From assembly GCA_963817525.1 (NCBI GenBank), contig CAWFOU010000001.1:1-64000 (forward strand): a stretch of 64,000 bases of DNA. The letters run 5' to 3'. Numbering within the stretch: position 1 is the stretch's first letter; the number at the start of each line of letters is the position of its first letter. Positions 1 through 64,000 of the stretch are shown here, in pieces. The notes under the pieces were generated by a model, which worked only from the letters and a program-made list of their open reading frames with translations, made no database searches and was not told where the DNA came from. Position numbers and translations under genes: made by a program. Source of the stretch: an uncultured archaeon. Its GTDB lineage: Archaea; Thermoproteota; Nitrososphaeria; Nitrososphaerales; Gagatemarchaeaceae.

Positions 1-626
1 AAGGTATTCGCGTCGAATCCTTGCTTCAGTGACAAGACCAGCGCTTCGGAGAACGACTCGCCGATGAGGCCCAGGTATAGATTGACGTCCAATTTCATCT
101 TGTGACCATTTCCGTCCGAGCCAAGATACGAAACTGATTTCCCGAGCTCATTCAGAAAGTTCTGATACTTTTGGAAAACCTCTTTTTTCCCTCCTACCAG
201 GATCACAAGCTCTCCCTTCGAAGCCAAGTCCTCACTCCCCACGACGGGAGCGTCGAGCCTGTCCACGCCGGCCTTCTTCGCCGCTTCGGCGTGCCTAACC
301 GATGCGACCGGGTCGATGGTGCTCAGGTCGATCCACAGGCTGCCCTTTCTCATTGAGCTGAGAAATCCGTCCTCGCCGAGAGCCACGCTGTCGATTACAT
401 TCTGGTCGGTGAGCGATGTAAGGACGATGTCAACGGAGGAAGCGAGTTCCTTTGCGGACAGGTGAAGAATGGCACCTCCCCCGACGAGGGGCGCGGCCTT
501 CTGGCTTGTCCTGTTGAAAACGTGAACACTATATCCTCTTGTGAGGAGATTCGATGCAAAAGCGCTGCCCATCAGACCTAGCCCGATTACGCCTACCATT
601 GGCCTTGTTTGCTTGGCAGCCTTCAT
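1..626 (-). CDS. NAD(P)-dependent beta-hydroxyacid dehydrogenase (3-hydroxyisobutyrate/tartronate semialdehyde reductase family), runs off the window edge
   Basis: Manual translation: MKAAKQTRPMVGVIGLGLMGSAFASNL...FNRT...DLSTI...DAPVVGS...GNGHKMKL. Has the GxGxMG Rossmann motif, a DAPVxG motif and the catalytic Lys. Absent from the ORF track because there is no stop inside the window. Confidence 0.9.
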   Translation of the reverse strand, partial: MKAAKQTRPMVGVIGLGLMGSAFASNLLTRGYSVHVFNRTSQKAAPLVGGGAILHLSAKELASSVDIVLTSLTDQNVIDSVALGEDGFLSSMRKGSLWIDLSTIDPVASVRHAEAAKKAGVDRLDAPVVGSEDLASKGELVILVGGKKEVFQKYQNFLNELGKSVSYLGSDGNGHKMKLDVNLYLGLIGESFSEALVLSLKQGFDANT

Positions 627-735
627 TTTGATGGTTGCTCGGGACGAAGCAACATGAGGCTTTGAATTATTTAAGAATTCAGCCTCCCCTTGCCCTACTA
701 AATGCCCCTGAACAGGGACGGTCGATGGCCCAGTC

Positions 736-1752
736 TTATTTCAGAGCGAGGACAGCTCTCGCTGGAACGTCCCCTTTCTTCAGTTCTAATAGCACGTCAT
801 TCGCTTCCTGAAGCCTGTGCGTCTCGCAAATCGCTTTCACCTTCCCTGCACTCGCGAGGGCGAGCACGTCCCGCACGTCCTGCCTTGACCCTATGACCGT
901 GCCTAGAATCCTCTTTTCCAAGGGGAATGGGAACTCGCCCAGGTCTGCAAAGACCCCCATGACGATTGTCCCGCCGGGTTTGGTCGCTTCGATCGCGAGC
1001 CTGGCGATCTGCGTTGACGGGGCGAAAACTATGCTAGAATCGACCGCGCCGATCTTCCTCACAGTGTCCGCTGTATTGCCTTCCGAGGGATCGACGGTGG
1101 TGGAGGCGCCGACTTTCTTGGCCACCTCAAGGTGCTGACGGCCTCGGCTGACAGCGACGAGGTCGACTCCATACAGGGCCGCGAATTGCAGCACCATGTG
1201 TCCCACGCCGCCGATTCCGAAAACCGCAACCCTCTTGCCTGGCGCCAGACCTGCTTTCTTGACTGCGGCGTACGCGGTCACCCCCGGACAGAAGAGAGGC
1301 GCAGCCTCGACGTCACCAAGATTGTCAGGGATCTGATAGACGTGGTTTGCGACAGCGACGAGGTACTCGGCGTAGCCTCCATCTAGCGTCTCTCCTGTGA
1401 GCTGCTTTGAAACGCAAATCTCCTCCCGGCTCGACAAACAATACTCACATGACCCGCACGCGGACCAGAGGGGCTGAACGCCGACTCTGTCTCCTTTCTT
1501 TAGACCCGTCACGTCGTCGGCCAAATCCACAATCGTTCCAGAGATCTCATGCCCTGGTATGATGGGGAGTTTTGCTGGGACCCCATTTTTCACCCAGTCG
1601 CCTTCAATCACGTGAAGATTAGACCGGCAGACGCCACAGGCATGAACCTCAATCAGAACCTGTCCGCGTTGGATCGGCGGCTTCGGGACATCCTCCATAG
1701 TGAGCGGCCTGACTTCGATCGGCGCAGGCTTGCGGAGCACTGCAGCCTTCAA
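736..1752 (-). CDS. Zn-dependent alcohol dehydrogenase (MDR, AdhP-like)
   Basis: CGVCRSNLH, GHE, structural Zn CGSCEYC..C, GIGGVG. Confidence 0.92.
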   Translation of the reverse strand: MKAAVLRKPAPIEVRPLTMEDVPKPPIQRGQVLIEVHACGVCRSNLHVIEGDWVKNGVPAKLPIIPGHEISGTIVDLADDVTGLKKGDRVGVQPLWSACGSCEYCLSSREEICVSKQLTGETLDGGYAEYLVAVANHVYQIPDNLGDVEAAPLFCPGVTAYAAVKKAGLAPGKRVAVFGIGGVGHMVLQFAALYGVDLVAVSRGRQHLEVAKKVGASTTVDPSEGNTADTVRKIGAVDSSIVFAPSTQIARLAIEATKPGGTIVMGVFADLGEFPFPLEKRILGTVIGSRQDVRDVLALASAGKVKAICETHRLQEANDVLLELKKGDVPARAVLALK

Positions 1753-3242
1753 GTCTCTATTTCGGGCCGTTTCTGCGGCCCAACCATCCCAGGCTTAAAC
1801 GCAATGTGTTTGTACTCCATAAAGTCGTCTAGTCCGGCGAAACCGCGAAGGCGACCAACGCCGCTGTTTTTGAAACCTCCCTCCTCGAAACCCTCCGTCA
1901 TCAGAACCCAGTCGTTGATCCAGATGGTGCCAGACTGAAGCTCCCTCGCCACGCGCCAGGGGCGGTCGACGTCCCGCGTCCATATTCCGGCCGACAGGCC
2001 GTATTCCGAGTCGTTCGCCAGTGCGATGGCCTCGGCCTCGGTCTCGAAGACGATCATTACGAGGACAGGTCCAAACACCTCCGCTTGGAAGATGGGTAGC
2101 TTGGGATTGGACACTTCGAGCAGAGTCGGACGATAAAAGGCGCCACGCGCCAGCGGCCCCTCCGTGATGGGTCCCCCTCGAACGATGACTTTAGCACCGG
2201 CCCTGATCGCGTCTTCCACCATGCCGTTCACCCGCTCAACGTTCGGCTTGTCGATCATCGGACCCATATCGCTGGTCGGATCAGAGGCCGGGCCTGCCTT
2301 CACCCTTCTCAATCGCGCTCCGAGTTGCTCGCGTACCTTCTGAGCTATCGCACTCTGAACGAGTATCCTGCTTCCGGTCATGCAGAACTGTCCCGCAAAG
2401 ACGGTCAGCGCCTTCTCAATCGTCGGCATCGCGGCATCGAGATTGGCGTCGTTGAACACCAGCATGGGTGTCTTGCCGCCCAACTCGAGGCCGAGGCGCT
2501 TCAGGGAGGGAGCACCCATCGCGGCGAGGGCGCTCCCGGTCTTCGAGCTTCCAGTAAAGCTGATCGTCTGTACGTCTGGTGATTCGCAGAGAAAAGCCAG
2601 CGCCTCGTGGCCGCCCGTTATCATATTGACAACTCCGCGAGGCAGGGACTTCACTTCAGCTATGACTTGAGAGATGAGCGCGTTCATCTGGGCGGTCTCC
2701 TTCGGCATCTTGACGACGGTGGTGCAGCCCGCGCCTAGGGCAGGAGCGAGTGAGCGGATCAGCAGAGCGACCGGGGAATTCCACGGGACGCTGATCCCGG
2801 CGACGCCGATAGGCTGGCGAAGCACTACAGAGAGGGAACCGGGTTCCCATTCGGCGGCGCGCCCCTGGTCTGTGAGGACGAGCGCAGCGTAATAACGGAG
2901 CATCGGCGCCGCCGTCTGCACTTCGTAGATTGCTTCAGGGACTATCTTCCCGTTTTCCGTGGACAACAGCTGAACAAGGTCCTGGGTCCGTGCGTCGAAC
3001 TTCTCTGCCATCTCGTTGAGAACACGCGAGCGCAGGTGGGGGTCATTCTTCCAGGGTGTCTCGCGGAAGACCCTGAGCGCGACCTCGACCGCCTCGCCCG
3101 TATCCTCGCGACTGGCATAGGCATAGCTTCCGATTACTTCTCCGGTGGCGGGGTTTATGCTGTCGTGATGTTCGGTGGAGTCGCGCCAATTGCCATCAAC
3201 CCAGTGCTTGGCTGTTGCACCCTCCGACGCCGGGGTGGTCAC
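1749..3242 (-). CDS. Aldehyde dehydrogenase
   Basis: PWNSP, FTGS, LELGGK, GQFC, EVFGP motifs; 4-bp overlap with the ADH gene. Confidence 0.95.
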   Translation of the reverse strand: MTTPASEGATAKHWVDGNWRDSTEHHDSINPATGEVIGSYAYASREDTGEAVEVALRVFRETPWKNDPHLRSRVLNEMAEKFDARTQDLVQLLSTENGKIVPEAIYEVQTAAPMLRYYAALVLTDQGRAAEWEPGSLSVVLRQPIGVAGISVPWNSPVALLIRSLAPALGAGCTTVVKMPKETAQMNALISQVIAEVKSLPRGVVNMITGGHEALAFLCESPDVQTISFTGSSKTGSALAAMGAPSLKRLGLELGGKTPMLVFNDANLDAAMPTIEKALTVFAGQFCMTGSRILVQSAIAQKVREQLGARLRRVKAGPASDPTSDMGPMIDKPNVERVNGMVEDAIRAGAKVIVRGGPITEGPLARGAFYRPTLLEVSNPKLPIFQAEVFGPVLVMIVFETEAEAIALANDSEYGLSAGIWTRDVDRPWRVARELQSGTIWINDWVLMTEGFEEGGFKNSGVGRLRGFAGLDDFMEYKHIAFKPGMVGPQKRPEIET

Positions 3243-3337
3243 ATCACATCAGGCCGAGGTGCCGAAAGCGGCAGTCCATGCTATAAGATTTACGCGAATA
3301 TGATATCAGGAAAAAGGGCGTGTTAGAGCGTAGGCTT

Positions 3338-3393
3338 CAAAATGCCGAGGGATTCGACCCAGATGGTCCTATGCCCGCCCGGGGCATCACTTC
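3338..3393 (+). repeat. Intergenic repeat copy A (tRNA-3'-end-like, imperfect palindrome)
   Basis: caaaatgccgagggattcgacccagatggtcctatgcccgcccggggcatcacttc; aligns with the copies at 5573 and 7111. Confidence 0.8.
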
Positions 3394-3507
3394 AAAACAA
3401 GCCAGTTCCATCCTCCATTTGTCCAAACGAGGCAGAAACGGGGCAGAGCACCCAGAAACTGAATTTCCGCAAGACAAGCCGCTTTCTCGAGCCTGACGCT
3501 TCACAAG

Positions 3508-5448
3508 CTATTCATGCGCGAAACCGAGGCGCTTGTCGATTGAAACCCAACGTGCGTCTTGTCTCCACTTCGCGAACCAGGGAACCTGTCTAAAAATCAA
3601 GACGGATTCTGAGCCTTCTTTGTAACTCCTCTCGAGGTAGCTGAATCCTTCGTCAATCCTTCCGATGCCAAAGAGGGCGAAAGCGATGTGCGCTTTGTCG
3701 ACGTAGGTGTCTTTGGAGGAGATCTGTGCCCGCGCTATCAATCTGTTGGCTTCATCGTGTTTGCCTGCCAGTCCCAGCAGGCAGGCTAATTCGCATTGGA
3801 ACCTACTGTCGCCTCCGGAGAGGGCTGCGGCGCTCCGCATTTCCCGGATTGCATCTTCAACTTTCGAATCCATGTAAAGGGTCCAGCCGAGATTGTAGTG
3901 TGCGGGCGGATAAGCCGGCTCAGATTCAACCAATCTTCTGAGGCATTCGGTCGCTTCTACCAACCTTCCGAGCGCGGCCAGTACCCAGCCCTCGTTGGCG
4001 CGGATGAGCCGAGAGAGGGGGTCTAGAAGACTCGCAATCTTGATTTGCTCATAGGATTCTTCAAACCTGCCCCGATACCACAACTGAAGCGAGTACCACT
4101 GATGGGCCAGCGCATAGCTTGGATTCAATTCGATGGCTCTTCTGAGCTCGGCCTCCGCTCCATCCCAATCGTGTTCGTGCGTGGCTTTGACCGTCGCCAA
4201 AGAGGCATGAGGCTCGGCGATCGAAGGATCCAGTTGGATAGCCTTGAGCGCGTTTTTCTTGGTTTTCAGTTGTGCCCTTCTGGGCATCCACCAGCCGTAG
4301 TTCGAGTAGATGTGGTAGCAATCTGCCAGGCCTGCGTATGCCAGAGCGAAGTCCGGATCCAAGTCGATAGCCTCGTTGAAATGCCTGACCGCCAAATCGT
4401 TGCCGTCCTTCGTCCTTTCCCTCCAGTATTGCCTCCCCTTGAGGTATGATGTGTATGCCTCCGTGTTCTTTGTAGGCGCCCTTTTCAGATGCATGGTCAC
4501 GCTCGGTGACATGCGCACCCTGAGCGCCTCCGCCACTTTCCGGGCAATTTCGCTCTGGAGGGAAAGGACGTCATCGAAATCTCTGTCGTAGCTCTGGCCC
4601 CAAAGATTTGCCTCGCTGGCCGTATCTATGAGCTGGACTGTTACGCGAACCCTGTTCCCTGCCTTTCGAACGCTCCCCTCTAGAACGGTCCCGACTTCGA
4701 GCTCGATTCCAATTTCCCTAACCTTCTTGTTTGTCCCTTTGTAACACATAGCCGACGTGCGCGCTATCACGCTCATCCCCGCAATCGATGAGGCTGACGA
4801 TATCAATTCCTCAGTCATGCCATCAGCCAGATATTCGTCGCTCTTTTCTGGGCTGAAGTTGGCCAAAGGGAGAATGGCAATCCTTCTCCGATCGGGAATA
4901 GCAGAAGATGTTGCAGTTTGCTCATCCCAGGGCAACATCATGTTGTATACCTCTACCGGCGAGGTCACGTTCTTGAGCGCCTTCGCTCCGACGCTCCTCA
5001 TCCGAACCTCGAACTTGTTATAGACGTGGTCGTAGACCTGACGAGTAAGACAGACACCACCGTCGTCGGCGAGACTTACAATCCTGGAAGCAATGTTGAC
5101 AGCATCGCCTGAAATATCGCCCTGATGACCCACGACATCACCCAGGTGCAGGCCGACTCTCATGCGAATCTTCTTGCCGTTGGGCATGGAAAAATTGAAT
5201 TCCCTCGTCACTCTCTGGACGTCGTATGCGCATCGCACCGCATCGAGGGCGTTCGGAAATTCAACAAGAAATGCGTCTCCCATCGTTTTTACTTCCCTTC
5301 CGTTGTGCCTGAGGAATACCGGCCTCAGAAGCTTTCTCTGCTCCTTAACAATGGCGAGAGAAAGTGATTCGTCCCGTTGGCCTAGTTCAGTATATCCGAC
5401 CAAATCGGTGAACATGATTGCGGCGAGTCTCCTCTCATCCTTTGGCAA
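3508..5448 (-). CDS. Class III adenylate/guanylate cyclase with TolB-like domain and TPR repeats
   Basis: MFTDLVGYT, KTMGDAF and GDAVNIASR cyclase motifs; RIAILPLAN...GMTEELI...EGSVRKAGNRVRVTVQL TolB-like region; C-terminal TPRs. Confidence 0.92.
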   Translation of the reverse strand: MPKDERRLAAIMFTDLVGYTELGQRDESLSLAIVKEQRKLLRPVFLRHNGREVKTMGDAFLVEFPNALDAVRCAYDVQRVTREFNFSMPNGKKIRMRVGLHLGDVVGHQGDISGDAVNIASRIVSLADDGGVCLTRQVYDHVYNKFEVRMRSVGAKALKNVTSPVEVYNMMLPWDEQTATSSAIPDRRRIAILPLANFSPEKSDEYLADGMTEELISSASSIAGMSVIARTSAMCYKGTNKKVREIGIELEVGTVLEGSVRKAGNRVRVTVQLIDTASEANLWGQSYDRDFDDVLSLQSEIARKVAEALRVRMSPSVTMHLKRAPTKNTEAYTSYLKGRQYWRERTKDGNDLAVRHFNEAIDLDPDFALAYAGLADCYHIYSNYGWWMPRRAQLKTKKNALKAIQLDPSIAEPHASLATVKATHEHDWDGAEAELRRAIELNPSYALAHQWYSLQLWYRGRFEESYEQIKIASLLDPLSRLIRANEGWVLAALGRLVEATECLRRLVESEPAYPPAHYNLGWTLYMDSKVEDAIREMRSAAALSGGDSRFQCELACLLGLAGKHDEANRLIARAQISSKDTYVDKAHIAFALFGIGRIDEGFSYLERSYKEGSESVLIFRQVPWFAKWRQDARWVSIDKRLGFAHE

Positions 5449-5572
5449 TTAGATGAAGGTCTGAGCTCCCGTAGAGGATAAATCCATTCCGACATCCGTT
5501 ATTAGTCCTGATGGGCTCGAACCCGAATCCGACACTCGCACTAGATCCTACCTCCCTCCATCCGAAGAGAGC

Positions 5573-5612
5573 GGATTCTACCCAGATGGTCTAACGCCCG
5601 CCCGGGGCACCA
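5573..5612 (+). repeat. Intergenic repeat copy B, ending in ...CCGGGGCACCA
   Basis: ggattctacccagatggtctaacgcccgcccggggcacca. Confidence 0.75.
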
Positions 5613-5683
5613 ATCAGTCGCCCTTCGGCTGTTTTGTCTCGGCAAGTATATTACGCTCGGCGAGCCTTGTCCCCTCCAAGGCC

Positions 5684-6958
5684 ATGCGAGAGTCTACCTC
5701 CAAGTCCTCGACGCTAACTCTAGCGGCCTTCGCGGTGATTTTTCTGCTCGCCTTGTCGCCCCGCGCCTTTGCGCTCTCAAATGGGCAGGCAGCGAACCTC
5801 GTGATCGGCGAACCGAGTCTGACGGCATTCAGCCCCGGAGCATTGTCGACAGCGTTGGTCGGACCCTATGCCATCGCCTTCGATTCCAGCCACGACCTGT
5901 GGGTGGCGGACGCGGGCGGGGACAGAGTCCTGGAGTACAAGACTCCGCTTTCGACAGACGAAGCGGCCAGCCTGGTCATAGGCCAGTCGAACTTCACGGG
6001 ACTCGGGTCTGCGACGACCTCCACAGGCCTGGACACTCCAAACGGGCTCGCGTTCGACTCCAGCGGGAACCTCTGGGTCACAGACTCGTCCAACAACAGA
6101 GTCCTGGAATACAAGGCGCCGTTCACGACCGGCGAAGCTGCCAGCCTGGTGCTTGGGCAGCCTGACTTCACGACGAGCGGCGACACCGTCACGAATTCGA
6201 GCTCGCTGAACTCTCCCTACGGGCTCGCGTTCGACCCAAGCGGCAACCTCTGGGTCGCAGACCTTCTCAATGGGAGGGTACTGGAATACAAGGCGCCGTT
6301 CTCGAACCACGAGGCCGCAAGCCTCGTTATCGGGGAACCGAGCTTCACGGCTGCAAACGATGAGGTAAGCAAGGCAGGGCTCAATGCTCCCAATAGCGTC
6401 GCCTTCGACTCCAGCGGGAACCTCTGGGTGGCCGACGGTCACAGGGTCTTGGAGTACGCCGCCCCGTTCTCCACGCATGAGGCTGCGAGCATGGTGATAG
6501 GCCAGAACAATTATGTGAACAGCAGTACTGTGACGACGCCCACTGGGATGAACGGCCCTTCGGGAATCGCATTCGACTCCAGCGGGAACCTTTGGGTCTC
6601 CGACCGGTTGAACAACAGGGTCTTGAGCTATCCCAAGCCCTTCTCCACCTTTGAAGCGGCGAGCGTCGTGATCGGCCAACCGAACTTCACGAGCTCGGCC
6701 ATGCCACCAGTCACGGAGCCGACGGCAACGTCGCTGAGTCAACCCTCGGGGCTCGCCTTCGACTCCGGGAACCTATGGGTGGTGGACGGGAACGAGGGCA
6801 GGGTTCTGGAGTATGGAGGCTCAGTTGCGTCCACCTCCACTAGCAAGACCACCACGACACCCGAGTTTCCGGCGATCATGGTCCCAATAGTCTTCACCGT
6901 CGTATTGGGAGCGGCACTGGTTCTGCAGAGGTCTGCAAGCCGATTCCAGCATCCCTGA
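5684..6958 (+). CDS. Secreted NHL-repeat beta-propeller surface protein with PEF-CTERM-like anchor
   Basis: Signal peptide, six LAFDSSGNLWVxD..NRVLEY repeats, Thr-rich linker, PEFP followed by a TM helix and basic tail. Confidence 0.88.
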   Translation: MRESTSKSSTLTLAAFAVIFLLALSPRAFALSNGQAANLVIGEPSLTAFSPGALSTALVGPYAIAFDSSHDLWVADAGGDRVLEYKTPLSTDEAASLVIGQSNFTGLGSATTSTGLDTPNGLAFDSSGNLWVTDSSNNRVLEYKAPFTTGEAASLVLGQPDFTTSGDTVTNSSSLNSPYGLAFDPSGNLWVADLLNGRVLEYKAPFSNHEAASLVIGEPSFTAANDEVSKAGLNAPNSVAFDSSGNLWVADGHRVLEYAAPFSTHEAASMVIGQNNYVNSSTVTTPTGMNGPSGIAFDSSGNLWVSDRLNNRVLSYPKPFSTFEAASVVIGQPNFTSSAMPPVTEPTATSLSQPSGLAFDSGNLWVVDGNEGRVLEYGGSVASTSTSKTTTTPEFPAIMVPIVFTVVLGAALVLQRSASRFQHP

Positions 6959-7110
6959 GATTCGGACGAAGGGTTGTCGACTGGTTTTTGGCTTGCTCAT
7001 CCATAAGACTGATGGATTCGGGAAACGTAATCTCCGAATGCCATAGGCGGGCTCGAGGCGCTCGAAACAGAAATCGAAGCGGCTTGGTGAAGCGCGCTTG
7101 ACGCGGAGCC

Positions 7111-7168
7111 CAAAATGTCGGGGGATTCGACCTTGATGGTTCAGAGCCCGCCCGGGGACATCGCTTTC
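7111..7168 (+). repeat. Intergenic repeat copy C
   Basis: caaaatgtcgggggattcgaccttgatggttcagagcccgcccggggacatcgctttc. Confidence 0.8.
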
Positions 7169-7998
7169 ACAAGTCGTGTTCGAGGCACACCGAATCCCCA
7201 CGACCGACGCTTCCTCCCCTGAGCACGGACGCATAGACTCCCACAACGGTTTGGTTGTGCTTAGCGGGGGTTCTCAAGATGCCCAGGTCCCCCGGGAAGG
7301 TCGCCCTGGGGCAGGGTTGTCATCACGCACCTGGCGCAGCGCGCAGTGACCCTCAGGCGCACCTCCTCGCCCACGGCGAGCGTCTTGCCCACCCACGAAT
7401 TCTCGACGAAGTCCGCTTCCCCGCCTGCAAGTCCGACCACTATGTTTGGCCTAAACCGCCTGCTCTCGAAGCGCCCCTCCGGATATAGCTCCCGAAGACG
7501 GTCTATCGTTGAAGTCGTTAGAAGATGGACCGGAGAAGAGTCGAAGAACGTGTGAGGGGGCATGGTCTCGTCGGTGACGACCTCTCTGTTGGCGAGCCCC
7601 TCGACGTCTGGCCAGTACTCCTCCAAGATGGGGCCCTGCAGCCTGGGCCTCATCAGCTGCACTCGTCGCCCAAGGGTCTCTGAGAGCGTCTCGTCGATAT
7701 CTTGGTCCGAGGACAAGAGCGTCCCGTCAGGAAGGGATATGCGCACGGGCGGGAGCTTGTCGGTTGCCCTTGGCTGTCCGGCATAGGAAGCGCGAAAGTC
7801 GAAGAGCCGCCCCCACTTCCGCGGGTTCTTCGCGCTAGCGACCTTCCCCGTCTCCTGGTCGACGAGCGCGAACGCCCGGTCGCCGAGGAGCCCGCGCTCC
7901 GTCAGGTAGGTAGAATTCAGCTCCTCCCCCATCATCGATTTTACGGGATAGCGATGGAGCGAGACCACGGACCCGACGGCCTGATTGGGCTGGCCCAT
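7167..7998 (-). CDS. MOSC domain protein (frameshifted near 7290)
   Basis: RYPVKSM, GDRAFA, RFRPN, CARCVM. Removing one G from the G-run after LPQGDLP restores DLGILRTPAKHNQTVVGVYASVLRGGSVGRGDSV..., stop at 7167. Confidence 0.85.
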
Positions 7999-8051
7999 GA
8001 GAGTCAGTCCGCTCTCGCGTATTTATGAAAGCGCGGCCCCTCCAGAACGAG

Positions 8052-8696
8052 CTAACCTCTCTTCGCCTGGCTCGCGAACCTCTTCTTGACGAGCTGCCCG
8101 AAGGCCCGCTTGTCGTATCGGTACTCCCTGTCCGTGTCGAGCTCGTGGTAGAGTTGCTCCGAGGTCGCTTCTCTGAATAGCACCTTCGAGATCCAGAGCC
8201 CAAGGTCCTTCGTCTTCCTGAAAGGCAATTCCATGGAGTAGAAGGGATAGTCGCAGGCCGTCGGCAACACCCCTACAAAAGGAAGGAAGAGAGTCACGAA
8301 CCTGGAACCTGCTGGGAGCTCCGTCCCAAAGTGCGCGACGTCCTCCTCCATCTCGTAGGTGCCGCAGAAGACGACGGTCGCGTCGTGGATGTCCGAGTCC
8401 ATGAAGTCCTCGTTCCTTATCTCGATGCGGTCAGATAGGCCGAGCACTTCGACATAGGCGGCGGCCTTCGCCGCCCTCCCCGCGTGCATCTCGATCCCGA
8501 CGGCCCTCTTGACCCCGAACTCGGTGACCGCGATGACGCACAGCTGTCCTCGCCCACACCCGAGGTCGTAGAAGACATCCTTCTTGGTGGCCCGTGCGAG
8601 GGTGAGGAGCTTCCTGATGTGCCTGTTGCTCTGGTAGTCCTCCGGACCCAACCTGTCCAAATGTATGGTCGCCGGCTCCCGCCTGGGGCATCTCAA
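8052..8696 (-). CDS. Class I SAM-dependent methyltransferase
   Basis: FYDLGCGRG motif I, AVGIE; true start uncertain. Confidence 0.8.
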   Translation of the reverse strand: MRCPRREPATIHLDRLGPEDYQSNRHIRKLLTLARATKKDVFYDLGCGRGQLCVIAVTEFGVKRAVGIEMHAGRAAKAAAYVEVLGLSDRIEIRNEDFMDSDIHDATVVFCGTYEMEEDVAHFGTELPAGSRFVTLFLPFVGVLPTACDYPFYSMELPFRKTKDLGLWISKVLFREATSEQLYHELDTDREYRYDKRAFGQLVKKRFASQAKRG

Positions 8697-8752
8697 TCGT
8701 TGTGGTATAGCTCTGTCCTGGTCGGGGTTGAAGGGATGGACTCGGCTGGCGG

Positions 8753-10661
<1,909 letters not shown>

Positions 10662-10710
10662 CTTCCCGGTCAAGCTTATCGCCCCGTGCGCCCGGGGCAG
10701 AGGCAGGTGA

Positions 10711-11913
10711 ATGGGAATCCCGGACGGCAGCGTAGGGGTCGTCCAGACAAAGTCCTTCACATTCGCCGAGCCACCCCATGAGGTGCCGCTCGAGAGCGGA
10801 GAGCGGCTCGGCCCCATAACCTTGGCATACGAGACCTACGGCCAGCTCGACGAGGAAAAGTCCAACGCCATACTCGTGGCCCACGCGCTCTCGGGAGACG
10901 CGCACGTTGCGGGCTTCCACGAGGGGGACAAGAACCCCGGCTGGTGGGACAGCATGATAGGCCCAGGGAGGGCCCTGGATACTGACAAGTACTTCGTGAT
11001 CGCCTCTAACGTCATCGGGGGGTGCATGGGATCCACGGGCCCCTCGTCGCCGAACCCCAAGACGGGAAAGCCGTACGGGTCCGACTTCCCCATCGTGTCC
11101 ATCAGGGACATGGTCGACGCCCAGCGCCACCTCCTCGACCACTTGGGGATACAGCGCCTCCTCTCCGTGGTGGGCGGCTCGATGGGCGGGATGCAGGCGC
11201 TCCAGTGGATGGTGTCGTACCCCGAGAGGATACGCTCGGCGATCCCGATATCCACAGCGCTGAAGCACACCCCCCAGCAGATAGCCTTCAACGAGGTCGG
11301 CAGGCAGGCGATCATGGCGGACCCGAACTGGAAGGGCGGGAACTACTATGACTCCGCGCCGCCGGGGAGGGGCTTGGCCGTCGCAAGGATGGTGGGGCAC
11401 ATCACCTACATGAGCGAGGCCTCGATGGGCGAGAAGTTCGGGAGGCGCCTCAAGGAGTCCAAGAAGGCGGTAAAGTTCAGCCCGGAGTTCGAGGTCGAGG
11501 GGTACCTCGAGAACCGGGGCGAGAGCTTCGTCAAGAGGTTCGACGCCAACTCCTACCTGTACATCACCAAGGCCATGGACTACTTCGACGCGGGGGCCGG
11601 GAGCCCCACGGGGGTCTTCAAGGGCCTCAAAGCGAAGGTCCTCGTGATCGCGTTCAAGTCAGACTGGCTATATCCCGCGCACCAGTCCCAGGAGATTGCA
11701 AAGGCGTGCAAGTGGGCGGGCGTGGACGCGACATACTGCGAGGTCCATTCCACCTACGGGCACGACGCCTTCCTTCTCGAGACGGTGGAGGAGACCCGGC
11801 TCATCAAGCACTTCCTCACCTCGACCTTCAGCCGCCGCGAAGAAGGCCACGAGAAGACGACGACCAATGAGATTGGAGGAGCTGTCAAATTCGCGGGACG
11901 CGTGGGCGCTTAA
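10711..11913 (+). CDS. metX: Homoserine O-acetyltransferase
   Basis: HALSGD, GGSMGG nucleophile elbow, SDWLYP, GHDAFL. Confidence 0.95.
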
Positions 11914-11935
11914 ATGGATGGCCGACATCTAGGCA

Positions 11936-12523
11936 TTGGATAGAGTCAGACTAGACTATCGGGTCATCGCCGACTGGATAAGGCCGGAGGCGAGCGTCCT
12001 CGACCTCGGGTGCGGTGACTGCGAACTCCTGTCAATCCTCGTCAAGGAGAAGAACGTCCGCGCCAACGGCATCGAGATCGACGAGCAGGCGATATACAAG
12101 TGCGTCGAGAAGGGCCTGAGCGTCTTCCACGAAGACATCGAGCAGGGGCTCTCGGGATACCCGGACGAGTCCTTCGACTATGTCATAATGAACGGCAGCC
12201 TCCAGCAGGTGACAAAGCCGGACGCAGTGTTCAAGGAGGCGCTGCGGGTGGGCAAGAAGCTGATAGTGGGCTTCCCTAACTTCAGCCACGTGTCCACGAG
12301 GCTCCAGATCCTCTTCTCCGGGAAGGTCCCGATTACCCCCTCCCTGCCCTATCAGTGGTATGACACGCCGAACCTTCACTTCCTGAGCATATCCGACTTC
12401 CGGGACTACTGCAGGCTGAGAGGCCTCAAGATAGAGGCGTCCGCGTTCCTGACCAAGGACAAGCGCGTGGGCCTCCTCCCGAACCTCTTCGCCGAGCAGG
12501 GTCTTTTCTTGCTCTCAAAATGA
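11936..12523 (+). CDS. metW: Methionine biosynthesis protein MetW
   Basis: LDLGCGD, FPNF, WYDTPNLH; directly downstream of metX. Confidence 0.92.
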   Translation: MDRVRLDYRVIADWIRPEASVLDLGCGDCELLSILVKEKNVRANGIEIDEQAIYKCVEKGLSVFHEDIEQGLSGYPDESFDYVIMNGSLQQVTKPDAVFKEALRVGKKLIVGFPNFSHVSTRLQILFSGKVPITPSLPYQWYDTPNLHFLSISDFRDYCRLRGLKIEASAFLTKDKRVGLLPNLFAEQGLFLLSK

Positions 12524-12526
12524 CCC

Positions 12527-12982
12527 CTACTCCAGCTGGCTGCGAGAAGACAGAGAGACGTCCTGGGTGATCCAGGGAGTCGGCGGCTTCATGCCGAGCG
12601 CCTGGTGCAAGAGGTAAACCGCCTGGTAGTTCTTCCGGAAGATCTCCACCACCATCTCGCTAGTGACGTCGCTCCCCAGGGTCTGGAGGTCCTCCACCGG
12701 ATTATACTGGGAGAACCGCACCACCGCGCGCCCGCTCACCTTGCATGTCTGGCCGCACGCGGGCACCCCGAACCTGAAGGTATACCGCACGCTGAAGGTG
12801 TCTTCGCCCCAGGCCGACTCGCTCAGCTCGACGTCGAAATCAAAAGGCCTCGCCTCGGAGGAGCGGGCTTCTCGCGCCAGCCTTGACAGGGAAATACCGT
12901 CTATCGTCGACTCCACCGAGAGGATCTGGACTCCCGGGCTCGCCTTGGGGCTCTCTTCCTGCACGAGCATCGCGGTGGTCAT
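12527..12982 (-). CDS. Hypothetical archaeal protein (possibly SecB-like fold)
   Basis: Beta-rich N-terminus then helix and a PPTP tail; coupled to the upstream wHTH gene. Confidence 0.6.
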   Translation of the reverse strand: MTTAMLVQEESPKASPGVQILSVESTIDGISLSRLAREARSSEARPFDFDVELSESAWGEDTFSVRYTFRFGVPACGQTCKVSGRAVVRFSQYNPVEDLQTLGSDVTSEMVVEIFRKNYQAVYLLHQALGMKPPTPWITQDVSLSSRSQLE

Positions 12983-12983
12983 T

Positions 12984-13301
12984 TCACCAGGGCGCCTCCC
13001 CGTAGGCGGTCTGGACCACCGTGGTCCGGCCCAGGAGGCTGGCGTAGTCGCGCAGCACCTCCGTCCCCTTCGTCGTGACTGTGTACTCAGTCCTCGACCC
13101 CTCGCCCTTCTGCCCGACGAACCCCAAGGAGATGAGCGACTCTAAGTTCTTTTGAAGGATCACCCACGAGGTGTTGCTCCTGTACATGATATGCGTCGGC
13201 TTGACTGGCCCCTCCGAAGTCACCTTGAGGACGTCCATCATGGTCTCGAACGCGGATCTTCGCGCCGAGGGCTTTGTCTGCGAGCCCAGCTCTTGCCGCA
13301 T
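12984..13301 (-). CDS. Winged helix-turn-helix protein (archaeal HTH_45-like)
   Basis: RRSAFETMMDVL...PTHIMYRSN...YTVTTKG. Start at MRQELG, downstream of a TATA-like element. Confidence 0.85.
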   Translation of the reverse strand: MRQELGSQTKPSARRSAFETMMDVLKVTSEGPVKPTHIMYRSNTSWVILQKNLESLISLGFVGQKGEGSRTEYTVTTKGTEVLRDYASLLGRTTVVQTAYGEAPW

Positions 13302-13386
13302 CTCTTTTTCGCCGTCCTTTAGGTGGACGACTCGGATTATATACAACGAAGAAACCCCGAACCATGCTCGGGGCATATTGCTACAA

Positions 13387-13405
13387 CATGGAATCCAGTT
13401 CCATG
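13387..13405. promoter_or_regulatory. Perfect inverted repeat CATGGAA-N5-TTCCATG, candidate operator
   Basis: Lies upstream of the TATA-like element (~13337-13343) of the wHTH gene. Confidence 0.45.
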
Positions 13406-13485
13406 ATTCCTTGCGAGAATCGTAGGCTACTCGTCCTTCTCTTGAAGGAATAGCACGAATGGGGCGGTCCGGGCGGCTTCCCGTC

Positions 13486-14730
13486 TCACATCTCTCTCGT
13501 GACGGTGAGGCCGTACGAGTCGTAGGACAGATGGAAGGTGAAAAGGCCCCTTATGAGGCTCATCACCCTCTCGTCCTGGGCGCCGCGCTTGGCCACGAAG
13601 AGGGCCGTGGCCTCCGGCTCCCTCGCGAGTATCTCCTTCTGGGCCTTTAGGAAGTTGTAAGACTTTTCGAACCCGAGCGAGACTATAATGTCGGAGATGC
13701 TGTCGAAGATCATCAGAGGCCTTTGGCTCGCGTGCCCTCGGAGGGTGTTGGCGGTGAGGTCGAGGAGGACTGCTTGGTCGTCGTGCGGGACGGAGACCTC
13801 GTTCCCGTCCTTGGTCGGCGTAGGATAGGTCGCCTGGGATGTCATACTGAAGATCTCGATCCCGCCCAAAGAAGTGAGGGCGGCGTAGATGGGTCCTCCC
13901 TTCCACGTGAAGGCAAAGACCGCGCTCTTCGTCGACTTGAAGCGCGCGGCGAACTCCTTGACTATCGCCTCGTACCTGATGGCCGGGTCCACCTCGAGCA
14001 GGATGCTCCGGCCCGCGAACCCCAGCACGTCGACATCCCCGGCTGGCTGGCTCCTGTCTGGTCCTTTCGTTGGCGTCTCCTGCCAGGGCAGCAGCTCCAG
14101 GGAGTACGCCCGCGCGAGCTCCGCGACCTTGGGGGAGAGCTCTCCAGAGTAGAGGGCGTGGATGACCAGCTCCGTGTCCAGCTGTGTAACGAAGAGCTTC
14201 ATTATCTGCGTCTCGTCCACGGCCCTCAGGACCACGTAACCGTGCTTCGACTTGTCCTTCTTTTGGGCCACGATCCCCAGGGTATGGACGGCGCCCGACT
14301 TGCCCACCACCTTAGGGGTCAAGACCTTCAGCCCCTCTGACTCCAGCCTGCCCTCCAGCTTTGAGTAGAGCTCGGACTCTTGGGAGCCGACCGTCGGCAG
14401 ATAGGTAAGGGCCTTTGAGATTCGCTCCTTGGAGAGAGACTCCAGCTTCAGGGGCGCCGCCTCCCTCCTCAACTGCTGGTAGTGGTCAAGGAGCGCCGAC
14501 CCACTCGCGGTGAGGGAGTACGTGACCCTCTTCCCCTCGACCTGCCTGGAGAGGAGCTGGTTTCTCATGAGCGCCTCAAGATACATTATCAGGTCGTCCC
14601 AGGTGACGTTCGCCAGCTGCATGATCCTGGTCGGCTTCTCCGTCCCCTTGGAGATCACGCTGAGGATGTCGCATGTTATCTCGAGCTTCGAGCGCCTTCC
14701 GGACGACTTGGGGGTCTCTTCTTCGAACAA
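13486..14730 (-). CDS. wHTH fused to a restriction-endonuclease-like domain and a degenerate KaiC/DUF835-like domain
   Basis: RRSKLEITCDIL...PTRIMQLAN (wHTH); VVGKSGAVH (Mrr-like); LMIFDSISDII (RecA/KaiC-like, no Walker A). Confidence 0.7.
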   Translation of the reverse strand: MFEEETPKSSGRRSKLEITCDILSVISKGTEKPTRIMQLANVTWDDLIMYLEALMRNQLLSRQVEGKRVTYSLTASGSALLDHYQQLRREAAPLKLESLSKERISKALTYLPTVGSQESELYSKLEGRLESEGLKVLTPKVVGKSGAVHTLGIVAQKKDKSKHGYVVLRAVDETQIMKLFVTQLDTELVIHALYSGELSPKVAELARAYSLELLPWQETPTKGPDRSQPAGDVDVLGFAGRSILLEVDPAIRYEAIVKEFAARFKSTKSAVFAFTWKGGPIYAALTSLGGIEIFSMTSQATYPTPTKDGNEVSVPHDDQAVLLDLTANTLRGHASQRPLMIFDSISDIIVSLGFEKSYNFLKAQKEILAREPEATALFVAKRGAQDERVMSLIRGLFTFHLSYDSYGLTVTREM

Positions 14731-14844
14731 ATTTGGCTGATTTCCTCTCTTTTCCTTCGGCTTTTCGCCGGTTCGGAATCATATGTAAGGTTTAGTGATT
14801 GTAAAGGGGCGGGGCGGACGGCCCCGGCTCGGGGCGGAAGAGGC

Positions 14845-15105
14845 CTACTTCCCCGAGGCGTCGCTTGAGCTGGACTTTCCTTCTCCGTTCCCGCCCTTCT
14901 GCGCGGCTTCCCTCTCCATCCTGGAGTTGCTGAGCCACGTCGCGAGGACGAATCCGCCGACCACCACCGTCACGACGAGGGCCAATATCGCTCTCGCGAG
15001 ATTGGGGCCGGGTGAAATGATTATCGCGTCGAGGACAACCATAAGCGCGAGACCGGTCAGCATGTTGCGCCGCCAGGTCTTTGGAGGCTTGCGCTCTCGC
15101 TTCAA
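14845..15105 (-). CDS. Small membrane protein (2 TM)
   Basis: Two hydrophobic helices. Confidence 0.6.
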   Translation of the reverse strand: MKRERKPPKTWRRNMLTGLALMVVLDAIIISPGPNLARAILALVVTVVVGGFVLATWLSNSRMEREAAQKGGNGEGKSSSSDASGK

Positions 15106-15172
15106 CGTGCCCCCGATCGCCCGCGGCGGCCTTTTAGGGGTTCCGGGGGGAGCCCGTCGCGCGCGCGGCGGA

Positions 15173-15577
15173 CTAGGCGGGGTTGCCTTGGTAGAGCATT
15201 AGCAGGTTGCCCTCGGTGTCCTTGAAGAACGCCGTTGCTCCCGCCGAGTCGTATGTGATGGGCCCTTCCACTCTGCTGTCCTCGCCTGACTTTTCCCCGC
15301 GGTTGAACTTCACGCCCTTCTCCTTCAGCTCGCCGACCGCGGCCTTTATGTCGTCCACCATGAAAACGGAGTACGCGAGCTCCCTCTTCTCTCGCTCTTC
15401 GGGCGATACGAGCCAGAGCTCCGAGCCGCTGACCTTGACCGAGGCCCAAAAGTCCTTCATGGCGCCCTCCATGCGGTGCAAGAGCTTTCCCCCGAGCGTC
15501 GAGGTGTAGAACGCGACCGCCCTGTCCATGTTGCGTACCGGGATGAGCGTGGCGTGTCTGCCGATTTTAGAGAGCAA
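15173..15577 (-). CDS. VOC/glyoxalase family protein
   Basis: VRNMDRAVAFY...LG, FFKDTEGN. Confidence 0.9.
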   Translation of the reverse strand: MLSKIGRHATLIPVRNMDRAVAFYTSTLGGKLLHRMEGAMKDFWASVKVSGSELWLVSPEEREKRELAYSVFMVDDIKAAVGELKEKGVKFNRGEKSGEDSRVEGPITYDSAGATAFFKDTEGNLLMLYQGNPA

Positions 15578-15635
15578 GGTGGTGCACCTTAGCGAAGCGT
15601 CCTCGTTATTTAAACTGGATTTGGTGGGCCGGTCC

Positions 15636-17033
15636 CTAGGACGTGAAGGCGAACGGGTTCACGGGGAAATAGACGAAGAAGAACGTGACCGCCGCCACCA
15701 GCCATAGCAGGGCGAGAAGCTTCTCGTTCTCGACGCGGCCGCGTGCGGCGAAGGCGACGACCATGGGGATGCCCAGCGCCAGCCCGACGTCGGTATTGAT
15801 GAAGTAGAACGCGTACTCAACCCTGTGGCTCACGAGGGAGATGTAGAAGAGGGGAAGGTACGTCCCCGCGATGACGCAGGCCACGAGCGCGTCGACCTCC
15901 TTGGCGCTCCTCTTGACGGCCTTCCAGACCAGGACGGGGACGATCAGCCAAATCGAGTACCACACGACAAGGTTGCCCATGCCCTGCCAATCGATCGGGT
16001 GCACGGCCGTCTCGACGGTGGTCCCGTCGGGTTGGGTGACGGGGATATCGGTCGTGGTCACGTAGTACGGGAGCGGGCCGAGGTTGAACGGGAGTATCCA
16101 GCTCCAGGGATAGCAGTTCCACTGGTTTACGCTCCCGCAGCCTGTGAGGGATGATTGGTAGGTGTAGTAGTACTCGAAGTTCTGTATGGGGTTGGTCACC
16201 GGGTCGGACCCGACGGTCTTGGTTGACGTGGTCGTCGTGGTCAGGTTCGCGATCGGGTTCACGCTGACGATGGGCTCGACCACCACCGTGGTCTTGGCGT
16301 AGGGATGATATGCGAGGTCGTAGCCCCAGAGCGGCAACCCCACCACGAGCGCGAGGATCACGGCGAACACGGCTATCCGCTTGAGGCCGATGGGCGGTCC
16401 CCTGACCCTGAGCCTCTTCCCGTTGGCCCACAGGTGGTAGAGCACCAACGCGAGGAGGAAGAACACACCGGTCTCCTTGCTCAGGATGGAGAGGCCGAAG
16501 GCGAGGGCGGAGAGGTAGTAGCGTCGCTTGAAGTAGGCCAGGAACCCGGCGAGGGCGAAGAGCACCGGAGGCCCGTCCAGGAGGAGGAGGGACGTGTGGA
16601 TGAAGAACAGGTTCTCGAACGCGAGCATCGACGCGGCGAGGAGCGCCAAGTCCTTCGAGAAGAAGTGCCTCGCCAACTCGTACATCATCCAGACCGCGAG
16701 GGTGCCGATCACCGCGTAGAAGATCCGCCACCCGAAGAAGTTGTCCCCGAAGATCGCGATGCCCAGCGCCCCCCAGAGCTTCCCGAAGAAGGGGTGCTCC
16801 AGGTTGTTCGCGACCCCGTGGAGGAGGTCGAGCGACGCCGGCACGTAGTACGCCTCGTCGAAGACGAGCCCGCCCCCGTTCGAAGTGTCCGAGGGGAACG
16901 AGAGGGCAAAGAGATGTAGCGCGAAGATGATCAGCAGCAGGTGGCCTATGTTGAACCCCCTGACCATCCTCTGCAAGAGGCCTTTGTCCGACCCCTGGGC
17001 GTCGTCCATCGGCGTCTCCATCGCCGCCTCCAA
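15636..17033 (-). CDS. GT-C glycosyltransferase (PMT-like protein mannosyltransferase family)
   Basis: VFDEAYY, EHPFFGK, FGWR, LLDGP, many TM helices. Confidence 0.85.
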   Translation of the reverse strand: MEAAMETPMDDAQGSDKGLLQRMVRGFNIGHLLLIIFALHLFALSFPSDTSNGGGLVFDEAYYVPASLDLLHGVANNLEHPFFGKLWGALGIAIFGDNFFGWRIFYAVIGTLAVWMMYELARHFFSKDLALLAASMLAFENLFFIHTSLLLLDGPPVLFALAGFLAYFKRRYYLSALAFGLSILSKETGVFFLLALVLYHLWANGKRLRVRGPPIGLKRIAVFAVILALVVGLPLWGYDLAYHPYAKTTVVVEPIVSVNPIANLTTTTTSTKTVGSDPVTNPIQNFEYYYTYQSSLTGCGSVNQWNCYPWSWILPFNLGPLPYYVTTTDIPVTQPDGTTVETAVHPIDWQGMGNLVVWYSIWLIVPVLVWKAVKRSAKEVDALVACVIAGTYLPLFYISLVSHRVEYAFYFINTDVGLALGIPMVVAFAARGRVENEKLLALLWLVAAVTFFFVYFPVNPFAFTS

Positions 17034-17107
17034 GGCTGCCCACTTGTTCGCTCGATGTTATAACCTCAAACGTCTAAATCCCGACTCGCTCGCGGGTCGC
17101 AGAGACC

Positions 17108-17761
17108 ATGCAGGCCACGCTCCGCGGGCGCCTAGACGGGGTGACGCACTGGGTCGTGGTGGGCTCCTACTTCGCGGCCCTTCTCGCCTTCGCCGCGTCG
17201 CTGGTCCTCACCTTCGAGGGGAAACTCTGGGTAGGCCCTGTGGGCGACATCTCGTCGGTCTCAGTGGGCTCCGTCTCGGTCATCTACGCGCTGAGCCAAT
17301 ACAGGTTCAGGAGGGTCGGCTATACCGAGATGAAGTCGATCGTGCTCGGGGTCCTCTTCGCGAACGCCTTCCTCCAGTGCTACGAGCTCGCCTACGGCCT
17401 CACCTGGAGCCTGAGCGCGGTCGTCAACGACCCCTACACCGTGACCGGGACAGACGTCAGGACGTTCCTGCTATGGATTGTGATGATATCCCCCATCCTC
17501 CTGGTTCACGAGCATCTCAGGTTCAAGCGGACAGGCGCGCTCCTACTCTTCCTTACGGCGGTGGTCTGGGCTGCGTGGATACTCTACGGCTTCCCGCAGT
17601 ACTACCTCTCGGGCTACTTCTTCCCCCAGTACCTTCACACCACCGACCCGTTCCACCTCAGCCTGTGGCTAAACTTCGGGTCAAAGGCCCTTCTCGCGGT
17701 GTTCTTCGTCTCCTTGCTGGAGCCTCGGAAGGCCTTGAGGGCCGCTCTCGGTCGCCTCTAG
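17108..17761 (+). CDS. Hypothetical integral membrane protein
   Basis: About 6 TM helices, host-like codon usage. Confidence 0.7.
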   Translation: MQATLRGRLDGVTHWVVVGSYFAALLAFAASLVLTFEGKLWVGPVGDISSVSVGSVSVIYALSQYRFRRVGYTEMKSIVLGVLFANAFLQCYELAYGLTWSLSAVVNDPYTVTGTDVRTFLLWIVMISPILLVHEHLRFKRTGALLLFLTAVVWAAWILYGFPQYYLSGYFFPQYLHTTDPFHLSLWLNFGSKALLAVFFVSLLEPRKALRAALGRL

Positions 17762-18296
17762 CACTCGCGTCGGAAACCCCGTCCGCCTGGGGTCGCTTTC
17801 GGAGTTGTGCTCCTTGTCTAGGTTTCATGGCATCTTGGGTGCTCCGCTCGACCTCGACTTTGTGCCGACCCTGCGACGAGGCTGGTCAGAGGAGCATACG
17901 AGGCGAGGAAAAGAGGCTGTCGACTTTCTGGTTCGGACGGGGGGAGTCTGTCCCATCCTCGACTAATCGACTAGCTCTGGTGCTCCTTTCCGGGCGTTCC
18001 TGGTGCAACGCGGTCGTGTTCAGATTCCTCTAGTGGAATCCACCTCGGGGCATATTAACTCCGCCAAAGTGACACTCCGATGGTTTTGGAAAATCGCTCC
18101 GGAATCGTGTGCGACCTAAAGATGAACGCTCGGGGCAGGTTCGCAATCGCCTGGAACATACAGCAAGCGGCTCGAGTGGGGAACGCCGCTGAGACAAAGC
18201 CGATACACTTCATGCTGACATCACCTGACCCGAGACGCGCGTCGACGAAAAATCGAGCACCCGTTCTTAACGCTTAAATCGAGTGGGCGAGCTGGT

Positions 18297-19305
18297 GTGT
18301 CGAGTTTGAGACGATTTCTCTCTTTTGCGTCGATTTTGGCGCTTCTTTCGATTGTCGCCCTCTCCGGAGCGACCGCAGTCAACGCCCAATCTCAACCCGC
18401 GTGGACTCCAAGCGGCTGGGTGACCTCGGGCTCGATCTTCGACCTGACTGGGAACTCGAACCTCGCCTCTGGCCAAGCCCTGATAGCGGGTCATTCTTAC
18501 AATATGACATTGGAGATCACGGTGCCGATAACCTCGACGAGCACGAAGACCTTCGCCGTGAGCCTGAACCCGAGGTTCGGGGCTGCCACAGGCCAGTCGG
18601 TCTACTGGGCCCTTCACACGTCCCAGTATCCGGGGTATGATCGGACGCTCTTCACTGCGAGCGAGAAGACGGTTAATTTCAACTACACGCAAGGCACACT
18701 GAAGCTGTCCGCGTATTTCGCGGTGCCCGTTAACTTCACGATCCCGATCGCAAAGTACTCCACCCCGTCGGGGAACGGCACCGTAACCCTCCACCTGCCC
18801 CAGAACAACATCGTCTTCATCTCGGTAGTCCCACAGGGGTCGACTTCCGCCGGGTCGTTCTCGGCCTCCGTCCAAGACCAGGACATCCAGACCTATCTTG
18901 CGACCTACAGCCAGGCGTCGAACCTCGTGCCCTCGGGGAAGATACCGTCGACCTACCAGACCTTGGTCAACTCGATCATCGCACAGGCGCAGGGCCTCGA
19001 CCAGCTGGGGCTGCCTGACAACGCGACCGCGTTGCTCAACACGCTAGTCCCCGCTGAGTTCCCGGTACCTCCAAGCTCTTCCCTGCAGACGACCTTGCTG
19101 GCGGGCCTGGCCGCCGCCGTGATAGTGATAGTCCTACTTGGCCGTCCTCACCCTCCGCAGCAGGGGCAGAAGCGGCTACTCGACGGGGATAATCAACGAC
19201 GTCCAGAAGGAACTGGCGGTCCTCGAGGTGACGGCAGCCAAGTATGACAAGGGGCTGGCGGACAAGCTAAAGGCCGTCAGGGACAAATTGAGTGACTCAA
19301 GATGA
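18297..19305 (+). CDS. Secreted protein with C-terminal TM anchor and short cytoplasmic helix (frameshift near 19140); first gene of the tubulin-like operon
   Basis: Signal peptide and several NxT sequons. Removing one base after VIVLL gives AVLTLRSRGRSGYSTGIINDVQKELAVLEVTAAKYDKGLADKLKAVRDKLSDSR*, whose stop forms an ATGA overlap with 19302. Confidence 0.8.
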
Positions 19306-21980
19306 GCAACAGTAGCACGGCCAAGATGGCTTCATTCGCGAGCATCCACCTGGTGGGGCTCGGCGGCACCGGGACGAACGTGATCCAGGCGCTCATCGAA
19401 AGCGACCGGTTCTTCAGGCTGCTGACAGCAGAGGACTTCAACATAGCCTGCCTCTCGGTCGACATCGCAGATGCCGACATCGCGAATCTCGTTAACTCCT
19501 ACAAGGGCACGCAGTCAAAGCTCGAGGCAAAGGGGGTCTCGGTCGACCACCTCTGGGTCAGGGGTCTGGGCATGAAGTTCAACACCCCAGAGTCCTTGTT
19601 CGAGTTCATGGGCAAGTACAACACCTACCTCATGAAGGAGGGTATAGTCGCCACCAACTACAAGCCATGGGTGGCGTCGTCAATGACCATCCCGCCCCTC
19701 GCTGGAGGCGTGGGGAGGATGAGGGCCCTGAGCAAGGCGGTCTACGCCCTCAACTATTACCACTATAGTGAGCTCAACAGCGCCATCTCTGTCTTCAAGG
19801 ACCGCGTCCTGACCTCAAAGTTCCAGCCGATTGTCGTCCTCGTATTCGGCCTGGGCGGCGGCACGGGCAGCGGGATGGTATTCGACTTTGCGAGGCACCT
19901 CCGCGCCAAGCTGGGCTCTTCCGTGCCCATCATGGGGCTGGCGATACTTCCGAGCGCCGCCGACGACCTGTTGGCGAGGGGGCCCGCCCCGTACAACGCG
20001 CTGATGGAAGCGGAGCTCCTCTTCAACCGGAAGCTCAACGAGCAGGTCGCCAAGAAGTACGGCGCCCCCTACCAGAACCCCTTCAACTCGCTCTTCTTCC
20101 TCCCCCTCGACCCGGTGTACAACAACAGGAACAGCCTGTCCGCGGCCAAGAAGGAGCTGGACGACTGCATCATCGACATCCTGAGCATGTTCATGCGCTT
20201 CGACCTCGCCGACCTCCTCAGCAGGGTCGGGACGAACAACGACTTTGGGGCGAACTGGGCGCACACCCTGGCCTACCTCCGCATCCGGTATCCGGTCCAG
20301 GACTACATCGACTACATGCACGAATACCTCAAGCTGCTCGAGACCCTCGGCTCCTTCATGGACGCCAAGAGAGAGGCCCTCGGGACGATAAACGACGCGA
20401 TAAGGAACAGGTTCGGCGCCCTCAAGAACCTTTACAGGAAGACGCTCATCCAAACGAACAACTATCGCCCCGACTCCTTCGACTCCGAGGTCGAGGAGGT
20501 TGTCCGCAGGGCTGGGAAGTTCGAGGTCGAGTTCAAGAAGCAGGTCCGCGGCCTAGAAGATTTTGCACTGAACTACAACCAAAGGTGGACCAGGGTGCTG
20601 CAGGCGATGGCCTTCGGCCCCGAGACGATCGAGTACAGCGTGATACAGGGGCTGACTCACTTCCACCAGCAGATCTCCAACCTGGGCACCAACTACGAGC
20701 AGTTCCTCAAGGACATCCCGCTGTACACCTCCGAGCTGGAGAACAGCATCACCGCGAGCAAGTTCTTGACCTCGAGCCAGATAAGGCAGGTCAGGGGCTA
20801 CCTGAGTTTCGTCAACCTCGTGGGGACGTCGCTAGAGACCCTCACGCTGTACATCCGCGCCAAGGGGCTTGCGGACGAGGTCGCCGTCCTCTACGCGAAG
20901 GACGAGAGCAAGGAAGGGAGGATGGCGGCGGCGAAGGGCGAGACCGACCTACTACCGCTCTACAAGGCGGCCGGCTACATCCTGAATCGCCCTGAGACCG
21001 AGATCAAGGTCTCCGACCAGTACATCCCGGGCATCAGGATCGTAAAGAAGGGCCTCGACGACACGTTCAGGGAGGCGAGCTCCTCCTTGGAGTCGAACGA
21101 GAGGCTGCTAGCCCAGAAGGAGCAGGACCTTTCTAGGATCAGCAAAGAGATCGACAAGATCAGGGTGGACGTCAGCGGGAAGAAGAAGCTCCTCAAGAGG
21201 ACGCAAGAGTCCATACAGAGCGAGGTGGAGGGCGTGCGCGCCCAGATCGAGGGGCAGAGGGCAGACCGCGACAAGATGAAGTCGGACCTGGACAAGCTGA
21301 CGGAGCTCGAAAAGGCCCTCGAGATCACCTCGCCCTACAGAAAGCTCCTCGCGACCGTGGTCAACAAGAGCGTGGAGCTGAACACGCTGATGAGCGGGAT
21401 CACGAACACCGGCAGCTACTACGAGAGGGTGGTGGAGCTGAGCGAGGTGGAGCAGGTCAAGATCATGGAGAAGATCCTCCGGGAGGACGAGGAGAGCCTG
21501 AAGGGCGACTCGATCCTCAAGGAGATCGTCGACCGTGAGAGGTTCCGGAGCATCGTGAAGAGCTACATACGGATCTTCAGCGTGCCCAACTACCCCGGCC
21601 TCGCCGACAACTACCGGTCAGACCTGATATGGGCGACCGTCGGCATCCCGCCAGGCCTCTGGGACCAGGAGCTCCAGGGGGCGCTCTCGAGCACCCTCAA
21701 CGTCTACTCGAGCGTCGAAGCCAGCAAGAGCATCTCGGTCAGGCAGATCCCCCAGATGGACCCATGGACCATAACGTTCCTGGTCATCATGGCGAAGGCG
21801 AGGATCGACCAGATCGAAAAGTTCCCCTCGATGAAGAACGACATGGAGGGGGTGCAAAAGTCCGAGAGGCTGCTCTTCAGGAGCTTCCTCCTCGAGCAGG
21901 GACTGGCTAGCCTCGACGACCTGATAGCCAAGTTCGAGGAGAAAAGGGCCGCGCTGAACTTGAAAGAAAGGGAGGCCTGA
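19302..21980 (+). CDS. Divergent tubulin/FtsZ-superfamily GTPase with long helical/coiled-coil region (FtsZ-like 1 / Tubulin_2 type)
   Basis: VGLGGTGTNV (T1), GGVGRMR, FGLGGGTGSG (T4 signature), AILP, FDLADL (T7-like); heptad-rich region at about aa 580-700. Confidence 0.88.
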   Translation: MSNSSTAKMASFASIHLVGLGGTGTNVIQALIESDRFFRLLTAEDFNIACLSVDIADADIANLVNSYKGTQSKLEAKGVSVDHLWVRGLGMKFNTPESLFEFMGKYNTYLMKEGIVATNYKPWVASSMTIPPLAGGVGRMRALSKAVYALNYYHYSELNSAISVFKDRVLTSKFQPIVVLVFGLGGGTGSGMVFDFARHLRAKLGSSVPIMGLAILPSAADDLLARGPAPYNALMEAELLFNRKLNEQVAKKYGAPYQNPFNSLFFLPLDPVYNNRNSLSAAKKELDDCIIDILSMFMRFDLADLLSRVGTNNDFGANWAHTLAYLRIRYPVQDYIDYMHEYLKLLETLGSFMDAKREALGTINDAIRNRFGALKNLYRKTLIQTNNYRPDSFDSEVEEVVRRAGKFEVEFKKQVRGLEDFALNYNQRWTRVLQAMAFGPETIEYSVIQGLTHFHQQISNLGTNYEQFLKDIPLYTSELENSITASKFLTSSQIRQVRGYLSFVNLVGTSLETLTLYIRAKGLADEVAVLYAKDESKEGRMAAAKGETDLLPLYKAAGYILNRPETEIKVSDQYIPGIRIVKKGLDDTFREASSSLESNERLLAQKEQDLSRISKEIDKIRVDVSGKKKLLKRTQESIQSEVEGVRAQIEGQRADRDKMKSDLDKLTELEKALEITSPYRKLLATVVNKSVELNTLMSGITNTGSYYERVVELSEVEQVKIMEKILREDEESLKGDSILKEIVDRERFRSIVKSYIRIFSVPNYPGLADNYRSDLIWATVGIPPGLWDQELQGALSSTLNVYSSVEASKSISVRQIPQMDPWTITFLVIMAKARIDQIEKFPSMKNDMEGVQKSERLLFRSFLLEQGLASLDDLIAKFEEKRAALNLKEREA

Positions 21981-24241
21981 TGGCCCAGGTTGAGAGCAGG
22001 GCAAGGACAAGGGTCACTGCTTACACTTCAGCTCTGATTGTAGCAGTTGCGGCTTCCGTCTTCCTGGAGGTAGTCCCCTTCCTTCCCGCGCCACCTATAC
22101 TGCCGCTCCTCGTCGGCCTCGCACTAGGTGGGCTCTCGCTCAGGAACAAAGGCGTCGCGATAGCGACCCTCTACCTACTCGTCTACTTCTCGGTCCTGTG
22201 GCAGATGATAGGCTTCGGCTTCTTTCAGCTCCTCTCGGCCGGCGTCGGCGTCGCCGTCCTTCTGGCCATGGCCGTCCCCCTCTTCCCCTTCCTGACCAAG
22301 AGGGTCGACCTGAGCTCCATGGCCCTAGCCATCCTCGCGGTGGCGCTCATGCTCACTCCCGCCTACTTCGTCTCCATACCCCTCGTGGCCGTCGCCGCTC
22401 TGACCTTCGGCAGCCTGGCGAGCCTCGAGGCCCTCGCCTTGACCTACGTCTTCTTCCTCACGCCCTTTCTCCTCCTTGAGAACGCTCTCTATTTCACCAC
22501 CACGAGCGGGGCCACGGCTCCGATAATCTTCGGGCAGTTCTCTTTACTGGCTCAGAACCTGAGGCCGCCCCTGCCGGGGCTCAACATCCTCCTCACGGGG
22601 CTGCCGGCGAACTACCTCTCGCACCTCGCGGTTCCAGTCTCTACATGGCTCTCGGACAGCTCGGGAGTGCTCCTCATCCCGATGGCGATATTTGGCGTCG
22701 TCCTCCTGGCCTCCTCGTCGATAGGCAGCCTGGCTCGCACCTTCACAGAGAGGTTCGAGAAGGAGAGGGGCATGACCGGGAGGGTGAAGCTCGTCTTTGC
22801 GCCGCTGGTGGTAGCGCTGGTCACCCCGACCGTGTTCATCGTCCTCCTCGCGCTCCTCTCGCGCCCTGGGAGCGGCGGCTTCCAGACCTCCCTCACCAAC
22901 GACCCATCTCACCTTCAAGCCGTCTACATGCTCTGTTCGTCGTTCCTCTTGACTACCTCCTTCATCGGCCGCGAATCCCTCATCCTGAGGCTCGAGGGCG
23001 TGCAGGTCGGGACGGAGGGGCTTGAGCAGCTGATGAAAGAGTGTCAGGAAAAGATGAAGGACGTCCAAGGGCTCCTCGACCGGGTCTCCAGGTCGGTGCC
23101 CTCGATGAGCTTGAGCGGGGAGAGGCAATCGATGTTAGAGTACGCGGCGCGCCTGGAAGACGTCCGGAGGCAGATGAACGGTGCGAGCGCGACGATGATC
23201 GCGCAGTTCCAGTCTACGATCGAGGCCACGGTCCTACGGCCTCTCTCCGAGCAGCCCGAGCTCCAAAGGAGGAGGGTGGCAAACGAGATCCGGGGATTGA
23301 TCTCCGCAACGGCTACCGCGAACAACCACCTCGCAGAGGCGAACGTGCCGCTCCGCTATCCCGACATACCGGCCGTGCCCGACTTCTTCACGCTGGATGA
23401 CCTGGCGCGGGCCTACGAGGCGGCGGCAGCGCCTATCAAGGCCGTCACAACCGATCTCTCCGACCTCTACGGGAAGGAGTCGGCCGCCATGAACGTCCTG
23501 ATGGGGCAGGAAGAGGTGAACCCGCCAGTCAGCACGAAGGTCCTCCTCGACGCCAACGAGCTTATCGGGGCGATGAGGCTGGTGGCGGAAGAGTACTGGC
23601 TCAGCTTCCAGATCCGGTGGGCCGAGCAGCTCGACCAGAAGAAGTCCGCGCTCCTACAGGGGATGAAGGGCATAGAAGGCGGCGTGGGAGAGAACGAGCT
23701 GCAGATCCTCCGAGGGATCGGGGCGGTGGTGGCGGATGCTAACCCTGCGACGTCCTCGACGACCTTGGAGGGCATGCGTGAGCTGAGGGTGATGCTCGAG
23801 TCCGTCTTGTCGCAGGCGATCTCGGGCGCGGACAGGGTGCGCAAGATGCTCGAGTCTCTCGAGCTGATGTCTGTGAGGACCCTGAAGTTCGAGACAATCA
23901 ACAGGCTGAGCGATGTCGTGGCGCTGAAGAAGAAGCTCGAATCCGTCACCCTGAGCTTCGACAGCCTGACCAAGTTCCTGGTCGGCGCTGCGAGCGTCCT
24001 CATGAACCAGGCGGACGCGCGGAAGCGTGACCGCGACAACCTCATCGTCCTTGCACAGTATCCGCTCGCCAAGAAGATAATCCAGAGCATGTTGAGCGGC
24101 CAGACCAGCTTGGCCCTCGCAAAGCTTCCGTACCAGAGAAGGGCGGCGGGGCTATACGCAGAGCTCTACGCCAGCGGCACCCCGGGCGTCGAGTACGACG
24201 AGAACGAAGAGACCCTGACTGTGAGGGTAGAGAATGCCTAA
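21980..24241 (+). CDS. Polytopic membrane protein with long cytoplasmic helical/coiled-coil C-terminus
   Basis: About 10 TM helices in the first ~330 aa, followed by amphipathic helices; overlaps both neighbours. Confidence 0.8.
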   Translation: MAQVESRARTRVTAYTSALIVAVAASVFLEVVPFLPAPPILPLLVGLALGGLSLRNKGVAIATLYLLVYFSVLWQMIGFGFFQLLSAGVGVAVLLAMAVPLFPFLTKRVDLSSMALAILAVALMLTPAYFVSIPLVAVAALTFGSLASLEALALTYVFFLTPFLLLENALYFTTTSGATAPIIFGQFSLLAQNLRPPLPGLNILLTGLPANYLSHLAVPVSTWLSDSSGVLLIPMAIFGVVLLASSSIGSLARTFTERFEKERGMTGRVKLVFAPLVVALVTPTVFIVLLALLSRPGSGGFQTSLTNDPSHLQAVYMLCSSFLLTTSFIGRESLILRLEGVQVGTEGLEQLMKECQEKMKDVQGLLDRVSRSVPSMSLSGERQSMLEYAARLEDVRRQMNGASATMIAQFQSTIEATVLRPLSEQPELQRRRVANEIRGLISATATANNHLAEANVPLRYPDIPAVPDFFTLDDLARAYEAAAAPIKAVTTDLSDLYGKESAAMNVLMGQEEVNPPVSTKVLLDANELIGAMRLVAEEYWLSFQIRWAEQLDQKKSALLQGMKGIEGGVGENELQILRGIGAVVADANPATSSTTLEGMRELRVMLESVLSQAISGADRVRKMLESLELMSVRTLKFETINRLSDVVALKKKLESVTLSFDSLTKFLVGAASVLMNQADARKRDRDNLIVLAQYPLAKKIIQSMLSGQTSLALAKLPYQRRAAGLYAELYASGTPGVEYDENEETLTVRVENA

Positions 24242-25277
24242 GTGTCCGAACGGCCATGAGCAGAGGCTAGGCCTCAAATGCGCCGCTTGCGGCGCCGCCC
24301 TCTCTTACAGAGGCGCGGTCGAGGAGCTGGTCACCCTCCCGAAGGTGGAGCCATACTACGGGAAGGTCGCGGTGATCGTGGCTGGATATCCAAAGCTCGC
24401 GCTGAAAGCGGATTACGTCAGCGAGATCTCGGTGGGCGCGTCCGACCTGCAGTCTCCCAACGGGTTCCAGGTCGCGAGCATACGCGGAGGGAACTGGCTA
24501 GACTACAGCAACAAGCACCTTCAGAACCTGCGGAGATGGATGACGCTCGTGGGGATAGGCAAGTCGACTGACAGGTTCCTCGTGGTCGATGCCACCGACC
24601 CGCTCTCCGTCCTCACGCTCACCGCGCTCCCTGCCCTCGAGCACACCGCCGTCATCGCCGTCGTCGCCGACCAGGAGTCCACCCCCGTCGAGCAGAACGC
24701 GAGCTACGTCGCGCTTTCGCTCGCCCTCAAGAAGGGCCTCCCGGTCATCGCTCTCTCGGAGACATTTGAGAGGGAGATGCTGTACTTCACCGAGGACGAG
24801 GGGTTCGCGACAAAAGCCGACGCGATGTCGATGCTGCTAACGCCCCTGCTAGGGGCTGCGGACGACCTGATGGACCTGCTCGAGAGAGACCTGAGCCTGG
24901 GGATAAAGATGCACTGCCTCTCGGCGATCTTGGCGGGCTCCAAGAGCGTCTATGGCACCGACACGAACGCGTTCATGGCTCAGAGCTACGACCTCTCGAT
25001 GGCAGCGAAGCTCGAGCAATATCAGACCGTCCACTCACTCGCCTTTTCGCAAAGCGAAGCCAAGGGGGAGTTCGAGAAGAGCTTCGGCGTGTTCAGGAAC
25101 AGGAGGTTCAAGGGGGCCCTGAACGCGGAGTTCCGGTTCCGCGAGAAGGACTCCCCGCTCTACGACCTTGTGACGATCTATGGGATGAGCAGCGAGGCCT
25201 CCCTCGAGGACATGACCGCCGGATACCAGGCGATCGTGCAGAACATGCCCCAGCTGAGCGCCGAAGGAGCGTCTTGA
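24234..25277 (+). CDS. Zn-ribbon protein with probable degenerate tubulin/FtsZ-like domain
   Basis: CPNGH...CAACG; ESTPVEQNASY resembles tubulin STAVVEPYNS; lacks GGGTGSG. Confidence 0.6.
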   Translation: MPKCPNGHEQRLGLKCAACGAALSYRGAVEELVTLPKVEPYYGKVAVIVAGYPKLALKADYVSEISVGASDLQSPNGFQVASIRGGNWLDYSNKHLQNLRRWMTLVGIGKSTDRFLVVDATDPLSVLTLTALPALEHTAVIAVVADQESTPVEQNASYVALSLALKKGLPVIALSETFEREMLYFTEDEGFATKADAMSMLLTPLLGAADDLMDLLERDLSLGIKMHCLSAILAGSKSVYGTDTNAFMAQSYDLSMAAKLEQYQTVHSLAFSQSEAKGEFEKSFGVFRNRRFKGALNAEFRFREKDSPLYDLVTIYGMSSEASLEDMTAGYQAIVQNMPQLSAEGAS

Positions 25278-26080
25278 AATTGGCCGCCTCGCCAGAGACC
25301 GGGGAAGCCCCGTCCGACCTGCCCTCCCACGACTACAAAGTGTTGACCGCCACGTACCTGGAGAAGACCTATTCCGACGTCGTCCTCCGCCTGGCGGACT
25401 CGGGCGCCGAGATGGAGCTCAGAGAGTGGACCAGCAGGAAGAAGGAGGCACAATCCGTGGTGGCAAGGTTTCGCCTTGAGCCCAACGCCCAGGTCTTGCT
25501 TGACGGCCCGCTGCTGAAGGTCGCGGAGCTCTCGATAACCCTGGAGTCGCCCAGCATCGCGGCCCAGGTCGCCCTGACCCTGGAGCGCCCCGCGAGGGAA
25601 CGCGAGACCCTGAGGCTCCTCTTGGAAGCGGAGTCGTCGGTCAGCGGCTTCCTCGAGACGCGCGAGGAGGCGTTGAAGTTTCTCTCTTGGCTGAAGGCCG
25701 ACCCGCGAGGCGCTTTGTTGAGCGTCGAGTCGCTGTGGACCACGCCCGACACCGAGCCCCTCGACGCCGTCTACGCCAGCTACTCCGGGCGGGTGGCCGA
25801 GTCCTTCGCGAAGATGACGTCCTCCCTCTCAGGGGCTGAGACGGGCCTGGGCGCTCCGACGACCGAGATGCTCTACGCGCTCACCTACACGATAGGCGCA
25901 GTCCAGAACGCCCTCCTGGCGAGCGATTCGGACATGGCCCAGGAGCTCGCCGCCCTAGGGGAGTTCGGCATCACCGCGACGGCCGAGGGACTGCGCACAG
26001 AAAAGCAGACCGCGCGGCTGATGGCGATGGCCCACCCCAGCCTCGCCGCGTTCGCAATAGGCCGGACCCCAACGAGCTAG
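25274..26080 (+). CDS. Hypothetical protein, last gene of the tubulin-like operon
   Basis: TTGA overlap with the upstream gene; beta-rich N-terminus and helical C-terminus. Confidence 0.65.
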   Translation: MKLAASPETGEAPSDLPSHDYKVLTATYLEKTYSDVVLRLADSGAEMELREWTSRKKEAQSVVARFRLEPNAQVLLDGPLLKVAELSITLESPSIAAQVALTLERPARERETLRLLLEAESSVSGFLETREEALKFLSWLKADPRGALLSVESLWTTPDTEPLDAVYASYSGRVAESFAKMTSSLSGAETGLGAPTTEMLYALTYTIGAVQNALLASDSDMAQELAALGEFGITATAEGLRTEKQTARLMAMAHPSLAAFAIGRTPTS

Positions 26081-26081
26081 C

Positions 26082-27323
26082 CTACTCCGCGCCGACCGGA
26101 GTCGAGGGCGGCGGCCTTGCGCCGGGGATCAAGTTGATCGTCATGAAGGTCGTCCCCCTCATTATCCCGATGGCCAGCGTGTGCCCGACCTGGGCGTTCT
26201 CCTCGAGGTAGGAGGCGAGGGCGTCGGTGTCGACGATACGCGTCCCGTTGATGGAAACGATTACGTCTCCCCCGGTGACGAACGTCTGGCCTTCGACGGT
26301 GGTCTGCTTTGTGCCCGCCCTTATCCCTGCCGTCGCGGCAGGCCCTCCAGCGACGACGTCCTCGACGAGGACGCCGTACGTGACGTTGTTCCCGTTGGCC
26401 TTGGCGAGCTGGTAGAACATGTCGGTCGTCCCTATCCCGAGGTATGGGTGATCATCGTACGTGCCGTTGGCGACCAGCGAGCCGATCTCCCTCAGCACCG
26501 TGTCCGAGGGTATGGCGAACCCCACTCCTTGGGAGCCGTTGACCTCGGCGGTGGTGAGCCCTATCACCTGGCCGTTGGCGTTGAAGAGAGGACCTCCGGA
26601 GTTGCCGGGATTGATGGGCGCGCTGAACTGGATGACGTCTGCTATCGAGTAGTTGCCGGCGGTGGCCTCCGTGATGGTCCTCCCGAGTTGGCTGACCACG
26701 CCCACAGTCAAAGAGCCTGAGAGGCCGTAGGGGTTGCCTATCGCGGCCACAGGGTCTCCGACCTGGACGGCGGAGGACGGGGAGATGGTGAGCGGCTGGA
26801 ACTCGGAGGACGGCGCAGTTGGCGCCTTGACCACGGCGAGGTCGCTGTACGGGTCGGTCCCCACGACCGAAGCCGGGTAGGCGTCGCCGTTCCAGAATAT
26901 CACCGTCATGTTGGTGACCCCGTTCACCACGTGGAAATTGGTGACGATGTAGTTCGCGTTGTCGTAGCTATAGGCGAAACCGGAGCCGAGTATCTCCTCC
27001 TCGACGCTCTCGCTCCCGAAGAAGCTCGAGACCGAGGCCGTGGTGAACCCCTCGACCGTGACGACGCTCTCGTTCGAGTCCTTGTAGATCTGCACTGCAT
27101 TGATGGAGGGGGTCGTAGAGGCCCCGACGCTCGCTGACAGGTTGCCGCCATTCACCGTGGTCGTCAAGGTCGATGTGGTCGTGGTGGTGTTGGTGACCGC
27201 GGCGGCAGCGCGAGGCGCGGCCAGGTAATACGACGCTCCCGCCCCCAAGCCTCCAGCTATGATCAGCAACACTACGATCGCTGCGATTCTCTTCCCACCA
27301 AGTCCTTCTGACGGGTATCCCAT
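26082..27323 (-). CDS. htrA: HtrA/DegP-like membrane-anchored serine protease with PDZ domain
   Basis: TNFHVV, SDLAV, INPGNSGGPL, C-terminal PDZ, N-terminal TM. Confidence 0.93.
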   Translation of the reverse strand: MGYPSEGLGGKRIAAIVVLLIIAGGLGAGASYYLAAPRAAAAVTNTTTTTSTLTTTVNGGNLSASVGASTTPSINAVQIYKDSNESVVTVEGFTTASVSSFFGSESVEEEILGSGFAYSYDNANYIVTNFHVVNGVTNMTVIFWNGDAYPASVVGTDPYSDLAVVKAPTAPSSEFQPLTISPSSAVQVGDPVAAIGNPYGLSGSLTVGVVSQLGRTITEATAGNYSIADVIQFSAPINPGNSGGPLFNANGQVIGLTTAEVNGSQGVGFAIPSDTVLREIGSLVANGTYDDHPYLGIGTTDMFYQLAKANGNNVTYGVLVEDVVAGGPAATAGIRAGTKQTTVEGQTFVTGGDVIVSINGTRIVDTDALASYLEENAQVGHTLAIGIMRGTTFMTINLIPGARPPPSTPVGAE

Positions 27324-27401
27324 TTATCAAAACCTCTTTGGTGGGGAAGTCCCTCCCTGGGTTTTATAATCCGATTGGTGCATCCGTCTAAAGTGGCGGG
27401 G

Positions 27402-27767
27402 CTACGCCTCCAAGGGACCGACCACGAACAGCGCGAAGAGCAGCATCCCGAGCACCAGCAGGGTGACTCCGACGTACAAGCTGTCCCTCTCTCTCAAGAA
27501 GAGGACTACCGAGGCGGCCACCCGGGTGATCGGGGTCGCGATAAGGATCAGCATGCCGAGCTGCAGCACGCTCGTGGCGGTCCCGTGAGCTATGCCCGCG
27601 CCCAGCGCTGAGGGGCTGAGAGTGGGCGCTCCGAAGCCCGCAGAGATGGCGCCCTGTAGCGTGGCGGGAGCCCCTGCGGGAGGGGCGAGGAGCATGATGG
27701 CCAGACCCAACACCACGAAGGCGGAGCTGAGGGCGACCCCGTACCTCAGGATCCTCCCGATGACCAC
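27402..27767 (-). CDS. DUF1634 membrane protein
   Basis: ILRYGV, LILIATPITRV; usual partner of TauE; start may extend to ~27800. Confidence 0.85.
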   Translation of the reverse strand: MVIGRILRYGVALSSAFVVLGLAIMLLAPPAGAPATLQGAISAGFGAPTLSPSALGAGIAHGTATSVLQLGMLILIATPITRVAASVVLFLRERDSLYVGVTLLVLGMLLFALFVVGPLEA

Positions 27768-27796
27768 GTTGAGGTCGGGGCCCTCAGGTCGAGAGG

Positions 27797-28660
27797 TCAG
27801 CGAGACACCCCCATGTAGATCATCTCCGTGCCGAAGACAATCAGGACGACGATGAACAAGACGCGGATCGAAGCCGGCTTCGACCTCACGAGCGCCCTCG
27901 CCCCCGCCATGGATCCTACCACGACCCCCAGCGCGACCGGGGCGGCGAGCAGGACGTTGATGTACCCGCTGATGTAGAGTATCCCGGTGCTCGCAGTCGC
28001 CGTCACTCCTATCATGAAGTTGCTGGTCGTGGTGGAGACCTTGAACGGCAGCCTCATGACGGTGTCCATCCCCAGGACCTTGAGCACGCCTCCCCCGACC
28101 CCGAGCAGGCCGGAGAGGATGCCCGCGAAGAAGACCACCACCAGGCCGGCTGGGACGCGGGTCGCGGAGTAGCCTATCGTCCTGTGGAGCGACTTGTCCT
28201 CATATTCGCCACTCAGCCTGAGGCGCTCCGCGAGCGGGTCGGGCTCCTGGTTGGCGACGGGCTCCCGCTTCTCCGACCTCGCGTTGCGGAAGACGTTGTA
28301 TGCCGAGTAGAAGAGCACGAGCCCGAAGACGACGAAGATTATCCAGCTGAACCCGCTCCGGACGAAGTAGAGGGTGGCGGCGACACCGACGATGGAGCCT
28401 AGAACCGAGCCTATCTCCAGGAACATCCCCACCCGAAGGTTGGTGATCCTGTCCCTCACGTAGGCGGAGGCCGCCCCGCTCGACGTGGCTATCGTGGAGA
28501 TGATGCTCGCCCCGATGGCGTACTCGATGGGGACACCGAAGCATATCGTAAGGGCCGGGACCACGAGCACGCCGCCCCCGACCCCCACCATCGACCCGAT
28601 CAGGCCTGCGATTATCGCGACCAGGAACATCAGGAGGAGGTATTCGTCAATACCGATCAC
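27797..28660 (-). CDS. TauE/SafE (TSUP) sulfite exporter family
   Basis: GVGGGVLVVP, SGLLGVGGG, TTTSNFMIGVTA. Confidence 0.92.
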   Translation of the reverse strand: MIGIDEYLLLMFLVAIIAGLIGSMVGVGGGVLVVPALTICFGVPIEYAIGASIISTIATSSGAASAYVRDRITNLRVGMFLEIGSVLGSIVGVAATLYFVRSGFSWIIFVVFGLVLFYSAYNVFRNARSEKREPVANQEPDPLAERLRLSGEYEDKSLHRTIGYSATRVPAGLVVVFFAGILSGLLGVGGGVLKVLGMDTVMRLPFKVSTTTSNFMIGVTATASTGILYISGYINVLLAAPVALGVVVGSMAGARALVRSKPASIRVLFIVVLIVFGTEMIYMGVSR

Positions 28661-28733
28661 TGGGCGTCGGCCGCGAATCCTCTTGACCGTAATTAAGCGT
28701 GAACCTGAGGTGGGGCCCCATGCCCGGGCCTGC

Positions 28734-29033
28734 TCAGATCACTTCTATCGAGGACTCTGAGAACCCGCGCTTCACGAGGATCTCGACGACCCTGTCCCTG
28801 TGGTCGCCCTGCAGGAGGACTATACCGTCCTTGACCGTCCCGCCAGTTGCGAGCATCTTCTTCATCTTGGTGCCGAGCTCCTGCAGGTCCTTCTCGTTCA
28901 TCTTCAGCCCCTCAATTACAGTGGTGGGCTTCCTGAACCTGCGCATCTCCATCCTGACCTTCACCCGCGCCTCTTCGCGGTCGAGCTCTGCTACTATGTC
29001 GTCAAAGCCAGGCTCTTCGTCGCTGCTACTCAC
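28734..29033 (-). CDS. sui1: Translation initiation factor aIF1 (SUI1)
   Basis: KPTTVIEG, LATGGTVKDG, LQGDHR. Confidence 0.93.
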   Translation of the reverse strand: MSSSDEEPGFDDIVAELDREEARVKVRMEMRRFRKPTTVIEGLKMNEKDLQELGTKMKKMLATGGTVKDGIVLLQGDHRDRVVEILVKRGFSESSIEVI

Positions 29034-29166
29034 TGCTGAATCACGGTATATCTCATTCCTCTATTAAGACTTCGCAGTAAATCCTCGCAGCCCAAAACCA
29101 AGCACGGCTCGACTCCCCAGACGCGATATTCGCTTATTAACGCCATCGCGGTCACGCGTCCGAGTC

Positions 29167-29284
29167 GGGCCCGTAGCTCAGAAGTCGCAAGACGACTGGG
29201 CAGTCTGGTCAGAGCGACCGGCTCATACGGGGGTAACACCCTCGAGACACCGGTCGGTCGCCGGTCCGAATCCGGCCGGGCCCA
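29167..29284 (+). tRNA. tRNA with CAU anticodon, most likely tRNA-Ile2; two introns (29182-29203 at 15/16, 29228-29248 at 37/38)
   Basis: Spliced form GGGCCCGTAGCTCAG-TCTGGTCAGAGCGACCGGCTCATA-ACCGGTCGGTCGCCGGTCCGAATCCGGCCGGGCCCA folds as a cloverleaf; the GGGCCC acceptor is typical of archaeal Ile tRNAs; BHB-like motifs at the junctions. Confidence 0.88.
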
Positions 29285-29375
29285 TCCCTTCTCTCATGCC
29301 GTTGTCACCGGCCCCACAAAAGGTCGCAACTACGGCAGGCATCGTTTTATCGCATGGGCCTCCTGGGTCACACCG

Positions 29376-30119
29376 TTGAGGCCGAGCATCCTCGTCGTCC
29401 AGAACGCAGAATGGGAGGGCCCGGGCCTCGTCGAGGTGCATACCAGGGCGGCGGGAGTGGGCCTCTCGACGGTCGAGCTGTTCCTGGCGCCATCGTCCGG
29501 GGCCATCCCCTTCGAGAAGCTGGAGAAGGGCGAATATTCCGCGGTGGTCGCGCTCGGCTCGCCCTCCACGGCCTATCTCCCGGAGAGCAACCCGCACCAC
29601 AAGGAGCTGGTGAGGCTGTTCAAGATGACCCGGAGGCGCAAGATCCCTTCCTTCAACATCTGCTACTCGATGCAGCTCTTCGCGCTGGTCCACGGAGGCA
29701 AGGTCGTCAAGAACCCCGCGGGGAAAGAGGTAGGGTTCCGCGAGGTCCGCCCCACCCCGGGGGGGAGGGAAGACCCGGTCATAGGGAACATCGGGCCTTA
29801 CACGACCCTCCAGTGGCACGGAGACGTCGTCGAGGAGCTCCCCGAGGGGGCCGTGCGTCTCGCGTCGTCGAGGATGACGAAGAACCAGGTCGCCGTACTG
29901 GACGGGATACACTACATGGTGCAGGCGGACGGGCAGGCGGCGATTCCTGCGATGGTAAGGAGCTGGCTGAGGCACGACGCCAAGTGGGCGACCCAGGGCA
30001 CGGGGATAAAGAAGGTCGAGCTGATTCGCGAGGCGGTCGACCACGAGGCCTACTTCCGGAATACCTTCCTCAGGATCTTCGGGAACTACCTAGCGCTCGT
30101 CCTCCGGCCCGATCGGTGA
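29376..30119 (+). CDS. Class I glutamine amidotransferase-like protein with altered catalytic triad
   Basis: EGPG, ICYSMQ, KEVGF, QWHGD; the QFHPE position reads QADGQ. Confidence 0.85.
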   Translation: MRPSILVVQNAEWEGPGLVEVHTRAAGVGLSTVELFLAPSSGAIPFEKLEKGEYSAVVALGSPSTAYLPESNPHHKELVRLFKMTRRRKIPSFNICYSMQLFALVHGGKVVKNPAGKEVGFREVRPTPGGREDPVIGNIGPYTTLQWHGDVVEELPEGAVRLASSRMTKNQVAVLDGIHYMVQADGQAAIPAMVRSWLRHDAKWATQGTGIKKVELIREAVDHEAYFRNTFLRIFGNYLALVLRPDR

Positions 30120-30356
30120 CACCCTGCCAAGGGTTTCCTGCCCGCGGAGGCCGCGCCTCGTCCTTTTTCATCAGAAAAATCCCAACTCATTGGTAACAAA
30201 TCTGCAACAAATCTTGAGAAACTGATTATATCCTTTCAGCGCAAAAACCGCCATGCAACCTGCAATATCGCGATCTGACCTTTCACGAGGTAAGCATCTG
30301 CCGGTGCCAGATTCAAGACCTGGCGCGCTCCAGAATCTCAAGGGCCTGGGGAGAAA

Positions 30357-31493
30357 TTGAAGACCAGAATTCTCGCCGGACTTGGGATGGCCATACTCCT
30401 GTTAGCGAGCTTTTCCTTAGCGGGAGTCGCTCACGCGGCGCCTTCGGGCACGGTCTACACCGAGAACAACGCCTCTCCCGCGAATAGCGTGCTACAATAC
30501 CAGAGCGGCCCGAGCGGCGTGCTCACGCTCGCGGGCACCTACTCTGCGGGTGGCGCGGGGACAGGCGCTGCTCTGACCAGCCAAAACGCCGTGGTGCTGA
30601 CCCAGGACGGGCACTGGCTCATCGCGGTCGACGCGGGCAGCAACCAGGTATCCGTCTTCCAGGTGAACGGCGGCGGAAGCCTGACCTTGGCCGAGGCGGT
30701 CGGCTCCCAAGGCACGACGCCCATCAGCGTCGCCGTCAACAATGACGTCGTCTACGTCTTGAACAGCGCCACGCCCAACATCGCGGGCTTCACCCTGAGC
30801 AATAACGGCAAATTGACCTTCATCCCCGGATCAATCCAGCCACTCAGCGGAATCCCAGCCTCCTCGCCAGAGGACATCGGGTTCGTCAACTCGGGCCCAG
30901 GCGGTCCGCCGGCACTAGGCGGGAGCGTCCTGGTTGTCACGGAGAAGGCGGCGGGTGTGATAGACACCTACACGGTCTCGAAGAGCGGAATCGCCAGCGG
31001 GCCGACAGTCATCCCGTCCAACGGCGGAGGGCCCTACGGCTTCGCCACAACCCAGCAAGGATACCTGATCCTGACCGAGGCTGGAAGCGGCAGTCTGTCC
31101 TCGTACGACGTCTCGAACACGGGCGCTTTGATGACAATAAGCGGCGCGATACCCGACTTTGGGAACGCCGGCTCCTCGACCGGTCCAGCCCCCTGTTGGG
31201 TGGCCGTCTCCAGCAACGGGCAGTTCGCCTACGTCAGCAATGCGCACGTCGGGACCATCTCCGTCTACGGAATCTCGGGGGAGGGGACCCTCACCCTCGA
31301 CAGCTCAATATCCGCCCACACGCTCATCCCAACGCTCGATCTGACCGTCAGCAGCGACAACCAGCACCTCTACGTCCTTAACGGTGGCCAGATCACGACC
31401 TTCCAGCTCTATCCCAACGGGGCAATCGCCCAAGTCTCGACGATAGCGCTGCCTGCGACTGCGTCAGGCGCCACCGGGCTTATCGCAAGCTGA
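30357..31493 (+). CDS. Secreted 7-bladed beta-propeller (6-phosphogluconolactonase-like)
   Basis: Signal peptide; DAGSNQVSVF, PISVAV, GPYGF, PCWVAV repeats. Confidence 0.85.
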   Translation: MKTRILAGLGMAILLLASFSLAGVAHAAPSGTVYTENNASPANSVLQYQSGPSGVLTLAGTYSAGGAGTGAALTSQNAVVLTQDGHWLIAVDAGSNQVSVFQVNGGGSLTLAEAVGSQGTTPISVAVNNDVVYVLNSATPNIAGFTLSNNGKLTFIPGSIQPLSGIPASSPEDIGFVNSGPGGPPALGGSVLVVTEKAAGVIDTYTVSKSGIASGPTVIPSNGGGPYGFATTQQGYLILTEAGSGSLSSYDVSNTGALMTISGAIPDFGNAGSSTGPAPCWVAVSSNGQFAYVSNAHVGTISVYGISGEGTLTLDSSISAHTLIPTLDLTVSSDNQHLYVLNGGQITTFQLYPNGAIAQVSTIALPATASGATGLIAS

Positions 31494-31507
31494 GCCCCGC
31501 ACTCCCC

Positions 31508-31951
31508 TCACGCGTGCCTTTCCCCGACACCGGGGAAACGGCTCACGTGGTGGTGGACTATCTTCCACTCGTCGCCGAACTTGCCCACGACCATGGTCAT
31601 GCGGGACTTGCCGCCCACCGTCGAGCCCTCGAAGGAGTAGTCGTTGACGAACACTCCCTTGAACTCCAGGTAGAACGTGGCTATCGCAATGAACCCGATC
31701 ACGTCGATCCTCAGCTCGTCTATCTTGTACTCGTAGTCGGAGATGTTCGCGAACCTGGCCTGCTCGTAGATGAAAGCGTCTTCGGAGTCCTGCCTTGTAT
31801 ACGGAGGGGACTCGTCGAACTTGCTAAAGTACTGAGTCGGCGCGAAGAACCTCGAGAGGTTGGTGATGTCCTTGCTCTTCCCCACCTCGAAGTAGGCCGT
31901 TATCAGGGCGGCCACGTCTTTTTTGCTCTGGTCGGGCTCGCGGGGTTCCAA
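31508..31951 (-). CDS. SnoaL/NTF2-like protein
   Basis: RMTMVV...WKIVHHHVS. Confidence 0.85.
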   Translation of the reverse strand: MEPREPDQSKKDVAALITAYFEVGKSKDITNLSRFFAPTQYFSKFDESPPYTRQDSEDAFIYEQARFANISDYEYKIDELRIDVIGFIAIATFYLEFKGVFVNDYSFEGSTVGGKSRMTMVVGKFGDEWKIVHHHVSRFPGVGERHA

Positions 31952-32003
31952 CGTGCGCGTCTCGACGGGCCGATAGATAAGCTGAGGAGAGGGGAGCGCG
32001 CCG

Positions 32004-32396
32004 TCAGATCCCCAGGACGCCCTTCGCGCGGAGGATGAGCCTATCCCTGATCGGCAGGTTGGCGACGGGCCCCGCGACCGGGATGAACCTTCCGTCCCGG
32101 AGCTCGAAGACTTGCTTGCCCGCAGACAGGGCGTGGTCCGCCTCCGGCTTCACCCCTTCGGTCACGTTCCCATAGTGCCTGGAGAAGACGAGGCAGTCAC
32201 ACGAGTCGACGAGCCCCATATAGAACTCGGTCTCCCGCCCTGGCTGGGGGGTCGTCTTCAGGGCGCTCGGGTCGACGACCTCGCAACCCGGGAAGCGGCC
32301 CGCGATCAAGGTCAAGTCCCTCCTCTCAGCCGAGCTCCCGTATGTCTTCATGGGATGGGAGTAGAAGACCCGCATAGAATCTGAAGTGGCCTTCAA
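32004..32396 (-). CDS. Hypothetical protein, possible nucleoside 2-deoxyribosyltransferase-like fold
   Basis: VFYSHP...VDSCDCLVF...TEGVKPEADHALSAGKQV. Confidence 0.55.
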   Translation of the reverse strand: MKATSDSMRVFYSHPMKTYGSSAERRDLTLIAGRFPGCEVVDPSALKTTPQPGRETEFYMGLVDSCDCLVFSRHYGNVTEGVKPEADHALSAGKQVFELRDGRFIPVAGPVANLPIRDRLILRAKGVLGI

Positions 32397-32401
32397 ATTA
32401 G

Positions 32402-33226
32402 TTAAGGGTTTGGTGGGCCGCGAGCCTCCCGTCCAACCTCAACGAGGTCGATGATCTGGCCGTAGGTCCGCCCGCACCTTTGGCACCGCCCCTCGACTAT
32501 CCTCCCGCCGCAGCCACAAAGGACGCGCGGCTCGTTCTTCCCTTCGCCCTTCCTGACCCGGTATCTCGCGAACAGCATCGGCTTCACGGGCCAGAGACGC
32601 GAGGTCTCAAGGTCAAGGGTTGCGAGGGGCGTCAGCCTCTCCGCCTTGCGCCCGAACCTGTTGTCGAATGCGCCGACACCGAGGACATCGACCCGCTCCA
32701 GCCCGGGGTGCGCGAACCTGCCTAGTGGCGTCGAGTATATCCTGTGTCCTTCCGCCGTCACCCTGATGAGCGGGCTGGGCCTCTCCACGCCCCTTCCGAG
32801 CTGGTTGGCGACCCCGAGCACGAAAGTCCCCCCGTGCCTCGACACCCTCACCACCTCGTCGAGGATGGGGTCGGGGTCGGGGAGGTGGTGGATCACCCTG
32901 ATCATCGCGACGAAGTCGAAGACGCTGTCGTCGAACGGCAGCCTATCGAGCTCGCTCCGCACCAGAGTGGTGTTGGAAAGCCTCGCCGACGCCATGCGAA
33001 GGTTGTTGAGAGAATAGTCCAGCATGAACATCTTCCCGATGCGCCTCTCCAGCACCTGGGTTATCCTACCGAACCCGCCCCCCAGCTCGATGCCGGTCTT
33101 CCCGACCGCCCATCGGGAGACGAGTTCCTTCTCCGCCCTGTCCTCGATACTCCTCCCCTTCCAGACCGTGGAGTAGTCGTAGCCCTCGTAGTCCGGGATG
33201 GTGGCCGATTCAGTCAAGACGCTCAT
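32402..33226 (-). CDS. Class I SAM-dependent methyltransferase with C-terminal Zn ribbon
   Basis: ELGGGFGR, LDYS, LPFDDSVFD, RVIHH; CGCGG...CQRCG. Confidence 0.88.
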   Translation of the reverse strand: MSVLTESATIPDYEGYDYSTVWKGRSIEDRAEKELVSRWAVGKTGIELGGGFGRITQVLERRIGKMFMLDYSLNNLRMASARLSNTTLVRSELDRLPFDDSVFDFVAMIRVIHHLPDPDPILDEVVRVSRHGGTFVLGVANQLGRGVERPSPLIRVTAEGHRIYSTPLGRFAHPGLERVDVLGVGAFDNRFGRKAERLTPLATLDLETSRLWPVKPMLFARYRVRKGEGKNEPRVLCGCGGRIVEGRCQRCGRTYGQIIDLVEVGREARGPPNP

Positions 33227-33257
33227 CTTCGTCGCCTTCGGAGCACATGGGCCGTGG

Positions 33258-34229
33258 CTACCGTTTTTCCAGGGCCTGATACATCTTCCCCAGCTCCGCG
33301 TACCTCCGTGAGGCGTACTCCAGCCGGCCCGGCTCTATCCAGGTCTGAAAAACGGAGTCTTGCTTTCCCCGCTTTGCTAGCCGTCGGTTCAGGACCCAAG
33401 CCTTGAGCGCGAGATACGGTCCTATCGTGTGAAACAACCAGAGGTTGGCGAGGTATAAGATGCGAGACCCCGTCTCGGAGGACGGGTACGTCTCGTCCCT
33501 CGTGCCAGTCTCCTTCAGCCTCCGCTCGTAGATGGCTGGGAAAAAAGCCCTCATCCAGGGTGAGCCTTCGAGGACCGCGTGGTAGGTGGCTTCGCCGGAG
33601 ATCAGCTTCGCGGTCAGAGTGTCACGGGCGCGGACGGCAGTCTTCGGGCTGCTGGGGTCTTCGATGGCCTGTCTCTTGTCCATCACGTAGCTGAAACAGA
33701 AGGGCGGGGCAGACCTATTTGAGAGAGTGCGGATCCTCGAGAGGATGAGGGCTTTGAGCATGAACAGCCACATTCCGTCGGTCTCCGTGATGCAATAGTA
33801 GTCGATGTCGTCGCTGTCGGCGGCAGAGAGGTAGGAGTTCGTCCCCGCGACGGCAGTGAATATGGTGTCCCTCCTGAACAGCCCTGAGAACGCCTTGGCG
33901 GCCTCGATGTTGGAGAGAGCGCGCCTTCTCCTCCTTTCGGCCTCCTCGATCGCCTTCCTCGCGGCTTCACGGTCAGACCCCGGCGCCACCAGCGCCATCA
34001 GCCCTTCCTCGACGTAGACCTTCGAGGCGAGCCACTCATCCGAGGCGAGGCTCTGTTCAAGCTCCTCTTCCGTCGCGTCGATCGCCAGCAGCCCTACCAG
34101 GTCGTCGATGGCCAGCGGCGCCCCCGACACCGCCGCTATCCTGCAGTACCCGAGCACCGCTTCCCTCTGCGCATCGTCCAAGGAGAATGGGACGCCTCCC
34201 GTCCTGCCTCGTCCAATCAGCGCCGTCAT
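33258..34229 (-). CDS. Pol-beta-superfamily nucleotidyltransferase-like protein
   Basis: AVAGTNSY...DDIDYYCIT (GS/DxD-like motif); start reassigned to MTALIG. Confidence 0.65.
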   Translation of the reverse strand: MTALIGRGRTGGVPFSLDDAQREAVLGYCRIAAVSGAPLAIDDLVGLLAIDATEEELEQSLASDEWLASKVYVEEGLMALVAPGSDREAARKAIEEAERRRRRALSNIEAAKAFSGLFRRDTIFTAVAGTNSYLSAADSDDIDYYCITETDGMWLFMLKALILSRIRTLSNRSAPPFCFSYVMDKRQAIEDPSSPKTAVRARDTLTAKLISGEATYHAVLEGSPWMRAFFPAIYERRLKETGTRDETYPSSETGSRILYLANLWLFHTIGPYLALKAWVLNRRLAKRGKQDSVFQTWIEPGRLEYASRRYAELGKMYQALEKR

Positions 34230-34415
34230 TCCTTGATGGGCCTTCGGACGACCATATGGATGAAGGCGGGGTGGCCGTGTTGCGCGCATCCTGTCGCGGC
34301 TCGCGTAGTTGCCCCGACGTCCACACGTGATTCCAACGGGCCTGACCATATCGTCCTGATAGATAAGCTGTGAATTTCACGATACGTTGAATAATTCGCT
34401 TGAGGGTCGAAAGCC

Positions 34416-35636
34416 GTGGGGGCAGCAGGCAGCTTCTTCGCGGACATCACCCGCGTCGACAGGTCGAGCCTGAGCGTCCAGACGGGGTTCAGGGCAGCCA
34501 TCTTGGCGATAACCCCCCTTGTACTCGGGCTCGCGATCGGCCAGCCTCAGTGGGTCTACGCCACCCTGGCCGCAATGATTCTCCTAAACACCGAGGGCCC
34601 GCCTGCCACCGCGCTCCCGCTCAGTGTCGTGCTCCTCGCATGCTTCACCGAGCCCCTCGCATTCTCGCTGGGCACTCTCGTGGGCCTCAGCGGGCTTTTC
34701 GCCGTCCCACTGGTCGGCGTCGGGGTCTTCATCGCGCGACTGTCGGTTGGGAACCCCCGACTCGCGCCCGTGGGGACTTTCACGGCGATCTTCTTCGCCG
34801 TGGGCGTGGGCCTGCCAGGCGGCTCGGTCCCCGACGCGTGGGTGCGGCTCTGGATCTGCCTCGCGGGTGCCTTCTGGGCGCTGCTGGGTGCCTGGGCCCA
34901 CCGGACCCTGGTCTCGAAGTGGCACATCGCAGGATCTCGGGGCGCCTTATCTGGGTCGTTCGGTCCGCGGGTGAGGGGCTATTTCCGGCTCCCTTCGACA
35001 CGGTCCGATGAGTTCCGCCTTGCCGCGGCGGTGGGTGCGGCTTCGGCGGCCGGCCTCGCGATAGGCTTGTCGCTGGGGTTCCCTAGGGACTTTTGGATAA
35101 TCGTGACTCTGCTCCTGGCGACTCGGCCTAGGCTAGGCCCCACCGTCTCCTCGGCGGCGATGTTGGTCCTCGGCACCATAGCTGGGGCTATTGTTGCGGC
35201 CGCGATAACTCTCGAGATCCACGAAGCCTACATCCTAGAACTTCTGCTTTTCGCCTTCGGGGTCGGCATGTTCGCCGCCAGAGGCGTGAACTTCGGGCTG
35301 GTGCAGATGTTCTTCACGCCGTTCCTGATAATCCTCCTCAACCTCCTGTATCCGGGGGAGTGGTATCTTGCGGGGGTCCGGATCCTGGACGTTGCGATAG
35401 GAGGCGCGCTGGCGGTCGCCACGGTCTATTTCTTGGGGGAGATCGGCGTAGAGCTGCACAACTTCGCGCGACGGGACCGGCGAGGGGCTGGTGGGGCGGG
35501 GGCTCCAGGAGAAGGCACGTCCCGGGGCCCACCGTCCTCCCAAAGCGCCTCAAGTGAAGCTATGGCCACGGACGGATCGTGTCGATGCGTCACTCTAGGC
35601 GGAGCTGAAGGCCCAGTTGCTTTGACAGGTTCCTGA
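34416..35636 (+). CDS. FUSC-family membrane protein
   Basis: Multiple TMs; WIIVT..., GTIAGA, RILDVAIGG; the low-complexity C-terminal tail is suspect. Confidence 0.8.
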   Translation: MGAAGSFFADITRVDRSSLSVQTGFRAAILAITPLVLGLAIGQPQWVYATLAAMILLNTEGPPATALPLSVVLLACFTEPLAFSLGTLVGLSGLFAVPLVGVGVFIARLSVGNPRLAPVGTFTAIFFAVGVGLPGGSVPDAWVRLWICLAGAFWALLGAWAHRTLVSKWHIAGSRGALSGSFGPRVRGYFRLPSTRSDEFRLAAAVGAASAAGLAIGLSLGFPRDFWIIVTLLLATRPRLGPTVSSAAMLVLGTIAGAIVAAAITLEIHEAYILELLLFAFGVGMFAARGVNFGLVQMFFTPFLIILLNLLYPGEWYLAGVRILDVAIGGALAVATVYFLGEIGVELHNFARRDRRGAGGAGAPGEGTSRGPPSSQSASSEAMATDGSCRCVTLGGAEGPVALTGS

Positions 35637-36543
35637 GGTCCTGGGCGACGTAGAAGAAGGCCATCCAGCTCCACTCGCCCCACCGCCGCAACCCCTCCTC
35701 CTTCACCTTCTCGATCGCTTCCCTCTTGTTCTCCGGCTCCTTCCCGAAGAAGAGGAGCCCGAAGACGTCGACCGACCACGCGTCGATGGGGAACCCTGCG
35801 TGCGGGTTGATGATGTCCGCCGCATAGTCCCCTATCCCGGGGAGCTCGACGAGCTTGTCCTTCGCCGCGCTCGGCGGCATTCCCATTATCTCTCGGATGT
35901 CCGGGAATCCCGCCTCGATCATCTTCGCCGACGCGACGATATACTTGCCCCTGTACCCGAGCTTGCACTTCTTCGCGAACTCCCCAGGGTCTAGCATGGC
36001 GATCCTCCGAGCGGTCGGCTGCAGGAGGACCCGCTTCCCGTCGAACTCGATTGTCTCGCCGTAGATGCGGTTGATCGCCTCCATCATGTCGTTGCTCCTC
36101 TTCAATCTGGCCATCTGGAGGCAGATGGCGAGGATGACGGAGTTGAAGAGGGTCGCCGCCTGGGTGTCGTGCATGCCGTAGAGGCTCTCGACCGCGTGCT
36201 TCAGTATCTCGTCATTCATCGCGAACCCGTAGAACCCCCGCAGGTCCTGCTCCGCTCCCAGGCACACTGACAGGGTCTCGCGAAGCGTCTCGGTCTCGGC
36301 GCGGGTGACGGGACTCCGAGAGTAGACCTCTACCGACACCCGGGGCTTCGCTATCGTGCCCCGCGAAGAGATCCTCAGCCCGAAGGTCCTTCCCTTGAGA
36401 CGGATGCCGGTCCAAAGCGTCCCCTCCTCGAAGACCTCGCCTGAGGTGAACAGGTCCCAGCCAGCCGGCTTCCTGACCGTCAGATGGAAGTTGAACGGCG
36501 GAAGAGGGGCGATATCGAGGCTCCCCACCCGCCGCAGTCTCAT
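35590..36543 (-). CDS. HhH-GPD DNA glycosylase (AlkA/OGG-like)
   Basis: LGYRGKYI, LVELPGIGDYAAD (HhH), FPIDAW catalytic Asp. Confidence 0.88.
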   Translation of the reverse strand: MRLRRVGSLDIAPLPPFNFHLTVRKPAGWDLFTSGEVFEEGTLWTGIRLKGRTFGLRISSRGTIAKPRVSVEVYSRSPVTRAETETLRETLSVCLGAEQDLRGFYGFAMNDEILKHAVESLYGMHDTQAATLFNSVILAICLQMARLKRSNDMMEAINRIYGETIEFDGKRVLLQPTARRIAMLDPGEFAKKCKLGYRGKYIVASAKMIEAGFPDIREIMGMPPSAAKDKLVELPGIGDYAADIINPHAGFPIDAWSVDVFGLLFFGKEPENKREAIEKVKEEGLRRWGEWSWMAFFYVAQDLRNLSKQLGLQLRLE

Positions 36544-36609
36544 GTCGAGCCCTCAGGCGAAGGCTGATTTAATCAGGCGCCAGGGTCGCGGCTGGCGGCC
36601 GGACTAGCG

Positions 36610-37014
36610 TTACTTCTTGGATTTTGACTTCTTCTTCTTTTTCGGTGGAGGCGGCGCGCTCTGGAAGAGTGCGATGAGGTTCCCCTCGGGGTCGGCTCCG
36701 ATGAAGGACCAGCCTATCGTCGGTATCTCGGCCTTGGCCACGACCTCCCTGCCTCCCGCTTTCTGGAATGTCTCAATCGCCTTGTCGATCTTGTCGACGG
36801 CGATGTAGTTCCTGGGAACGTCGCCCGCCCCTGTCCTCTTGTACATCCCTCCAAAGACGCCCTTCCCCCTCGGGCCGGTGATGATCGTCCAGTAGTCCAT
36901 GTCTTGCATCTGCTGCTTGTCGAACTTCCATCCGAAGACGTCGGAGTAGAACTTCGACAGCCGTTCGACATCGTTCGCGGGTATCTCAAAATGCACTACA
37001 GTCTTTATGACCAT
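36610..37014 (-). CDS. VOC/glyoxalase family protein with Lys-rich tail
   Basis: VVHFEIPA, FYSDVFGW, DPEGN. Confidence 0.9.
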   Translation of the reverse strand: MVIKTVVHFEIPANDVERLSKFYSDVFGWKFDKQQMQDMDYWTIITGPRGKGVFGGMYKRTGAGDVPRNYIAVDKIDKAIETFQKAGGREVVAKAEIPTIGWSFIGADPEGNLIALFQSAPPPPKKKKKSKSKK

Positions 37015-37275
37015 GCTCTCACCGTTAGTCGACTGATATTTAATCGCCACCTCTATACTTACTATAGCCAATCAGCACGTTCGCGGAGGGTTGATGGCCT
37101 TCATCCCGTTCTCAAGTCATCCGGGGGCACGAAGGTATATGCAGGGCGGCCCTAAGCCAGGGGAGGGCCTCCATGTCGAAGAGAACGCGCAGGATAGTCA
37201 TCTTGTTCATGCTTTTCCTTCTGCTCGTCTCCGGGTTCTTTGGATTCATACTCACCTCGCTCTGAGGCGAGGCAC

Positions 37276-37556
37276 TCACCCCATCGTCCCGTGCTCGGCA
37301 TAGAGGTGCTCGTCCATCTTGGCCGAGTCCACCCGCGCCCCGCAGGTCTGGCACACGATGGGTTGGTCGTCGAGCTCCGGCTGGCTGGTGAGGGCCGGGA
37401 AGCCCTCGTCCATGTCGGCGGTCGTCGGAAGCATGTGCCTCTCGAAGCAATCGATGCACAGGTCCCTGCGGCAGAGCAAGCACCCGACTTCAGCTTTCTT
37501 CTTGCCGCATGACTGGCAGACGCTCGTGGCCTACTTCCTCTGGTGAGGCGAGCAAC
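37276..37556 (-). CDS. Small zinc-finger protein (B-box-like plus C2H2), frameshift near 37530
   Basis: CQSCGKKKAEVGCLLCRRDLCIDCFERH...CQTCG...EHLYAEH; an in-frame start requires removing one base. Confidence 0.6.
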
Positions 37557-37636
37557 CTCGTCGCTCAAATGCCTTTTCGAGGTCTAGCTGCAAAGATTGG
37601 TGACCTATTTAACGCCCGAGGAAGATTAGGCTTGAT

Positions 37637-38422
37637 TTGGCTATCGTAGCAGTCTCGGACCAGCATCTAGGAATCGAGACCGCGGACAAGGCAGCTTTCA
37701 TCCGCTTCCTCGACCAGCTTCAATCCGACGCGAGCGTGACGGACCTGGTCCTTCTCGGCGACGTCGTCGACATGTGGAGAAGGGACGCCTCCGGGGTCTT
37801 CCTCGAGAACAAGGACGTCGTGGACAGGGTCATCCTGCTCCAGAAAAGGATGCGCGTCTACTACATCGCCGGCAACCACGACTTCCACGTCCTGAAGCTT
37901 CAAGGCCGGGGGTACCCTCTCAGCTTCATGAGGAACCTCACGCTTCAGCAAGATGGGGTGTCGTGCAGATTCATGCACGGCTGGGAGTTCGACGAGATGC
38001 AGAGGGAGCACTTCATGGAGTCGCTCTGCCACGGCATGTCCGACGAGAAGGGCGACCGGGACACGAGCATCTGGGCCAATCTCAGCCGAGACAAAGGCGA
38101 CCTGCAGCACCTCCTCTCGATCATCTTCAACAAGGACAGCTACGAGCGCACAATGAAGACGCTCCAACTAGACCCTCAGGAGAGGCTCGAGGGCAAGCTC
38201 GAGGGACTGGAGAAGAAGGCCTGCTCCACGGTCCAGCCTGGCGAGGTCCTCGTCTTCGGGCACACTCACAGGCCTTTCGTCAACCAGGCGGAGAACGCCG
38301 CGAACACCGGCTCTTGGATCACCACCGCGCCCATCCACAACACGTACGTGCGGCTGGAGGGTGGGAAACCGAGGCTGTTCGTCTTCGAGGGCGCGGAGCT
38401 TACCGAGAGAGAGCACAGCTGA
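37637..38422 (+). CDS. Calcineurin-like metallophosphoesterase (LpxH-like)
   Basis: SDQHLG, GDVVD, GNHD, HG, GHTH, NTGSW. Confidence 0.9.
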   Translation: MAIVAVSDQHLGIETADKAAFIRFLDQLQSDASVTDLVLLGDVVDMWRRDASGVFLENKDVVDRVILLQKRMRVYYIAGNHDFHVLKLQGRGYPLSFMRNLTLQQDGVSCRFMHGWEFDEMQREHFMESLCHGMSDEKGDRDTSIWANLSRDKGDLQHLLSIIFNKDSYERTMKTLQLDPQERLEGKLEGLEKKACSTVQPGEVLVFGHTHRPFVNQAENAANTGSWITTAPIHNTYVRLEGGKPRLFVFEGAELTEREHS

Positions 38423-38481
38423 TTCCGCTGCGTGTTGTCGAGCCTTGACGGCTCGATTGCGGGTATAGTGGAAGTGTGAAG

Positions 38482-38601
38482 CGGCGTCGGACCGACTCGA
38501 ACGGTCGACCAACTGGTTAACAGCCAGTTGCTTTTGGCGAGCTCCTTATCGGAGTTCTACCATGCCCCCCGGCACTCTCAGTGCCTCTGAGCTACGACGC
38601 C
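38482..38601 (-). tRNA. tRNA-Asn(GUU) with two D-arm introns (38565-38586 at 15/16; 38533-38556 at about 22/23)
   Basis: Spliced form GGCGTCGTAGCTCAG-CATGGTAG-AGCAACTGGCTGTTAACCAGTTGGTCGACCGTTCGAGTCGGTCCGACGCCG, a 74-nt cloverleaf; both introns form hairpins. Confidence 0.88.
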
Positions 38602-38781
38602 AGGTAGCGCCGGCTTCCCTTTCTTCCGTATTTGGCCTTTGCGCTGAACGTGTAGGCTTTCGGGAGGCTGGAATCAAAAACGTGGACAATAACGTCGCGA
38701 GCGCCACCTGGCTAGAAAGTGAAGTTTTGCACGGGCGCCCTCGGAGTGGGCGCTTAAGTTTGCATGTAACGTCTAGCTTGC

Positions 38782-39242
38782 TTGATGAAGAAGAGGGTCC
38801 TAGTAGCGCTCCTCAAGCGACGCATCTCGACCGAAAAGATTGCAAAGAGACTCAATCGTAGTCCTGGCAACGTCTTGTATTGGGAGCGAAAGTATGGACT
38901 CCGGCCGGCGTTTGCCTCCATGGGAAATGGGCGAAGAATTCGATCGCCCGAAGAAATGTCCGCATACATGATCAGCAACCCCACGCTTCGCCGTAGGGAA
39001 CTGAAAGCGAAGGCCATCGCCTACAAAGGAGGTAAATGCGTATTTTGTGGCTACACCCGATGCAACGCCGCATTGGAGTTTCACCATCTTGATAGGAAAG
39101 CGAAATCTTCGGCCTCTCCAGGAAAGGTATTATCAGGTCGTGGAATTCAATACAGACTGAGCTCGACAAATGCGTGCTCATCTGCGCAGATTGCCATCGC
39201 GAGGTCGAAGTCGGTGTGAGGACCTTTCCTCCCGGCGCCTAG
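38782..39242 (+). pseudogene. HTH-HNH endonuclease, frameshifted near 39105
   Basis: KGGKCVFCGY..CNAALEFHHLD, continuing in another frame as IFGLSRKGIIRSWNSIQTELDKCVLICADCHREV*. Confidence 0.78.
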
Positions 39243-39334
39243 GTTCTCCCATTCCAAAGAGTCTCGCCAACGACTCAAGGGCCTTGCCTGTCTGCTTGGT
39301 CCAGAGTTCCTCATAATCGCCCTTCGATAGTTGC

Positions 39335-40057
39335 TTACAACCCCCGTCGATTGCCCCAGAGCAGAATGTGAAGGCGGAGAGAGAATCGGAACCCTCTCTC
39401 CTTGCATACCTCAACAAGCCATCTGCTCCTCTCGAGGAGGATAGCCGCGTCGATCCCCTCCGGCATCAGTATCACCGTGCCCCTTGGAATCACGAACCGC
39501 GAAATCATCGCCTCGACCTCGTCGAGGTCCTTCTTGTCGCACACGACGAACTTGAACCATGCCTTCCCGGACCCCACAAAGGCCCGCAGCGCATCCGGTC
39601 GCGTCCTCACGCCCTCCTCGTCGAGGCTGTTGGAGATCTTGGGTGAGACGTTGAAGCATTCGACCGACCTCGCAAAGTCAGCGCTCGGCGCTATCGTCCC
39701 GTTGGTCTCGACCTCGATGAAGAACCCCTCGCTCCTAAGGGTCGCGAGGAGAGGCGCTAGCACCCTCTGGTGCAGGAGCGGCTCGCCCCCCGTAAGGACC
39801 AGGTGTTTGCAGCCGAGGCTGGTCACCCTCTCAATCACCGCTGCGACGGACATGGGGACGTACTCCACGCCCGCCTTCGCCTTGTCTTGGTCCAGCCAGG
39901 TGTACTTGCTGTCGCACCACGTGCACGTCAGGTTGCAACGATAGGTGCGCAGGAACACGCTCGGGGTCCCCGAGTGGACCCCCTCCCCCTGGATGCTGAG
40001 GAAAATCTCCGATACCGGCAACTGCTCTTCTGCTGTTTGCACTCTTTTCTCCTCCAA
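39335..40057 (-). CDS. queE: 7-carboxy-7-deazaguanine synthase (radical SAM)
   Basis: SIQGEG, CNLTCTWCDS, TGGEPLL, ETNG, SPK, RLH. Confidence 0.93.
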   Translation of the reverse strand: MEEKRVQTAEEQLPVSEIFLSIQGEGVHSGTPSVFLRTYRCNLTCTWCDSKYTWLDQDKAKAGVEYVPMSVAAVIERVTSLGCKHLVLTGGEPLLHQRVLAPLLATLRSEGFFIEVETNGTIAPSADFARSVECFNVSPKISNSLDEEGVRTRPDALRAFVGSGKAWFKFVVCDKKDLDEVEAMISRFVIPRGTVILMPEGIDAAILLERSRWLVEVCKERGFRFSLRLHILLWGNRRGL

Positions 40058-40195
40058 CTCCGGGATTTTTTAGAGGCGGAACGGACGGAGGCCCGCTCAA
40101 CCCGCCTATGTCATGCTGCCGCGCCCGTCGCTATTTAGCTTTCGCCCGATCGACGCTTGGCAGCTCTGGAAATCCGCCTCGGGCGGTGTGCGACC

Positions 40196-41137
40196 CTAGG
40201 TCACCGTGAGAGAGGTGACGCTGATCGTGGTGTCGTATGGCGTCGCAACCCCATTCACCGTCGACGATCCGGCTATCGCCAGGTATGTGACTAGCTTGGT
40301 GCTGCTCCCGGAGGGGGTTCCCACGGAGAGCGCGAAGTTCGTTAGAGTGGTGGGGGTGCCGTTGCAAGGCGTTATCGTCTGCGGAAGCGTGTTCGCGACG
40401 TAGTTCGTCACCTTGAATGTGTTGGTCCCGAGCGTCACGCTAGATGTCCCTGTCGACTTGAAGTACTGGTTGGAGGTATAGGTGGAGAGCTGGTTAGCGG
40501 CCTGTATCTCCGCCGAGAAGCCCGCGAAGAGGCCTACCACCATGCTCCCGCTGATGGAGCTTGTCAGGTTGTATCCGGCCTCATTTATGGCGATAGCGGT
40601 CCCATTGCTCCTAAGGATCCACGCTGTGGAATTCATGTTCTGGCCCTCTCCTTGGAAGTTCAGGTTGACCTTGAAGGTAGTCGCGCTGGCGTACACGACG
40701 CTATATGACTCCGTGATGCTCACCGCCTGTCCGCCGGACGTGCCGTTGAACTGCAGCCCCAGCGCGGAGAACGCGCTGAGGAGAGGCACGACGCTCGCCT
40801 CCGTGGAGGTGGTAGACGTGCTCGACGAAGTGCAGGAAGTCGAGACCGCGCTTGCCGTGCTGCTCGAAGTCGTGGAGCTACTAGAGGACTTTGTGGAGCT
40901 ACTGGAGCTCGAGATCATGGCCGAGCTTGTCGAGGACGACGAGGAGCTCGTCACCATGGCGGACGAGAGGGAAGATGAACTCATGGAGCTTGAGACCATC
41001 AAGGAAGAACTCGAAGTAGTCGAGGAGGACGACTTGGCCGACAAGGCTTCGTACGCCCCAATCCCTACAACGCCGATTACAACTATAGCAATTACCGCGA
41101 TGGCCAGCGGGGCCATCCCCTTTGACTTGTGATACAT
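40196..41137 (-). CDS. Ser/Thr-rich membrane-anchored surface glycoprotein
   Basis: KG|MAPLAIAV class-III-like leader and TM, poly-Ser linker, NxT/S sequons. Confidence 0.8.
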   Translation of the reverse strand: MYHKSKGMAPLAIAVIAIVVIGVVGIGAYEALSAKSSSSTTSSSSLMVSSSMSSSSLSSAMVTSSSSSSTSSAMISSSSSSTKSSSSSTTSSSTASAVSTSCTSSSTSTTSTEASVVPLLSAFSALGLQFNGTSGGQAVSITESYSVVYASATTFKVNLNFQGEGQNMNSTAWILRSNGTAIAINEAGYNLTSSISGSMVVGLFAGFSAEIQAANQLSTYTSNQYFKSTGTSSVTLGTNTFKVTNYVANTLPQTITPCNGTPTTLTNFALSVGTPSGSSTKLVTYLAIAGSSTVNGVATPYDTTISVTSLTVT

Positions 41138-41298
41138 CAGTATGTGGCAACGACTGAGACTATATAAGCGCGCGGAGGATTGTTCGCGCAGACGAAGCTA
41201 ACAAAGTCCGCCTGGTCGCCCAGCGCTCAAGCCTAGTAAGGATGATTCTAACACTAACCATATAACGGAGATAATGCGGAATATTCGACAGTGAACCG

Positions 41299-42228
41299 AT
41301 GTTGGACACAATGAAAGTAAAGAACTCTTACATCCCGTGGTCCTTCCTGGACATAGCAGCGAAGGAAGAGGGGCTTTTCGAGAAGCGGGGCCTCGACGTG
41401 GAATTCTTCGCGGTGGGCCGCTCTGAGGCCGAGCCAGCCGACAAGGTCGCCTGGTATGGGAACCTCGTGAGGGACGGGAACCTCGACGCCTATTCCGTTT
41501 GCGCCTGGGGGGCCATCGACAGGCTCGCAGAGAAGGAGCGGGAGAAGATCGTGGCCGCAACGACCTCCTCTGGCTATGCTTTCTCCATACTGGTCGCGCC
41601 GGGTCTCGGAATCAAGACCGCGGCGGACCTCTCTGAGATACCGATCGCCGTCAACATGAAGACCGGCTCCCATTACTGCATCCTGAGCGACCTCGAGAGG
41701 GTGCTGCCATACAGCAAGATTAAGGTCATTCACGGAGGGGAGCCCCACAACAGGCTGAAGGGCCTCTTGGAAGGCAAGTTCCAAGCGGTCGCGCTCATCA
41801 GTCCCTACACGGAGCTCGCCGTCCAGCTCGGCTTCGTCAAGGTCGCCGAGACCAAGACCGTAGACGTCCTGGCATTCGTGGCCCGGGACGACATCCCGAT
41901 GGATGTCCTGACCCGCTATCTGGCCGCCCTAGACGAGGCTGCCAAGATGATGAAGAATGACCCGGAGAGGTTCAGGGACCTCTACGTGAGGACCCTGAGG
42001 GAGACGTTCCTCGGGTTCCCAGACGAGTGGAAGACGAGGATCAACAAGCTGATCGACAAGATCGCCCCGACCATCCCCATCACCACCTGGGGCGAGCTGA
42101 CGGAGTACCCGAGGGAGTCGTTCAACTCGCTCAGCACCTGGATGACCAAGCACAACCTGCTTCAGGCCAACGTCCAGTATGAGAACATGGTGATGAGCCA
42201 GCCCCTAGAGAACGTCCAGAGCGGCTAG
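41299..42228 (+). CDS. SsuA/NMT1/THI5-fold protein without signal peptide (copy 1)
   Basis: AAKEEGLFEKRGLDVE, YSVCAWG, GSHY, LLEGKFQAVALISPY. Confidence 0.78.
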   Translation: MLDTMKVKNSYIPWSFLDIAAKEEGLFEKRGLDVEFFAVGRSEAEPADKVAWYGNLVRDGNLDAYSVCAWGAIDRLAEKEREKIVAATTSSGYAFSILVAPGLGIKTAADLSEIPIAVNMKTGSHYCILSDLERVLPYSKIKVIHGGEPHNRLKGLLEGKFQAVALISPYTELAVQLGFVKVAETKTVDVLAFVARDDIPMDVLTRYLAALDEAAKMMKNDPERFRDLYVRTLRETFLGFPDEWKTRINKLIDKIAPTIPITTWGELTEYPRESFNSLSTWMTKHNLLQANVQYENMVMSQPLENVQSG

Positions 42229-42245
42229 AGGGAGGCGAGTCGTCA

Positions 42246-43175
42246 ATGGCGCAGAAGCTGACAACAATCTCGCACGGCTACTACCAGCCGTACTTCTACT
42301 GGATGTTCCCGATAGTGGTGGCTAGGGAGGAGGGCCTTTTCGAGAAGGAAGGGGTCGCCCTTGACGTCCACGACATCGTGCAAGGGGGGCAGCCAGAGAA
42401 CAAGGCGGAGTGGTATAGGGAAGCGCTCGACGAGCGGTCCCGGGACTTTTACTTCTGCTGCGCGTGGCAGGGCGTCTACAGCACCTGCGAGACGGGCAAG
42501 GGCAAGATAGGCGCGGCGATAAAGTCCACGCTAATCAAGACCTTCGGGATCTACACAAAGCCCGACTCCCCCATCCGCAACATACTCGACATCACCGAGA
42601 ACGGAGTGCAGATAGCGGTGAATAAGAACGCGGACGCGCACTACGTGACCTTGGAGAACCTCGCCGAATTCGTGCCCGCCTCGCAGATCAAGCTCAAGCA
42701 CCTGGGCGGGATCGACGGGTGCTTCGAGGCCCTGGCGAGAGGAGAAGTCCAGGCCGCGACGCTGGCAGGGCCGTACGCCGAGGCCGCAGAGGCGATAGGC
42801 TACAGGAGGGTGATGGCGCTCTCGCGGACCCTCCCTACGCTCATCGTGTTCAACGATGCCGTCGAGACTTCGGCGGCGAACTCGTTCCTGGCGGCCGTCA
42901 ACAAGGCGGTGGACAAGGTGAACGGCGACAGGACCAAGTATCGCGCAAGGTACCTGAAAGAGTTCGAGGAGGTCGTGAACAAATACATTCCCGAGCTCAA
43001 GGCCGACCTGCCAAAGATAAAGGCGAGGATTAGCCTCCCCACTTGGGCAGAGACCAAGGTGCTTGGCGAGCCCGAATTCAACGAGATTCATGACTTCCTG
43101 GTGGCGCACGGCCTCTCGTCCAAGGGGAAGGGATACGAGGGGACGGTCAAGACGAACCTCGCCATAGCGCACTGA
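42246..43175 (+). CDS. SsuA/NMT1/THI5-fold protein without signal peptide (copy 2)
   Basis: VAREEGLFEKEGVALD, YFCCAWQG, DAHY, LARGEVQAATLAGPY; paralog of the upstream gene. Confidence 0.78.
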   Translation: MAQKLTTISHGYYQPYFYWMFPIVVAREEGLFEKEGVALDVHDIVQGGQPENKAEWYREALDERSRDFYFCCAWQGVYSTCETGKGKIGAAIKSTLIKTFGIYTKPDSPIRNILDITENGVQIAVNKNADAHYVTLENLAEFVPASQIKLKHLGGIDGCFEALARGEVQAATLAGPYAEAAEAIGYRRVMALSRTLPTLIVFNDAVETSAANSFLAAVNKAVDKVNGDRTKYRARYLKEFEEVVNKYIPELKADLPKIKARISLPTWAETKVLGEPEFNEIHDFLVAHGLSSKGKGYEGTVKTNLAIAH

Positions 43176-43194
43176 CCTCGCGAGTGTGGGCTAG

Positions 43195-44574
43195 ATGGTA
43201 ACCAGAATGGAGAGGGCAATAGAGATTCCGCGCCGGTGGTACAACATCGCCCCAGACCTCCCGAGCAAGCTCCCCCCGGTGATAGACCAGAACACGCACG
43301 GCATCGCGGACAAGAAGATACTCCACAGGCTCTTCGTCAACGAGGTCGCAAAGGCCGAGTACTCCGGCGAGCGCTTCATCACCATCCCGGAGGAGCTCAG
43401 GGACGTATACTCCATCTGGAGGCCCACTCCCCTGGTGAGGGCGAAGCGGCTCGAGAGATACCTCAACACTCCGGCCAGGATCTACTACAAGAACGAGACC
43501 GTGAGCCCGCCGGGGTCCCACAAGGCCAACGCGGCCGTGGCCCAGGCCTACTACGCGAAGCAGGAGGGGACGGACAGGCTCGTGACCAGCACGACGGCGG
43601 GCCAGTGGGGCACCGCGCTCGCCTTCGGCTGCACCATCTTCGGGGTAAAGTGCACGGTCTACATGTCAAAGTCAAGCTACGACAGCAAGCCCTATCGGAA
43701 GGACCTAGCGGAGGCCTGGGGCGCCGAGATAATCTCCAGCCCCAGTACGAGGACGAAGGTGGGCAGGGACATCCTGAAGGAGGACCCGAACTCCAGCGGG
43801 TCGATGGCGGTCGCGAAGAGCGAGGCCCTCGAGGACACCGAGAACGACCCCACTGCAAAGGACGCCGTGGGGAGCATCATGAACTTCGTCCTCGCAACGC
43901 AGACGGTGATAGGCCAGGAGGCGCAGGCGCAGATGGAACCCTACGAAGACTACCCTGACATGGTGATCGGCTGCGTCGGAGGAGGAAGCAACTTCTCCGG
44001 GATATTCTGGCCGTACTACTACGAGATGGTCAACAAGATCAGCCCCAAGCAGGTCGAGTTCCTCGGCGTGGAGTCGTCCGCCGTCCCGAAGCTGACGCAG
44101 GGCCAATACATCTACGACCACTCCGACGTGATGCGGATGAGCCCGCTCTTCAAGATGTACACCGCCGGGCACACGTACAACCCTCCCGAGATCCACACGG
44201 GCGGCTTGAGGGTCCACGGCACGGCCCCGACGCTCAGCCTCCTGCACGCCGCGGGCATCGTCAAGGCCGTCGCGTACAACCAGGTGGAGGTGTTCGAGGC
44301 CGGCGCCCTGTTCGCGAGGACCGAAGGCATCCTCCCCGCTCCAGAGTCCGCCCACGCGATAAAGGCCACGATAGACGAGGCCAAGCGTTGCAAGGCGCAG
44401 AACAAAGAGAAGGTCATACTCTTCAGCCTGTGCGGACACGGCATCCTGGACATCGAAGGATACCGCGAGTACTTCTCGGGCAAGATGACGGAGAACAACG
44501 CCGACCCAGCGGAGCTGAAGAGGTCCCTCGACGAGGTGAAGGGCCTCTATCCCTGGCTCCAGGGCAGCGACTAA
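43195..44574 (+). CDS. trpB2: TrpB2-family PLP enzyme with non-canonical active site
   Basis: WYNI, WRPTPL, GSHKAN (PLP Lys), GCVGGGSNF, PAPESAHA, CGHG; the TETGAGQWG motif reads TSTTAGQWG. Confidence 0.9.
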   Translation: MVTRMERAIEIPRRWYNIAPDLPSKLPPVIDQNTHGIADKKILHRLFVNEVAKAEYSGERFITIPEELRDVYSIWRPTPLVRAKRLERYLNTPARIYYKNETVSPPGSHKANAAVAQAYYAKQEGTDRLVTSTTAGQWGTALAFGCTIFGVKCTVYMSKSSYDSKPYRKDLAEAWGAEIISSPSTRTKVGRDILKEDPNSSGSMAVAKSEALEDTENDPTAKDAVGSIMNFVLATQTVIGQEAQAQMEPYEDYPDMVIGCVGGGSNFSGIFWPYYYEMVNKISPKQVEFLGVESSAVPKLTQGQYIYDHSDVMRMSPLFKMYTAGHTYNPPEIHTGGLRVHGTAPTLSLLHAAGIVKAVAYNQVEVFEAGALFARTEGILPAPESAHAIKATIDEAKRCKAQNKEKVILFSLCGHGILDIEGYREYFSGKMTENNADPAELKRSLDEVKGLYPWLQGSD

Positions 44575-44609
44575 GCATCAAATACACGGACGGTTGAGCT
44601 AGCGAGCCC

Positions 44610-45446
44610 ATGGCCAAGCGAAGACCTCTCTCCTACGGAGAGTACCTTGGCCTCGACGAGCTCCTGGACCTCCAGCGCCTCGTCTCGAAGCCCAGGCAGC
44701 ACGACGAGGTGCTGTTCCTCATCGCCCACCAGGCCTACGAGCTCTGGTTCAAGCTGATGCTCAACGAGCTGGAGACCGCCATCTCGCACATGCTGGCCGA
44801 CAACCTCGCCGAGGCGACCAGGCTGATACGCAGGGTCGTCCCGGTCCAGAGGGTCCTGATAGACCAGCTCGAGGTCCTCGAGACGATCAGGCCGACGGAT
44901 TTCTTGAAGTTCAGGAGCATACTCCATCCGGCGAGCGGCTTCCAGTCGCTCCAGTTCAGGGAGCTCGAGTTCATCTCCGGGCAGAAGGACGAGAGGTTCC
45001 TCAAGCTCCACGCCGGGAACGAGAAGGACTACGAGCAGCTCCTGAAGAGGTGGGAGGCGCCCTCGCTCTGGGACGGGTTCAGGACGGTCCTCGAGGAGAG
45101 GGGGTTCGACGTCGGGGGGAGGGCGAAGGGGAAAGAGGCCGAGGTCTTCGAGCTCGAGGTCCAGGCGTCCCTCAAGATATTCACGGAGAGCAAGTACCTG
45201 CACGTCGCCGACCTCGCCGAAGCCATGCTGGAGTACGACAAGTACTTCCAGCTCTGGCGCAGCCACCACATCATGATGGTGGAGCGCGTGATAGGCGGGA
45301 GGCCGGGCACGGGCGAACGTGAGGTCAAGAAGACGATGGGGCCGACCTCATTCCGTCCCTCAGGCGTCAACTACCTCCAGACGACGATGGGCAAGAGGTT
45401 CTTCCCGGCGCTCTGGGCTGCCCGGACAAGGATCGGGGCGTACTGA
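44610..45446 (+). CDS. kynA: Tryptophan 2,3-dioxygenase family heme enzyme
   Basis: SYGEYL, HDEVLFLIAHQAYELWFK, SGFQSLQFRELE, HIMMVERVIG..GTG, FFPALW. Confidence 0.88.
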   Translation: MAKRRPLSYGEYLGLDELLDLQRLVSKPRQHDEVLFLIAHQAYELWFKLMLNELETAISHMLADNLAEATRLIRRVVPVQRVLIDQLEVLETIRPTDFLKFRSILHPASGFQSLQFRELEFISGQKDERFLKLHAGNEKDYEQLLKRWEAPSLWDGFRTVLEERGFDVGGRAKGKEAEVFELEVQASLKIFTESKYLHVADLAEAMLEYDKYFQLWRSHHIMMVERVIGGRPGTGEREVKKTMGPTSFRPSGVNYLQTTMGKRFFPALWAARTRIGAY

Positions 45447-45462
45447 GCCTCTAGGGCTCGGC

Positions 45463-46416
45463 TCACGGAAGCCGAAGCTTGGAGAAAGTCTCCAGCGTCC
45501 CCGGGAGGGTCGAGAGGTCTTCCGCGTCCGGATGGAAGGAATCCTTCGCGGAGTACTCGACCTCGAAGGGGTACCCCGCCTTCACGCCGGGGAGTGAGGG
45601 GGATATCCCTGTGATCTTCCCGAGGAGCCTCTGACCCTCCTTGCTCAACAGAAAGTCCAGGAAGTTGCGCGCCGACTTGTTGTCCTTCGCCGTCTTCAGG
45701 AGTCCCGCGGTGGTGAACGTGAGCATCCGTGGTATCCGCTCGCTCGCGAACGACCTGACCGGGGAGCCCGCGGTCCTCTCACGGAAGTAGGCCAGCGAAT
45801 ACACTGTCAAGGACAGGTCGTGGTCGCCGTCGATGAGGCCCTGCAACAGGTGGTCGATGCAGTCGTAGGTCAGGGGCCTGTTGGGGCCTGCCAGGCTCTC
45901 GAGGAACGCTGTCCACTTCTTCTCGGAGACCCTCCTTTTGAGGAAGTTCATGTAGTGGGCGCCGATGTTGCCGAACTTGCTCGTTGTGAGAGACTGCATC
46001 CCGAGCCTCCCCCTCCATTCGGGGGACGCTATCTCCTCGAGGCTCTCCGGCAGGTCCTTGGCGGCGAGCCTCTTCGGGTTGTGGGCCATCGTCATGAACG
46101 TGACGCCCGCCGCGAACCAGTTGAGCCCCCTATCGTAGAACTCCTGGGGATAGGCGCCGATGTCCTTCGCGTCGTGTGGTGTGAAGAGCCCCTCAGCGTT
46201 CATTTGCAGGGCGACGTAGTGCGGGACCAATACGATGTCCGCCGTCCTCATGCCGTTCTTCATCTCCTCGCGAATCCGCTCCCGCACCTGGAAGGGGTGG
46301 TCGTCGAGGTAGACAGGAAACTCCTCCAGGGTGTTCTTCTTCCTGAACTCCCAAAGGAGGTCGGACGTACCGGACCGGAGCCCGAGCGAAGCGTAGATTA
46401 TCACGCGCTCAGGCAT
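45463..46416 (-). CDS. AfuA/FbpA-like solute-binding-fold protein without signal peptide
   Basis: IIYASL, ADIV, LPESLEEIASPEWRGRL, ARNFLDFLLSKEGQ. Confidence 0.75.
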   Translation of the reverse strand: MPERVIIYASLGLRSGTSDLLWEFRKKNTLEEFPVYLDDHPFQVRERIREEMKNGMRTADIVLVPHYVALQMNAEGLFTPHDAKDIGAYPQEFYDRGLNWFAAGVTFMTMAHNPKRLAAKDLPESLEEIASPEWRGRLGMQSLTTSKFGNIGAHYMNFLKRRVSEKKWTAFLESLAGPNRPLTYDCIDHLLQGLIDGDHDLSLTVYSLAYFRERTAGSPVRSFASERIPRMLTFTTAGLLKTAKDNKSARNFLDFLLSKEGQRLLGKITGISPSLPGVKAGYPFEVEYSAKDSFHPDAEDLSTLPGTLETFSKLRLP

Positions 46417-46487
46417 TCGATTTTCGTGCTTGTCTCCAGTTATTTATCGGTTGTTCCTCCGTTAGGAGGTTAGGCGGCGTGCTCCCT

Positions 46488-47060
46488 TCATTTCGGATAG
46501 GCCGCGATTACTTTCACCATGGAGCTTATCAAGGCGCTGGCGTCCTCCGGCTCGACGTTCGAGCCCAGTCTCGCTCCCTGCGATGCACCATCGTCAGTGG
46601 CAGAGTCGTATTCAATGGTCTCAGTGTCGGCCAATCCATCTTTCCCGATGAGCGCGTCGATGTGTCGGTCGTCTCCCAATTCTCTTAACCTATCGAATGC
46701 AGCGAGGATGATGGTTTCGTGTCCGTTCTCATGGATCCGGGCAGCCTGCAAATACCTTTTCCATTCCAGAGCATCTTGATTCGACGCTCCTTTTCCATCC
46801 CATTCGGGCAAGGTCGTAAGGACGCTATAGGTAACCAGTTTGCCCTCCCGGCCATCGACAGATTGCCAAGAGTAGGTTGTGAAAGATGGATGCCCGTCTT
46901 TGTTCGGCGTCAGCTCTCTCATGCTTTCTCTTATCTTCTCGAGGCTTCCTCCTGCTACCGAGTACGTTTTGACAGACGAGCTTCCGTGGACTTCCAGATA
47001 GGTCAAGGCGCCAGGCCGTAAGGCTGCGGCGAGGGATAAAAGTTCTGGGTCACCCAGTTT
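46488..47060 (-). CDS. Hypothetical protein, AT-richer than neighbours (start uncertain)
   Basis: About 190-aa open frame filling the gap; the ORF-track N-terminus overlaps the aminotransferase. Confidence 0.45.
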   Translation of the reverse strand, partial: KLGDPELLSLAAALRPGALTYLEVHGSSSVKTYSVAGGSLEKIRESMRELTPNKDGHPSFTTYSWQSVDGREGKLVTYSVLTTLPEWDGKGASNQDALEWKRYLQAARIHENGHETIILAAFDRLRELGDDRHIDALIGKDGLADTETIEYDSATDDGASQGARLGSNVEPEDASALISSMVKVIAAYPK

Positions 47061-47070
47061 TCGAGGACAA

Positions 47071-48210
47071 TTAGCCGGAGCCCCGGAAGAAGTCGCCGAG
47101 CCTGCGCGTCCCCTCCACGATGGTCTCGGGGGGGCTGCCGAAGGAGATCCTGAGGTGCTTCTCGCCCGAGGGGCCAAAGATGACGCCGGGGAGCACCGCG
47201 ACATTGTGTTCGTCGAGGAGCCGGCGGGCGACCGTCATCGAGCTCAGTCGCCCCTCAAACTTCGGGAACCCGTAGAACGCCCCCTCCACCTTCCCGCTCT
47301 GTAGGGCGGGGATCTTCGAGAGCCCCTCCTCGAGGAGCCCCCTCCTCTTCCTGAGCTCCTCCCTGAACTCCGCGGTGTAGCGGTCACAGTTTCGGATTGC
47401 GTAGGCCGAGGCAGCCTGGATGAACGGCGGGAAGCAGGTCACGGCGGTCTCGAGGAACCTGTTGACCCTCAGGATCGTCTCCTTGTCGGCGACGACGTAG
47501 CCGGCGCGCCAGCCGGTCATCGCGAAGCTCTTCGAGAGGCTGAAAAGAGAGATGACGGCCCGCGGGGATCCCTCCATCGAGCCGATCGAGAGGTGCTTCT
47601 TCTCGTAGACCAGGTCCTCGTACGCCTCGTCGCTGATGACCTTTATCCCGCGCCCTACGCAGAGATCGAGCAGCTCCTTCAGCTCGCTCCTCCCGAAGAC
47701 CTTCCCTGCAGGGTTCGAAGGCGTGTTGACGATGATCGCACGCGTCCTTGGGGTGATCTTGGACTTGACCTCGTCGACGTCCAGGGAGAAGTCTTCGGCG
47801 AGCTTGTACCTCACCGGCTTGCCTCCCGAGAGCAGCACTGGCTCGGAGTAGTAGTATCCCGGGTCTGGGACCAGCGCCTCGTAGCCCTGCTTGTACAGCG
47901 AAAGCAGCGACGCGTAGATGGATAACTTGGTCGTGATGAAGATGACGTTCTCCAGCCCTGCCTTGAGGTGGTTCTTCCGCCTCACCTTATCCGCTATCGC
48001 CTCCCTGAGGTCGTCCGACCCCCAAGACGAGCTGTAGTGCCCACCCCCGCTCTTCATGCTCTGGTAGGCCGCCTCGACTATCGGGAGCGGGGTGTCGAAC
48101 GACGGCTCCCCTATGGAAAGGGTGAACACCTTCTCGCCCGCGGCTCTCTTCTTCGCCGCGAGGTTGAATATCTCAAAGGCGGGCGAGTCTTGAATCTCGT
48201 CTAGGGGCAT
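47071..48210 (-). CDS. Class I PLP aminotransferase (AspC/kynurenine aminotransferase-like)
   Basis: IGEPSF, NTPSNPAG, SDEAY, SLSKSFAMTGWRAG, GAFY. Confidence 0.92.
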   Translation of the reverse strand: MPLDEIQDSPAFEIFNLAAKKRAAGEKVFTLSIGEPSFDTPLPIVEAAYQSMKSGGGHYSSSWGSDDLREAIADKVRRKNHLKAGLENVIFITTKLSIYASLLSLYKQGYEALVPDPGYYYSEPVLLSGGKPVRYKLAEDFSLDVDEVKSKITPRTRAIIVNTPSNPAGKVFGRSELKELLDLCVGRGIKVISDEAYEDLVYEKKHLSIGSMEGSPRAVISLFSLSKSFAMTGWRAGYVVADKETILRVNRFLETAVTCFPPFIQAASAYAIRNCDRYTAEFREELRKRRGLLEEGLSKIPALQSGKVEGAFYGFPKFEGRLSSMTVARRLLDEHNVAVLPGVIFGPSGEKHLRISFGSPPETIVEGTRRLGDFFRGSG

Positions 48211-48370
48211 CCCCTTCGCGCGCTGAGCGTCCGGATTTAAGCGTGCAAGGAGGCTCGCCCTACTGCATGTTTACGAACGCACGCCAGAAGCCGGTCATTC
48301 TGGACAATTGGACGCTTCCTTGCGGACAGACTTATATATAATATAGCCTGACTAGGTCTCCGTCAACCGC

Positions 48371-48706
48371 TTGAAGAAAGTCCAAGCCGAGGTCAGAAAG
48401 GAGAGGTTCCCAGAGGTGGATTTCGCGCTGAAGAGGCTCGGAGTCCCCGGGCTCACCGTGGCCGAAGAGCAGCGCGCAGGCAGGGGAATGTGGACCTATC
48501 CGCTCGAGAACGTAAAGCACGTCATCCTCACCGTCGTGGTGGAGGACGAGAGCGCCAGCAAGGTGGTGGAGTCAATCTGCGGGACCGCCTCGACAAAGTC
48601 CTGGGGCGATGGCCGGATAGCGGTGAGCACGGTCGAGAACGTCTACGACATTGGCTCTGGAAGATTCGACCGAAGCGAGCTGGCGATGCCGACGCTGGGT
48701 CCCTGA
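48371..48706 (+). CDS. Divergent P-II family protein
   Basis: MKKVQAEVR...GLTV...GDGRIAVSTVENVYDI; short T-loop. Confidence 0.82.
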   Translation: MKKVQAEVRKERFPEVDFALKRLGVPGLTVAEEQRAGRGMWTYPLENVKHVILTVVVEDESASKVVESICGTASTKSWGDGRIAVSTVENVYDIGSGRFDRSELAMPTLGP

Positions 48707-48728
48707 AATTCTTAGTTTTCCTAAGGCG

Positions 48729-48971
48729 TTATTCCGTCGGACCGCCGCTGGCCTTGTACTTTGAGATCAGCGCGGCCACGCCTGCTATCACGAGCATCAA
48801 CGAGCAGAGGTATAGCACAGGGACGAGCGGCGGCTGGAGGCCGTCTCCGCCGGCGTTGACGAACGTCTCGTAGGTCATTAGGCTCCCTATCGCGAGGAAC
48901 GCCACCCCGACCATCCGAATCAGGACGTTCACCCTGGAGTCGTCGGCGTTAATCGTCTTGCCCTTGCTCAT
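48729..48971 (-). CDS. Small membrane protein (2 TM)
   Basis: Two hydrophobic helices. Confidence 0.6.
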   Translation of the reverse strand: MSKGKTINADDSRVNVLIRMVGVAFLAIGSLMTYETFVNAGGDGLQPPLVPVLYLCSLMLVIAGVAALISKYKASGGPTE

Positions 48972-49049
48972 CTTCGACTCTTCTCCCGACCGCAGAAAAG
49001 GAGTAAATAAGTTATCCAGTCGCCGCCATGAGCGACGCCCCGCTTGGGG

Positions 49050-50147
49050 CTAGTTGCTCTTGAGGAGCTCGAGCTTCTCAGGGAGGTAGGTGTCCACGAT
49101 GTAGCTAAGGCCGTACCTGGAGAATGCCTCCTGCTCGCTCTTCCTCTTGTTCTTCAGGAAGGTGTCGAGCTCGTCGTGCCAGAGCTTCTCCTTGTATCGG
49201 GGGTCCGCCTTTAGCTCGTAGACGCGCTTGATGTCTATCTCTGTGAGCGGGTCCGAGGGAAGCTTGTACTTTACAATGTCACTTGCCCACACGCCTAGCC
49301 AGACCCCGGACGGCGTCGTGAGGTCCCTGAGGTGTGCTGCATTAGCACTGCCTGATTTTATCACCATCGCGATGTGGGCGCCCCAGGGGTCTGCGTCGCA
49401 GAGTATCCCGATGGGCAGCTTCATCTCTTGGTGGAGCCTCCTCAGCAGGTATCTGGTTGCCCTCGGCGGCTGGCCGGCCGTGTTGATGAGTATCGCCTTG
49501 TACTTTGAGTGGACCTTCTCCTCGATGAACCTAGTGAAGAGGCCGCCCTTCTCGATGGCGAGGACAATCTCGGCGTCCGTGTCCGCGAACTCCGCGGTGG
49601 TCATGGCAGGCCCTATCATCATACCGTCAGGGTGGGCCGACAGGTCGAGCTTCTTCCCCTCGTAGCCGGGGACGGTGTACTCTATCGTGAGGTTCCCGAA
49701 TATCGCGCTCCTCTCCTCTGGGTAGACGTTGAACTCCTCCCTCGCCCCTCCCAGGAGCACCTCGAGGTCGGTGATGAGCTCGTCCGACTCGGCCTGGTCC
49801 TGGAACTCCACGTCGAAGGCCTGGGCGGAGTAGTAGACGTCTCTCAGCGTCGAGGTCTTCTTCTCCTCAACCAGCTTCTTGGAGAAGTACGCCAGCCACA
49901 GGAGCTGCGTGAACGGCCTGATGTGCTTGATGTTCCCTGCCGACCTCTTCACGGAGGACGACCCGAGGATGAACTGCTGGAGCTTCTTGTCGTAGACTAT
50001 GTTGCTGACCGACCTGCTCGCGAACGTGACCGAGGGGAACCTCGAGTTGTCCAGGTCTTCGTAGACCTCGTGCCCTATCACGCCGAGGGCCTTTTCGATC
50101 TTCTCCTTCCTGGCCTCAGCTGTAGTCTTCGATTTTTGCTTGCTCAT
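49050..50147 (-). CDS. top6A: DNA topoisomerase VI subunit A
   Basis: TLRDVYY (catalytic Tyr), AIEKGG, DADPWG. Confidence 0.96.
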   Translation of the reverse strand: MSKQKSKTTAEARKEKIEKALGVIGHEVYEDLDNSRFPSVTFASRSVSNIVYDKKLQQFILGSSSVKRSAGNIKHIRPFTQLLWLAYFSKKLVEEKKTSTLRDVYYSAQAFDVEFQDQAESDELITDLEVLLGGAREEFNVYPEERSAIFGNLTIEYTVPGYEGKKLDLSAHPDGMMIGPAMTTAEFADTDAEIVLAIEKGGLFTRFIEEKVHSKYKAILINTAGQPPRATRYLLRRLHQEMKLPIGILCDADPWGAHIAMVIKSGSANAAHLRDLTTPSGVWLGVWASDIVKYKLPSDPLTEIDIKRVYELKADPRYKEKLWHDELDTFLKNKRKSEQEAFSRYGLSYIVDTYLPEKLELLKSN

Positions 50148-51750
50148 GTTGAACTGTCACTGCCACGCTCCCGCCGGTCTCGACGGTCACTTCCTGGGCC
50201 ACCCGCTCCTCCTCGTCGGCGATCTCCTGCTCCTCGCGGATGAGCTGCTTGTACTTCGGGGGGCGCTTCTCACCGGCCAGGTCCTGGGAGAACTTGGCGA
50301 TGAGCGGGAGGTACTTGCCGTATATGCCCATCTTCCGCTGGACAGCCTCCATGCTCCCCTTCTTCGAGAGGTAGAGGCTGAGCCTCCTCAGCGCCTCGCG
50401 GACCGCGTTCCTGATCTCGCTCTCGATCTCGGGCCTGTCTGCGATGTACTCCTTCCCGACCGTCTTGTACGGGACCTTGGTGGAGCAGATGTGGGTGATG
50501 ACCGCTACCGGGGCCTCGTCGGGGACGTGGTACCTCCTCCAATCTATCTCCTCGTTGAGGACCTTGAACGATACGTCGCTGCTCTCGTCGTAGAGGAGGG
50601 GGATCCTGTTCGCGAACCTGAAGAGCTTCCTTCCCGGCTCGAGGACCTTGCCTCCGTAGACCAGCCCCACCTCTATGAGGAACGGGAACCCCGAGTACGA
50701 GGAAGGGGGCCTCTCCACGACGGTGGAGAACTCGGGCTCGAGCTCCTTCAGGATCCCGGCGCTCAGGATCTGCTCGCCCACGGGAGAGAGGCACGACGAG
50801 TCAGGAGGCAGGAACTCCGGGAACCTCTGGAGCGCGTCTACGATCCTCACGACTATCTGGTTCGCCTGAGGGTTGTCCTTGTCGTTGGCCAGCTTCTCGG
50901 GTGACATGTCCGGCTTGACCCCCGCGAACTCAAGGAACTTGACCGCGGTCCTGTCCCCTATCCTGTGGAAGTGGGTCGTCATGAACTTCTTGAGGGTCTT
51001 CTCGTCCGTGACCTTGAGCATGCGCTTGAACGCCTCGACGTCCACACCGTGTGGGTGGGGGAGCGTCTCCTTGGGGGCCGAGGGGAGGGCCTCCGTCGCC
51101 CTCTCGTAGGTCGATATCCTCCCGATCGGGTCTACGAACGTGAGGTTCGCGTAGGACCCGACGAGGGCTGTCTGCTTGAAGTAGTCGTTGATCTTCTGGG
51201 CCGACCGGGCAAAGTCGCCCTCGAGCATGACGTCGACGCGCGTCCCCGTCTTCCCGTTCGCCTCCTCCGTGTCCCTCCTGAGGATTATCGGCTTGTTCTC
51301 GCCGATGTCGATAAGCATCTCGAAGATGTGCTTTGTCGTCCCGTCTACGGACGTGGTGATCTTGACCGGCTTGTTCGTGGTGATCTGCCCGTAGAGGACC
51401 GCCATCGTGCCGCCCATCCCGAACATCCCCCTTGACTGCCGGAGCACGTACTTGGACCCGTAGAAGACCTTCCCAAAGGCCTTGGGCACGTGGTGCGGGT
51501 CGACCCCGGGGCCGTTGTCCGCGACCGTGAGCCTGTACGCGCGCGGCTCGGACGTGTCCCCTCCCTGGTCGTCGGCCACTATCCTGACGTAGACGTCGGG
51601 CAGCATGCCCGCCAGCTCGCAGGCGTCCAGGGAGTTCTCCACGAGCTCTCTCACCGCCATGTAGAGCGCCCTCGCCGGGTTCGTGAAGCCTGCGAGGTCA
51701 CGGTTGCGGTAGAAAAATTCCGATGGTGAAATCTCAGAGAAGGTCGCCAC
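50116..51750 (-). CDS. top6B: DNA topoisomerase VI subunit B
   Basis: ELVENSLDA, DNGPG, QSRG, RFANRIPL. Confidence 0.96.
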   Translation of the reverse strand: MATFSEISPSEFFYRNRDLAGFTNPARALYMAVRELVENSLDACELAGMLPDVYVRIVADDQGGDTSEPRAYRLTVADNGPGVDPHHVPKAFGKVFYGSKYVLRQSRGMFGMGGTMAVLYGQITTNKPVKITTSVDGTTKHIFEMLIDIGENKPIILRRDTEEANGKTGTRVDVMLEGDFARSAQKINDYFKQTALVGSYANLTFVDPIGRISTYERATEALPSAPKETLPHPHGVDVEAFKRMLKVTDEKTLKKFMTTHFHRIGDRTAVKFLEFAGVKPDMSPEKLANDKDNPQANQIVVRIVDALQRFPEFLPPDSSCLSPVGEQILSAGILKELEPEFSTVVERPPSSYSGFPFLIEVGLVYGGKVLEPGRKLFRFANRIPLLYDESSDVSFKVLNEEIDWRRYHVPDEAPVAVITHICSTKVPYKTVGKEYIADRPEIESEIRNAVREALRRLSLYLSKKGSMEAVQRKMGIYGKYLPLIAKFSQDLAGEKRPPKYKQLIREEQEIADEEERVAQEVTVETGGSVAVTVQHEQAKIEDYS

Positions 51751-52000
51751 GCCTATCTACCTCCGCCCACTTTCAACTGCTGATTCTGCAAGACTGGAGG
51801 ATTTGAGGCCCGGTTGGGCATAAACCCACACCCCTCCTCTCTGAAACTATTCTTGAACAATTACCGCTATGACACCCTCGCTCGGTGTTAGGGTTGGACA
51901 TGATGCATTAATAACCAATCGCCCTGTTTATCGCCGTTTTGGCCGAGCCTCACCGTTCGATTGCGCTCTTTTGGCAGAATGGAGGCGTTTGCGGCGGATT

Positions 52001-52573
52001 TCAGCCTCTAATCTCCGGTGACTGGTCTTCCCAGAGGAGTATGCGCTCCATCTTCCTCTTGGTCCGCTCCCGCTGGAGCATGTTGTAGACCGACTTGTGC
52101 TGGCTACCCGACGCGAGCTTCTCGATGGCGTCCTTGGCCAACCTGAGCCTGTCGGGGTCGCCGATTATGGCCACCGTCTTCCCGTAGACAGAGACGTCGC
52201 ACTTTGTCAGCTCCTCTATGACCCTCCTCGATTTGCCGTGGAGCCCGATTATCCTCCCCTTTATCCTCTCGAGGTTGTTCTCGCTCTTCCCCGCAAAGTC
52301 CCTGAGGTCGAGGATCTCCAGCGAGACCTCTGGGTCCAGCAGCTTCAGCGCTCTCGGAGGGGAGAACCCCCTGGCGATCGCCTCGACCACATTGGCGGCC
52401 CTGAAGGGGTCTGCCTCGACCGAGGTGGACCTGACGGTGACCTCGCCGCTCTGCCCGTCAACCGCGACCGTCACCGCACAAGACTCCTCGATGCGGGCCT
52501 TCGTCTCTCCCTTCTTGCCGATGAGAACCCCGACCCTGTCGAGCGGGATGCGCAGTAGCCTTTCGAAGCTCAA
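52001..52573 (-). CDS. KH-domain pre-rRNA processing protein (Dim2/Pno1)
   Basis: GVLIGKKG, AIARGF, KGRIIG; TTG start overlaps the rio1 stop. Confidence 0.9.
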   Translation of the reverse strand: MSFERLLRIPLDRVGVLIGKKGETKARIEESCAVTVAVDGQSGEVTVRSTSVEADPFRAANVVEAIARGFSPPRALKLLDPEVSLEILDLRDFAGKSENNLERIKGRIIGLHGKSRRVIEELTKCDVSVYGKTVAIIGDPDRLRLAKDAIEKLASGSQHKSVYNMLQRERTKRKMERILLWEDQSPEIRG

Positions 52574-53421
52574 GCTAGAACCGTCTCGAGTATCTGCTCT
52601 GGCTCCTTCTGATAAACCCCTCTCTTCTTGAAGAACGTCACGACGTTCGTGATGTCCCGGAGCAGCAGCTCCTTGGACTCGGGGTGGGAGGACAGCACGG
52701 CCGAACCCATGTCGAAGAGCACCCTCTTCCCAGGGGCGGGCTTGAAGATGTTGTACTCGGAGAGGTCGGCATGGACGAGGCCCGCCTTTTTGTAGAGCTG
52801 GCGTATCATCTTCATTGTCCACTTGTAGTCATCGGCGTCGACCTCGGCCTCCGCGAAGATGGGGGCAGGGGCGGGAGGCTTGCCGATGAACTCCATCACT
52901 ATGATGTTCTCGTTGAAGGCGAAGGGCTCGGGGACGCGTATCCCAGCCTCCGCTGCGAGCCTCAGGTTCTTGAACTCCTTCTGGACCCAGAGCTTGATCA
53001 TCTGCCTTATCGACGAGGGCAGCTGCTTGAACCTCTTGTCTCCCGCGACGTACCTCATCCTCTTCTTGAACTCGGCCGATGCGGTCAGGTAGATCTTGAC
53101 GGCTCGAGGGCTCCCGTCGGCGGCCACCCCCCAGTAGACGCGTGCCTCCTTCCCCGCCCTCACCACCCCGTTGAGGTAGGAGAGCTCCCCGCGCGCGATT
53201 AGCTCGTGGAGGGCGAAGTTCGTCGCCTTGTCGAATACCTCCTCCACTGTCTTCCTCTCGTTAGAGTCGTGCCTTAGGCGCCTGTTCTCCCTCTCGTTCC
53301 TTCGGATGCGCTCTCTGAGGCCAGACCCCTGCTCGACGTCCCCCTCCGTCATCGAGCCCCTTTCGGCAGCGAGGCTGTCCCGCCTCGCCTCGTCTCCCGC
53401 CTCCTCCTCTGGTCCTTCCAC
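52570..53421 (-). CDS. rio1: RIO1 serine kinase (start may be ~53352)
   Basis: GKEARVY, AVKIY, LVHADLSEYN, FDMG. Confidence 0.94.
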   Translation of the reverse strand: MEGPEEEAGDEARRDSLAAERGSMTEGDVEQGSGLRERIRRNERENRRLRHDSNERKTVEEVFDKATNFALHELIARGELSYLNGVVRAGKEARVYWGVAADGSPRAVKIYLTASAEFKKRMRYVAGDKRFKQLPSSIRQMIKLWVQKEFKNLRLAAEAGIRVPEPFAFNENIIVMEFIGKPPAPAPIFAEAEVDADDYKWTMKMIRQLYKKAGLVHADLSEYNIFKPAPGKRVLFDMGSAVLSSHPESKELLLRDITNVVTFFKKRGVYQKEPEQILETVLA

Positions 53422-53598
53422 GTCTCGCCGCCGGAGGGGAACTCCTTTAGGGTTGTGATTGGCCCAAGGGGAGCTAGCTCGGCCCGGGCGTGTTGGCCCA
53501 TTGGTGTGTTGCCCGGCGATAATCCGTAATCTAGCTAAAGGGGTGAATTAGCGCTCCATAACGCTCTTATCGGTTGCGCCTAGTCATGACTACCTCAA

Positions 53599-54006
53599 TT
53601 GGTCTCGCTTGCGCCCACTTTATGGAACCTCGCGACAGCTCTTTTCCTCGTTGCGGCGCTAGTATACGGAAATCGACTCCGCCTGGCCTTCAAGGGCTCG
53701 ATGATGGCCAGCGTATACACCCTCTCGTTCTGGGCGTTCGCGGTCCTGTTCGTCACCTTTTCAGCCTCGTTCGTCTTCGACCTGATGAACTTCTCTCCCG
53801 TCGCCATGTACGGGGTCTCGGTGAAGGACATGGGCTCTCTCTTCTCTGCCGCGCTCTTCATGGGATCCCTGAGAGCCGCCGCAGGATTCTGGCTCCGGAG
53901 GCGAGACAGCTCGGTCAGGTCAGAGCCAAAGACCGCGGACCCCGTCCTCACCAGGTCGATGCGGATGATGAACTCGGTCGAGCCTGACCGGGACATCCCG
54001 AGATAG
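53599..54006 (+). CDS. Hypothetical membrane protein (3 TM)
   Basis: Three hydrophobic segments. Confidence 0.55.
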   Translation: MVSLAPTLWNLATALFLVAALVYGNRLRLAFKGSMMASVYTLSFWAFAVLFVTFSASFVFDLMNFSPVAMYGVSVKDMGSLFSAALFMGSLRAAAGFWLRRRDSSVRSEPKTADPVLTRSMRMMNSVEPDRDIPR

Positions 54007-54129
54007 CCCAGGGCAGACCAGCCGCGACCCGGCCCTGTCCTCATTACTAGACATCTGGCCGCTAGTGCACAGACCATTTGGGCTTCTGATCGCCCCCGAG
54101 GCCTCGCAGCCGCGGCCGCCTTTTTTCGC

Positions 54130-54430
54130 CTAGTTGACGCGAAGATGTGTTGACGAGGGGGTATTTAGTCGACCCGACGGACGCGTTCGAGCCAGAGGGC
54201 CGACCCTCTTGAATTCGCGTTCAAGGCCCGGCTCTATCCCAAACGAGAGAGTGGACCCGTCAAAGCCCTGAGCGAGGTCTCTTGGAATGAAGAACGTCTC
54301 CTCCAGACGAACCCCTTTAAGGTGTGGACGTAGTGTGTTTCCACCGCCCTGACCTTCCCAAGATTAAGCCCGTGGAGCCCCTCTGCCTTTTTCCTTATCG
54401 TCTGACTCCAAGCAATGGTGATGAACTTAT
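54130..54430 (-). pseudogene. Frameshifted small PRC-barrel/DUF2171-like protein
   Basis: IAWSQTIRKKAEGLHGLNLGKVRAVETHYVHTLKGFV joins, after a frameshift, EETFFIPRDLAQGFDGSTLSF; recalled similarity to a thaumarchaeal family, boundaries approximate. Confidence 0.5.
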
Positions 54431-54832
54431 CAGGATAGTTCCAGAACGAGAGATGTCGAAACGAACGCCTTTCCCCGGCCGCACCCGAATGATCAGGTGC
54501 ATCGGTCTTGGAACTCCCCAATCCGTTGTCTAATCCGTACAGATTCTGAGCCAAACTGCGATTCCCACGGGAGGGGAAGTGCGATGCGTTATAGGCAATG
54601 TGAATCCAGAATCTATAGATAGCTCTAGAAAAACATCGCCACATGAGGAATTCACAGGAGTATATAGAGGCCGACTTCGTCCCCGATGATCAATTGGTTC
54701 CGCGAGTGGACTTATGGCTGGATGAGGCCTGGCGACCACCCTAGGCCATTCGGTTGTCCAGGACACGTGACCTAGGGTTATGAGCCTTGGCGGGGCGGGT
54801 CGCGACGATTCTTGAGGCAATCTTTATTTAGG

Positions 54833-54853
54833 TATACAACATAAAGTTGTATA
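54833..54853. promoter_or_regulatory. Perfect inverted repeat TATACAAC-N5-GTTGTATA upstream of grpE
   Basis: Immediately follows the TATA-like TTTATTTA, about 110 bp before the grpE start. Confidence 0.6.
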
Positions 54854-54962
54854 GTGATAAGAATGAAGGCTGAAGCAACGACGAAGATTCGCGTAGCAGT
54901 CTCTCAAAGGGTTTTTGTAAATCCCCCTCAGCGGGGTCAATCGGGACTTCGGTGACCTCTAG

Positions 54963-55559
54963 ATGGCATCAGGTAGCGAAAAAGCAAAACAGGAAGATGA
55001 TAATGATTTGAAAACCACGACGATGGCAAAGGAGCAGGAGGCGAAGGCCCTTAAAGAGGACCTCACCAACCTCGAGAAGACGCTCGAGGAGGAGCGCAAG
55101 CGCAACGAGGAGTACCTCACCAACCTGCGATACCTACAGGCCGACTTTGAGAACTACCGCAAGAGGGTGGACAGGGAGATCCGGGAGCTGGAGGAGTTCT
55201 CCACCCTCGGGCTGGTCAGGAAGCTTGTCCCCGTCCTGGACGACCTCGAGCTCGCCGTCGCGTCGGCCAGCAAGGCTGAGGACGCGGGGCTGGTGGAAGG
55301 GGTCAAGATGGTCCAGAAGAACCTCACCTCCGCCCTCGAGACTGAGGGCCTCCAGACGATAAGGGCGCTCGGGAAGCCCTTCGACCCGTCCTCCCAAGAG
55401 GCGGTGGACAAGGTCCAGGGCAAGGACAACTCCGAGGACATCGTGGTTGAGGAGATCAGGAAGGGCTACACCTTCAAGGGCAAGGTCCTCAGGCCCAGTG
55501 CGGTGAAGGTCGAGATGGCGGCGAGGCAGGAGAAGGCCAAGGGAGACGGGCAGGCATGA
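54963..55559 (+). CDS. grpE: Nucleotide exchange factor GrpE
   Basis: [15 protein letters not shown]...VLRPSAVKV. Confidence 0.95.
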
Positions 55560-57487
55560 GCTCCGGTACTACCACAAAGGCTCCCACGTCCTCGGCGAGG
55601 GAGAAGATAATCGGGATCGACCTCGGTACCACGAACTCGGCGGCCGCCGTCATGGAGGCCGGGCGCCCCGTTGTCATCCCAAGCGCCGAAGGACAGACCG
55701 TGGCGGGGAAGATGTTCCCCTCGGTGGTCGCCTTCGCCAGCGACGGGCAGCTACTCGTGGGCGAGCCCGCCAAGAGACAGGTCGTGACCAACCCCGACGG
55801 CACGATATTCGAGATAAAGCGCAAGATGGGGACCGACTACAAGGTCAGGATCGCGGGCAAGGAGTTCACCCCCCAGCAGATCAGCGCTTTCATTCTCCAG
55901 AAGATTAAGAAGGACAGCGAGACCTTCCTCGGCTACCCCGTGAAGAAGGCCGTCATCACCGTCCCAGCGCACTTCAACGACAACCAGAGGCAGGCCACCA
56001 AGGACGCGGGGGAGATAGCGGGCCTCGAGGTAGTGAGGATAATCAACGAGCCCACCGCCGCGTGCCTCGCCTACGGGCTGGACAAAGCGGACAAGGAGAT
56101 GAAGGTGCTCGTCTTCAGCTTCGGGGGAGGGACCCACGACGTCACCGTGATGGAATTCGGCGGCGGGGTATTCCAGGTGCTCGCCACGAGCGGCGACACG
56201 CAGACCGGGGGGACCGACGTCGACTACGCGATAGTCAACCTCATCGCCGGGGACTTCAAGTCCAAGACTGGCATCGACCTCAGGAACGACAAGACCGCAA
56301 TGACGCGCCTGAAAGAGGCCGCGGAGAGGGCGAAGATCGAGCTCTCCAACATCATCTCGACCGACATCGACCTCCCGTTCATCGCCAGCGACTCGACGGG
56401 GACGAAGAACCTCCACTTCACGCTCACCAGGGCCAAGCTCGAGGAGCTCGCAGGCCCCATAGTGGGCAGGGTCGAGGAGCCGATTACCCGCGTCGTCAGC
56501 GACGCCAAGCTCACGACCAAGGACATCGACAAGGTCATACTCATCGGAGGGATGACCAGAATGCCCCTAGTGAGGCAGAAGGTGGAGCAGGTGATGGGCA
56601 AGCCAGCGGAGCGCGGAGTCGACCCCATGGAGGCCGTCGCCATAGGCGCCTCGATACAGGGCGCCGTGCTCGCGGGCGAGGTCAAGGACATACTCCTCCT
56701 CGACGTCACGCCCCTCTCGCTGGGAGTGGAGACCCTCGGCAACATCACCGCCAAGGTCATCGAGAGGAACACGACCATCCCGGTCAAGAAGAGCCAGACG
56801 TTCACCACTGCGGCCGACATGCAGACCGCCGTGACGATTCACGTCGTCCAGGGGGAGAGGACCATGGCCCCCGACAACATCTCGCTGGGGATGTTCAACC
56901 TCGAGGGGATACCGCCCGCCCCAAGGGGAGTCCCCCAGATCGAGGTCACCTTCGACATCGACGCCAACGGCATACTCAACGTCACCGCCCACGACAAGGG
57001 CACGGGCAAGGAGGCGAGGATAACCATCTCCGCGTCCACGAAGCTCTCCAAGGACGACAAGGAGAAGATGGTCCACCAGGCCGAGCAATACGCGGAGGAG
57101 GACAAGAAGAGGGCGGAGGAGGCGCAGCTGATGAACGATGCCGACTCGCTCCTCTACACCTCGGAGAAGACTAAGAGCGACCTCGCGGGCAAGATAAGCA
57201 AGGAGTCCGAGGACAAGATAACCGCGGCGGCCTCCGAGTTGAGGAAGGCCGTGGACTCGAAGAACGTCGACGAGGTCAAGGCCAAGTCCGACGCCCTGAG
57301 GAAGGTCCTCCAGGACGTGGGCACCGCGGTCTACCAGCAGCAGGGCCAGGCCGCCCAGGCCACCGCGGGCGGGGGTGCGGGCCCGACAACGTCGGGCGGT
57401 CCGGGACCAGCGGAGGGAGAGACCCAGCCGGGCGACGGCCCCATGACCGACGCCGACTACAAGGTCGTCGATGAGGATAAAAAGTAA
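55556..57487 (+). CDS. dnaK: Chaperone DnaK (Hsp70)
   Basis: [48 protein letters not shown]. Confidence 0.97.
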
Positions 57488-57507
57488 CCACGAAGTGACG
57501 TCTCGAA

Positions 57508-58611
57508 GTGAGCAGCACGTCGGCACGGGACTTTTACGAAGTCCTCGGGGTCAAGAAGGACGCCAGCAAGGACGACATCAAGGCCGCCTACAGGAAGCTG
57601 GCCCTCCAGTTCCACCCTGACAGGAACAAGTCGCCCGAGGCCGAGGAGAAGTTCAAGGAGCTCTCCGAGGCCTACGCTGTCCTTTCGGACGACGAGAAGA
57701 GGAAGCAATATGACACCTACGGCAAGGAGGGAATAGACCAAAGATACACCCAGGAGGACATCTTCAGGGGCGCCGACTTCCAGGACGTATTCCGGGGGCA
57801 GGGCTTCGGCTACGGGGGCGGCTTCGAGGACATCCTCGGGGCGTTCTTCGGCAACGCCGGAAGGGGACGAGGGCCGAGAAGGGGCGCGGACCTGCAATAC
57901 CGCATCCAACTGAACCTCGCGGAGGTCGTGAACGACGTCACCAAAGAGATCGAGATACCCAGGACCGAGCTCTGCGGCATCTGCAGGGGGAGCGGGGCCT
58001 CCCCAGGGACCAGCATCAGGACTTGCCAGCAATGCGGGGGGACGGGCCAGGTCCAGAAGATGCAGAACGCCGGCTTCGCGAGGTTCATCCGCGTTGAGAC
58101 GTGCAACAAGTGCCGCGGGACCGGGAACATAGTAGAGTCGCCTTGCAAGGAGTGCAGGGGCACGGGGCACGTGCAGAGGCAGCGGAAGATCCGTATCCAG
58201 GTGCCCGCGGGGGTCGACGACGGGCACACGCTGAGACTCAGAGGGGAGGGCGAGGCGGGAGAGCCTGGCATGTCGCCGGGCGACCTCTACGTGGTGGTGC
58301 ACATCCCCGAGAACCCGATGTTCAAGAGGAGGGACAGCGACCTCTTCGTCGAGGCCCGGATCAACGCGATAGACGCGATCCTCGGGACCGAGCTGAGGGT
58401 GCCCACCCTCTACGGCGACACGATGCTCGACATCCCATCTGGGACCCAGCCGGGGACCCAGTTCAAGATCAAGGGCAAGGGCCTGCCCAGGCTGAACTCC
58501 TTCGGAAAGGGGGACGAGTACGCCATCGTGAGGGTGGACGTCCCGAAGAGCCTCAACGGGCGGCAGAAGGACCTGCTGAAGCAGGTCCAGCGGGAAGGAA
58601 AGGTCCAATAG
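57508..58611 (+). CDS. dnaJ: Chaperone DnaJ
   Basis: HPD motif, G/F region, four CxxCxGxG repeats. Confidence 0.97.
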
Positions 58612-59545
58612 CCGGGAAGAACCTAGCACTGTCTCTTCAGTTCTGCGACTTCGACCTTAAGCCTCTCCATGTCTTTGAGGAGGTGACTCTGCTGCGTCTT
58701 CGGGATATGGGCGCTCATATCGCAAAACCGCCCTTCAAGTCATGGAGTCGGTCAGGGCTATCCGCTTCCGGTACGAGACCTCCGAGGAGCTCTCGTCCCT
58801 CTCCGAATGGTTCCGACTCATGTCGCCCAAACCGGGTTCAGCACCACCGGTTTGGTTCAGCAGAATCTGACCCAACACTTTCGAACACCCAACGAAGGCT
58901 TGACACGCTCGTTCGTTTACAACACGGAAGTCCATATTGAAATCGTGCCCCTTTCCAATGCGCATTCGAAATATGCCAACACGCTGAAGTATACGGGCCT
59001 GTTTAGATGGCTTTTCTCCCAGCCTGTCAACGCAAGAAGGGAATTAATCAGTGCGGTCAAGCAGTTGAAGGCGAATTCGGAGGGCACGCCATTTTCGTAG
59101 CACGCGATTTAACTCTGATAGTCACGAATCCTTGGGCGCTCCATGAGCTGACATGGATTACTTTCACTTTCGTCCCGGGTTCAACGTAAATCGGAAGAAT
59201 CCGTGTCAAGGAAGTGGACCCTATGGTTCAATATAGTGACGCGCGGTCCCAGGGATTCGAACAGAGTCGAGTTGCTTTCCCTTCGGATTCGCTTAATGAT
59301 TCAAACGCATCCTGCCGGGCCCGCCACCAATACTCCCCTAGATGGTGACGCAAGCAGGTGATTTTACCCCCTAAGGCGGGTCACCCCCCTGGCCGGGCTG
59401 CGCGCATCCACGCCCGCGGGGGGCCGCTTCGGGTCAGAAACCTGGACTGAGTAGATAGCCGGCGATGTCTGCTTTTGAGGGCCGACTTGAGTGACCAGGG
59501 GAGAGGAACTCAATCCACACCGGCAAACCCCCGGGCGGCTCGTCG

Positions 59546-59848
59546 TCAGAACTTGTAGATCATCAGGAAGGGCACGCCCTCTATCTCCCTGACGGCCTGG
59601 GGCGAGCCCAGCTTGTGCGCAAGGGCGACGCCGACCGACCTGACACCCGCGAGGCTGAGCATCGCCGACCCCTTGATCATCCTGACGACCTCCTCCTCCT
59701 CGACCAGCGCCCCGCCGAAGAACTCATTCGAGATGTGCATCTTGAGCTTCCCCTCGACGAGAGTCCTCCCTATGAGCTCGGAGTCGCAGACGTTCACCAT
59801 GCTTGCGTTTTTCCAAGCGATGCTATGTACGGAGAACGGCGCGCCCAA
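59546..59848 (-). CDS. DUF424 family protein
   Basis: NVCDSELIG, FFGG, IEGVP. Confidence 0.85.
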   Translation of the reverse strand: MGAPFSVHSIAWKNASMVNVCDSELIGRTLVEGKLKMHISNEFFGGALVEEEEVVRMIKGSAMLSLAGVRSVGVALAHKLGSPQAVREIEGVPFLMIYKF

Positions 59849-59853
59849 CCGCG

Positions 59854-60270
59854 TCAGTTCACCCTCGCGCTAGACCTAGCGCCGCAAGCCTCGCAGACGC
59901 GGAAGTGGAGCCGGCTCTCGGTGACGATGTGGGTGTCAGGGCTCCCGCAGACCGGGCACGTTACGTTGTCGACCATGTAGCGCTGGAAGAGCTGCGCGAA
60001 GGAGGTCTTGTCCTTCCTCCCGATGAATATCGCCCTGTCCGCGTCGAGGGACGCCGCTGTGGCCAGCTCCTTGGCCAGGTACATCAGGAGCCTGTCTGGG
60101 TCCCTCCTCATGAGCTTGGGGTATTCCGAGTAGTTTCGGAGTATCGTCTTGTTGCCCACCCATATCACCTGGGGCTCGGGGATCTCCAGCCTATCCTGGG
60201 TCGACTTGTGCGCGGTCTTCTCCAGGGTGGACTGGGCCCTCGCAAGCAGCTCGTCGTATGTCCCGGTCAA
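59854..60270 (-). CDS. eif2b: Translation initiation factor aIF2 beta subunit
   Basis: YDELLARA, RLEIP, KELAT, CPVCGSPDT...CEACGA; TTG start at 60270. Confidence 0.93.
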   Translation of the reverse strand: MTGTYDELLARAQSTLEKTAHKSTQDRLEIPEPQVIWVGNKTILRNYSEYPKLMRRDPDRLLMYLAKELATAASLDADRAIFIGRKDKTSFAQLFQRYMVDNVTCPVCGSPDTHIVTESRLHFRVCEACGARSSARVN

Positions 60271-60522
60271 CCTATGTTTCGTCCAAAACGACTTTTCGAG
60301 GTATTTCAACTCTTCTGGGATGGCGCACGGGTTTTGCCACCATGTCGGACATCCTCGCCGTCTTGGGACATCAGACAAAAGGCGGCGCTATGAATTGGCG
60401 ACGGCTGCTTGCTCTCGACTCGGGGGGAATCAATTGGCCGCGGAGGCGCACGACCTTCACAGCGAGGGTCCTGAGACCCGGTCGTTTCAAAGATTTTAAG
60501 GCCAAAGCCAAGCGGGTCGAAC

Positions 60523-61332
60523 GTGAGCAGCAAGCCCGCCGGAATCGGGGTCATCGGAGGCTCAGGGTTCTACAAGTTCCTGCAGACCAAGGAGGCTTCC
60601 AAGCTGGAGACCCCCTACGGCAGCCCCAGCGCGAGCGTGAGGGTCTCCGACGTCAAGGGGAAGCGGGTAGCCTTCATCCCCCGGCACGGTGAGCACCACG
60701 AGTTCCCTCCCCACGTCGTCCCCTACAGGGCGAACCTCTACGCGCTCAAGCAGCTGGGGGTGGAGAGGGTCTACGGCCCGACCGCGGTGGGCAGCCTGAA
60801 GCCTGGCATCAAGCCGGGCGATTTCGTGATATCCGACCAGTTCGTCAACTACACCAACGGCAGGAAGGACACCTACTTCGAAGGCCCCGAGACCGCCCAC
60901 GTGGGCTCCGCGGACCCCTACTGCCCCGAGCTGCGGGAGATCGTCATCGAGGCGTCGAAGGACCTCGGGATAAAGATCCACAAAAAGGGGACGGTGGTGG
61001 TAATCCAGGGGCCGCGCTTCTCGACGAGGGCCGAGAGCAAGTTCTTCCGCTCCCAGGGCTGGGACATCATCAACATGACCCAGTACCCGGAGGCGATCCT
61101 CGCGAGGGAGCTCGAGATGTGCTACGTCAACATCTCGCTCGTTACCGACTATGACGTCGGGCTGGAGGGCGACCCCAAGGTCAAGCCTGTGAGCAACGAC
61201 GAGGTGATGCGCGTGTTCAACGCCAACCTCGAGAAGCTCAGGACGCTCCTCCTCATGGCCATACAGACGACGCCGGCCAAGCGCTACTGCCAGTGCGGCT
61301 CGGCGATGAAGAACGCGAGGATCAGCGTATGA
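60523..61332 (+). CDS. mtnP: S-methyl-5'-thioadenosine phosphorylase
   Basis: IGGSG, TPYGSPS, PRHG, GPRFSTRAES, NMT, TDYD. Confidence 0.94.
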   Translation: MSSKPAGIGVIGGSGFYKFLQTKEASKLETPYGSPSASVRVSDVKGKRVAFIPRHGEHHEFPPHVVPYRANLYALKQLGVERVYGPTAVGSLKPGIKPGDFVISDQFVNYTNGRKDTYFEGPETAHVGSADPYCPELREIVIEASKDLGIKIHKKGTVVVIQGPRFSTRAESKFFRSQGWDIINMTQYPEAILARELEMCYVNISLVTDYDVGLEGDPKVKPVSNDEVMRVFNANLEKLRTLLLMAIQTTPAKRYCQCGSAMKNARISV

Positions 61333-61892
61333 CCAAGGCGAAGGACAACGAGAAGAAGGCTGCGGCGGAGTTCAGGGCCGCGATCAGGAGGATACCCAAC
61401 TTCCCCAAGAAGGGTGTCGTCTTCAGGGACATCACTACACTCTGGAAGGATGGGCGGCTCCTCAGGCGGAGCACCGACGTGCTCTACGAGCACTACAGGA
61501 GCAAGAAGATAGACGCCGTCCTGGGGATCGAGGCGAGGGGCTTCGTGGTGGGCGCCCCCCTAGCCGAGCGCCTCGGCGTGGGCTTCGTCCCCCTCAGGAA
61601 GGTGGGAAAGCTCCCCGGCGAGAAGGTCTCGGAGAGCTACGACCTCGAGTACGGGACCGCGACCCTCGAGATGCATAGGGACGCCGTCGTGAAGGGGGAG
61701 AGGATACTCATCGTCGACGACCTCATAGCCACCGGCGGGACGGCCCTCGCAGCGGCCAAGCTCGTGGAGGTCCTCAGGGGGGAGGTCACCGGCTTTGCGT
61801 TCGTCGTGGAGCTCTCGTTCCTAAAGGGACGCGAGGCGCTGAAGGGCTACGAGGTCTTCTCCATCGTGAAGTACGCCTCCGAAGAAGAGTGA
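61329..61892 (+). CDS. apt: Adenine phosphoribosyltransferase
   Basis: FPKKGVVFRDIT, EARGF, LEYG, VDDLIATGGT; ATGA overlap with mtnP. Confidence 0.95.
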   Translation: MTKAKDNEKKAAAEFRAAIRRIPNFPKKGVVFRDITTLWKDGRLLRRSTDVLYEHYRSKKIDAVLGIEARGFVVGAPLAERLGVGFVPLRKVGKLPGEKVSESYDLEYGTATLEMHRDAVVKGERILIVDDLIATGGTALAAAKLVEVLRGEVTGFAFVVELSFLKGREALKGYEVFSIVKYASEEE

Positions 61893-61947
61893 GCCCGGCA
61901 GCCTCGACGAATTTAATAATGCAACTCCGAACGGAGGCCCGAACCAC

Positions 61948-63183
61948 TTGGGAAAGATAGCAGACGCCGACCTCGCCCCCGAAGGCGAGAAGAACTTCCT
62001 CTGGGCCAAGGGCCACATGACCGCCCTTTCGAGCATCGCCTCGAAGTACGCGAAGGAGAAGCCGCTCAAGGGCCTGAAGGTGGGCGTCTGCCTGCATGTC
62101 ACCAAGGAGACCTCCGTCCTGATCGACTCGCTCCTCCTCGCCGGGGCAGAAGTTAAGCTCGCCGACGCGAACCCCCTCTCCACCCAGGACGACATCGCCG
62201 CGTACCTCGCCACCCGCGCCGAGGTCTGGGCATGGCGCGGGCAGACCGGGAACCAGTACGACTGGTGCATCGACCAGGTGCTCGCCTCGAGCCCTGACCT
62301 CATCATAGACGACGGCGCCGACCTCCACGTGGCAGCGAACCTGAGGAAGGTAAAGTCCATCAGGGGCGGCTGCGAGGAGACCACCACGGGCGTGATGAGG
62401 CTGAAGGCGCTCGAGAAGGACGGGAAGCTCGGCTACCCAATCATCGCGATCAACAACGCAAAGACGAAGTACCTCTTCGACAATCGCTTCGGGACCGGGC
62501 AGAGCACCTTCGACGGCATCCTGAGGGCGACCTCGCTGCTGATAGCGGGAAAGAAGGTCGTCGTCGTGGGCTACGGCTGGGTCGGGAAGGGCGTGGCGAA
62601 GAGGGCGAGGGGGCTAGACGCCAACGTCACCGTGGTGGAGGTCGACCCCATCAAGGCTCTCGAGGCCTACCTCGATGGCTTCACGGTCACTAACATCGGC
62701 GAAGCGGCAAGATATGGCGAGGTCTTCATCACGTGCACGGGGCAGAAGCACGTCATCTCCTACGCCGCCGTAAAGTCGATGAGGGACGGGGCGATACTCT
62801 CGAACGCGGGGCACTTCGACGTGGAGATTGACGTAAAGTCGATAATGAAGGAGGCGAAGTCGGTGAAGCAGGTCCGCCCGAACACCGACGAGATTATGCT
62901 CCCCGGCGGGAAGAAGGTCTACCTCTTGGGCAAGGGGCGCATTGTCAACCTGGTCGCGGCGGAGGGGCATCCGCCGGAGGTCATGCAAATGTCCTTCGCG
63001 AACCAGTTCATGTCGGCCTTGTACGTCAACAAGAACCACTCAAAGCTCAAGAGCAAGGTCCTCGACGTCCCGCTCGAGATAGAGGAAGAGGTGGCCATGT
63101 CGACGCTGCACTCTCTCGGAATCACGATCGACAGGGCGACGACGGAGCAGCTGAAGTATGCCGAGAGCTGGGCGCTTGAGTAG
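61948..63183 (+). CDS. ahcY: Adenosylhomocysteinase
   Basis: CLHVTKET, EETTTG, FDNRFGTGQS, GYGWVGKG, GHP. Confidence 0.96.
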   Translation: MGKIADADLAPEGEKNFLWAKGHMTALSSIASKYAKEKPLKGLKVGVCLHVTKETSVLIDSLLLAGAEVKLADANPLSTQDDIAAYLATRAEVWAWRGQTGNQYDWCIDQVLASSPDLIIDDGADLHVAANLRKVKSIRGGCEETTTGVMRLKALEKDGKLGYPIIAINNAKTKYLFDNRFGTGQSTFDGILRATSLLIAGKKVVVVGYGWVGKGVAKRARGLDANVTVVEVDPIKALEAYLDGFTVTNIGEAARYGEVFITCTGQKHVISYAAVKSMRDGAILSNAGHFDVEIDVKSIMKEAKSVKQVRPNTDEIMLPGGKKVYLLGKGRIVNLVAAEGHPPEVMQMSFANQFMSALYVNKNHSKLKSKVLDVPLEIEEEVAMSTLHSLGITIDRATTEQLKYAESWALE

Positions 63184-64000
63184 CAGGCCCAGAACCACAG
63201 CGAACGAGAAGCCTTCGGGCCCCAAGAAGAGGAGGGTCCTCGTGTGCTGCGCCCTCCCCTACACCAACGCAGTCCCACACGTGGGGAACATCGTGGGGTC
63301 GCACCTCCCCGCGGACATATTCGCGAGGTATTGCAGGCTTAAGGGGTACGAGACCCTCTTCATAGGGGGCGCGGACGAGAACGGGACCCCAACCGAGGTC
63401 GCCGCCATAGAGCTCAAGGTGACCCCGAGGAGGCTGACGGACGTCTTCTACCAGGTACACAAGTCCATCTACGAGTGGTTCGAGATCTCCTACGACAACT
63501 TCTCGAGGACCTCCCTCCCGGTCCACCACAAGACAACCCAGGAGATGTTCCTCAAGATCTACGAGCACGGGTACGTCACCAAGGGGGTGATGCGCCTCCC
63601 CTATTGCGAGACCGACAAGCTCTTCCTCGCAGACCGATACGTTGTGGGCAAGTGCCCCGTCTGCGGCTACGAGTTCGCCCGGGGGGACCAGTGCGAGAAC
63701 TGCGCGACCCTGCTCGAGCCGGAGCAGCTCATCGACCCAAAGTGCAAGATCGACGGGAGCGTCCCCGTCTTCAAGGACAGCGACAACCTCTTCCTCGAAC
63801 TCGAGAAGCTCCAGCCCCAACTAGAGGCCTGGATAACCAGCCAAACGCATTGGAGGAAGCAAGTCAGCTCGCTCGCCCTCGCGTGGATCAAAGAGGGCCT
63901 CAAGCGGCGGAGCATCACCCGCGACCTGAAGTGGGGCGTCCCCGTCCCCCTGAAAGGGTTCGAGAGCAAGATCTTCTATGTCTGGTTCGACGCCCCCATA
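63176..64000 (+). CDS. metG: Methionyl-tRNA synthetase (runs off the window edge)
   Basis: TTG at 63176: ...ALPYTNAVPHVGN (HIGH), GADENGTP, Zn knuckles, SITRDLKWGVPVP, YVWFDA. Confidence 0.94.
   Translation, partial: MSSRPRTTANEKPSGPKKRRVLVCCALPYTNAVPHVGNIVGSHLPADIFARYCRLKGYETLFIGGADENGTPTEVAAIELKVTPRRLTDVFYQVHKSIYEWFEISYDNFSRTSLPVHHKTTQEMFLKIYEHGYVTKGVMRLPYCETDKLFLADRYVVGKCPVCGYEFARGDQCENCATLLEPEQLIDPKCKIDGSVPVFKDSDNLFLELEKLQPQLEAWITSQTHWRKQVSSLALAWIKEGLKRRSITRDLKWGVPVPLKGFESKIFYVWFDAPI

What the first reader, a model, noticed from the sequence alone, without database searches (positions are those of the whole stretch)
18297..26080. Five-gene membrane-linked operon built around a giant coiled-coil tubulin/FtsZ-like GTPase
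Seen: five genes with overlapping stop/start codons: (i) a secreted, TM-anchored glycoprotein with a short cytoplasmic helix; (ii) an 892-aa protein with GLGGTG, GGGTGSG and a DLAD T7-like loop; (iii) a ~10-TM protein with a ~400-aa helical tail; (iv) a Zn-ribbon protein with a probable degenerate tubulin domain; (v) an unknown protein. Known: divergent FtsZ-like (FtsZl1/Tubulin_2) families occur in operons predicted to remodel membranes and are functionally uncharacterised; those often include vWA, kinase or GTPase partners, none of which is evident here. Inference: a trans-envelope cytomotive machine (surface protein, membrane scaffold and polymerising GTPase) for membrane remodelling, vesicle or nanotube formation, cell-cell contact or defence. 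It is not canonical FtsZ, CetZ or artubulin.
Basis: partly seen in the sequence, partly recalled or inferred. Interest (0 to 1): 0.85.

Follow-up and report, generated by a model that had tools for sequence, protein, structure and literature searches.

The report
Two-tubulin membrane operon in archaea
A conserved five-gene cluster pairs an unusual tubulin/FtsZ-like GTPase, whose fold is split by a long helical stalk, with a second, GTP-site-degenerate tubulin-fold protein and two membrane proteins, and probably builds an untested membrane-attached filament or switch.

Summary
Five co-directional genes lie at 18297-26080. Gene 2 is an FtsZl1/Tubulin_2 protein (Pfam 55.7 bits, cut-off 27). Its AlphaFold2 model (pLDDT 88) matches CetZ over model residues 12-855 (Z 25.6, 320 aligned), so an all-helical block (332-700) appears to split a complete tubulin fold. 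Gene 4 is a Zn-ribbon protein with a full tubulin fold (pLDDT 92; Z 23 to BtubA, OdinTubulin, CetZ) but no glycine-rich GTP loop. Some Chloroflexota orthologues keep GGGTGSG and pass Pfam Tubulin.

The genes travel together: gene 1 is adjacent in 71 of 73 loci, gene 3 in 61 of 62 and gene 4 in 52 of 54, across Nitrososphaerota, Bathyarchaeia and Dehalococcoidia. The window's gene 1 is frameshifted by one extra base, which 3 of 3 public contigs lack. Flanks are housekeeping, with no recurrent defence family. The genome has three FtsZ equivalogues, so this is not the divisome.

Best reading (0.5): a membrane-tethered two-tubulin GTPase assembly for envelope or membrane organisation. Function is inferred, and no binding was shown. 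It is a new variant of a known, uncharacterised family. The scan found this kind of operon before on other DNA (e1-3918279, e1-6368260).

The parts
18297..19305 (+). Gene 1: type I surface protein. It has a signal-like N-terminus, an ectodomain of about 230 aa with 5 N-glycosylation sequons, one TM and a conserved cytoplasmic helix of about 45 aa. In the window it is broken by one extra base near 19136, so the printed ORF ends at 19247. The tail is read in the second frame, 19141-19302.
   Evidence: Three of 3 covering public contigs lack the base. The tail is the best conserved part across clades (L50 invariant, R6 and D36 at least 90%). Adjacent upstream of gene 2 in 71 of 73 loci.
19302..21980 (+). 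Gene 2: 892-aa FtsZl1/Tubulin_2 GTPase.
   Evidence: Pfam PF13809 E 6.6e-15, 55.7 bits against cut-off 27. AF2 model pLDDT 88.1, pTM 0.76. Foldseek top hit CetZ2 4b45, E 1.2e-7. VIA top hit CetZ 3zid, Z 25.6, rmsd 3.5, 320 aligned, model 12..855.
19335..20294 (+). Gene 2, residues 12-331: nucleotide-binding domain, core helix, T7-like loop (FDLADL 300-305) and the first strand of the C-domain.
   Evidence: DSSP of the model. T1, T4 and T7-like motifs invariant in 47 of 47 homologues. Naming the loops by analogy with FtsZ is recalled.
20295..21401 (+). Gene 2, residues 332-700: all-helical insertion (stalk) with a long antiparallel pair (H564-619 / H627-673).
   Evidence: DSSP. The CetZ alignment has only about 320 aligned residues across model range 12..855.
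21177..21188 (+). Gene 2, G626-K629: conserved Gly plus three basic residues at the turn between the two long stalk helices.
   Evidence: G626 is invariant and K629 is at least 90% in 12 sequences; all 12 rows show G followed by three K/R. A membrane- or partner-binding role is inferred.
21402..21977 (+). Gene 2, residues 701-892: alpha/beta segment that appears to complete the tubulin C-terminal domain, plus terminal helices.
   Evidence: Strands 776-782, 811-817 and 823-833. FtsZ chains align to about 833, CetZ to 855 and tubulins to 875. W777, W787 and W822 are invariant.
21980..24241 (+). Gene 3: polytopic membrane protein (hydrophobic segments within residues 11-297) with a helical, E/R/L/A-rich cytoplasmic tail of about 450 aa.
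   Evidence: Downstream of gene 2 in 61 of 62 loci. No Pfam, NCBIfam or PDB family.
24234..25277 (+). Gene 4: Zn-ribbon (C4, H8, C16, C19) plus a complete tubulin fold (residues 41-347) that lacks the glycine-rich T4 loop.
   Evidence: AF2 pLDDT 92.0. VIA: BtubA Z 23.0, OdinTubulin 22.9, CetZ 22.5. hhalign to the clade B orthologues 97.2%, E 4.7e-11, 339 columns. Three of 8 tested orthologues pass Pfam Tubulin.
25274..26080 (+). Gene 5: 268-aa soluble protein with a beta-rich N-half and a helical C-half, in no known family.
   Evidence: The clean profile finds it after gene 4 in clade A loci. Its C-half is fused to gene 4 in L010 and L007.

Best explanation
The five genes encode one membrane-associated complex built on two tubulin-superfamily proteins.

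Gene 2 binds GTP. Because its T7-like acidic pair is invariant, it probably hydrolyses GTP only when a second tubulin-fold subunit docks head-to-tail. It would therefore form filaments or at least GTP-dependent oligomers. Its roughly 370-residue helical stalk, which emerges from the C-terminal domain and ends in a conserved G-K-K-K turn, serves as the arm that reaches the membrane partners.

Gene 4 is a tubulin-fold paralogue that has lost its GTP loop in the archaeal lineages. It acts as a non-catalytic co-subunit (cap, nucleator or alternating partner) and works together with gene 5.

Gene 3 (polytopic, long helical tail) anchors the assembly. Gene 1 links it through its conserved cytoplasmic helix to a glycosylated ectodomain.

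The output is organisation or deformation of the membrane and cell surface in cells that already divide with canonical FtsZ.

Shown here: folds, motifs, conserved gene linkage and phyletic spread. Inferred: GTPase activity, polymerisation, all contacts and the cellular role.
For: - Gene 2 passes Pfam Tubulin_2.
- T1, T4 and DLAD are invariant in 47 of 47 homologues.
- The gene 2 model matches a complete CetZ/FtsZ/tubulin fold over residues 12-855 (Z 25.6).
- Gene 4 is a full tubulin fold (Z 23). It is homologous to orthologues that keep GGGTG[SA]G and pass Pfam Tubulin.
- Linkage is tight: 71 of 73, 61 of 62 and 52 of 54 loci, across three gene orders and two domains.
- A fifth small soluble protein is present in every arrangement.
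- Gene 4 is fused to the C-half of gene 5 in L010 and L007.
- The gene 1 cytoplasmic tail is conserved while the ectodomain is only 23-29% identical between clades.
- The genome has three FtsZ equivalogues at 315-319 bits against a 295.2 cut-off. The module is therefore an accessory system.
- Flanks are housekeeping and unrelated between lineages.
Against: - There is no experimental datum for this subfamily.
- The fold split rests on one AF2 model.
- Makarova and Koonin (PMC2875224, passages read) could not find T6-H7 or a C-domain in FtsZl1, and left open that these proteins may not polymerise.
- Gene 4 and gene 2 align with each other over only 45 columns, so they are not an obvious co-evolved pair like alpha/beta-tubulin.
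- The patchy distribution fits any accessory function. Near-full-length matches occur in 5 of 201 sampled genomes of the class; 8 of 201 match at E <= 0.001.
- Gene 4 lies on the opposite strand in one Bathyarchaeia clade, so strict co-transcription is not universal.
- Genes 3 and 5 have no recognisable family, so the effector step is unknown.
Confidence: 0.5

Rival explanations
1. A dynamin-like GTP switch rather than a filament. Gene 2 dimerises head-to-head or with gene 4 on GTP binding. Its stalk and basic tip then act as a lever or paddle on the membrane, driving fission, fusion or vesicle budding without long polymers.
For: The architecture is a GTPase head plus a long helical hairpin that returns to the head. 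The G-K-K-K turn is conserved. Two membrane partners are present. Makarova and Koonin proposed membrane remodelling and vesicle biogenesis for FtsZl1 and left non-filament behaviour open (PMC2875224, passages).
Against: According to that paper, every characterised tubulin-superfamily member polymerises. The invariant T7-like pair points to head-to-tail contacts. No amphipathic or lipid-binding domain was identified. The PH/GRAM hints for the fifth protein are weak: GRAM in 2 of 29 members, bPH_3 in 1 of 29.
Confidence: 0.2
2. An anti-virus or conflict system. The surface protein senses attack, the tubulin pair switches, and the polytopic protein damages the membrane (abortive infection).
For: Sparse distribution within the class. 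Chloroflexota and Nitrososphaerota-labelled rows fall in one 33-row group of the tree, which suggests transfer between domains. The module is self-contained and its flanks change between lineages.
Against: The five proteins have no PADLOC or PHROGs match better than E 0.014. Among 148 flanking ORFs the commonest PADLOC model hits 3, and the commonest Pfam families are amidohydrolase (6), iPGM (4) and glutamine synthetase (3). No nuclease, protease or NADase domain is present. Gene 2 is strongly conserved: 34-36% full-length identity between the most distant clades, with a conserved core. That is unlike diversifying sensors.
Confidence: 0.12
3. A positioning or assembly platform for a surface structure. 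The cytoplasmic tubulin pair places or moves gene 1, or a neighbouring large surface protein, in the S-layer envelope. That would give it a role in adhesion or surface motility.
For: Gene 1 is a glycosylated type I surface protein. In 4 clade A loci (L005, L006, L014, L018) a protein of 816-944 aa lies directly upstream on the same strand. Three of these pass Pfam Flg_new_2; the fourth has a Big_1 match below the Pfam cut-off. In Synechocystis, disruption of another Tubulin_2 gene cluster (sll0445-0447) impaired phototactic motility, and Sll0445 co-purified with pilus-related proteins (PMC9880817, passages).
Against: The large surface protein is not in the window nor in most loci. The Synechocystis cluster has different partners (FtsA-like and DivIC-like), and its relationship to this subfamily was not tested here. 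No secretion ATPase or pilin is linked: T2SSE occurs in 2 of 148 flanking ORFs.
Confidence: 0.12

Closest known systems
FtsZl1 family / Pfam Tubulin_2 (PF13809), Makarova and Koonin 2010 (PMC2875224; passages read)
   Same: Gene 2 passes the Pfam model. [quoted passage not shown] It co-exists with canonical FtsZ and sits among membrane proteins. The family is functionally uncharacterised. A disrupted Sulfolobus member (SSO1376) was noted in that paper, and a full-length Sulfolobus tengchongensis homologue (42% identity) appears.
   Different: Most described operons carry vWA, kinase, P-loop GTPase or OmpA genes; none is present here. That paper found no counterpart of T6-H7 or of the C-domain. 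Here the model places a T7-like loop and a complete C-domain that is split by the stalk. A second tubulin-fold gene in the operon is not mentioned in the passages I read.
CetZ (archaeal tubulin/FtsZ-like cell-shape proteins; PDB 3zid, 4b45, 4b46)
   Same: CetZ is the best structural match for gene 2 (Z 25.6, 25.4, 24.3) and among the tied best for gene 4 (Z 22.2-22.5). Like CetZ, these are non-divisome tubulin-family proteins in archaea that also have FtsZ.
   Different: Sequence identity is 12-18% for gene 2 and 7-12% for gene 4. CetZ has no stalk insertion, no Zn ribbon and no dedicated membrane-protein operon. Its role in shape control is recalled, not tested.
Heterodimeric tubulins (alpha/beta-tubulin, BtubA/B, Asgard AtubA/B)
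   Same: Two tubulin-fold genes are linked in one locus. Gene 4's top matches include BtubA (Z 23.0) and OdinTubulin (22.9). One partner has a non-catalytic or degenerate nucleotide site.
   Different: The two proteins here are very distant from each other (45 aligned columns). One carries a 370-aa insertion and the other a Zn ribbon. Heterodimer formation was not tested because the pair exceeds the complex tool's size limit.
Synechocystis Sll0445-Sll0447 (Tubulin_2 + FtsA-like + DivIC-like; PMC9880817, passages read)
   Same: This is the only Tubulin_2 protein with a reported phenotype that my searches found (impaired phototaxis; co-purification with pilus-related membrane proteins).
   Different: It has a different partner set and is a bacterium with an outer membrane. 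I made no sequence comparison with gene 2.

Membership tests
FtsZl1 / Tubulin_2 (PF13809), gene 2 | Match to the Pfam model above its gathering score | tested here: met
   55.7 bits against 27, residues 17-221. Own-genome scan gave 57.9 bits.
FtsZl1 / Tubulin_2 (PF13809), gene 2 | N-terminal FtsZ-like domain, extended coiled coil, then a C-terminal domain (Makarova and Koonin 2010) | tested here: met
   DSSP of the AF2 model shows an alpha/beta part at 13-329, helices at 332-700 and an alpha/beta part at 708-859.
FtsZl1 / Tubulin_2 (PF13809), gene 2 | Operon partners typical of the family (vWA, Ser/Thr kinase, P-loop GTPase, OmpA); typical, not strictly defining | tested here: not met
   No such Pfam or NCBIfam match in genes 1, 3, 4 or 5. 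None appears among the 25 commonest families of 148 flanking ORFs.
Tubulin/FtsZ superfamily, gene 2 | Complete two-domain fold with T1, T4 signature and T7 acidic residues | tested here: met
   VIA Z 25.6 to CetZ over model 12..855. GLGGTG, GGGTGSG and DLAD are invariant in 47 of 47. This is a predicted model only.
FtsZ proper (TIGR00065 equivalog), gene 2 | Score above the equivalog cut-off | tested here: not met
   17.4 bits against 295.2. Three other genes of the genome score 315-319 bits.
Tubulin/FtsZ superfamily, gene 4 | Tubulin fold | tested here: met
   pLDDT 92. Z 23.0 to BtubA, with 303 aligned over model 42-347.
Tubulin/FtsZ superfamily, gene 4 | Glycine-rich nucleotide-binding signature (GGGTGSG) and a Pfam PF00091 match | tested here: not met
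   The window's protein has VVDATDPLS at that place and no Pfam match. Orthologues L021, L043 and L063 score 39-41 bits against 33. Exact GGGTG[SA]G occurs in 4 of 10 clade B rows of A3.
CetZ | Sequence-level membership in the CetZ clade | tested here: inconclusive
   Only structural similarity was measured. No CetZ-specific model matched in NCBIfam. No phylogeny with CetZ was built.
Known anti-phage defence systems (PADLOC 2.0) | Any component matching a defence model | tested here: not met
   Best E 0.014 (LmuB, coiled-coil region) for the five proteins.

The most novel reading that the evidence does not exclude
An alpha/beta-tubulin-like pair arose independently in prokaryotes. A catalytic subunit with a built-in coiled-coil arm and a pseudo-GTPase subunit would form a membrane-bound heteropolymer. 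That polymer would transmit force through a polytopic anchor to a surface glycoprotein. This would be a tubulin-driven trans-envelope motor for surface movement or membrane shaping, in cells I recall as having only a membrane and S-layer (many archaea and at least Dehalococcoides; the envelope of these organisms was not tested here).
Probability: 0.12. Interest if true: 0.9.

Novelty: new variant of a known kind. Interest (0 to 1): 0.66.

Why it matters
FtsZl1/Tubulin_2 is the most divergent branch of the tubulin superfamily. It has had no solved structure and no known function since 2010, and it was set aside in a later superfamily phylogeny (PMC9871819, passages).

This operon gives the family a defined, conserved partner list. 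It also gives a structural hypothesis: a complete tubulin fold with a stalk inserted in the C-domain. And it supplies a second, degenerate tubulin subunit that databases label only 'hypothetical protein' (87 of 87 homologues carry no Pfam domain).

Together these turn an open question into concrete experiments: whether these proteins polymerise and what they do at the membrane. Mutant targets are D301/D304, the G-K-K-K tip and the gene 1 tail.

The spread across Nitrososphaerota, Bathyarchaeia and Dehalococcoidia suggests a function tied to a shared envelope type.

Tried and rejected
**Complex prediction.** I ran gene 2 (alignment A2) with the gene 1 cytoplasmic tail (alignment A8). The verdict was no support, score 0.00 against a mark of 0.32, and the controls were not run. 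This is no evidence either way. A gene 2 + gene 4 job was not possible because 1,239 residues exceed the 1,000-residue limit and the gene 2 fold is not contiguous.

**Protein atlas** (genes 5 and 3). Nothing informative: best 0.75 to an EAL cluster for gene 5, and two unnamed Bathyarchaeota-rich clusters at 0.89 for gene 3.

**PDB profile searches.**
- Gene 3 gave only coiled-coil-type hits, E >= 0.0013.
- Gene 5 gave 0 hits.
- The X/Y family gave 3 hits, E >= 0.1.

**Pfam on gene 3 homologues.** Across 27 homologues, 9 families matched 1 member each.

**PH/GRAM idea for the fifth protein.** It rests on only 2 of 29 (GRAM) and 1 of 29 (bPH_3) members, so it is kept as a lead only.

**Homology of gene 5 to the fifth genes of other clades.** Weak: hhalign 33% and 46%. 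X (clade B) and Y (clade C) are clearly related to each other at 98.5%.

**Iterated gene 5 profile.** The first profile was contaminated by gene 4-gene 5 fusions. I rebuilt it cleanly.

**ORF 16885-18033.** Rejected as spurious because of its Arg/Pro/Gly-rich translation.

**RNA evidence.** No RNA holder was listed among the 6 runs, so expression could not be addressed.

**Literature.** Two searches found no functional or structural study of this operon type. Subscription journals are not covered, and the supplementary tables of PMC2875224 were closed.

**Second operon copy.** None was found in the genome.

**Rows dropped.**
- The tree used 71 of 85 gene 2 profile hits; rows under 800 aa were left out.
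- The flank scan used 148 of 166 chosen ORFs. I left out 10 ORFs over 800 aa, and scanned 9 of those 10 separately. I also left out 8 near-duplicate Nitrosopumilales-type neighbours.
- Thirteen near-duplicate loci were skipped before choosing flanks.

Full report
**What is there.** The window holds five co-directional ORFs at 18297-19247, 19302-21980, 21980-24241, 24234-25277 and 25274-26080 (translations). Three junctions overlap as printed: 1, 8 and 4 nt. The first does not. Gene 1 as printed ends 54 nt before gene 2.

Reading the other frames shows that the conserved cytoplasmic tail of gene 1 homologues continues in the second frame from about 19141. It ends at a TGA (19303-19305) that overlaps the ATG of gene 2. 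The window therefore has one extra base inside the TM-coding stretch. Contigs from three public soil-metagenome runs of one study cover the site, and all three lack one base at 19136. A fourth run does not cover it. The frameshift is therefore probably an assembly error or a strain variant, and the intact gene would give 335 aa.

**Gene 1.** It has a signal-like N-terminus (3-31), one C-terminal TM (260-286) and five NxS/T sequons. Between clades the ectodomain is only 23-29% identical. The cytoplasmic tail of about 45 residues keeps a recognisable pattern in 32 sequences from all clades: L50 is invariant, and R6 and D36 are at least 90%.

**Gene 2.**
- It passes Pfam Tubulin_2 (E 6.6e-15, 55.7 bits against 27), whereas Pfam Tubulin stays below its cut-off (26.5 against 33). 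The FtsZ equivalog model gives 17.4 bits against 295.2.
- It has 379 homologues at E <= 0.001 among the 8000 candidates scored. The 120 listed are mostly about 870-910 aa, and those named come from Nitrososphaerota, Bathyarchaeia, Dehalococcoidia and Sulfolobus tengchongensis.
- In a 47-sequence alignment the T1-type GLGGTG, the tubulin signature GGGTGSG and FDLAD (D301, D304) are invariant. So are several C-terminal residues (W777, W787, W822, E865). I recall that FtsZ's catalytic T7 loop reads NxDFAD. That correspondence is recalled, not computed.
- The AlphaFold2 model has pLDDT 88.1 and pTM 0.76. Foldseek's best PDB matches are CetZ2 and CetZ1 (E 1.2e-7 and 1.1e-6).
- VIA-align gives CetZ 3zid Z 25.6 (rmsd 3.5, 320 aligned), CetZ1 25.4, CetZ2 24.3 and FtsZ chains about 22. 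Tubulins and BtubA/B score about 21. The aligned model range runs from residue 12 to 833-875.
- DSSP shows an uninterrupted all-helical block at 332-700 between strand 320-329 and the strands at 776-833. Read together, the complete two-domain tubulin fold is present but split by a helical insertion of about 370 residues in the C-terminal domain.
- The 2010 description of FtsZl1 reported that T6-H7 and a C-domain could not be recognised (PMC2875224, passages). The split fold would explain that. It rests on a prediction, not a structure.
- The two longest helices (564-619 and 627-673) are joined by a turn that carries an invariant glycine and three basic residues in all 12 sequences of alignment A1.

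**Gene 4.**
- It has no Pfam or NCBIfam match. All 87 homologues found in the large protein collection lack Pfam domains, and every source name given among them is 'hypothetical protein'.
- Iterated profiles link it to proteins in the same position in distant loci. A clean clade A profile reaches these in one step at E 1e-4 to 5e-8.
- hhalign between the clade A and clade B alignments gives 97.2% probability, E 4.7e-11, over 339 columns.
- Chloroflexota orthologues keep a T1-like G-x-G-x-x-G and GGGTG[SA]G (4 of 10 clade B rows exact, 2 near, 4 degenerate). Three of 8 tested orthologues pass Pfam Tubulin (39-41 bits against 33).
- The clade B profile finds CetZ, FtsZ, BtubB, Asgard tubulins and TubZ in the PDB (best E 2e-8).
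- The window's protein folds with pLDDT 92.0. Residues 41-347 match BtubA (Z 23.0), OdinTubulin (22.9), gamma-tubulin (22.8) and CetZ (22.5). These are ties.
- The window's protein has VVDATDPLS where the glycine loop should be.
- The CxxxH...CxxC ribbon is conserved in clades A and B and absent in the other two arrangements.
- Gene 4 is therefore a tubulin-fold protein whose GTP site has decayed in the archaeal lineages. It aligns with gene 2 only around T4 (45 columns), so it is not a recent duplicate.

**Genes 3 and 5.** Gene 3 has hydrophobic segments between residues 11 and 297 and a helical, charged tail. No family was found in Pfam, NCBIfam, the PDB or the atlas. Gene 5 likewise has no family.

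Every arrangement has a fifth soluble protein of 230-350 aa:
- after gene 4 in clade A and its sister group;
- between genes 3 and 4 in clade B (same strand in the Chloroflexota loci, opposite strand in the Nitrosopumilales-labelled loci);
- after gene 3 in clade C.

The clade B and clade C versions are homologous (98.5%). Links to gene 5 are weak, at 33-46%. In L010 (519 aa) and L007 (cut by the contig end), gene 4 is fused to the helical C-half of gene 5. That is a hint that the two act together.

**Linkage and spread.**
- Of 86 confirmed relatives in one-genome-per-species contigs, 80 loci were fetched.
- Where enough flank exists, gene 1 lies directly upstream in 71 of 73 loci. Gene 3 lies downstream in 61 of 62 and gene 4 in 52 of 54. 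The misses are L049, L075 and L046.
- Flanking genes of the window (PMT-type glycosyltransferase, HtrA-like protease, TauE) recur only in the closest relatives.
- Among 148 flanking ORFs from diverse loci, the commonest Pfam families are housekeeping: amidohydrolase 6, iPGM 4, glutamine synthetase 3. The commonest PADLOC model hits 3.
- A FastTree of 71 full-length gene 2 proteins gives three groups. One has 22 rows and holds the window, Nitrososphaerota, some Bathyarchaeia and Desulfurococcales. One is a 15-row Bathyarchaeia group. The third has 34 rows, and within it two Chloroflexota groups and an 11-row Nitrososphaerota-labelled group form an unresolved 33-row cluster. Bacterial carriers include contigs of 1.77 Mb and 0.76 Mb, so mis-binning is unlikely.
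- In a sample of 201 genomes of the window's class, 8 have a match at E <= 0.001, and 5 of these (G000 included) are near full length.
- The window's genome has one copy, three FtsZ equivalogues and a fourth divergent paralogue. It has no Snf7 match at 95% completeness.

**Interpretation.** The conserved unit is the five-gene module, not its neighbourhood. Two tubulin-fold proteins, two membrane proteins and an adaptor-like protein point to a membrane-bound GTPase assembly that is accessory to division. The invariant T7-like pair argues for head-to-tail contacts and hence oligomers or filaments. The stalk with its basic tip is the obvious arm toward the membrane partners. The conserved gene 1 tail is the obvious cytoplasmic handle.

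None of these contacts is shown, and what the assembly does is open. My single complex job is reported under Tried and rejected only. The three rival readings are a dynamin-like switch, a defence system and a surface-structure platform. Defence lacks support from PADLOC, PHROGs and the flanks.

**Literature.** FtsZl1 was defined by Makarova and Koonin in 2010 and predicted to remodel membranes (PMC2875224, passages via find). A 2023 superfamily study excluded Tubulin_2 proteins as too divergent (PMC9871819, passages). A 2022 paper notes FtsZL1 in two Sulfolobales (PMC9723716, passages). A Synechocystis complexome paper reports impaired phototaxis for mutants of a different Tubulin_2 cluster (PMC9880817, passages). 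Two full-text searches found nothing on this operon type. Supplementary tables were closed.

**Earlier notes of this scan.** Notes on the same window (e1-6365704, e1-6365705) and on other genomes (e1-6368260; e1-3918279 with a follow-up) describe the split fold and a two-tubulin operon. My tests agree with them. L010's inverted gene 3-4-5 half-cluster resembles what e1-3918279 mentions.

**Verdict.** This is a new variant of a known but uncharacterised family, and it is of real interest to prokaryotic cytoskeleton research.

Noticed in passing
window 19131-19141: One extra base in the TM-coding part of gene 1 shifts the frame. Three of 3 covering contigs from public runs lack it. It is probably an assembly error in this genome (contamination 8.75%).
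   Followed up: yes
G000:C1:65745-66206 (1.7 kb past the window end); also C1:485534, 937068, 1149768: The genome has three FtsZ equivalogues (315-319 bits) and a fourth divergent FtsZ-like paralogue (95 bits, 388 aa) close to the window. No Snf7/ESCRT-III match was found.
   Followed up: partly
L010:366-4522 (- strand): A second, inverted copy of genes 3, 4 and 5 lies about 2.5 kb upstream of the complete operon, without genes 1 and 2.
   Followed up: partly
L010:12888-14447 and L007:6723-8046: Gene 4 is fused in frame to the helical C-half of gene 5. The beta-rich N-half of gene 5 is missing.
   Followed up: yes
L005:4066-6897, L006:4401-7007, L014:4432-6879, L018:4400-7006: A protein of 816-944 aa lies directly upstream of gene 1 on the same strand in four clade A loci. 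Three pass Pfam Flg_new_2 (InlB B-repeat); the L014 protein has only a Big_1 match below the Pfam cut-off. It is absent from the window.
   Followed up: partly
window 17108-17761 (+): A 217-aa ORF with several hydrophobic helices lies between the PMT-type glycosyltransferase and gene 1. The overlapping 382-aa ORF 16885-18033 looks spurious.
   Followed up: partly
L032-L042, L067, L071 versus L021-L031 and L043-L066: Gene 2 proteins from Nitrosopumilales-labelled archaea cluster with those of Dehalococcoidia/Chloroflexota (33-row group, support 99). This suggests transfer between domains. In the archaeal loci the gene between genes 3 and 4 is on the opposite strand.
   Followed up: partly
window 18274-18279: TTAAAT lies 18-23 nt upstream of the GTG of gene 1. 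It may be an archaeal TATA-like element for a near-leaderless transcript. Not tested.
   Followed up: no

Follow-up and report, generated by a model that had tools for sequence, protein, structure and literature searches.

TrpB2 enzymes are indole-salvaging, O-phosphoserine-dependent tryptophan synthases, with structures represented by 6hul, 4qys and 6hte from Sulfolobus. For the heme dioxygenase TDO the reference used here is the Xanthomonas campestris enzyme (2nw7/2nw8). In quinolobactin-like sets of secondary metabolism, TDO is combined with a formamidase and an aminotransferase to give quinoline-2-carboxylates. The family of NMT1, SsuA, ThiY, Thi5 and DszB shares a two-lobed type II binding-protein fold, and includes Thi5 and DszB, which are cytoplasmic. 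Finally, the tyrosine synthases derived from Thermotoga TrpB (8egy-8eh1) have lost the conserved Glu (E105G); they form C-C bonds with non-indole arenes, and a crystal structure of one contains 4-hydroxyquinoline as a mimic of the substrate (PMC13174591).

Layout and conservation of the gene set

The DNA analysed here (the window, 64,000 nucleotides; GCA_963817525.1 CAWFOU010000001.1:1-64000) comes from an uncultured archaeon. At 41299-45446 there are four plus-strand genes with intergenic gaps of 17, 19 and 35 nt, the tight operon already described in an earlier reading of the sequence alone (the sequence-only reading). In order, these encode SBP1 (41299-42228, 309 aa) and SBP2 (42246-43175, 309 aa), both cytoplasmic proteins of the NMT1/SsuA/ThiY/Thi5 fold; a TrpB-like PLP enzyme, called here the TrpB2 variant (43195-44574, 459 aa); and a TDO-like heme dioxygenase (44610-45446, 278 aa; PF03301). 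Converging on them from the minus strand are SBP3 (45463-46416, 317 aa), a cytoplasmic SBP_bac_6 protein (PF13343) whose stop codon is 16 nt from that of the TDO gene, and a class I aminotransferase (47071-48210, 379 aa; PF00155). The convergence of these two genes had been described correctly, with the correction that a DUF922 ORF (46488-47204) lies between them. An ORF of this kind is found in this position in this genome only, and does not belong to any gene group conserved across the 20 loci. The four operon genes and SBP3 make up the core of the module, and the aminotransferase is a facultative member.

The operon had also been said to have no transporter beside it, and indeed the large ORFs examined from 32402 to 57487 yielded no match to a permease or ATPase domain. 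At related loci the flanking ORFs were compared, ten of them being sampled for Pfam domains, and one of the ten was transporter-related: an ABC ATPase of the oligopeptide type, some 600 nt away from TDO (locus L068).

The linkage of these genes is not chance. TDO is found in 22 of the 401 genomes of the order, and the SBP1 ortholog in the identical 22, with neither being present in the other 379. The sequence-only reading had proposed looking for the genes together elsewhere; in 15 of the 20 loci compared, which come from 20 genomes, all five core genes stand together, with no fewer than four arrangements of order and orientation, and the remaining five loci are on contigs of 7.3 kb or less that end in or beside the set. 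SBP3 is linked at every locus with a long enough contig. A DNA pattern for the Ser variant of TrpB2 (S-T-T-A-G-Q-W-G) was also searched for in one genome per species, covering 185,579 species, and gave 108 stretches. Among the 80 of these that were listed, 13 hold a real TrpB2, all from Thaumarchaeota or Nitrososphaerales; SBP1 and SBP2 adjoin all 13, and TDO is seen in 11, i.e. wherever the stretch reaches it. A further 80 metagenome loci were found by way of an Asp-type sister protein (P0184). The four Ser-variant loci among them all have the gene set, and neither TDO nor an SBP gene adjoins any of the other 76, which are of the Asp or Glu types. Among the loci and listed matches searched, the Ser variant is found only beside this gene set. 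The data support the four operon genes being a conserved functional unit, and the conserved set is one of five to seven genes in a small group of soil archaea.

The TrpB2 variant and the TDO-like protein

The TrpB2 variant aligns with TrpB2 over its full length (E 2.7e-123 to 6hul) and scores above the NCBIfam cut-offs (NF009057, 613 bits against 366; TIGR01415, 560.7 bits against 518.85). It keeps the PLP lysine (PPGSHKAN, aligned to GSHKIN of 6hul and conserved in all 14 orthologs), the GGGSN loop and the Arg at the position equivalent to Asp305. It differs from TrpB2 at the catalytic Glu, present in both 6hul and 4qys, which we take to be the indole-activating E109 of Salmonella numbering. 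Here it is replaced by Ser, as the sequence-only reading had stated; the residue is Ser in 13 of the 14 cluster orthologs, the window's own included, and Asn in the other one. Further differences are Thr for the adjacent Gly, a new Lys (in ..AKSEA..) in place of Ile or Cys in a tunnel-lining segment, and Val for Tyr in GGLRVHG. The Lys and Val changes are presumably in the indole tunnel, this placement being made via Salmonella TrpB numbering and not from a structure of the variant itself. The Glu and the three other pocket positions are altered in all 14 orthologs, which form one clade (SH-aLRT 100), separate from and outside the main Glu-type clade.

It is common for TrpB2-like proteins to lack the Glu (22 of 99 representatives whose motif could be read), so that the Glu substitution alone is not exceptional. 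Judged from the aligned residues, the nucleophile (indole) pocket is consistently rebuilt, which argues against ordinary synthesis of tryptophan from indole. E105G in the tyrosine synthases suggests that an enzyme without this Glu can still form C-C bonds with other arenes (PMC13174591). Those enzymes are laboratory-made and of the TrpB1 type, whereas the variant described here is a natural TrpB2 clade with Ser and further changes.

These changes bear on the simplest explanation, that the locus scavenges indole into the kynurenine pathway. On this explanation the TrpB2 variant would make tryptophan from free indole, TDO and the aminotransferase would break it down via kynurenine into kynurenate, either to gain nitrogen or to detoxify, and the SBP-fold proteins would bind or buffer indole or tryptophan. 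Such a scheme agrees with the known role of TrpB2 enzymes, with TDO residues that fit tryptophan (see below), and with an aminotransferase of aromatic type. It does not agree with the altered pocket, nor with the fact that the genome retains, elsewhere, canonical trpB1 (620 bits), trpA and a second TrpB2 of the Glu type, the trpB1 (the separate canonical trpB for which the sequence-only reading had proposed a check) and the second TrpB2 both keeping the catalytic Glu. In this genome, which is 95% complete, there is no match to kynureninase (TIGR01814) and no quinolinate phosphoribosyltransferase (QPRT) was found, the only match to the QRPTase domain (PF01729) being a 406-aa nicotinate phosphoribosyltransferase (NF006415, 474 bits). 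Among 97 genomes of the family, none yielded NadA. There is no evident NAD route, and the failure to find kynureninase, NadA or QPRT argues against both plain tryptophan salvage and such a route. A synthesis of tryptophan followed by its destruction would also need explaining. Indole salvage, which the sequence-only reading had put forward as the simpler alternative, is weakened by these results and appears improbable.

The TDO-like protein, the single TDO copy in the genome, scores 164.6 bits against PF03301 (gathering score 34.9) and aligns over its whole length with the Xanthomonas enzyme (E 5.7e-46). It differs from bacterial TDO in falling below the equivalog cut-off of TIGR03036 (218.9 bits against 390.7), and in that the kynureninase/NAD context was not found. 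In comparison with 2nw7 it keeps the equivalents of Y24, Y27, L28, F51, H55, R117, L120, S124, G125, H240 and T254, so that the distal and proximal His, the carboxylate-binding Arg, the aromatic pocket and the Thr of the GTG loop are retained; H220, H40, R102, Y9, Y12, L13 and F36 of the TDO-like protein correspond to H240, H55, R117, Y24, Y27, L28 and F51 respectively. The sole exceptions among the indole-pocket and carboxylate-binding residues are Y113, which is F, and S123, which is A. The pocket and heme-ligand positions are also conserved in the TDO orthologs whose aligned stretch covers them. The short GTGG-SSG substrate loop, by contrast, is not kept. It reads GTGE, with an insertion of 13 residues after the GTG motif, and an insertion of 10-13 residues is found in the same place in all 13 orthologs aligned, which confirms the loop insertion reported earlier.

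Since the tryptophan-binding residues are kept, a non-indole substrate for TDO is unlikely, and the residue comparison suggests that the substrate is most likely L-tryptophan or a close indole analogue. This has consequences for the new aromatic pathway proposed in the sequence-only reading, in which the TrpB2 variant would equip a non-indole ring, aromatic or heterocyclic, with an alanyl side chain, and the TDO-like enzyme would then oxidise or cleave the new amino acid, either for catabolism or on the way to a non-canonical amino acid or cofactor. Part of that proposal stands, namely the conserved functional unit and the rebuilt nucleophile pocket with its lost Glu. It also draws support from the score of TDO below the equivalog cut-off, from the conserved insertion, which adjoins the residue holding the substrate amino group, and from the relatives of the SBP-fold proteins, which include the arene-releasing DszB and the N-heteroaromatic binders ThiY and PqqT. 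The part that is not supported is the non-indole TDO substrate: a site with only two replacements fits tryptophan or a close analogue. Tagging a non-indole ring and then cleaving it is therefore not the favoured order, and we regard the scheme as doubtful.

The binding-protein-fold proteins and accessory genes

SBP1 and SBP2 are paralogs (30% identity, E 2e-38). SBP1 has no match in Pfam, the one family it matches, weakly, being TIGR01728 (3e-8, 33 bits, cut-off 163.5); PF09084 gives E 0.042 for SBP2 and no match for SBP1. The AF2 models, with pLDDT of 94 for SBP1 and 89.7 for SBP2, match SsuA, TauA and ThiY and have the two-lobed type II fold (Foldseek E 1e-11 to 1e-15), with TM about 0.7 for the best binding proteins and 0.5-0.6 for Thi5 and DszB. 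The top Foldseek matches are ThiY (3ix1), TauA, SsuA, Thi5 and DszB for SBP1, and SsuA and Thi5 for SBP2; the likeness to the Thi5 fold (4h6d, 4h67) is real. Both proteins differ from this family in that identity is just 12-18% and no Pfam family is reached, in having no adjoining transporter, and in having conserved Cys, His and aromatic residues of their own. In SBP1 C127 is invariant and C68 nearly so; in SBP2 C71, C72 and C159 are invariant, and the N-terminal loop is rich in aromatic residues. The pair had been called Cys-bearing from the single sequence, and these cysteines are conserved. SBP1 homologs number 62 in 5.8 billion proteins, and all those with a named organism are from Thaumarchaeota or Nitrososphaerales.

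No signal peptide, lipobox or membrane anchor was found in SBP1, SBP2 or SBP3, in agreement with the earlier claim. The ORFs begin at the first possible start codon past the upstream stop, so that no upstream extension is possible, and the fold starts within the first few residues, the first strand starting at residues 3-8 in the models of SBP1 and SBP2. In being cytoplasmic the two proteins resemble Thi5 and DszB.

SBP3 (PF13343, 3.8e-15) resembles ferric-, thiamin- and AEP-binding proteins, its nearest solved relatives being the ferric-binding HitA and FbpA (4e-13). On alignment to HitA the Tyr-Tyr pair, which we take to be the iron ligands of ferric-binding proteins, reads Tyr-Ser. SBP_bac_6 relatives at two loci (L082 and L083) have an N-terminal extension of about 100-150 residues with a hydrophobic start, which SBP3, having no signal peptide, does not share. 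A third cytoplasmic paralog group (P3) lies within an ABC operon in two other families of the phylum, together with a membrane-anchored SBP_bac_6 protein that is 25-28% identical to SBP3, and with a TenA gene nearby.

The presence of SBP1, SBP2 and SBP3 could mean that the target of the module is a different heteroaromatic ligand altogether. The module might serve a heteroaromatic cofactor or metal chelate, such as a thiamin-pyrimidine-like compound or an iron-binding quinoline, with SBP1 and SBP2 as Thi5- or DszB-like enzymes and SBP3 as a carrier of iron or of a ligand, perhaps for the heme enzyme. The P3 operon with its SBP3-like protein and TenA is in keeping with this, as are the best fold match of SBP1, the formylaminopyrimidine-binding ThiY, the high place of Thi5 for both SBP1 and SBP2, and the ferric-binding relatives of SBP3. 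However, no thiamin genes lie in or beside the module, no riboswitch was found, Pfam NMT1 is not reached, the putative iron ligands read Tyr-Ser, and the TrpB2 variant and TDO are left without a role. We consider it very unlikely.

The aminotransferase (PF00155, 182 bits) has as its nearest solved relative the aromatic aminotransferase of Pyrococcus horikoshii (1dju, 7.7e-68), and is linked in 12 of the 20 loci. In five of the 20 loci a metallo-beta-lactamase-fold hydrolase adjoins TDO, but a close copy of it is missing from the genome of the window.

A possible pathway and its host

For a lineage-specific pathway that joins ring opening by TDO with a non-standard TrpB2 alkylation, we put the chances at about even. 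We infer its chemical steps and their order from what is directly seen, which is gene content, linkage, co-occurrence, residue changes and folds. Given the kept active-site residues, the TDO-like enzyme would cleave the pyrrole ring in L-tryptophan, or in a close analogue with an indole ring, and so form a product of the N-formylkynurenine type. Deformylation would follow, with the metallo-beta-lactamase-fold hydrolase as candidate catalyst where it is present. Next, the aminotransferase of aromatic type would act, the outcome being a compound of the kynurenine or kynurenate (quinoline-2-carboxylate) type. The TrpB2 variant would still form the PLP-aminoacrylate from serine or O-phosphoserine; since its site lacks the indole-activating Glu, has acquired Ser, Thr and Lys, and is roomier, the most likely target of its alkylation is another aromatic nucleophile, probably an anionic or hydrogen-bond-accepting one. 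It may act before TDO, making a substituted tryptophan, with action after TDO, on the ring-opened or recyclised product, being slightly more likely. The three cytoplasmic SBP-fold proteins, whose relatives are linked to an ABC importer, may be ligand-holding proteins or new enzymes. Linkage of the aminotransferase in only 12 of 20 loci, and of the hydrolase in only five, speaks against this pathway.

A more specific form of this pathway, which we offer tentatively as a rather unlikely one, is that the TrpB2 variant, as a natural Glu-less beta-substitution enzyme, couples the aminoacrylate derived from serine with a nucleophile of the quinoline or anthranilate type, made from tryptophan by TDO and the aminotransferase. 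This would give a non-proteinogenic amino acid or a chelator not described before. SBP1 and SBP2, with their cysteines, would then be a new class of enzyme on the binding-protein fold, for example the missing N-formylkynurenine deformylase. The module resembles the quinolobactin-like kynurenine-branch sets in having clustered TDO and aminotransferase, with a hydrolase at some loci. It differs from them in that a kynurenine monooxygenase, an adenylating enzyme and an exporter are missing, that a TrpB2 variant and three SBP-fold proteins are added, and that the host is an archaeon.

A search of this genome for amoA gave no match, and neither did the control of the same search. The best explanation is that this is a lineage-restricted metabolic module whose hosts are soil Nitrososphaerales archaea. 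We found nothing in print on the module, and the gene set points to an undescribed aromatic amino-acid pathway in these archaea.

Genomic setting and conservation of the gene set

Four genes lie close together on the forward strand, with gaps of 17, 19 and 35 nt. SBP1 (41299-42228) and SBP2 (42246-43175) encode proteins of the SsuA/ThiY/Thi5 fold, and are followed by a TrpB2-type gene (43195-44574; NF009057, 613 bits, above the cut-off) and by a gene for a tryptophan-2,3-dioxygenase-like heme enzyme, here TDO (44610-45446; PF03301, 164.6 bits; TIGR03036, 218.9 bits against a cut-off of 390.7). Three genes converge on them from the reverse strand: SBP3 (45463-46416), an SBP_bac_6 protein, a DUF922 ORF (46488-47204; PF06037, 1.5e-14) and a class I aminotransferase (47071-48210). 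The DUF922 ORF separates SBP3 from the aminotransferase gene and, in its longest reading, runs into the 3' end of the latter. Since none of the conserved gene groups of the 20 related loci compared includes it, it looks like a genome-specific insertion. The large ORFs examined from 32402 to 57487 showed no permease or ATPase domain, so the module is not a transporter. A search of 39000-49000 for riboswitches or other known RNAs gave nothing at E <= 1.

The sequence-only reading described a tight operon in which each member departs from its family norm. This is confirmed, and the deviations are conserved in the orthologs. The four-gene set is also linked elsewhere: all five core genes (SBP1, SBP2, TrpB2, TDO and SBP3) occur together in 15 of the 20 loci compared, the other five being contigs of 4.2-7.3 kb that end within or beside the gene set. 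In a sample of 401 genomes from the order, many of them incomplete MAGs and with kin that are not independent, SBP1 orthologs (44-94% identity) are present in 22; a TDO homolog is found in exactly the same 22, and neither gene in the remaining 379. Order and orientation vary by genus: SBP1 may precede or follow SBP2, the arrangement may be co-directional or divergent, and SBP3 may lie to either side, so that the genes have stayed linked through rearrangement. Of the 20 loci, 12 also have the aminotransferase linked, and a metallo-beta-lactamase-fold hydrolase adjoins TDO in five; the hydrolase was not found in the present genome, save for a distant relative (23% identical). The flanking genes are variable and have no common theme.

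Some individual loci are worth describing. In a locus of the same genus (G578:C3:170000-189000), a TGA interrupts TDO, and SBP3 and the aminotransferase are present only as fragments, with SBP1, SBP2 and TrpB2 intact; half of the module may be decaying here, or the assembly may contain errors. There are also two divergent versions of the module, whose TDO shares about 66% and about 50% identity with the one described here (contigs C127 and C200 of genome G474; locus L063 of genome G500), and one genome appears to carry both TDO types. A small radical SAM gene (39335-40057, reverse strand), divergent from SBP1, is syntenic within the genus only (four loci). Between it and SBP1, 40196-41137 (reverse strand) encodes a 313-residue protein whose hydrophobic N-terminal segment precedes very long Ser/Thr-rich tracts; it matches no Pfam family and is probably a glycosylated surface protein.

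The host genome (2.8 Mb, 15 contigs, 95% complete) is archaeal, since topoisomerase VI adjoins and the named homologs are from Thaumarchaeota or Nitrososphaerales. From the absence of an amoA match in it, the module hosts appear to be non-ammonia-oxidisers, but a control search likewise gave no match. The locus was found in 10 public sequencing runs, all DNA or unclassified and none listed as RNA, nine of them labelled as soil or peat metagenomes.

Our literature search, supplements of genome papers aside, turned up no account of this gene set. In the Gagatemarchaeaceae genome paper (PMC10640624), whose supplements may list these genes, the main text has no mention of tryptophan, kynurenine, dioxygenase, aromatic or thiamin. 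Each of the enzyme families is a known one; the novelty lies in how they are combined, in the conserved re-tooling of two of them, and in three binding-protein-fold proteins having been recruited to the cytoplasm.

Origin of the binding-protein-fold proteins

SBP1 and SBP2 are paralogs (30% identity) that match no Pfam family, with only a weak match to the SsuA family. Residues conserved in SBP1/SBP2 are K49, D63, Y65, C68, W70, N119, H125, H145, Y170 and E172. AlphaFold predicts a type II binding-protein fold for both (pLDDT 94 for SBP1 and 89.7 for SBP2), and the solved structures nearest to the models are ThiY, TauA, SsuA, Thi5 and DszB. Profiles of SBP1/SBP2 and of a third paralog group (P3) gave marginal matches to the sequences of solved structures, the best being SsuA at 1.5e-4, and the ESM Atlas returned only generic NMT1 'ABC substrate-binding' clusters. 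Prediction of an SBP1-SBP2 heterodimer scored 0.00, which gives no verdict either way. Among 5.8 billion clustered proteins SBP1 has 62 homologs, and all those with a named organism are from Thaumarchaeota or Nitrososphaerales. The best solved relatives of SBP3 are ferric-binding proteins (4e-13), with weaker matches to AEP-, thiamin- and PLP-binding proteins. In the alignment, the Tyr-Tyr pair of HitA, which we take to be its iron ligands, is Tyr-Ser in SBP3. Upstream extension of the ORF yields a signal peptide for none of the three.

A clue to their origin comes from P3, which is cytoplasmic, is found more widely in the phylum than SBP1/SBP2, and carries the motif D-x-Y-H-x-G-E-W. In two other families P3 lies inside an ABC importer operon (L082, G026:C1, 4713-11188; L083, G145:C2, 2953-7652). 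The operon also encodes an ATPase carrying a TOBE domain, a double permease and a membrane-anchored SBP_bac_6 protein with 25-28% identity to SBP3, and TenA is one to two genes away. The NMT1-type and SBP_bac_6-type proteins of the module therefore mirror an importer pairing, and within the module both types have lost their export signals. The P3 member of the importer operon is itself a binding-protein-fold protein without a signal peptide.

Active sites of TrpB2 and TDO

The motif ETGAGQWG of the solved Sulfolobus TrpB2 structures aligns with STTAGQWG in the module TrpB2. Across 14 module orthologs the catalytic Glu is Ser in 13 and Asn in one, the next Gly is Thr, the Ile is Lys in AKSEA, GGLRYHG becomes GGLRVHG and SGHG becomes CGHG, all of which supports the earlier description of the enzyme as rewired. 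The positions changed are presumably E109, G111, C170 and Y306 (Salmonella numbering), all of which we take to line the indole site or tunnel. Where a carboxylate and a small hydrophobic side chain stood, there are now two hydroxyls and a Lys, and the smaller Val takes the place of a Tyr. Because the nucleophile pocket has been rebuilt, the enzyme probably no longer activates plain indole, and the changes would fit a larger nucleophile, anionic or hydrogen-bond-accepting.

The genome also holds a separate canonical trpB (620 bits), adjacent to trpA at C1:130-132 kb, and a Glu-type TrpB2 at C1:595 kb; the module TrpB2 is therefore not the tryptophan synthase of the cell. Both of these other enzymes keep the standard residues at the positions changed in the module TrpB2. 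A third TrpB-like frame at C3:24850-25888 is in three pieces with one TGA inside, and could reflect a pseudogene or a frameshift in the assembly.

The distribution of the Ser variant was surveyed with a degenerate DNA pattern for S-T-T-A-G-Q-W-G across 185,579 species, each represented by one genome. The pattern matched 108 stretches; among the 80 listed, 67 are chance matches and 13 are real TrpB2 genes, all 13 from Thaumarchaeota/Nitrososphaerales records with SBP1 and SBP2 alongside. TDO is also present beside 11 of the 13, these being the ones whose stretch extends far enough. A metagenome scan with the nearest outgroup, the Asp-type P0184, returned 80 loci. The Ser variant occurs in four of these, and the module is present in all four. 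The other 76 (Asp or Glu types) showed no TDO or SBP genes within flanks that reach at most 8 kb; a single locus among them has an unrelated aminotransferase 5 kb away. In the surveys made, the Ser variant of TrpB2 accompanies only this gene set.

A quick maximum-likelihood tree (81 rows, omitting four near-duplicate orthologs and representatives outside 380-480 residues) places the module TrpB2 in one clade (SH-aLRT 100) with P0184 as its sister (support 89). It is not part of the main Glu-type clade, to which the host's other TrpB2 belongs. The motif was also readable in 99 of the best 150 representatives of 5,620 TrpB2-like matches, with Glu in 77, Asp in nine, Gly in five, Ala in two, Ser in two, and Thr, Cys, Arg and His in one each. 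About one fifth of those surveyed thus have no Glu, and TrpB2-like enzymes without it are therefore a wider, largely unexplored phenomenon. A search for fusion partners in the long representatives P0283, P0186, P0216, P0251 and P0237 found only the PALP domain. The Asp-type sister group of the module TrpB2 (motif DTGAGQWG; 12 metagenome loci, L194-L205) has conserved neighbours in the eight loci examined, namely an aldehyde dehydrogenase directly downstream, an MFS transporter and a divergent GGDEF-EAL protein; in two loci the aldehyde dehydrogenase may be fused.

TDO aligns end to end with the Xanthomonas enzyme (2nw7), keeping Y24, Y27, L28, F51, H55, R117, L120, S124, G125, H240 and T254, with Phe for Y113 and Ala for S123. 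Directly after the GTG motif there are 13 inserted residues relative to 2nw7, and all 13 TDO orthologs aligned have 10-13 extra residues at this site, with a conserved core. Because the active-site pocket is kept, the substrate is probably Trp or a close indole analogue. The earlier suggestion that the operon adds an alanyl chain to a non-indole ring, which TDO then oxidises or cleaves, is therefore unlikely as regards TDO.

Proposed chemistry and its significance

The simpler alternative, that indole is scavenged into a plain kynurenine or NAD route, also fares poorly. No kynureninase was found in the host genome, and none of the family's 97 genomes gave a NadA match, be they carriers of the module or not. 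ORFs of about 400-470 residues with a QRPTase_C domain are present in 77 of the 97, regardless of the module. The only QRPTase-domain match in the host (C7:687633-688853, 406 residues), the only one classified, is a nicotinate phosphoribosyltransferase (NF006415, 474 bits). De novo synthesis of NAD from Trp was therefore rejected. Members of the family may rely on salvaged niacin, or make NAD de novo by an unknown route. The host also has a Cyclase/KynB-like gene at C7:1055707-1056378, unlinked to the module.

The simplest fit is that TDO would act on Trp, and TrpB2 on a downstream compound of the kynurenine, anthranilate or kynurenate type. The aromatic-type aminotransferase, whose nearest solved relative is 1dju, would give ring closure to a quinoline-2-carboxylate, and the hydrolase, where present, would take off the formyl group. 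The reverse order is possible, in which TrpB2 first makes a substituted Trp that TDO then opens. Engineered tyrosine synthases derived from TrpB offer a parallel: they have the substitution E105G, and in a crystal of one of them 4-hydroxyquinoline mimics the substrate (PMC13174591), so that a TrpB without the Glu can, on that account, form C-C bonds with other arenes. It is worth adding that a FUSC_2 gene (34416-35636, forward strand), which is aromatic acid exporter-like, lies 6 kb upstream of the module and is syntenic within the genus only (six loci); such an exporter would suit a quinoline-carboxylate product, although the link is weak.

If this proposal is true, nature has made the same move as the engineers, the loss of the indole-activating Glu turning TrpB to other aromatic amino acids, and the module TrpB2 would be a ready-made biocatalyst scaffold. 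The SBP proteins would be another case of transporter binding proteins turned into components of a cytoplasmic pathway, beside Thi5, DszB, MqnA/D and prephenate dehydratase, and the abundant uncultured Thaumarchaeota of soil would gain a defined, testable piece of specialised metabolism.

Follow-up and report, generated by a model that had tools for sequence, protein, structure and literature searches.

A natural TrpB2 paralogue with a replaced catalytic glutamate, and its gene partners, point to an undescribed aromatic amino-acid pathway in archaea

The window, which is the whole stretch of 64,000 nucleotides analysed here, raises the question of what a TrpB-family enzyme does once the glutamate that activates indole has been replaced. 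TrpB is among the most heavily engineered biocatalysts, and altering its conserved glutamate is a key laboratory step toward new nucleophiles. We take E109 of Salmonella TrpB, equivalent to E104 of PfTrpB, to be this indole-activating residue. A sequence-only reading of the window had proposed that one of its genes is a TrpB2 with serine in place of the glutamate, and that the product might be a natural non-tryptophan, possibly tyrosine-like, synthase. We analysed the gene together with its relatives and its neighbours.

Serine at the position of the catalytic glutamate

The gene and its informative codons are as follows.

43195..44574, + strand: TrpB2-family PLP enzyme, named TrpB2S here (P0001, 459 aa), identified by NCBIfam and Pfam profiles and a match to 6hul_B
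43522..43524, + strand: codon of the PLP Schiff-base lysine, Lys110 (GSHKAN), which aligns with K82 of PfTrpB in AHKTN and is invariant in the clade
43582..43611, + strand: motif VTSTTAGQWG, residues 130-139 (codons GTG ACC AGC ACG ACG GCG GGC CAG TGG GGC)
43588..43590, + strand: codon AGC of Ser132, opposite the catalytic glutamate in alignments
43594..43596, + strand: codon of Thr134, a glycine in canonical TrpB2 (T in 49/49 clade members, G in 71/71 canonical sequences)
43804..43818, + strand: codons of Met204 to Lys208 (MAVAK), with Met204 equivalent to L161 and Lys208 to I165 of PfTrpB
44212..44214, + strand: codon of Val340 in GGLRVHG, equivalent to Y301 of PfTrpB; the preceding Arg339 is equivalent to D300

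TrpB2S scored above the whole-protein cut-offs of NF009057 (613 bits; cut-off 366) and TIGR01415 (560.7 bits; cut-off 518.85), scored 148 bits with PALP and matched 6hul_B with an E value of 2.7e-123. As had been noted from the letters, the lysine that binds PLP is intact, as is the phosphate loop GGGSN (residues 262-266); among 45 clade sequences K110, T133, Q137, R339 and G262-S265 were invariant, with N266 nearly so. The comparison supports an intact TrpB2-family enzyme that has kept the PLP lysine and phosphate loop and in which the indole-activating glutamate has been replaced.

The motif VTSTTAGQWG lies in the frame of the open reading frame at 43195..44574, exactly as the sequence-only reading had it. 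In pairwise alignments, Ser132 is paired with the glutamate of VTETGAGQWG in 6hul_B and of TTETGAGQWG in 4qys_B and 6hte_B, and also with E104 of PfTrpB in IAETGAGQHG; thus, it is Ser132, and not another acidic residue, that occupies this column. All 49 clade members covering the site carry either serine (40) or asparagine (9), versus glutamate in all 71 of the nearest canonical TrpB2 sequences. The serine codon is AGC or AGT in 15/15 orthologous loci, in which adjacent codons for Thr, Ala and Gly show synonymous variation, and a change from GAR to AGC alters all three codon positions. The claim that the substitution is no artefact therefore holds up: given these three observations, Ser132 is neither chance nor error, and the motif is, on the codon comparison, under purifying selection. 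The accompanying claim that the glutamate is near-invariant applies to the 71 nearest canonical sequences and was overstated for the wider family. When the column was tallied for P0001 and 150 TrpB2-like representatives, some of which are fragments or garbled predictions, we found E in 84, a gap in 18, G in 13, D in 12, S in 6, R in 4, A and Q in 3 each, P and C in 2 each, and Y, V, T and H once each, so TrpB2-like paralogues without the glutamate are not rare.

The substitution does not stand alone. The divergent motifs GSMAVAKSEA (202-211), NFVLATQT (230-237) and GGLRVHG (336-342), which the sequence-only reading had also picked out, are present. Because the phmmer pairwise alignment with PfTrpB was unreliable at residues 176-235, an hhalign profile alignment was used there; against the TrpB1 of the host itself, hhalign placed SMAVAKSEA opposite TLKDAINEA and GGLRVHG opposite AGLDYPG. 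Positions 132, 134, 208, 204 and 340 thereby correspond to E104, G106, I165, L161 and Y301 of PfTrpB, and the canonical pocket and tunnel residues at the last three have given way to K208, M204 and V340. Position 208 is lysine in 48/50 clade members versus isoleucine in 71/71 canonical TrpB2 sequences, the two exceptions (P0193 and P0199) belonging to a single basal Asn branch. Likewise, position 204 is methionine in 44/50 versus leucine in 71/71, position 340 is valine in 46/49 (threonine in 2, histidine in 1) versus tyrosine in 71/71, and position 231 is phenylalanine in 47/50 versus histidine in 69/71. A preprint assigns TrpB residues 161 and 165 to the helix by which the substrate tunnel is defined. 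With the glutamate replaced and several pocket and tunnel positions changed in a conserved way, the most economical reading of the substitutions is a nucleophile other than plain indole. Loss of the catalytic glutamate could also mark a non-catalytic or regulatory relic of TrpB2; however, the PLP lysine, phosphate loop, carboxylate loop and arginine are invariant and the new pocket residues are highly conserved in their own right, which makes a pseudoenzyme barely credible.

In a quick IQ-TREE phylogeny of 76 rows, the clade, with members carrying Ser or Asn, was monophyletic (SH-aLRT 100) and nested within archaeal canonical TrpB2 (98). Its basal Asn branches comprise P0193/P0199, P0195 and P0196/P0197/P0200; a phylum-wide search of 401 genomes with the basal Asn-type P0196 returned nothing closer than 61% identity. 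In a metagenome scan with the clade alignment, five clade loci (L118, L119, L120, L122 and L123) were found among the 80 matches listed, the rest being canonical TrpB2. The stretch 41299..45446 was present in ten DNA or untyped sequencing data sets labelled as soil or peat metagenomes (one unlabelled); no RNA data set was listed as containing it. The best explanation of the phylogeny and the substitutions is that TrpB2S is a neofunctionalised TrpB, probably descended from archaeal canonical TrpB2.

The host genome also encodes a canonical TrpB2 (C1:595387-596652) as well as a TrpB1 adjoining TrpA, and TrpB2S is therefore a third, re-purposed TrpB paralogue. It might nevertheless still be an indole-using tryptophan synthase, serving a private salvage or detoxification route from indole through tryptophan to kynurenine, with Ser/Asn and the other changes compensating for the lost glutamate. 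Its intact TrpB2 core agrees with such a role, as does the canonical look of the dioxygenase-like partner described below. However, all six positions, each fixed in 69-71 of the 71 canonical sequences, have changed and become fixed again, and therefore an unchanged substrate is not expected; a canonical TrpB2 is already available in the genome; and mutation of the catalytic glutamate in Salmonella TrpB is said to lower the indole reaction strongly. Continued use of plain indole is accordingly unlikely in our judgement.

A dioxygenase and three binding-protein-fold partners

TrpB2S is surrounded by the following genes, a context that the sequence-only reading had overlooked.

41299..42228, + strand: PBP1 (P0002, 309 aa), SsuA/NMT1-fold protein, predicted cytoplasmic, paralogue of PBP2, from a weak TIGR01728 match and the Atlas search
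42246..43175, + strand: PBP2 (P0003, 309 aa), SsuA/Thi5-fold protein, predicted cytoplasmic, from an AF2 model and Foldseek
44610..45446, + strand: TDO-like haem dioxygenase (P0004, 278 aa; PF03301), 35 nt downstream of TrpB2S
45463..46416, - strand: ferric-binding-protein-like protein (P0275, 317 aa; SBP_bac_6, 56.5 bits), predicted cytoplasmic, convergent with the TDO-like gene
47071..48210, - strand: class I/II aminotransferase (Aminotran_1_2, 182 bits), a frequent but not constant neighbour

TrpB2S, the TDO-like gene, PBP1, PBP2 and the ferric-binding-protein-like gene make up the five core genes. All five were present in the window, in 6/6 close loci and in 11/14 additional loci; for the remaining three, the missing gene would fall beyond the end of the contig. 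Although gene order and orientation vary among loci, TrpB2S and the TDO-like gene are adjacent and co-directional wherever both lie on one contig. Among 97 genomes of the host's family, TrpB2S was found in 18 and the TDO-like gene in 19, these being the same 18 and G438, whose TrpB2S copy is interrupted. The aminotransferase adjoins the module in the window and in L007-L012, L118, L217, L219 and L222, but not in L116, L117, L119, L215, L216 and L220; its best NCBIfam matches, GntC-like (260 bits) and archaeal aspartate aminotransferase (253 bits), were both below the cut-offs. In five loci, the TDO-like gene is directly followed by an MBL-fold gene, the nearest solved relatives of its product being amide-hydrolysing class B lactamases, and wherever this gene exists the order of transcription is TrpB2S, TDO, MBL. 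The order of genes does not fix the order of reactions. QueE-like and PTPS-like genes occur near the module in two lineages and hint at a link to 7-deazapurines, but only two loci show it and genes of both kinds serve housekeeping functions.

The TDO-like protein scored 164.6 bits with PF03301 (cut-off 34.9) and 218.9 bits with the equivalog TIGR03036, below its cut-off of 390.7, and matched XcTDO (2nw7_A) with an E value of 5.7e-46. Its residues F36, H40, R102, H220 and T234 align with F51, H55, R117, H240 and T254 of XcTDO and were invariant in 115/115 clade sequences. Within this set, H240 of XcTDO is presumably the proximal histidine that binds haem, H55 the distal histidine, and R117 and T254 the anchors of the amino acid. 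Y113 of XcTDO is a phenylalanine in the archaeal protein, and 13 residues are inserted after GTGE236. Leaving aside this insertion and residue 106, which is polar and variable, the sequence looks like that of an ordinary TDO and offers nothing that would positively indicate a modified substrate. Because TrpB2S is tied by position and by genome distribution to an enzyme with these residues kept, the pairing argues for indole-like or kynurenine-linked chemistry.

Since the residues that bind L-tryptophan and act in catalysis in TDO are all kept in 115/115 sequences, the simplest substrate of the TDO-like enzyme is L-tryptophan itself. The dioxygenase might then act first, converting L-tryptophan to N-formylkynurenine and kynurenine, and TrpB2S would couple amino-acrylate downstream to a kynurenine-type aniline or a nucleophile derived from it, with the lysine binding its carboxylate. 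The host makes tryptophan through TrpB1-TrpA and canonical TrpB2, and the gain of Lys208 with loss of the glutamate would suit a carboxylate-bearing nucleophile. However, the order TrpB2S, TDO, MBL fits, weakly, a synthase that acts first, the three binding-protein-fold partners have no part in this scheme, and alkylation of anilines or kynurenines is not known to us from any natural member of the TrpB family. Overall, we regard this order of events as unlikely, though less so than continued use of plain indole.

The partner also bears on the tyrosine-like activity suggested by the sequence-only reading, in which phenols would be alkylated. A citing preprint gives E105G, among other changes that include COMM-domain mutations, for TyrS variants engineered from Thermotoga maritima TrpB (TmTrpB), such as the tyrosine synthase TyrS4, and the exchange of tyrosine for Val340 enlarges the pocket. 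However, the residue is serine or asparagine, never glycine, in 49/49 clade members, a lysine stands at the tunnel position equivalent to I165 of PfTrpB, the fixed partner is of the tryptophan-dioxygenase type and not a tyrosine-modifying enzyme, and no component of the module has a connection with phenols. Thus, the departure from plain indole in that proposal stands as the most economical reading of the sequences, whereas its tyrosine-like part appears very improbable.

The other three partners are proteins of binding-protein fold. For PBP1, a Pfam search gave no match and TIGR01728 reached 33 bits, far below its cut-off, while the Atlas feature search led to NMT1-type clusters at 0.98. PBP2 was modelled by AF2 with a pLDDT of 89, and its top Foldseek matches in the PDB were SsuA, Thi5, TauA, PqqT, ThiY and DszB. 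The two are 27-31% identical and have in common the invariant residues W19, K53, W56, Y57, D67, Y69, C72, W74, N126, Y133, H152 and W267. Their relatives, 116 proteins that are all at least 50% identical, were found only in the lineage of the module. The model of P0275 was moderately confident (pLDDT 67.7, below 50 at residues 109-149 and 199-223), and its top Foldseek matches (HitA, FbpA, FutA and the metal-citrate protein MctA) would indicate fold class only; DDH (38-40), D185-C186 and D188-H189 were invariant in 10/10 of its orthologues.

No signal peptide was visible in the N-termini of the aligned orthologues of the three proteins, including 16 for PBP1, all of which begin directly with the first strand. 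No permease adjoins the module in the window or in seven diverse loci, and the 31 neighbours scanned included no transporter gene, save one oligopeptide-type ABC ATPase in one locus. As judged from sequence and surroundings, PBP1, PBP2 and the FbpA-like protein do not appear to be substrate-binding components of an ABC transporter, which would have an export signal or anchor and an adjacent permease and ATPase.

The SsuA-like partners share their fold with proteins that bind sulfonates and taurine and with the desulfinase DszB, and PBP1 carries a TGSH loop in place of the SSSH of E. coli SsuA. TrpB2S might therefore carry out a beta-substitution with a heteroatom nucleophile (a thiol, sulfite, sulfinate, thiosulfate or amine), in the manner of CysM, CysK2 or cysteate synthase, while the SsuA-like partners handle a sulfonated compound. 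Heteroatom nucleophiles have no need of the glutamate, and an anionic nucleophile would be well served by a cationic residue in the pocket, as in CysM. Nonetheless, such a reaction leaves the obligate pairing with a TDO-like enzyme unexplained, and in sequence the partners resemble SsuA only marginally (E 0.006); we consider it improbable.

Candidate reactions of the module

Starting from the family membership, the substitutions with their conservation and the fixed gene partnership, all of which were computed here, the reading that we tentatively place first is that TrpB2S is a beta-substitution synthase for a nucleophile other than indole, probably a polar or anionic indole-like one, and that the dioxygenase then opens its product. 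TrpB2S would still bind PLP through Lys110 and form amino-acrylate from O-phospho-L-serine or L-serine, because it retains the carboxylate loop, the arginine of GGLR and the GGGSN loop; this arginine presumably binds the phosphate of O-phosphoserine in TrpB. The nucleophile site seems to have been rebuilt, with Ser/Asn in place of Glu, an added threonine side chain, lysine and methionine in the tunnel helix and valine for tyrosine, and plain indole would therefore no longer be activated. The amino-acrylate would instead be coupled to an indole-like (hetero)aromatic nucleophile that is more polar or anionic and that, given the gene linkage, may be made, bound or delivered by the three predicted cytoplasmic partners. 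The adjacent dioxygenase might then open the resulting tryptophan analogue to a kynurenine-type product, from which the MBL-fold amidohydrolase, where present, would remove the formyl group, and the neighbouring aminotransferase could close it to a quinoline-2-carboxylate. The description of the nucleophile as anionic or polar derives only from the charge shift in the pocket (glutamate lost, lysine gained) and from the sulfonate- or cofactor-binding fold class of the partners.

A bolder scheme, which we think distinctly unlikely, makes the five to seven genes a new archaeal pathway in which the SsuA/Thi5-fold proteins are enzymes that supply an indole bearing a substituent such as a hydroxy or carboxy group, TrpB2S forms the C-C bond, and the dioxygenase, amidohydrolase and aminotransferase yield a xanthurenate-like quinoline-2-carboxylate without a kynurenine monooxygenase. 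The product would be a metal chelator in acidic, iron-rich soils, with the FbpA-like partner handling the metal or its chelate. The module occurs in uncultured Thaumarchaeota that do not oxidise ammonia and that one genomic description (PMC10640624) reports to be abundant in acidic soils; the words tryptophan, kynurenine and dioxygenase do not occur in its main text.

Kynureninase (TIGR01814) had no match in the host genome, which is 95% complete, and the one candidate for a cyclase-type formamidase, a PF04199 gene, is located on a different contig; neither activity is encoded in the module in the window and loci examined. NadA (PF02445) was found in 0/97 family genomes, with or without the module, and QRPTase_C matches (open reading frames of about 400 aa) in 76/97, unrelated to its presence. 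With kynureninase not found either, the idea that the module replaces a missing quinolinate synthase in NAD synthesis was rejected.

Taken together, TrpB2S, the TDO-like gene and the three orphan binding-protein-like genes point to what may be an undescribed aromatic amino-acid pathway. Literature searches pairing tryptophan 2,3-dioxygenase with TrpB-like proteins or with Thaumarchaeota found nothing, possibly an artefact of the comma in the enzyme name, which is unsearchable; a search on TrpB2, phosphoserine and tryptophan synthase gave unrelated matches only, and one on the catalytic glutamate of TrpB nothing relevant. In this clade, evolution has fixed the change of the glutamate along with five co-adapted changes to the pocket and tunnel of a TrpB2 scaffold of thermostable lineage. 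TrpB2S thus offers a starting enzyme that nature has already made, as well as an experiment of nature in re-specifying a nucleophile site. With TrpB2S strictly accompanied by a dioxygenase and three orphan, predicted cytoplasmic proteins of binding-protein fold, the module makes for a compact and testable candidate pathway.

Comparison with known systems

TrpB2 proteins are stand-alone or weakly TrpA-binding paralogues of TrpB. About half of the residues of the solved TrpB2 6HUL are identical to those of TrpB2S, and the PLP lysine, the GGGSN loop, the carboxylate loop and the arginine of GGLR are common to it and to 6HUL, 4QYS and 6HTE, whereas the catalytic glutamate and five otherwise fixed positions differ. 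The SsuA, TauA and ThiY binders, Thi5 and DszB have the fold of PBP1 and PBP2 (Foldseek E 2.7e-12 to 2e-8, TM 0.54-0.70) but are only 12-17% identical to them, and the histidine that Thi5 has four residues after the conserved lysine is absent from these two partners.

The kynA-kynB-kynU sets and the quinolobactin route likewise combine a TDO-type dioxygenase with a hydrolase and/or an aminotransferase in one cluster; quinolobactin of Pseudomonas fluorescens is reportedly made from tryptophan via xanthurenic acid by such a cluster. The archaeal module differs in that it has no monooxygenase, includes a dedicated TrpB2-like synthase and adds predicted cytoplasmic proteins of SsuA/Thi5 and FbpA fold, which to our knowledge are part of no known kynurenine cluster. 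Finally, engineered TyrS, as described in the citing preprint, is likewise a TrpB scaffold in which replacement of the conserved glutamate accompanies a change of the accepted nucleophile; however, TyrS is a laboratory enzyme derived from TrpB1 and carrying glycine, whereas TrpB2S is natural, derived from TrpB2, and combines serine or asparagine with a lysine in the tunnel.

Identity of P0001 and its TrpB paralogues

The sequence-only reading proposed that the catalytic glutamate of a TrpB2 enzyme is naturally replaced by serine, and this was borne out by the codons, the frame and the alignments to solved TrpB2 structures and to the reference enzyme PfTrpB. The codons at 43582..43611 are GTG ACC AGC ACG ACG GCG GGC CAG TGG GGC, within the following gene:

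43195..44574, + strand: P0001 (TrpB2S), 459 aa, with VTSTTAGQWG as residues 130-139

P0001 scored above both curated TrpB2 cut-offs (NF009057, 613 bits, cut-off 366; TIGR01415, 560.7 bits, cut-off 518.85). Among solved structures, it is closest to the Sulfolobus-type TrpB2 entries 6hul_B (E 2.7e-123), 4qys_B and 6hte_B, and in all three alignments Ser132 faces the Glu of V/TTETGAGQWG; against PfTrpB, Ser132 aligned with E104 and K110 with K82. The further motifs claimed for the protein (GSMAVAKSEA, NFVLATQT, GGLRVHG, the GSHKAN lysine and GGGSN) were all found. In the source assembly (2.82 Mb, 15 contigs; completeness 95%, contamination 8.75%), P0001 is a third TrpB paralogue beside two others:

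C1:595387-596652: canonical TrpB2, with VTETGAGQWG, GSLGIAISEA, NHVLLHQT and GGLRYH
C1:130485-131555: TrpB1, with IAETGAGQHG; TrpA immediately after

Outside the window, C3:24655-25903 (L003/L004/L006) carries a further TrpB-like gene, the fourth, whose motifs (TTETGAGQWG, GSLGIAISEA, NHVLLHQT, GGLRYHG) are those of canonical TrpB2. It is split across three frames, which may reflect a pseudogene, misassembly or a contaminating contig. The window encodes topoisomerase VI, RIO and KH genes, indicative of an archaeal source. Close relatives of the locus showed 89-97% protein identity, and an isolate among them is placed under Ca. Gagatemarchaeum in a table of PMC10640624.

Conservation of the altered nucleophile site

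P0001 was aligned with the best 120 clusters of a 5.8-billion-protein collection, and the set split in two: a clade of 50 sequences including P0001 (59-90% identical) and 71 canonical TrpB2 (at most 59%). The TrpB2 set was also aligned by profile with the genome's own TrpB1, which paired SMAVAKSEA with TLKDAINEA and GGLRVHG with AGLDYPG.

Residues at altered positions of P0001 in the clade and in canonical TrpB2, and the retained R339, with PfTrpB numbering taken from the P0001-PfTrpB alignment
S132: clade S 40, N 9 (49 cover the site); canonical E 71; PfTrpB E104
T134: clade T 49/49; canonical G 71; PfTrpB G106
M204: clade M 44/50; canonical L 71; PfTrpB L161
K208: clade K 48/50; canonical I 71; PfTrpB I165
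F231: clade F 47/50; canonical H 69 (of 71)
R339: PfTrpB D300
V340: clade V 46/49; canonical Y 71; PfTrpB Y301

Positions 100, 102, 111, 130, 158, 223, 310 and 313 and a C-terminal tail block were also clade-specific. The Ser132 codon was AGC or AGT in 15/15 orthologous loci, with synonymous variation in the flanking codons. Of the 1.84 billion representatives in a library clustered at 50% identity, the nearest full-length one reached only 51% identity to P0001, and just two fragments were nearer.

The alignment and tree that had been suggested as a check defined a Ser/Asn clade, which was monophyletic in a quick IQ-TREE search of 76 rows (SH-aLRT 100) and nested within the archaeal canonical TrpB2 group (98). 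The clade contributed 17 of its 49 other members and the canonical group 12 of its 71; the remaining rows were 400-480-aa representatives among P0005-P0069 and the genome's own paralogues, with TrpB1 dropped by the program. In this quick tree, Asn at position 132 occurred on the deepest clade branches and the Asp-type rows formed a separate clade; Asn (AAY) to Ser (AGY) is one step. The accompanying claim that the Glu is near-invariant held for the canonical TrpB2 nearest P0001 (71/71), but the wider family was less uniform than claimed: across P0001 and 150 representatives the column held E in 84 rows, G in 13, D in 12 and S in 6, the rest being other residues and 18 gaps. Asp (VTDTGAGQWG with YYAALHQT) or Gly takes the place of this Glu in other TrpB2-like clades of some size (P0011, P0017, P0039, P0044, P0046 and others), of which we know no characterised member.

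In TrpB, the catalytic Glu activates indole; in TrpB2, the GGLR Arg binds the O-phosphoserine phosphate. The mapping of the substitutions to PfTrpB positions indicates that the nucleophile side of the P0001 active site is altered, an acid and an aromatic wall being predicted lost and a Lys plus two hydroxyl-bearing side chains gained. A heteroatom nucleophile at this remodelled site is improbable in our estimate, and the phenol or tyrosine synthase put forward by the sequence-only reading highly improbable. The serine/phosphoserine side is predicted to be untouched; K110, T133, Q137, R339 and G262-S265 are invariant in the clade and N266 nearly so, and it is hardly credible that TrpB2S is a pseudoenzyme.

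Organisation and distribution of the gene module

Together with TrpB2S, the first three genes below form a tightly spaced run of four:

41299..42228, + strand: PBP1, of SsuA/Thi5-type fold
42246..43175, + strand: PBP2, of the same fold type
44610..45446, + strand: TDO-like, a tryptophan-dioxygenase-like haem protein, after TrpB2S
45463..46416, - strand: ferric-binding-protein-like (FbpA-like) gene, convergent with the four + strand genes
46488..47204, - strand: DUF922 ORF (54.8 bits), between the aminotransferase and FbpA-like genes
47071..48210, - strand: class I/II aminotransferase, convergent with the four + strand genes

The five core genes (PBP1, PBP2, TrpB2S, TDO-like and FbpA-like) were clustered in 6/6 close loci and in 11/14 further loci with TrpB2S 66-90% identical; in the three incomplete loci (L118, L221, L222), the absent gene would fall past the contig end. 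TrpB2S followed by TDO was constant across loci, while the binding-protein-fold genes were arranged and oriented differently among lineages, and one full-module locus carried the Asn variant. The aminotransferase adjoins the module in the window and L007-L012, as it does in 4/14 further loci (L118, L217, L219, L222). An MBL-fold gene stood immediately 3' of TDO in 5 loci; among solved structures it is closest to class B beta-lactamases, which are amide hydrolases, and no homologue was found in the source genome. Among the 31 scanned, there were no other recurrent neighbours except Fe-ADH, AcnX and aldehyde dehydrogenase (two loci, one genus). The DUF922 ORF, whose listed coordinates share 134 nt with the aminotransferase ORF, was rejected as a member, having no counterpart in L217, L219 and L222, where the aminotransferase abuts the FbpA-like gene.

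One close relative had its TDO-like gene split into two overlapping pieces by a TGA or frameshift (L010:7415-8240 and G429:C3:182365-183196) with the remaining module genes intact, and the TrpB2S copy of G438 was interrupted (L221:897-2120), reflecting either occasional module decay or assembly errors. In one lineage, a DDE transposase gene (L215:6802-7799) lay between the FbpA-like and PBP2 genes, which were undisrupted. Two further genes lie upstream of the module:

39335..40057, - strand: QueE-like radical SAM gene (TIGR03365 108.7 bits, below the cut-off of 206.1)
40196..41137, - strand: 313-aa ORF separating the QueE-like gene from the module; its N-terminal hydrophobic segment precedes ~100 residues almost all Ser/Thr

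The 313-aa ORF matched no Pfam family, and its product resembles a densely glycosylated surface protein. A QueE-like gene was also near the module in the close relatives L007 and L008, and a PTPS/QueD-like gene in L216, from another lineage; these 7-deazaguanine genes are housekeeping ones, and their proximity is probably fortuitous.

Among the 97 family genomes, source genome included, TrpB2S was found in 18 (E <= 1e-180), and the TDO-like gene in 19 (E <= 1e-10), namely the same 18 and G438; no TDO without the module was found among the 97. Across 401 evenly sampled genomes of the class, Ser-type TrpB2S occurred only in the source genome, G299 and G319. A word-indexed search returned 116 PBP2 relatives, all at least 50% identical, and the best 120 TDO-like relatives were all at least 56% identical, the named organisms in both sets being Nitrososphaerales or Thaumarchaeota. 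Therefore, as far as these searches see, the module is a lineage-restricted accessory gene set, confined to non-ammonia-oxidising Thaumarchaeota.

Partner proteins and candidate function

PBP1 and PBP2 are paralogues (27-31% identical) whose common invariant residues are an unusually aromatic set plus Lys, Asp, Cys and His. The predicted model of PBP2 (pLDDT 89) matched SsuA, TauA, ThiY and PqqT and the PBP-fold enzymes Thi5 and DszB. The FbpA-like protein has a ferric-binding-protein fold in a model of moderate confidence, with DDH and DC-DH motifs invariant among aligned orthologues. No signal peptide was found in the aligned N-termini of the three proteins, and no permease among the scanned neighbours of their genes; we read them as probably cytoplasmic, acting as enzymes or carriers.

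The TDO-like protein matched the reference dioxygenase XcTDO (E 5.7e-46). Its F36, H40, R102, H220 and T234, invariant in 115/115 clade sequences, align with XcTDO F51, H55, R117, H240 and T254, which include the distal and proximal His and the residues anchoring the amino-acid moiety. It departs from XcTDO at Y113, here Phe, and at G121, where the residue is polar and varies among H, R, N and Q; the loop that follows the Thr also carries a 13-aa insertion. That the dioxygenase comes first, acting on L-Trp with TrpB2S downstream, is unlikely.

No kynureninase was found in the source genome, its one cyclase-family gene lies on a different contig, and NadA (PF02445) was in 0/97 family genomes, with the control positive in 12/14 reference genomes. 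Therefore, a standard kynurenine or NAD pathway was rejected for the module. ORFs of ~400 aa with a QRPTase_C domain occurred in 76/97 family genomes, and the family may rely on niacin salvage or an unknown route. A private indole-to-kynurenine route is, in our view, distinctly unlikely.

The reading that we tentatively prefer is that the binding-protein-fold partners would supply a polar or anionic indole-like nucleophile, which TrpB2S would join into a tryptophan analogue; this would pass first to the dioxygenase, next to the MBL hydrolase and possibly to the aminotransferase, giving a kynurenine- or quinoline-type product. The strongest facts are the rebuilt, conserved nucleophile site with an intact beta-substitution core, the presence of canonical TrpB2 and TrpB1 elsewhere in the genome, and the obligate pairing with a TDO-type protein. 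The TrpB2 enzyme family is already known. A literature search found no paper on the TrpB2S clade or the module, some null results possibly being artefacts of query syntax; the variant catalytic site, the partners and the product would be new.
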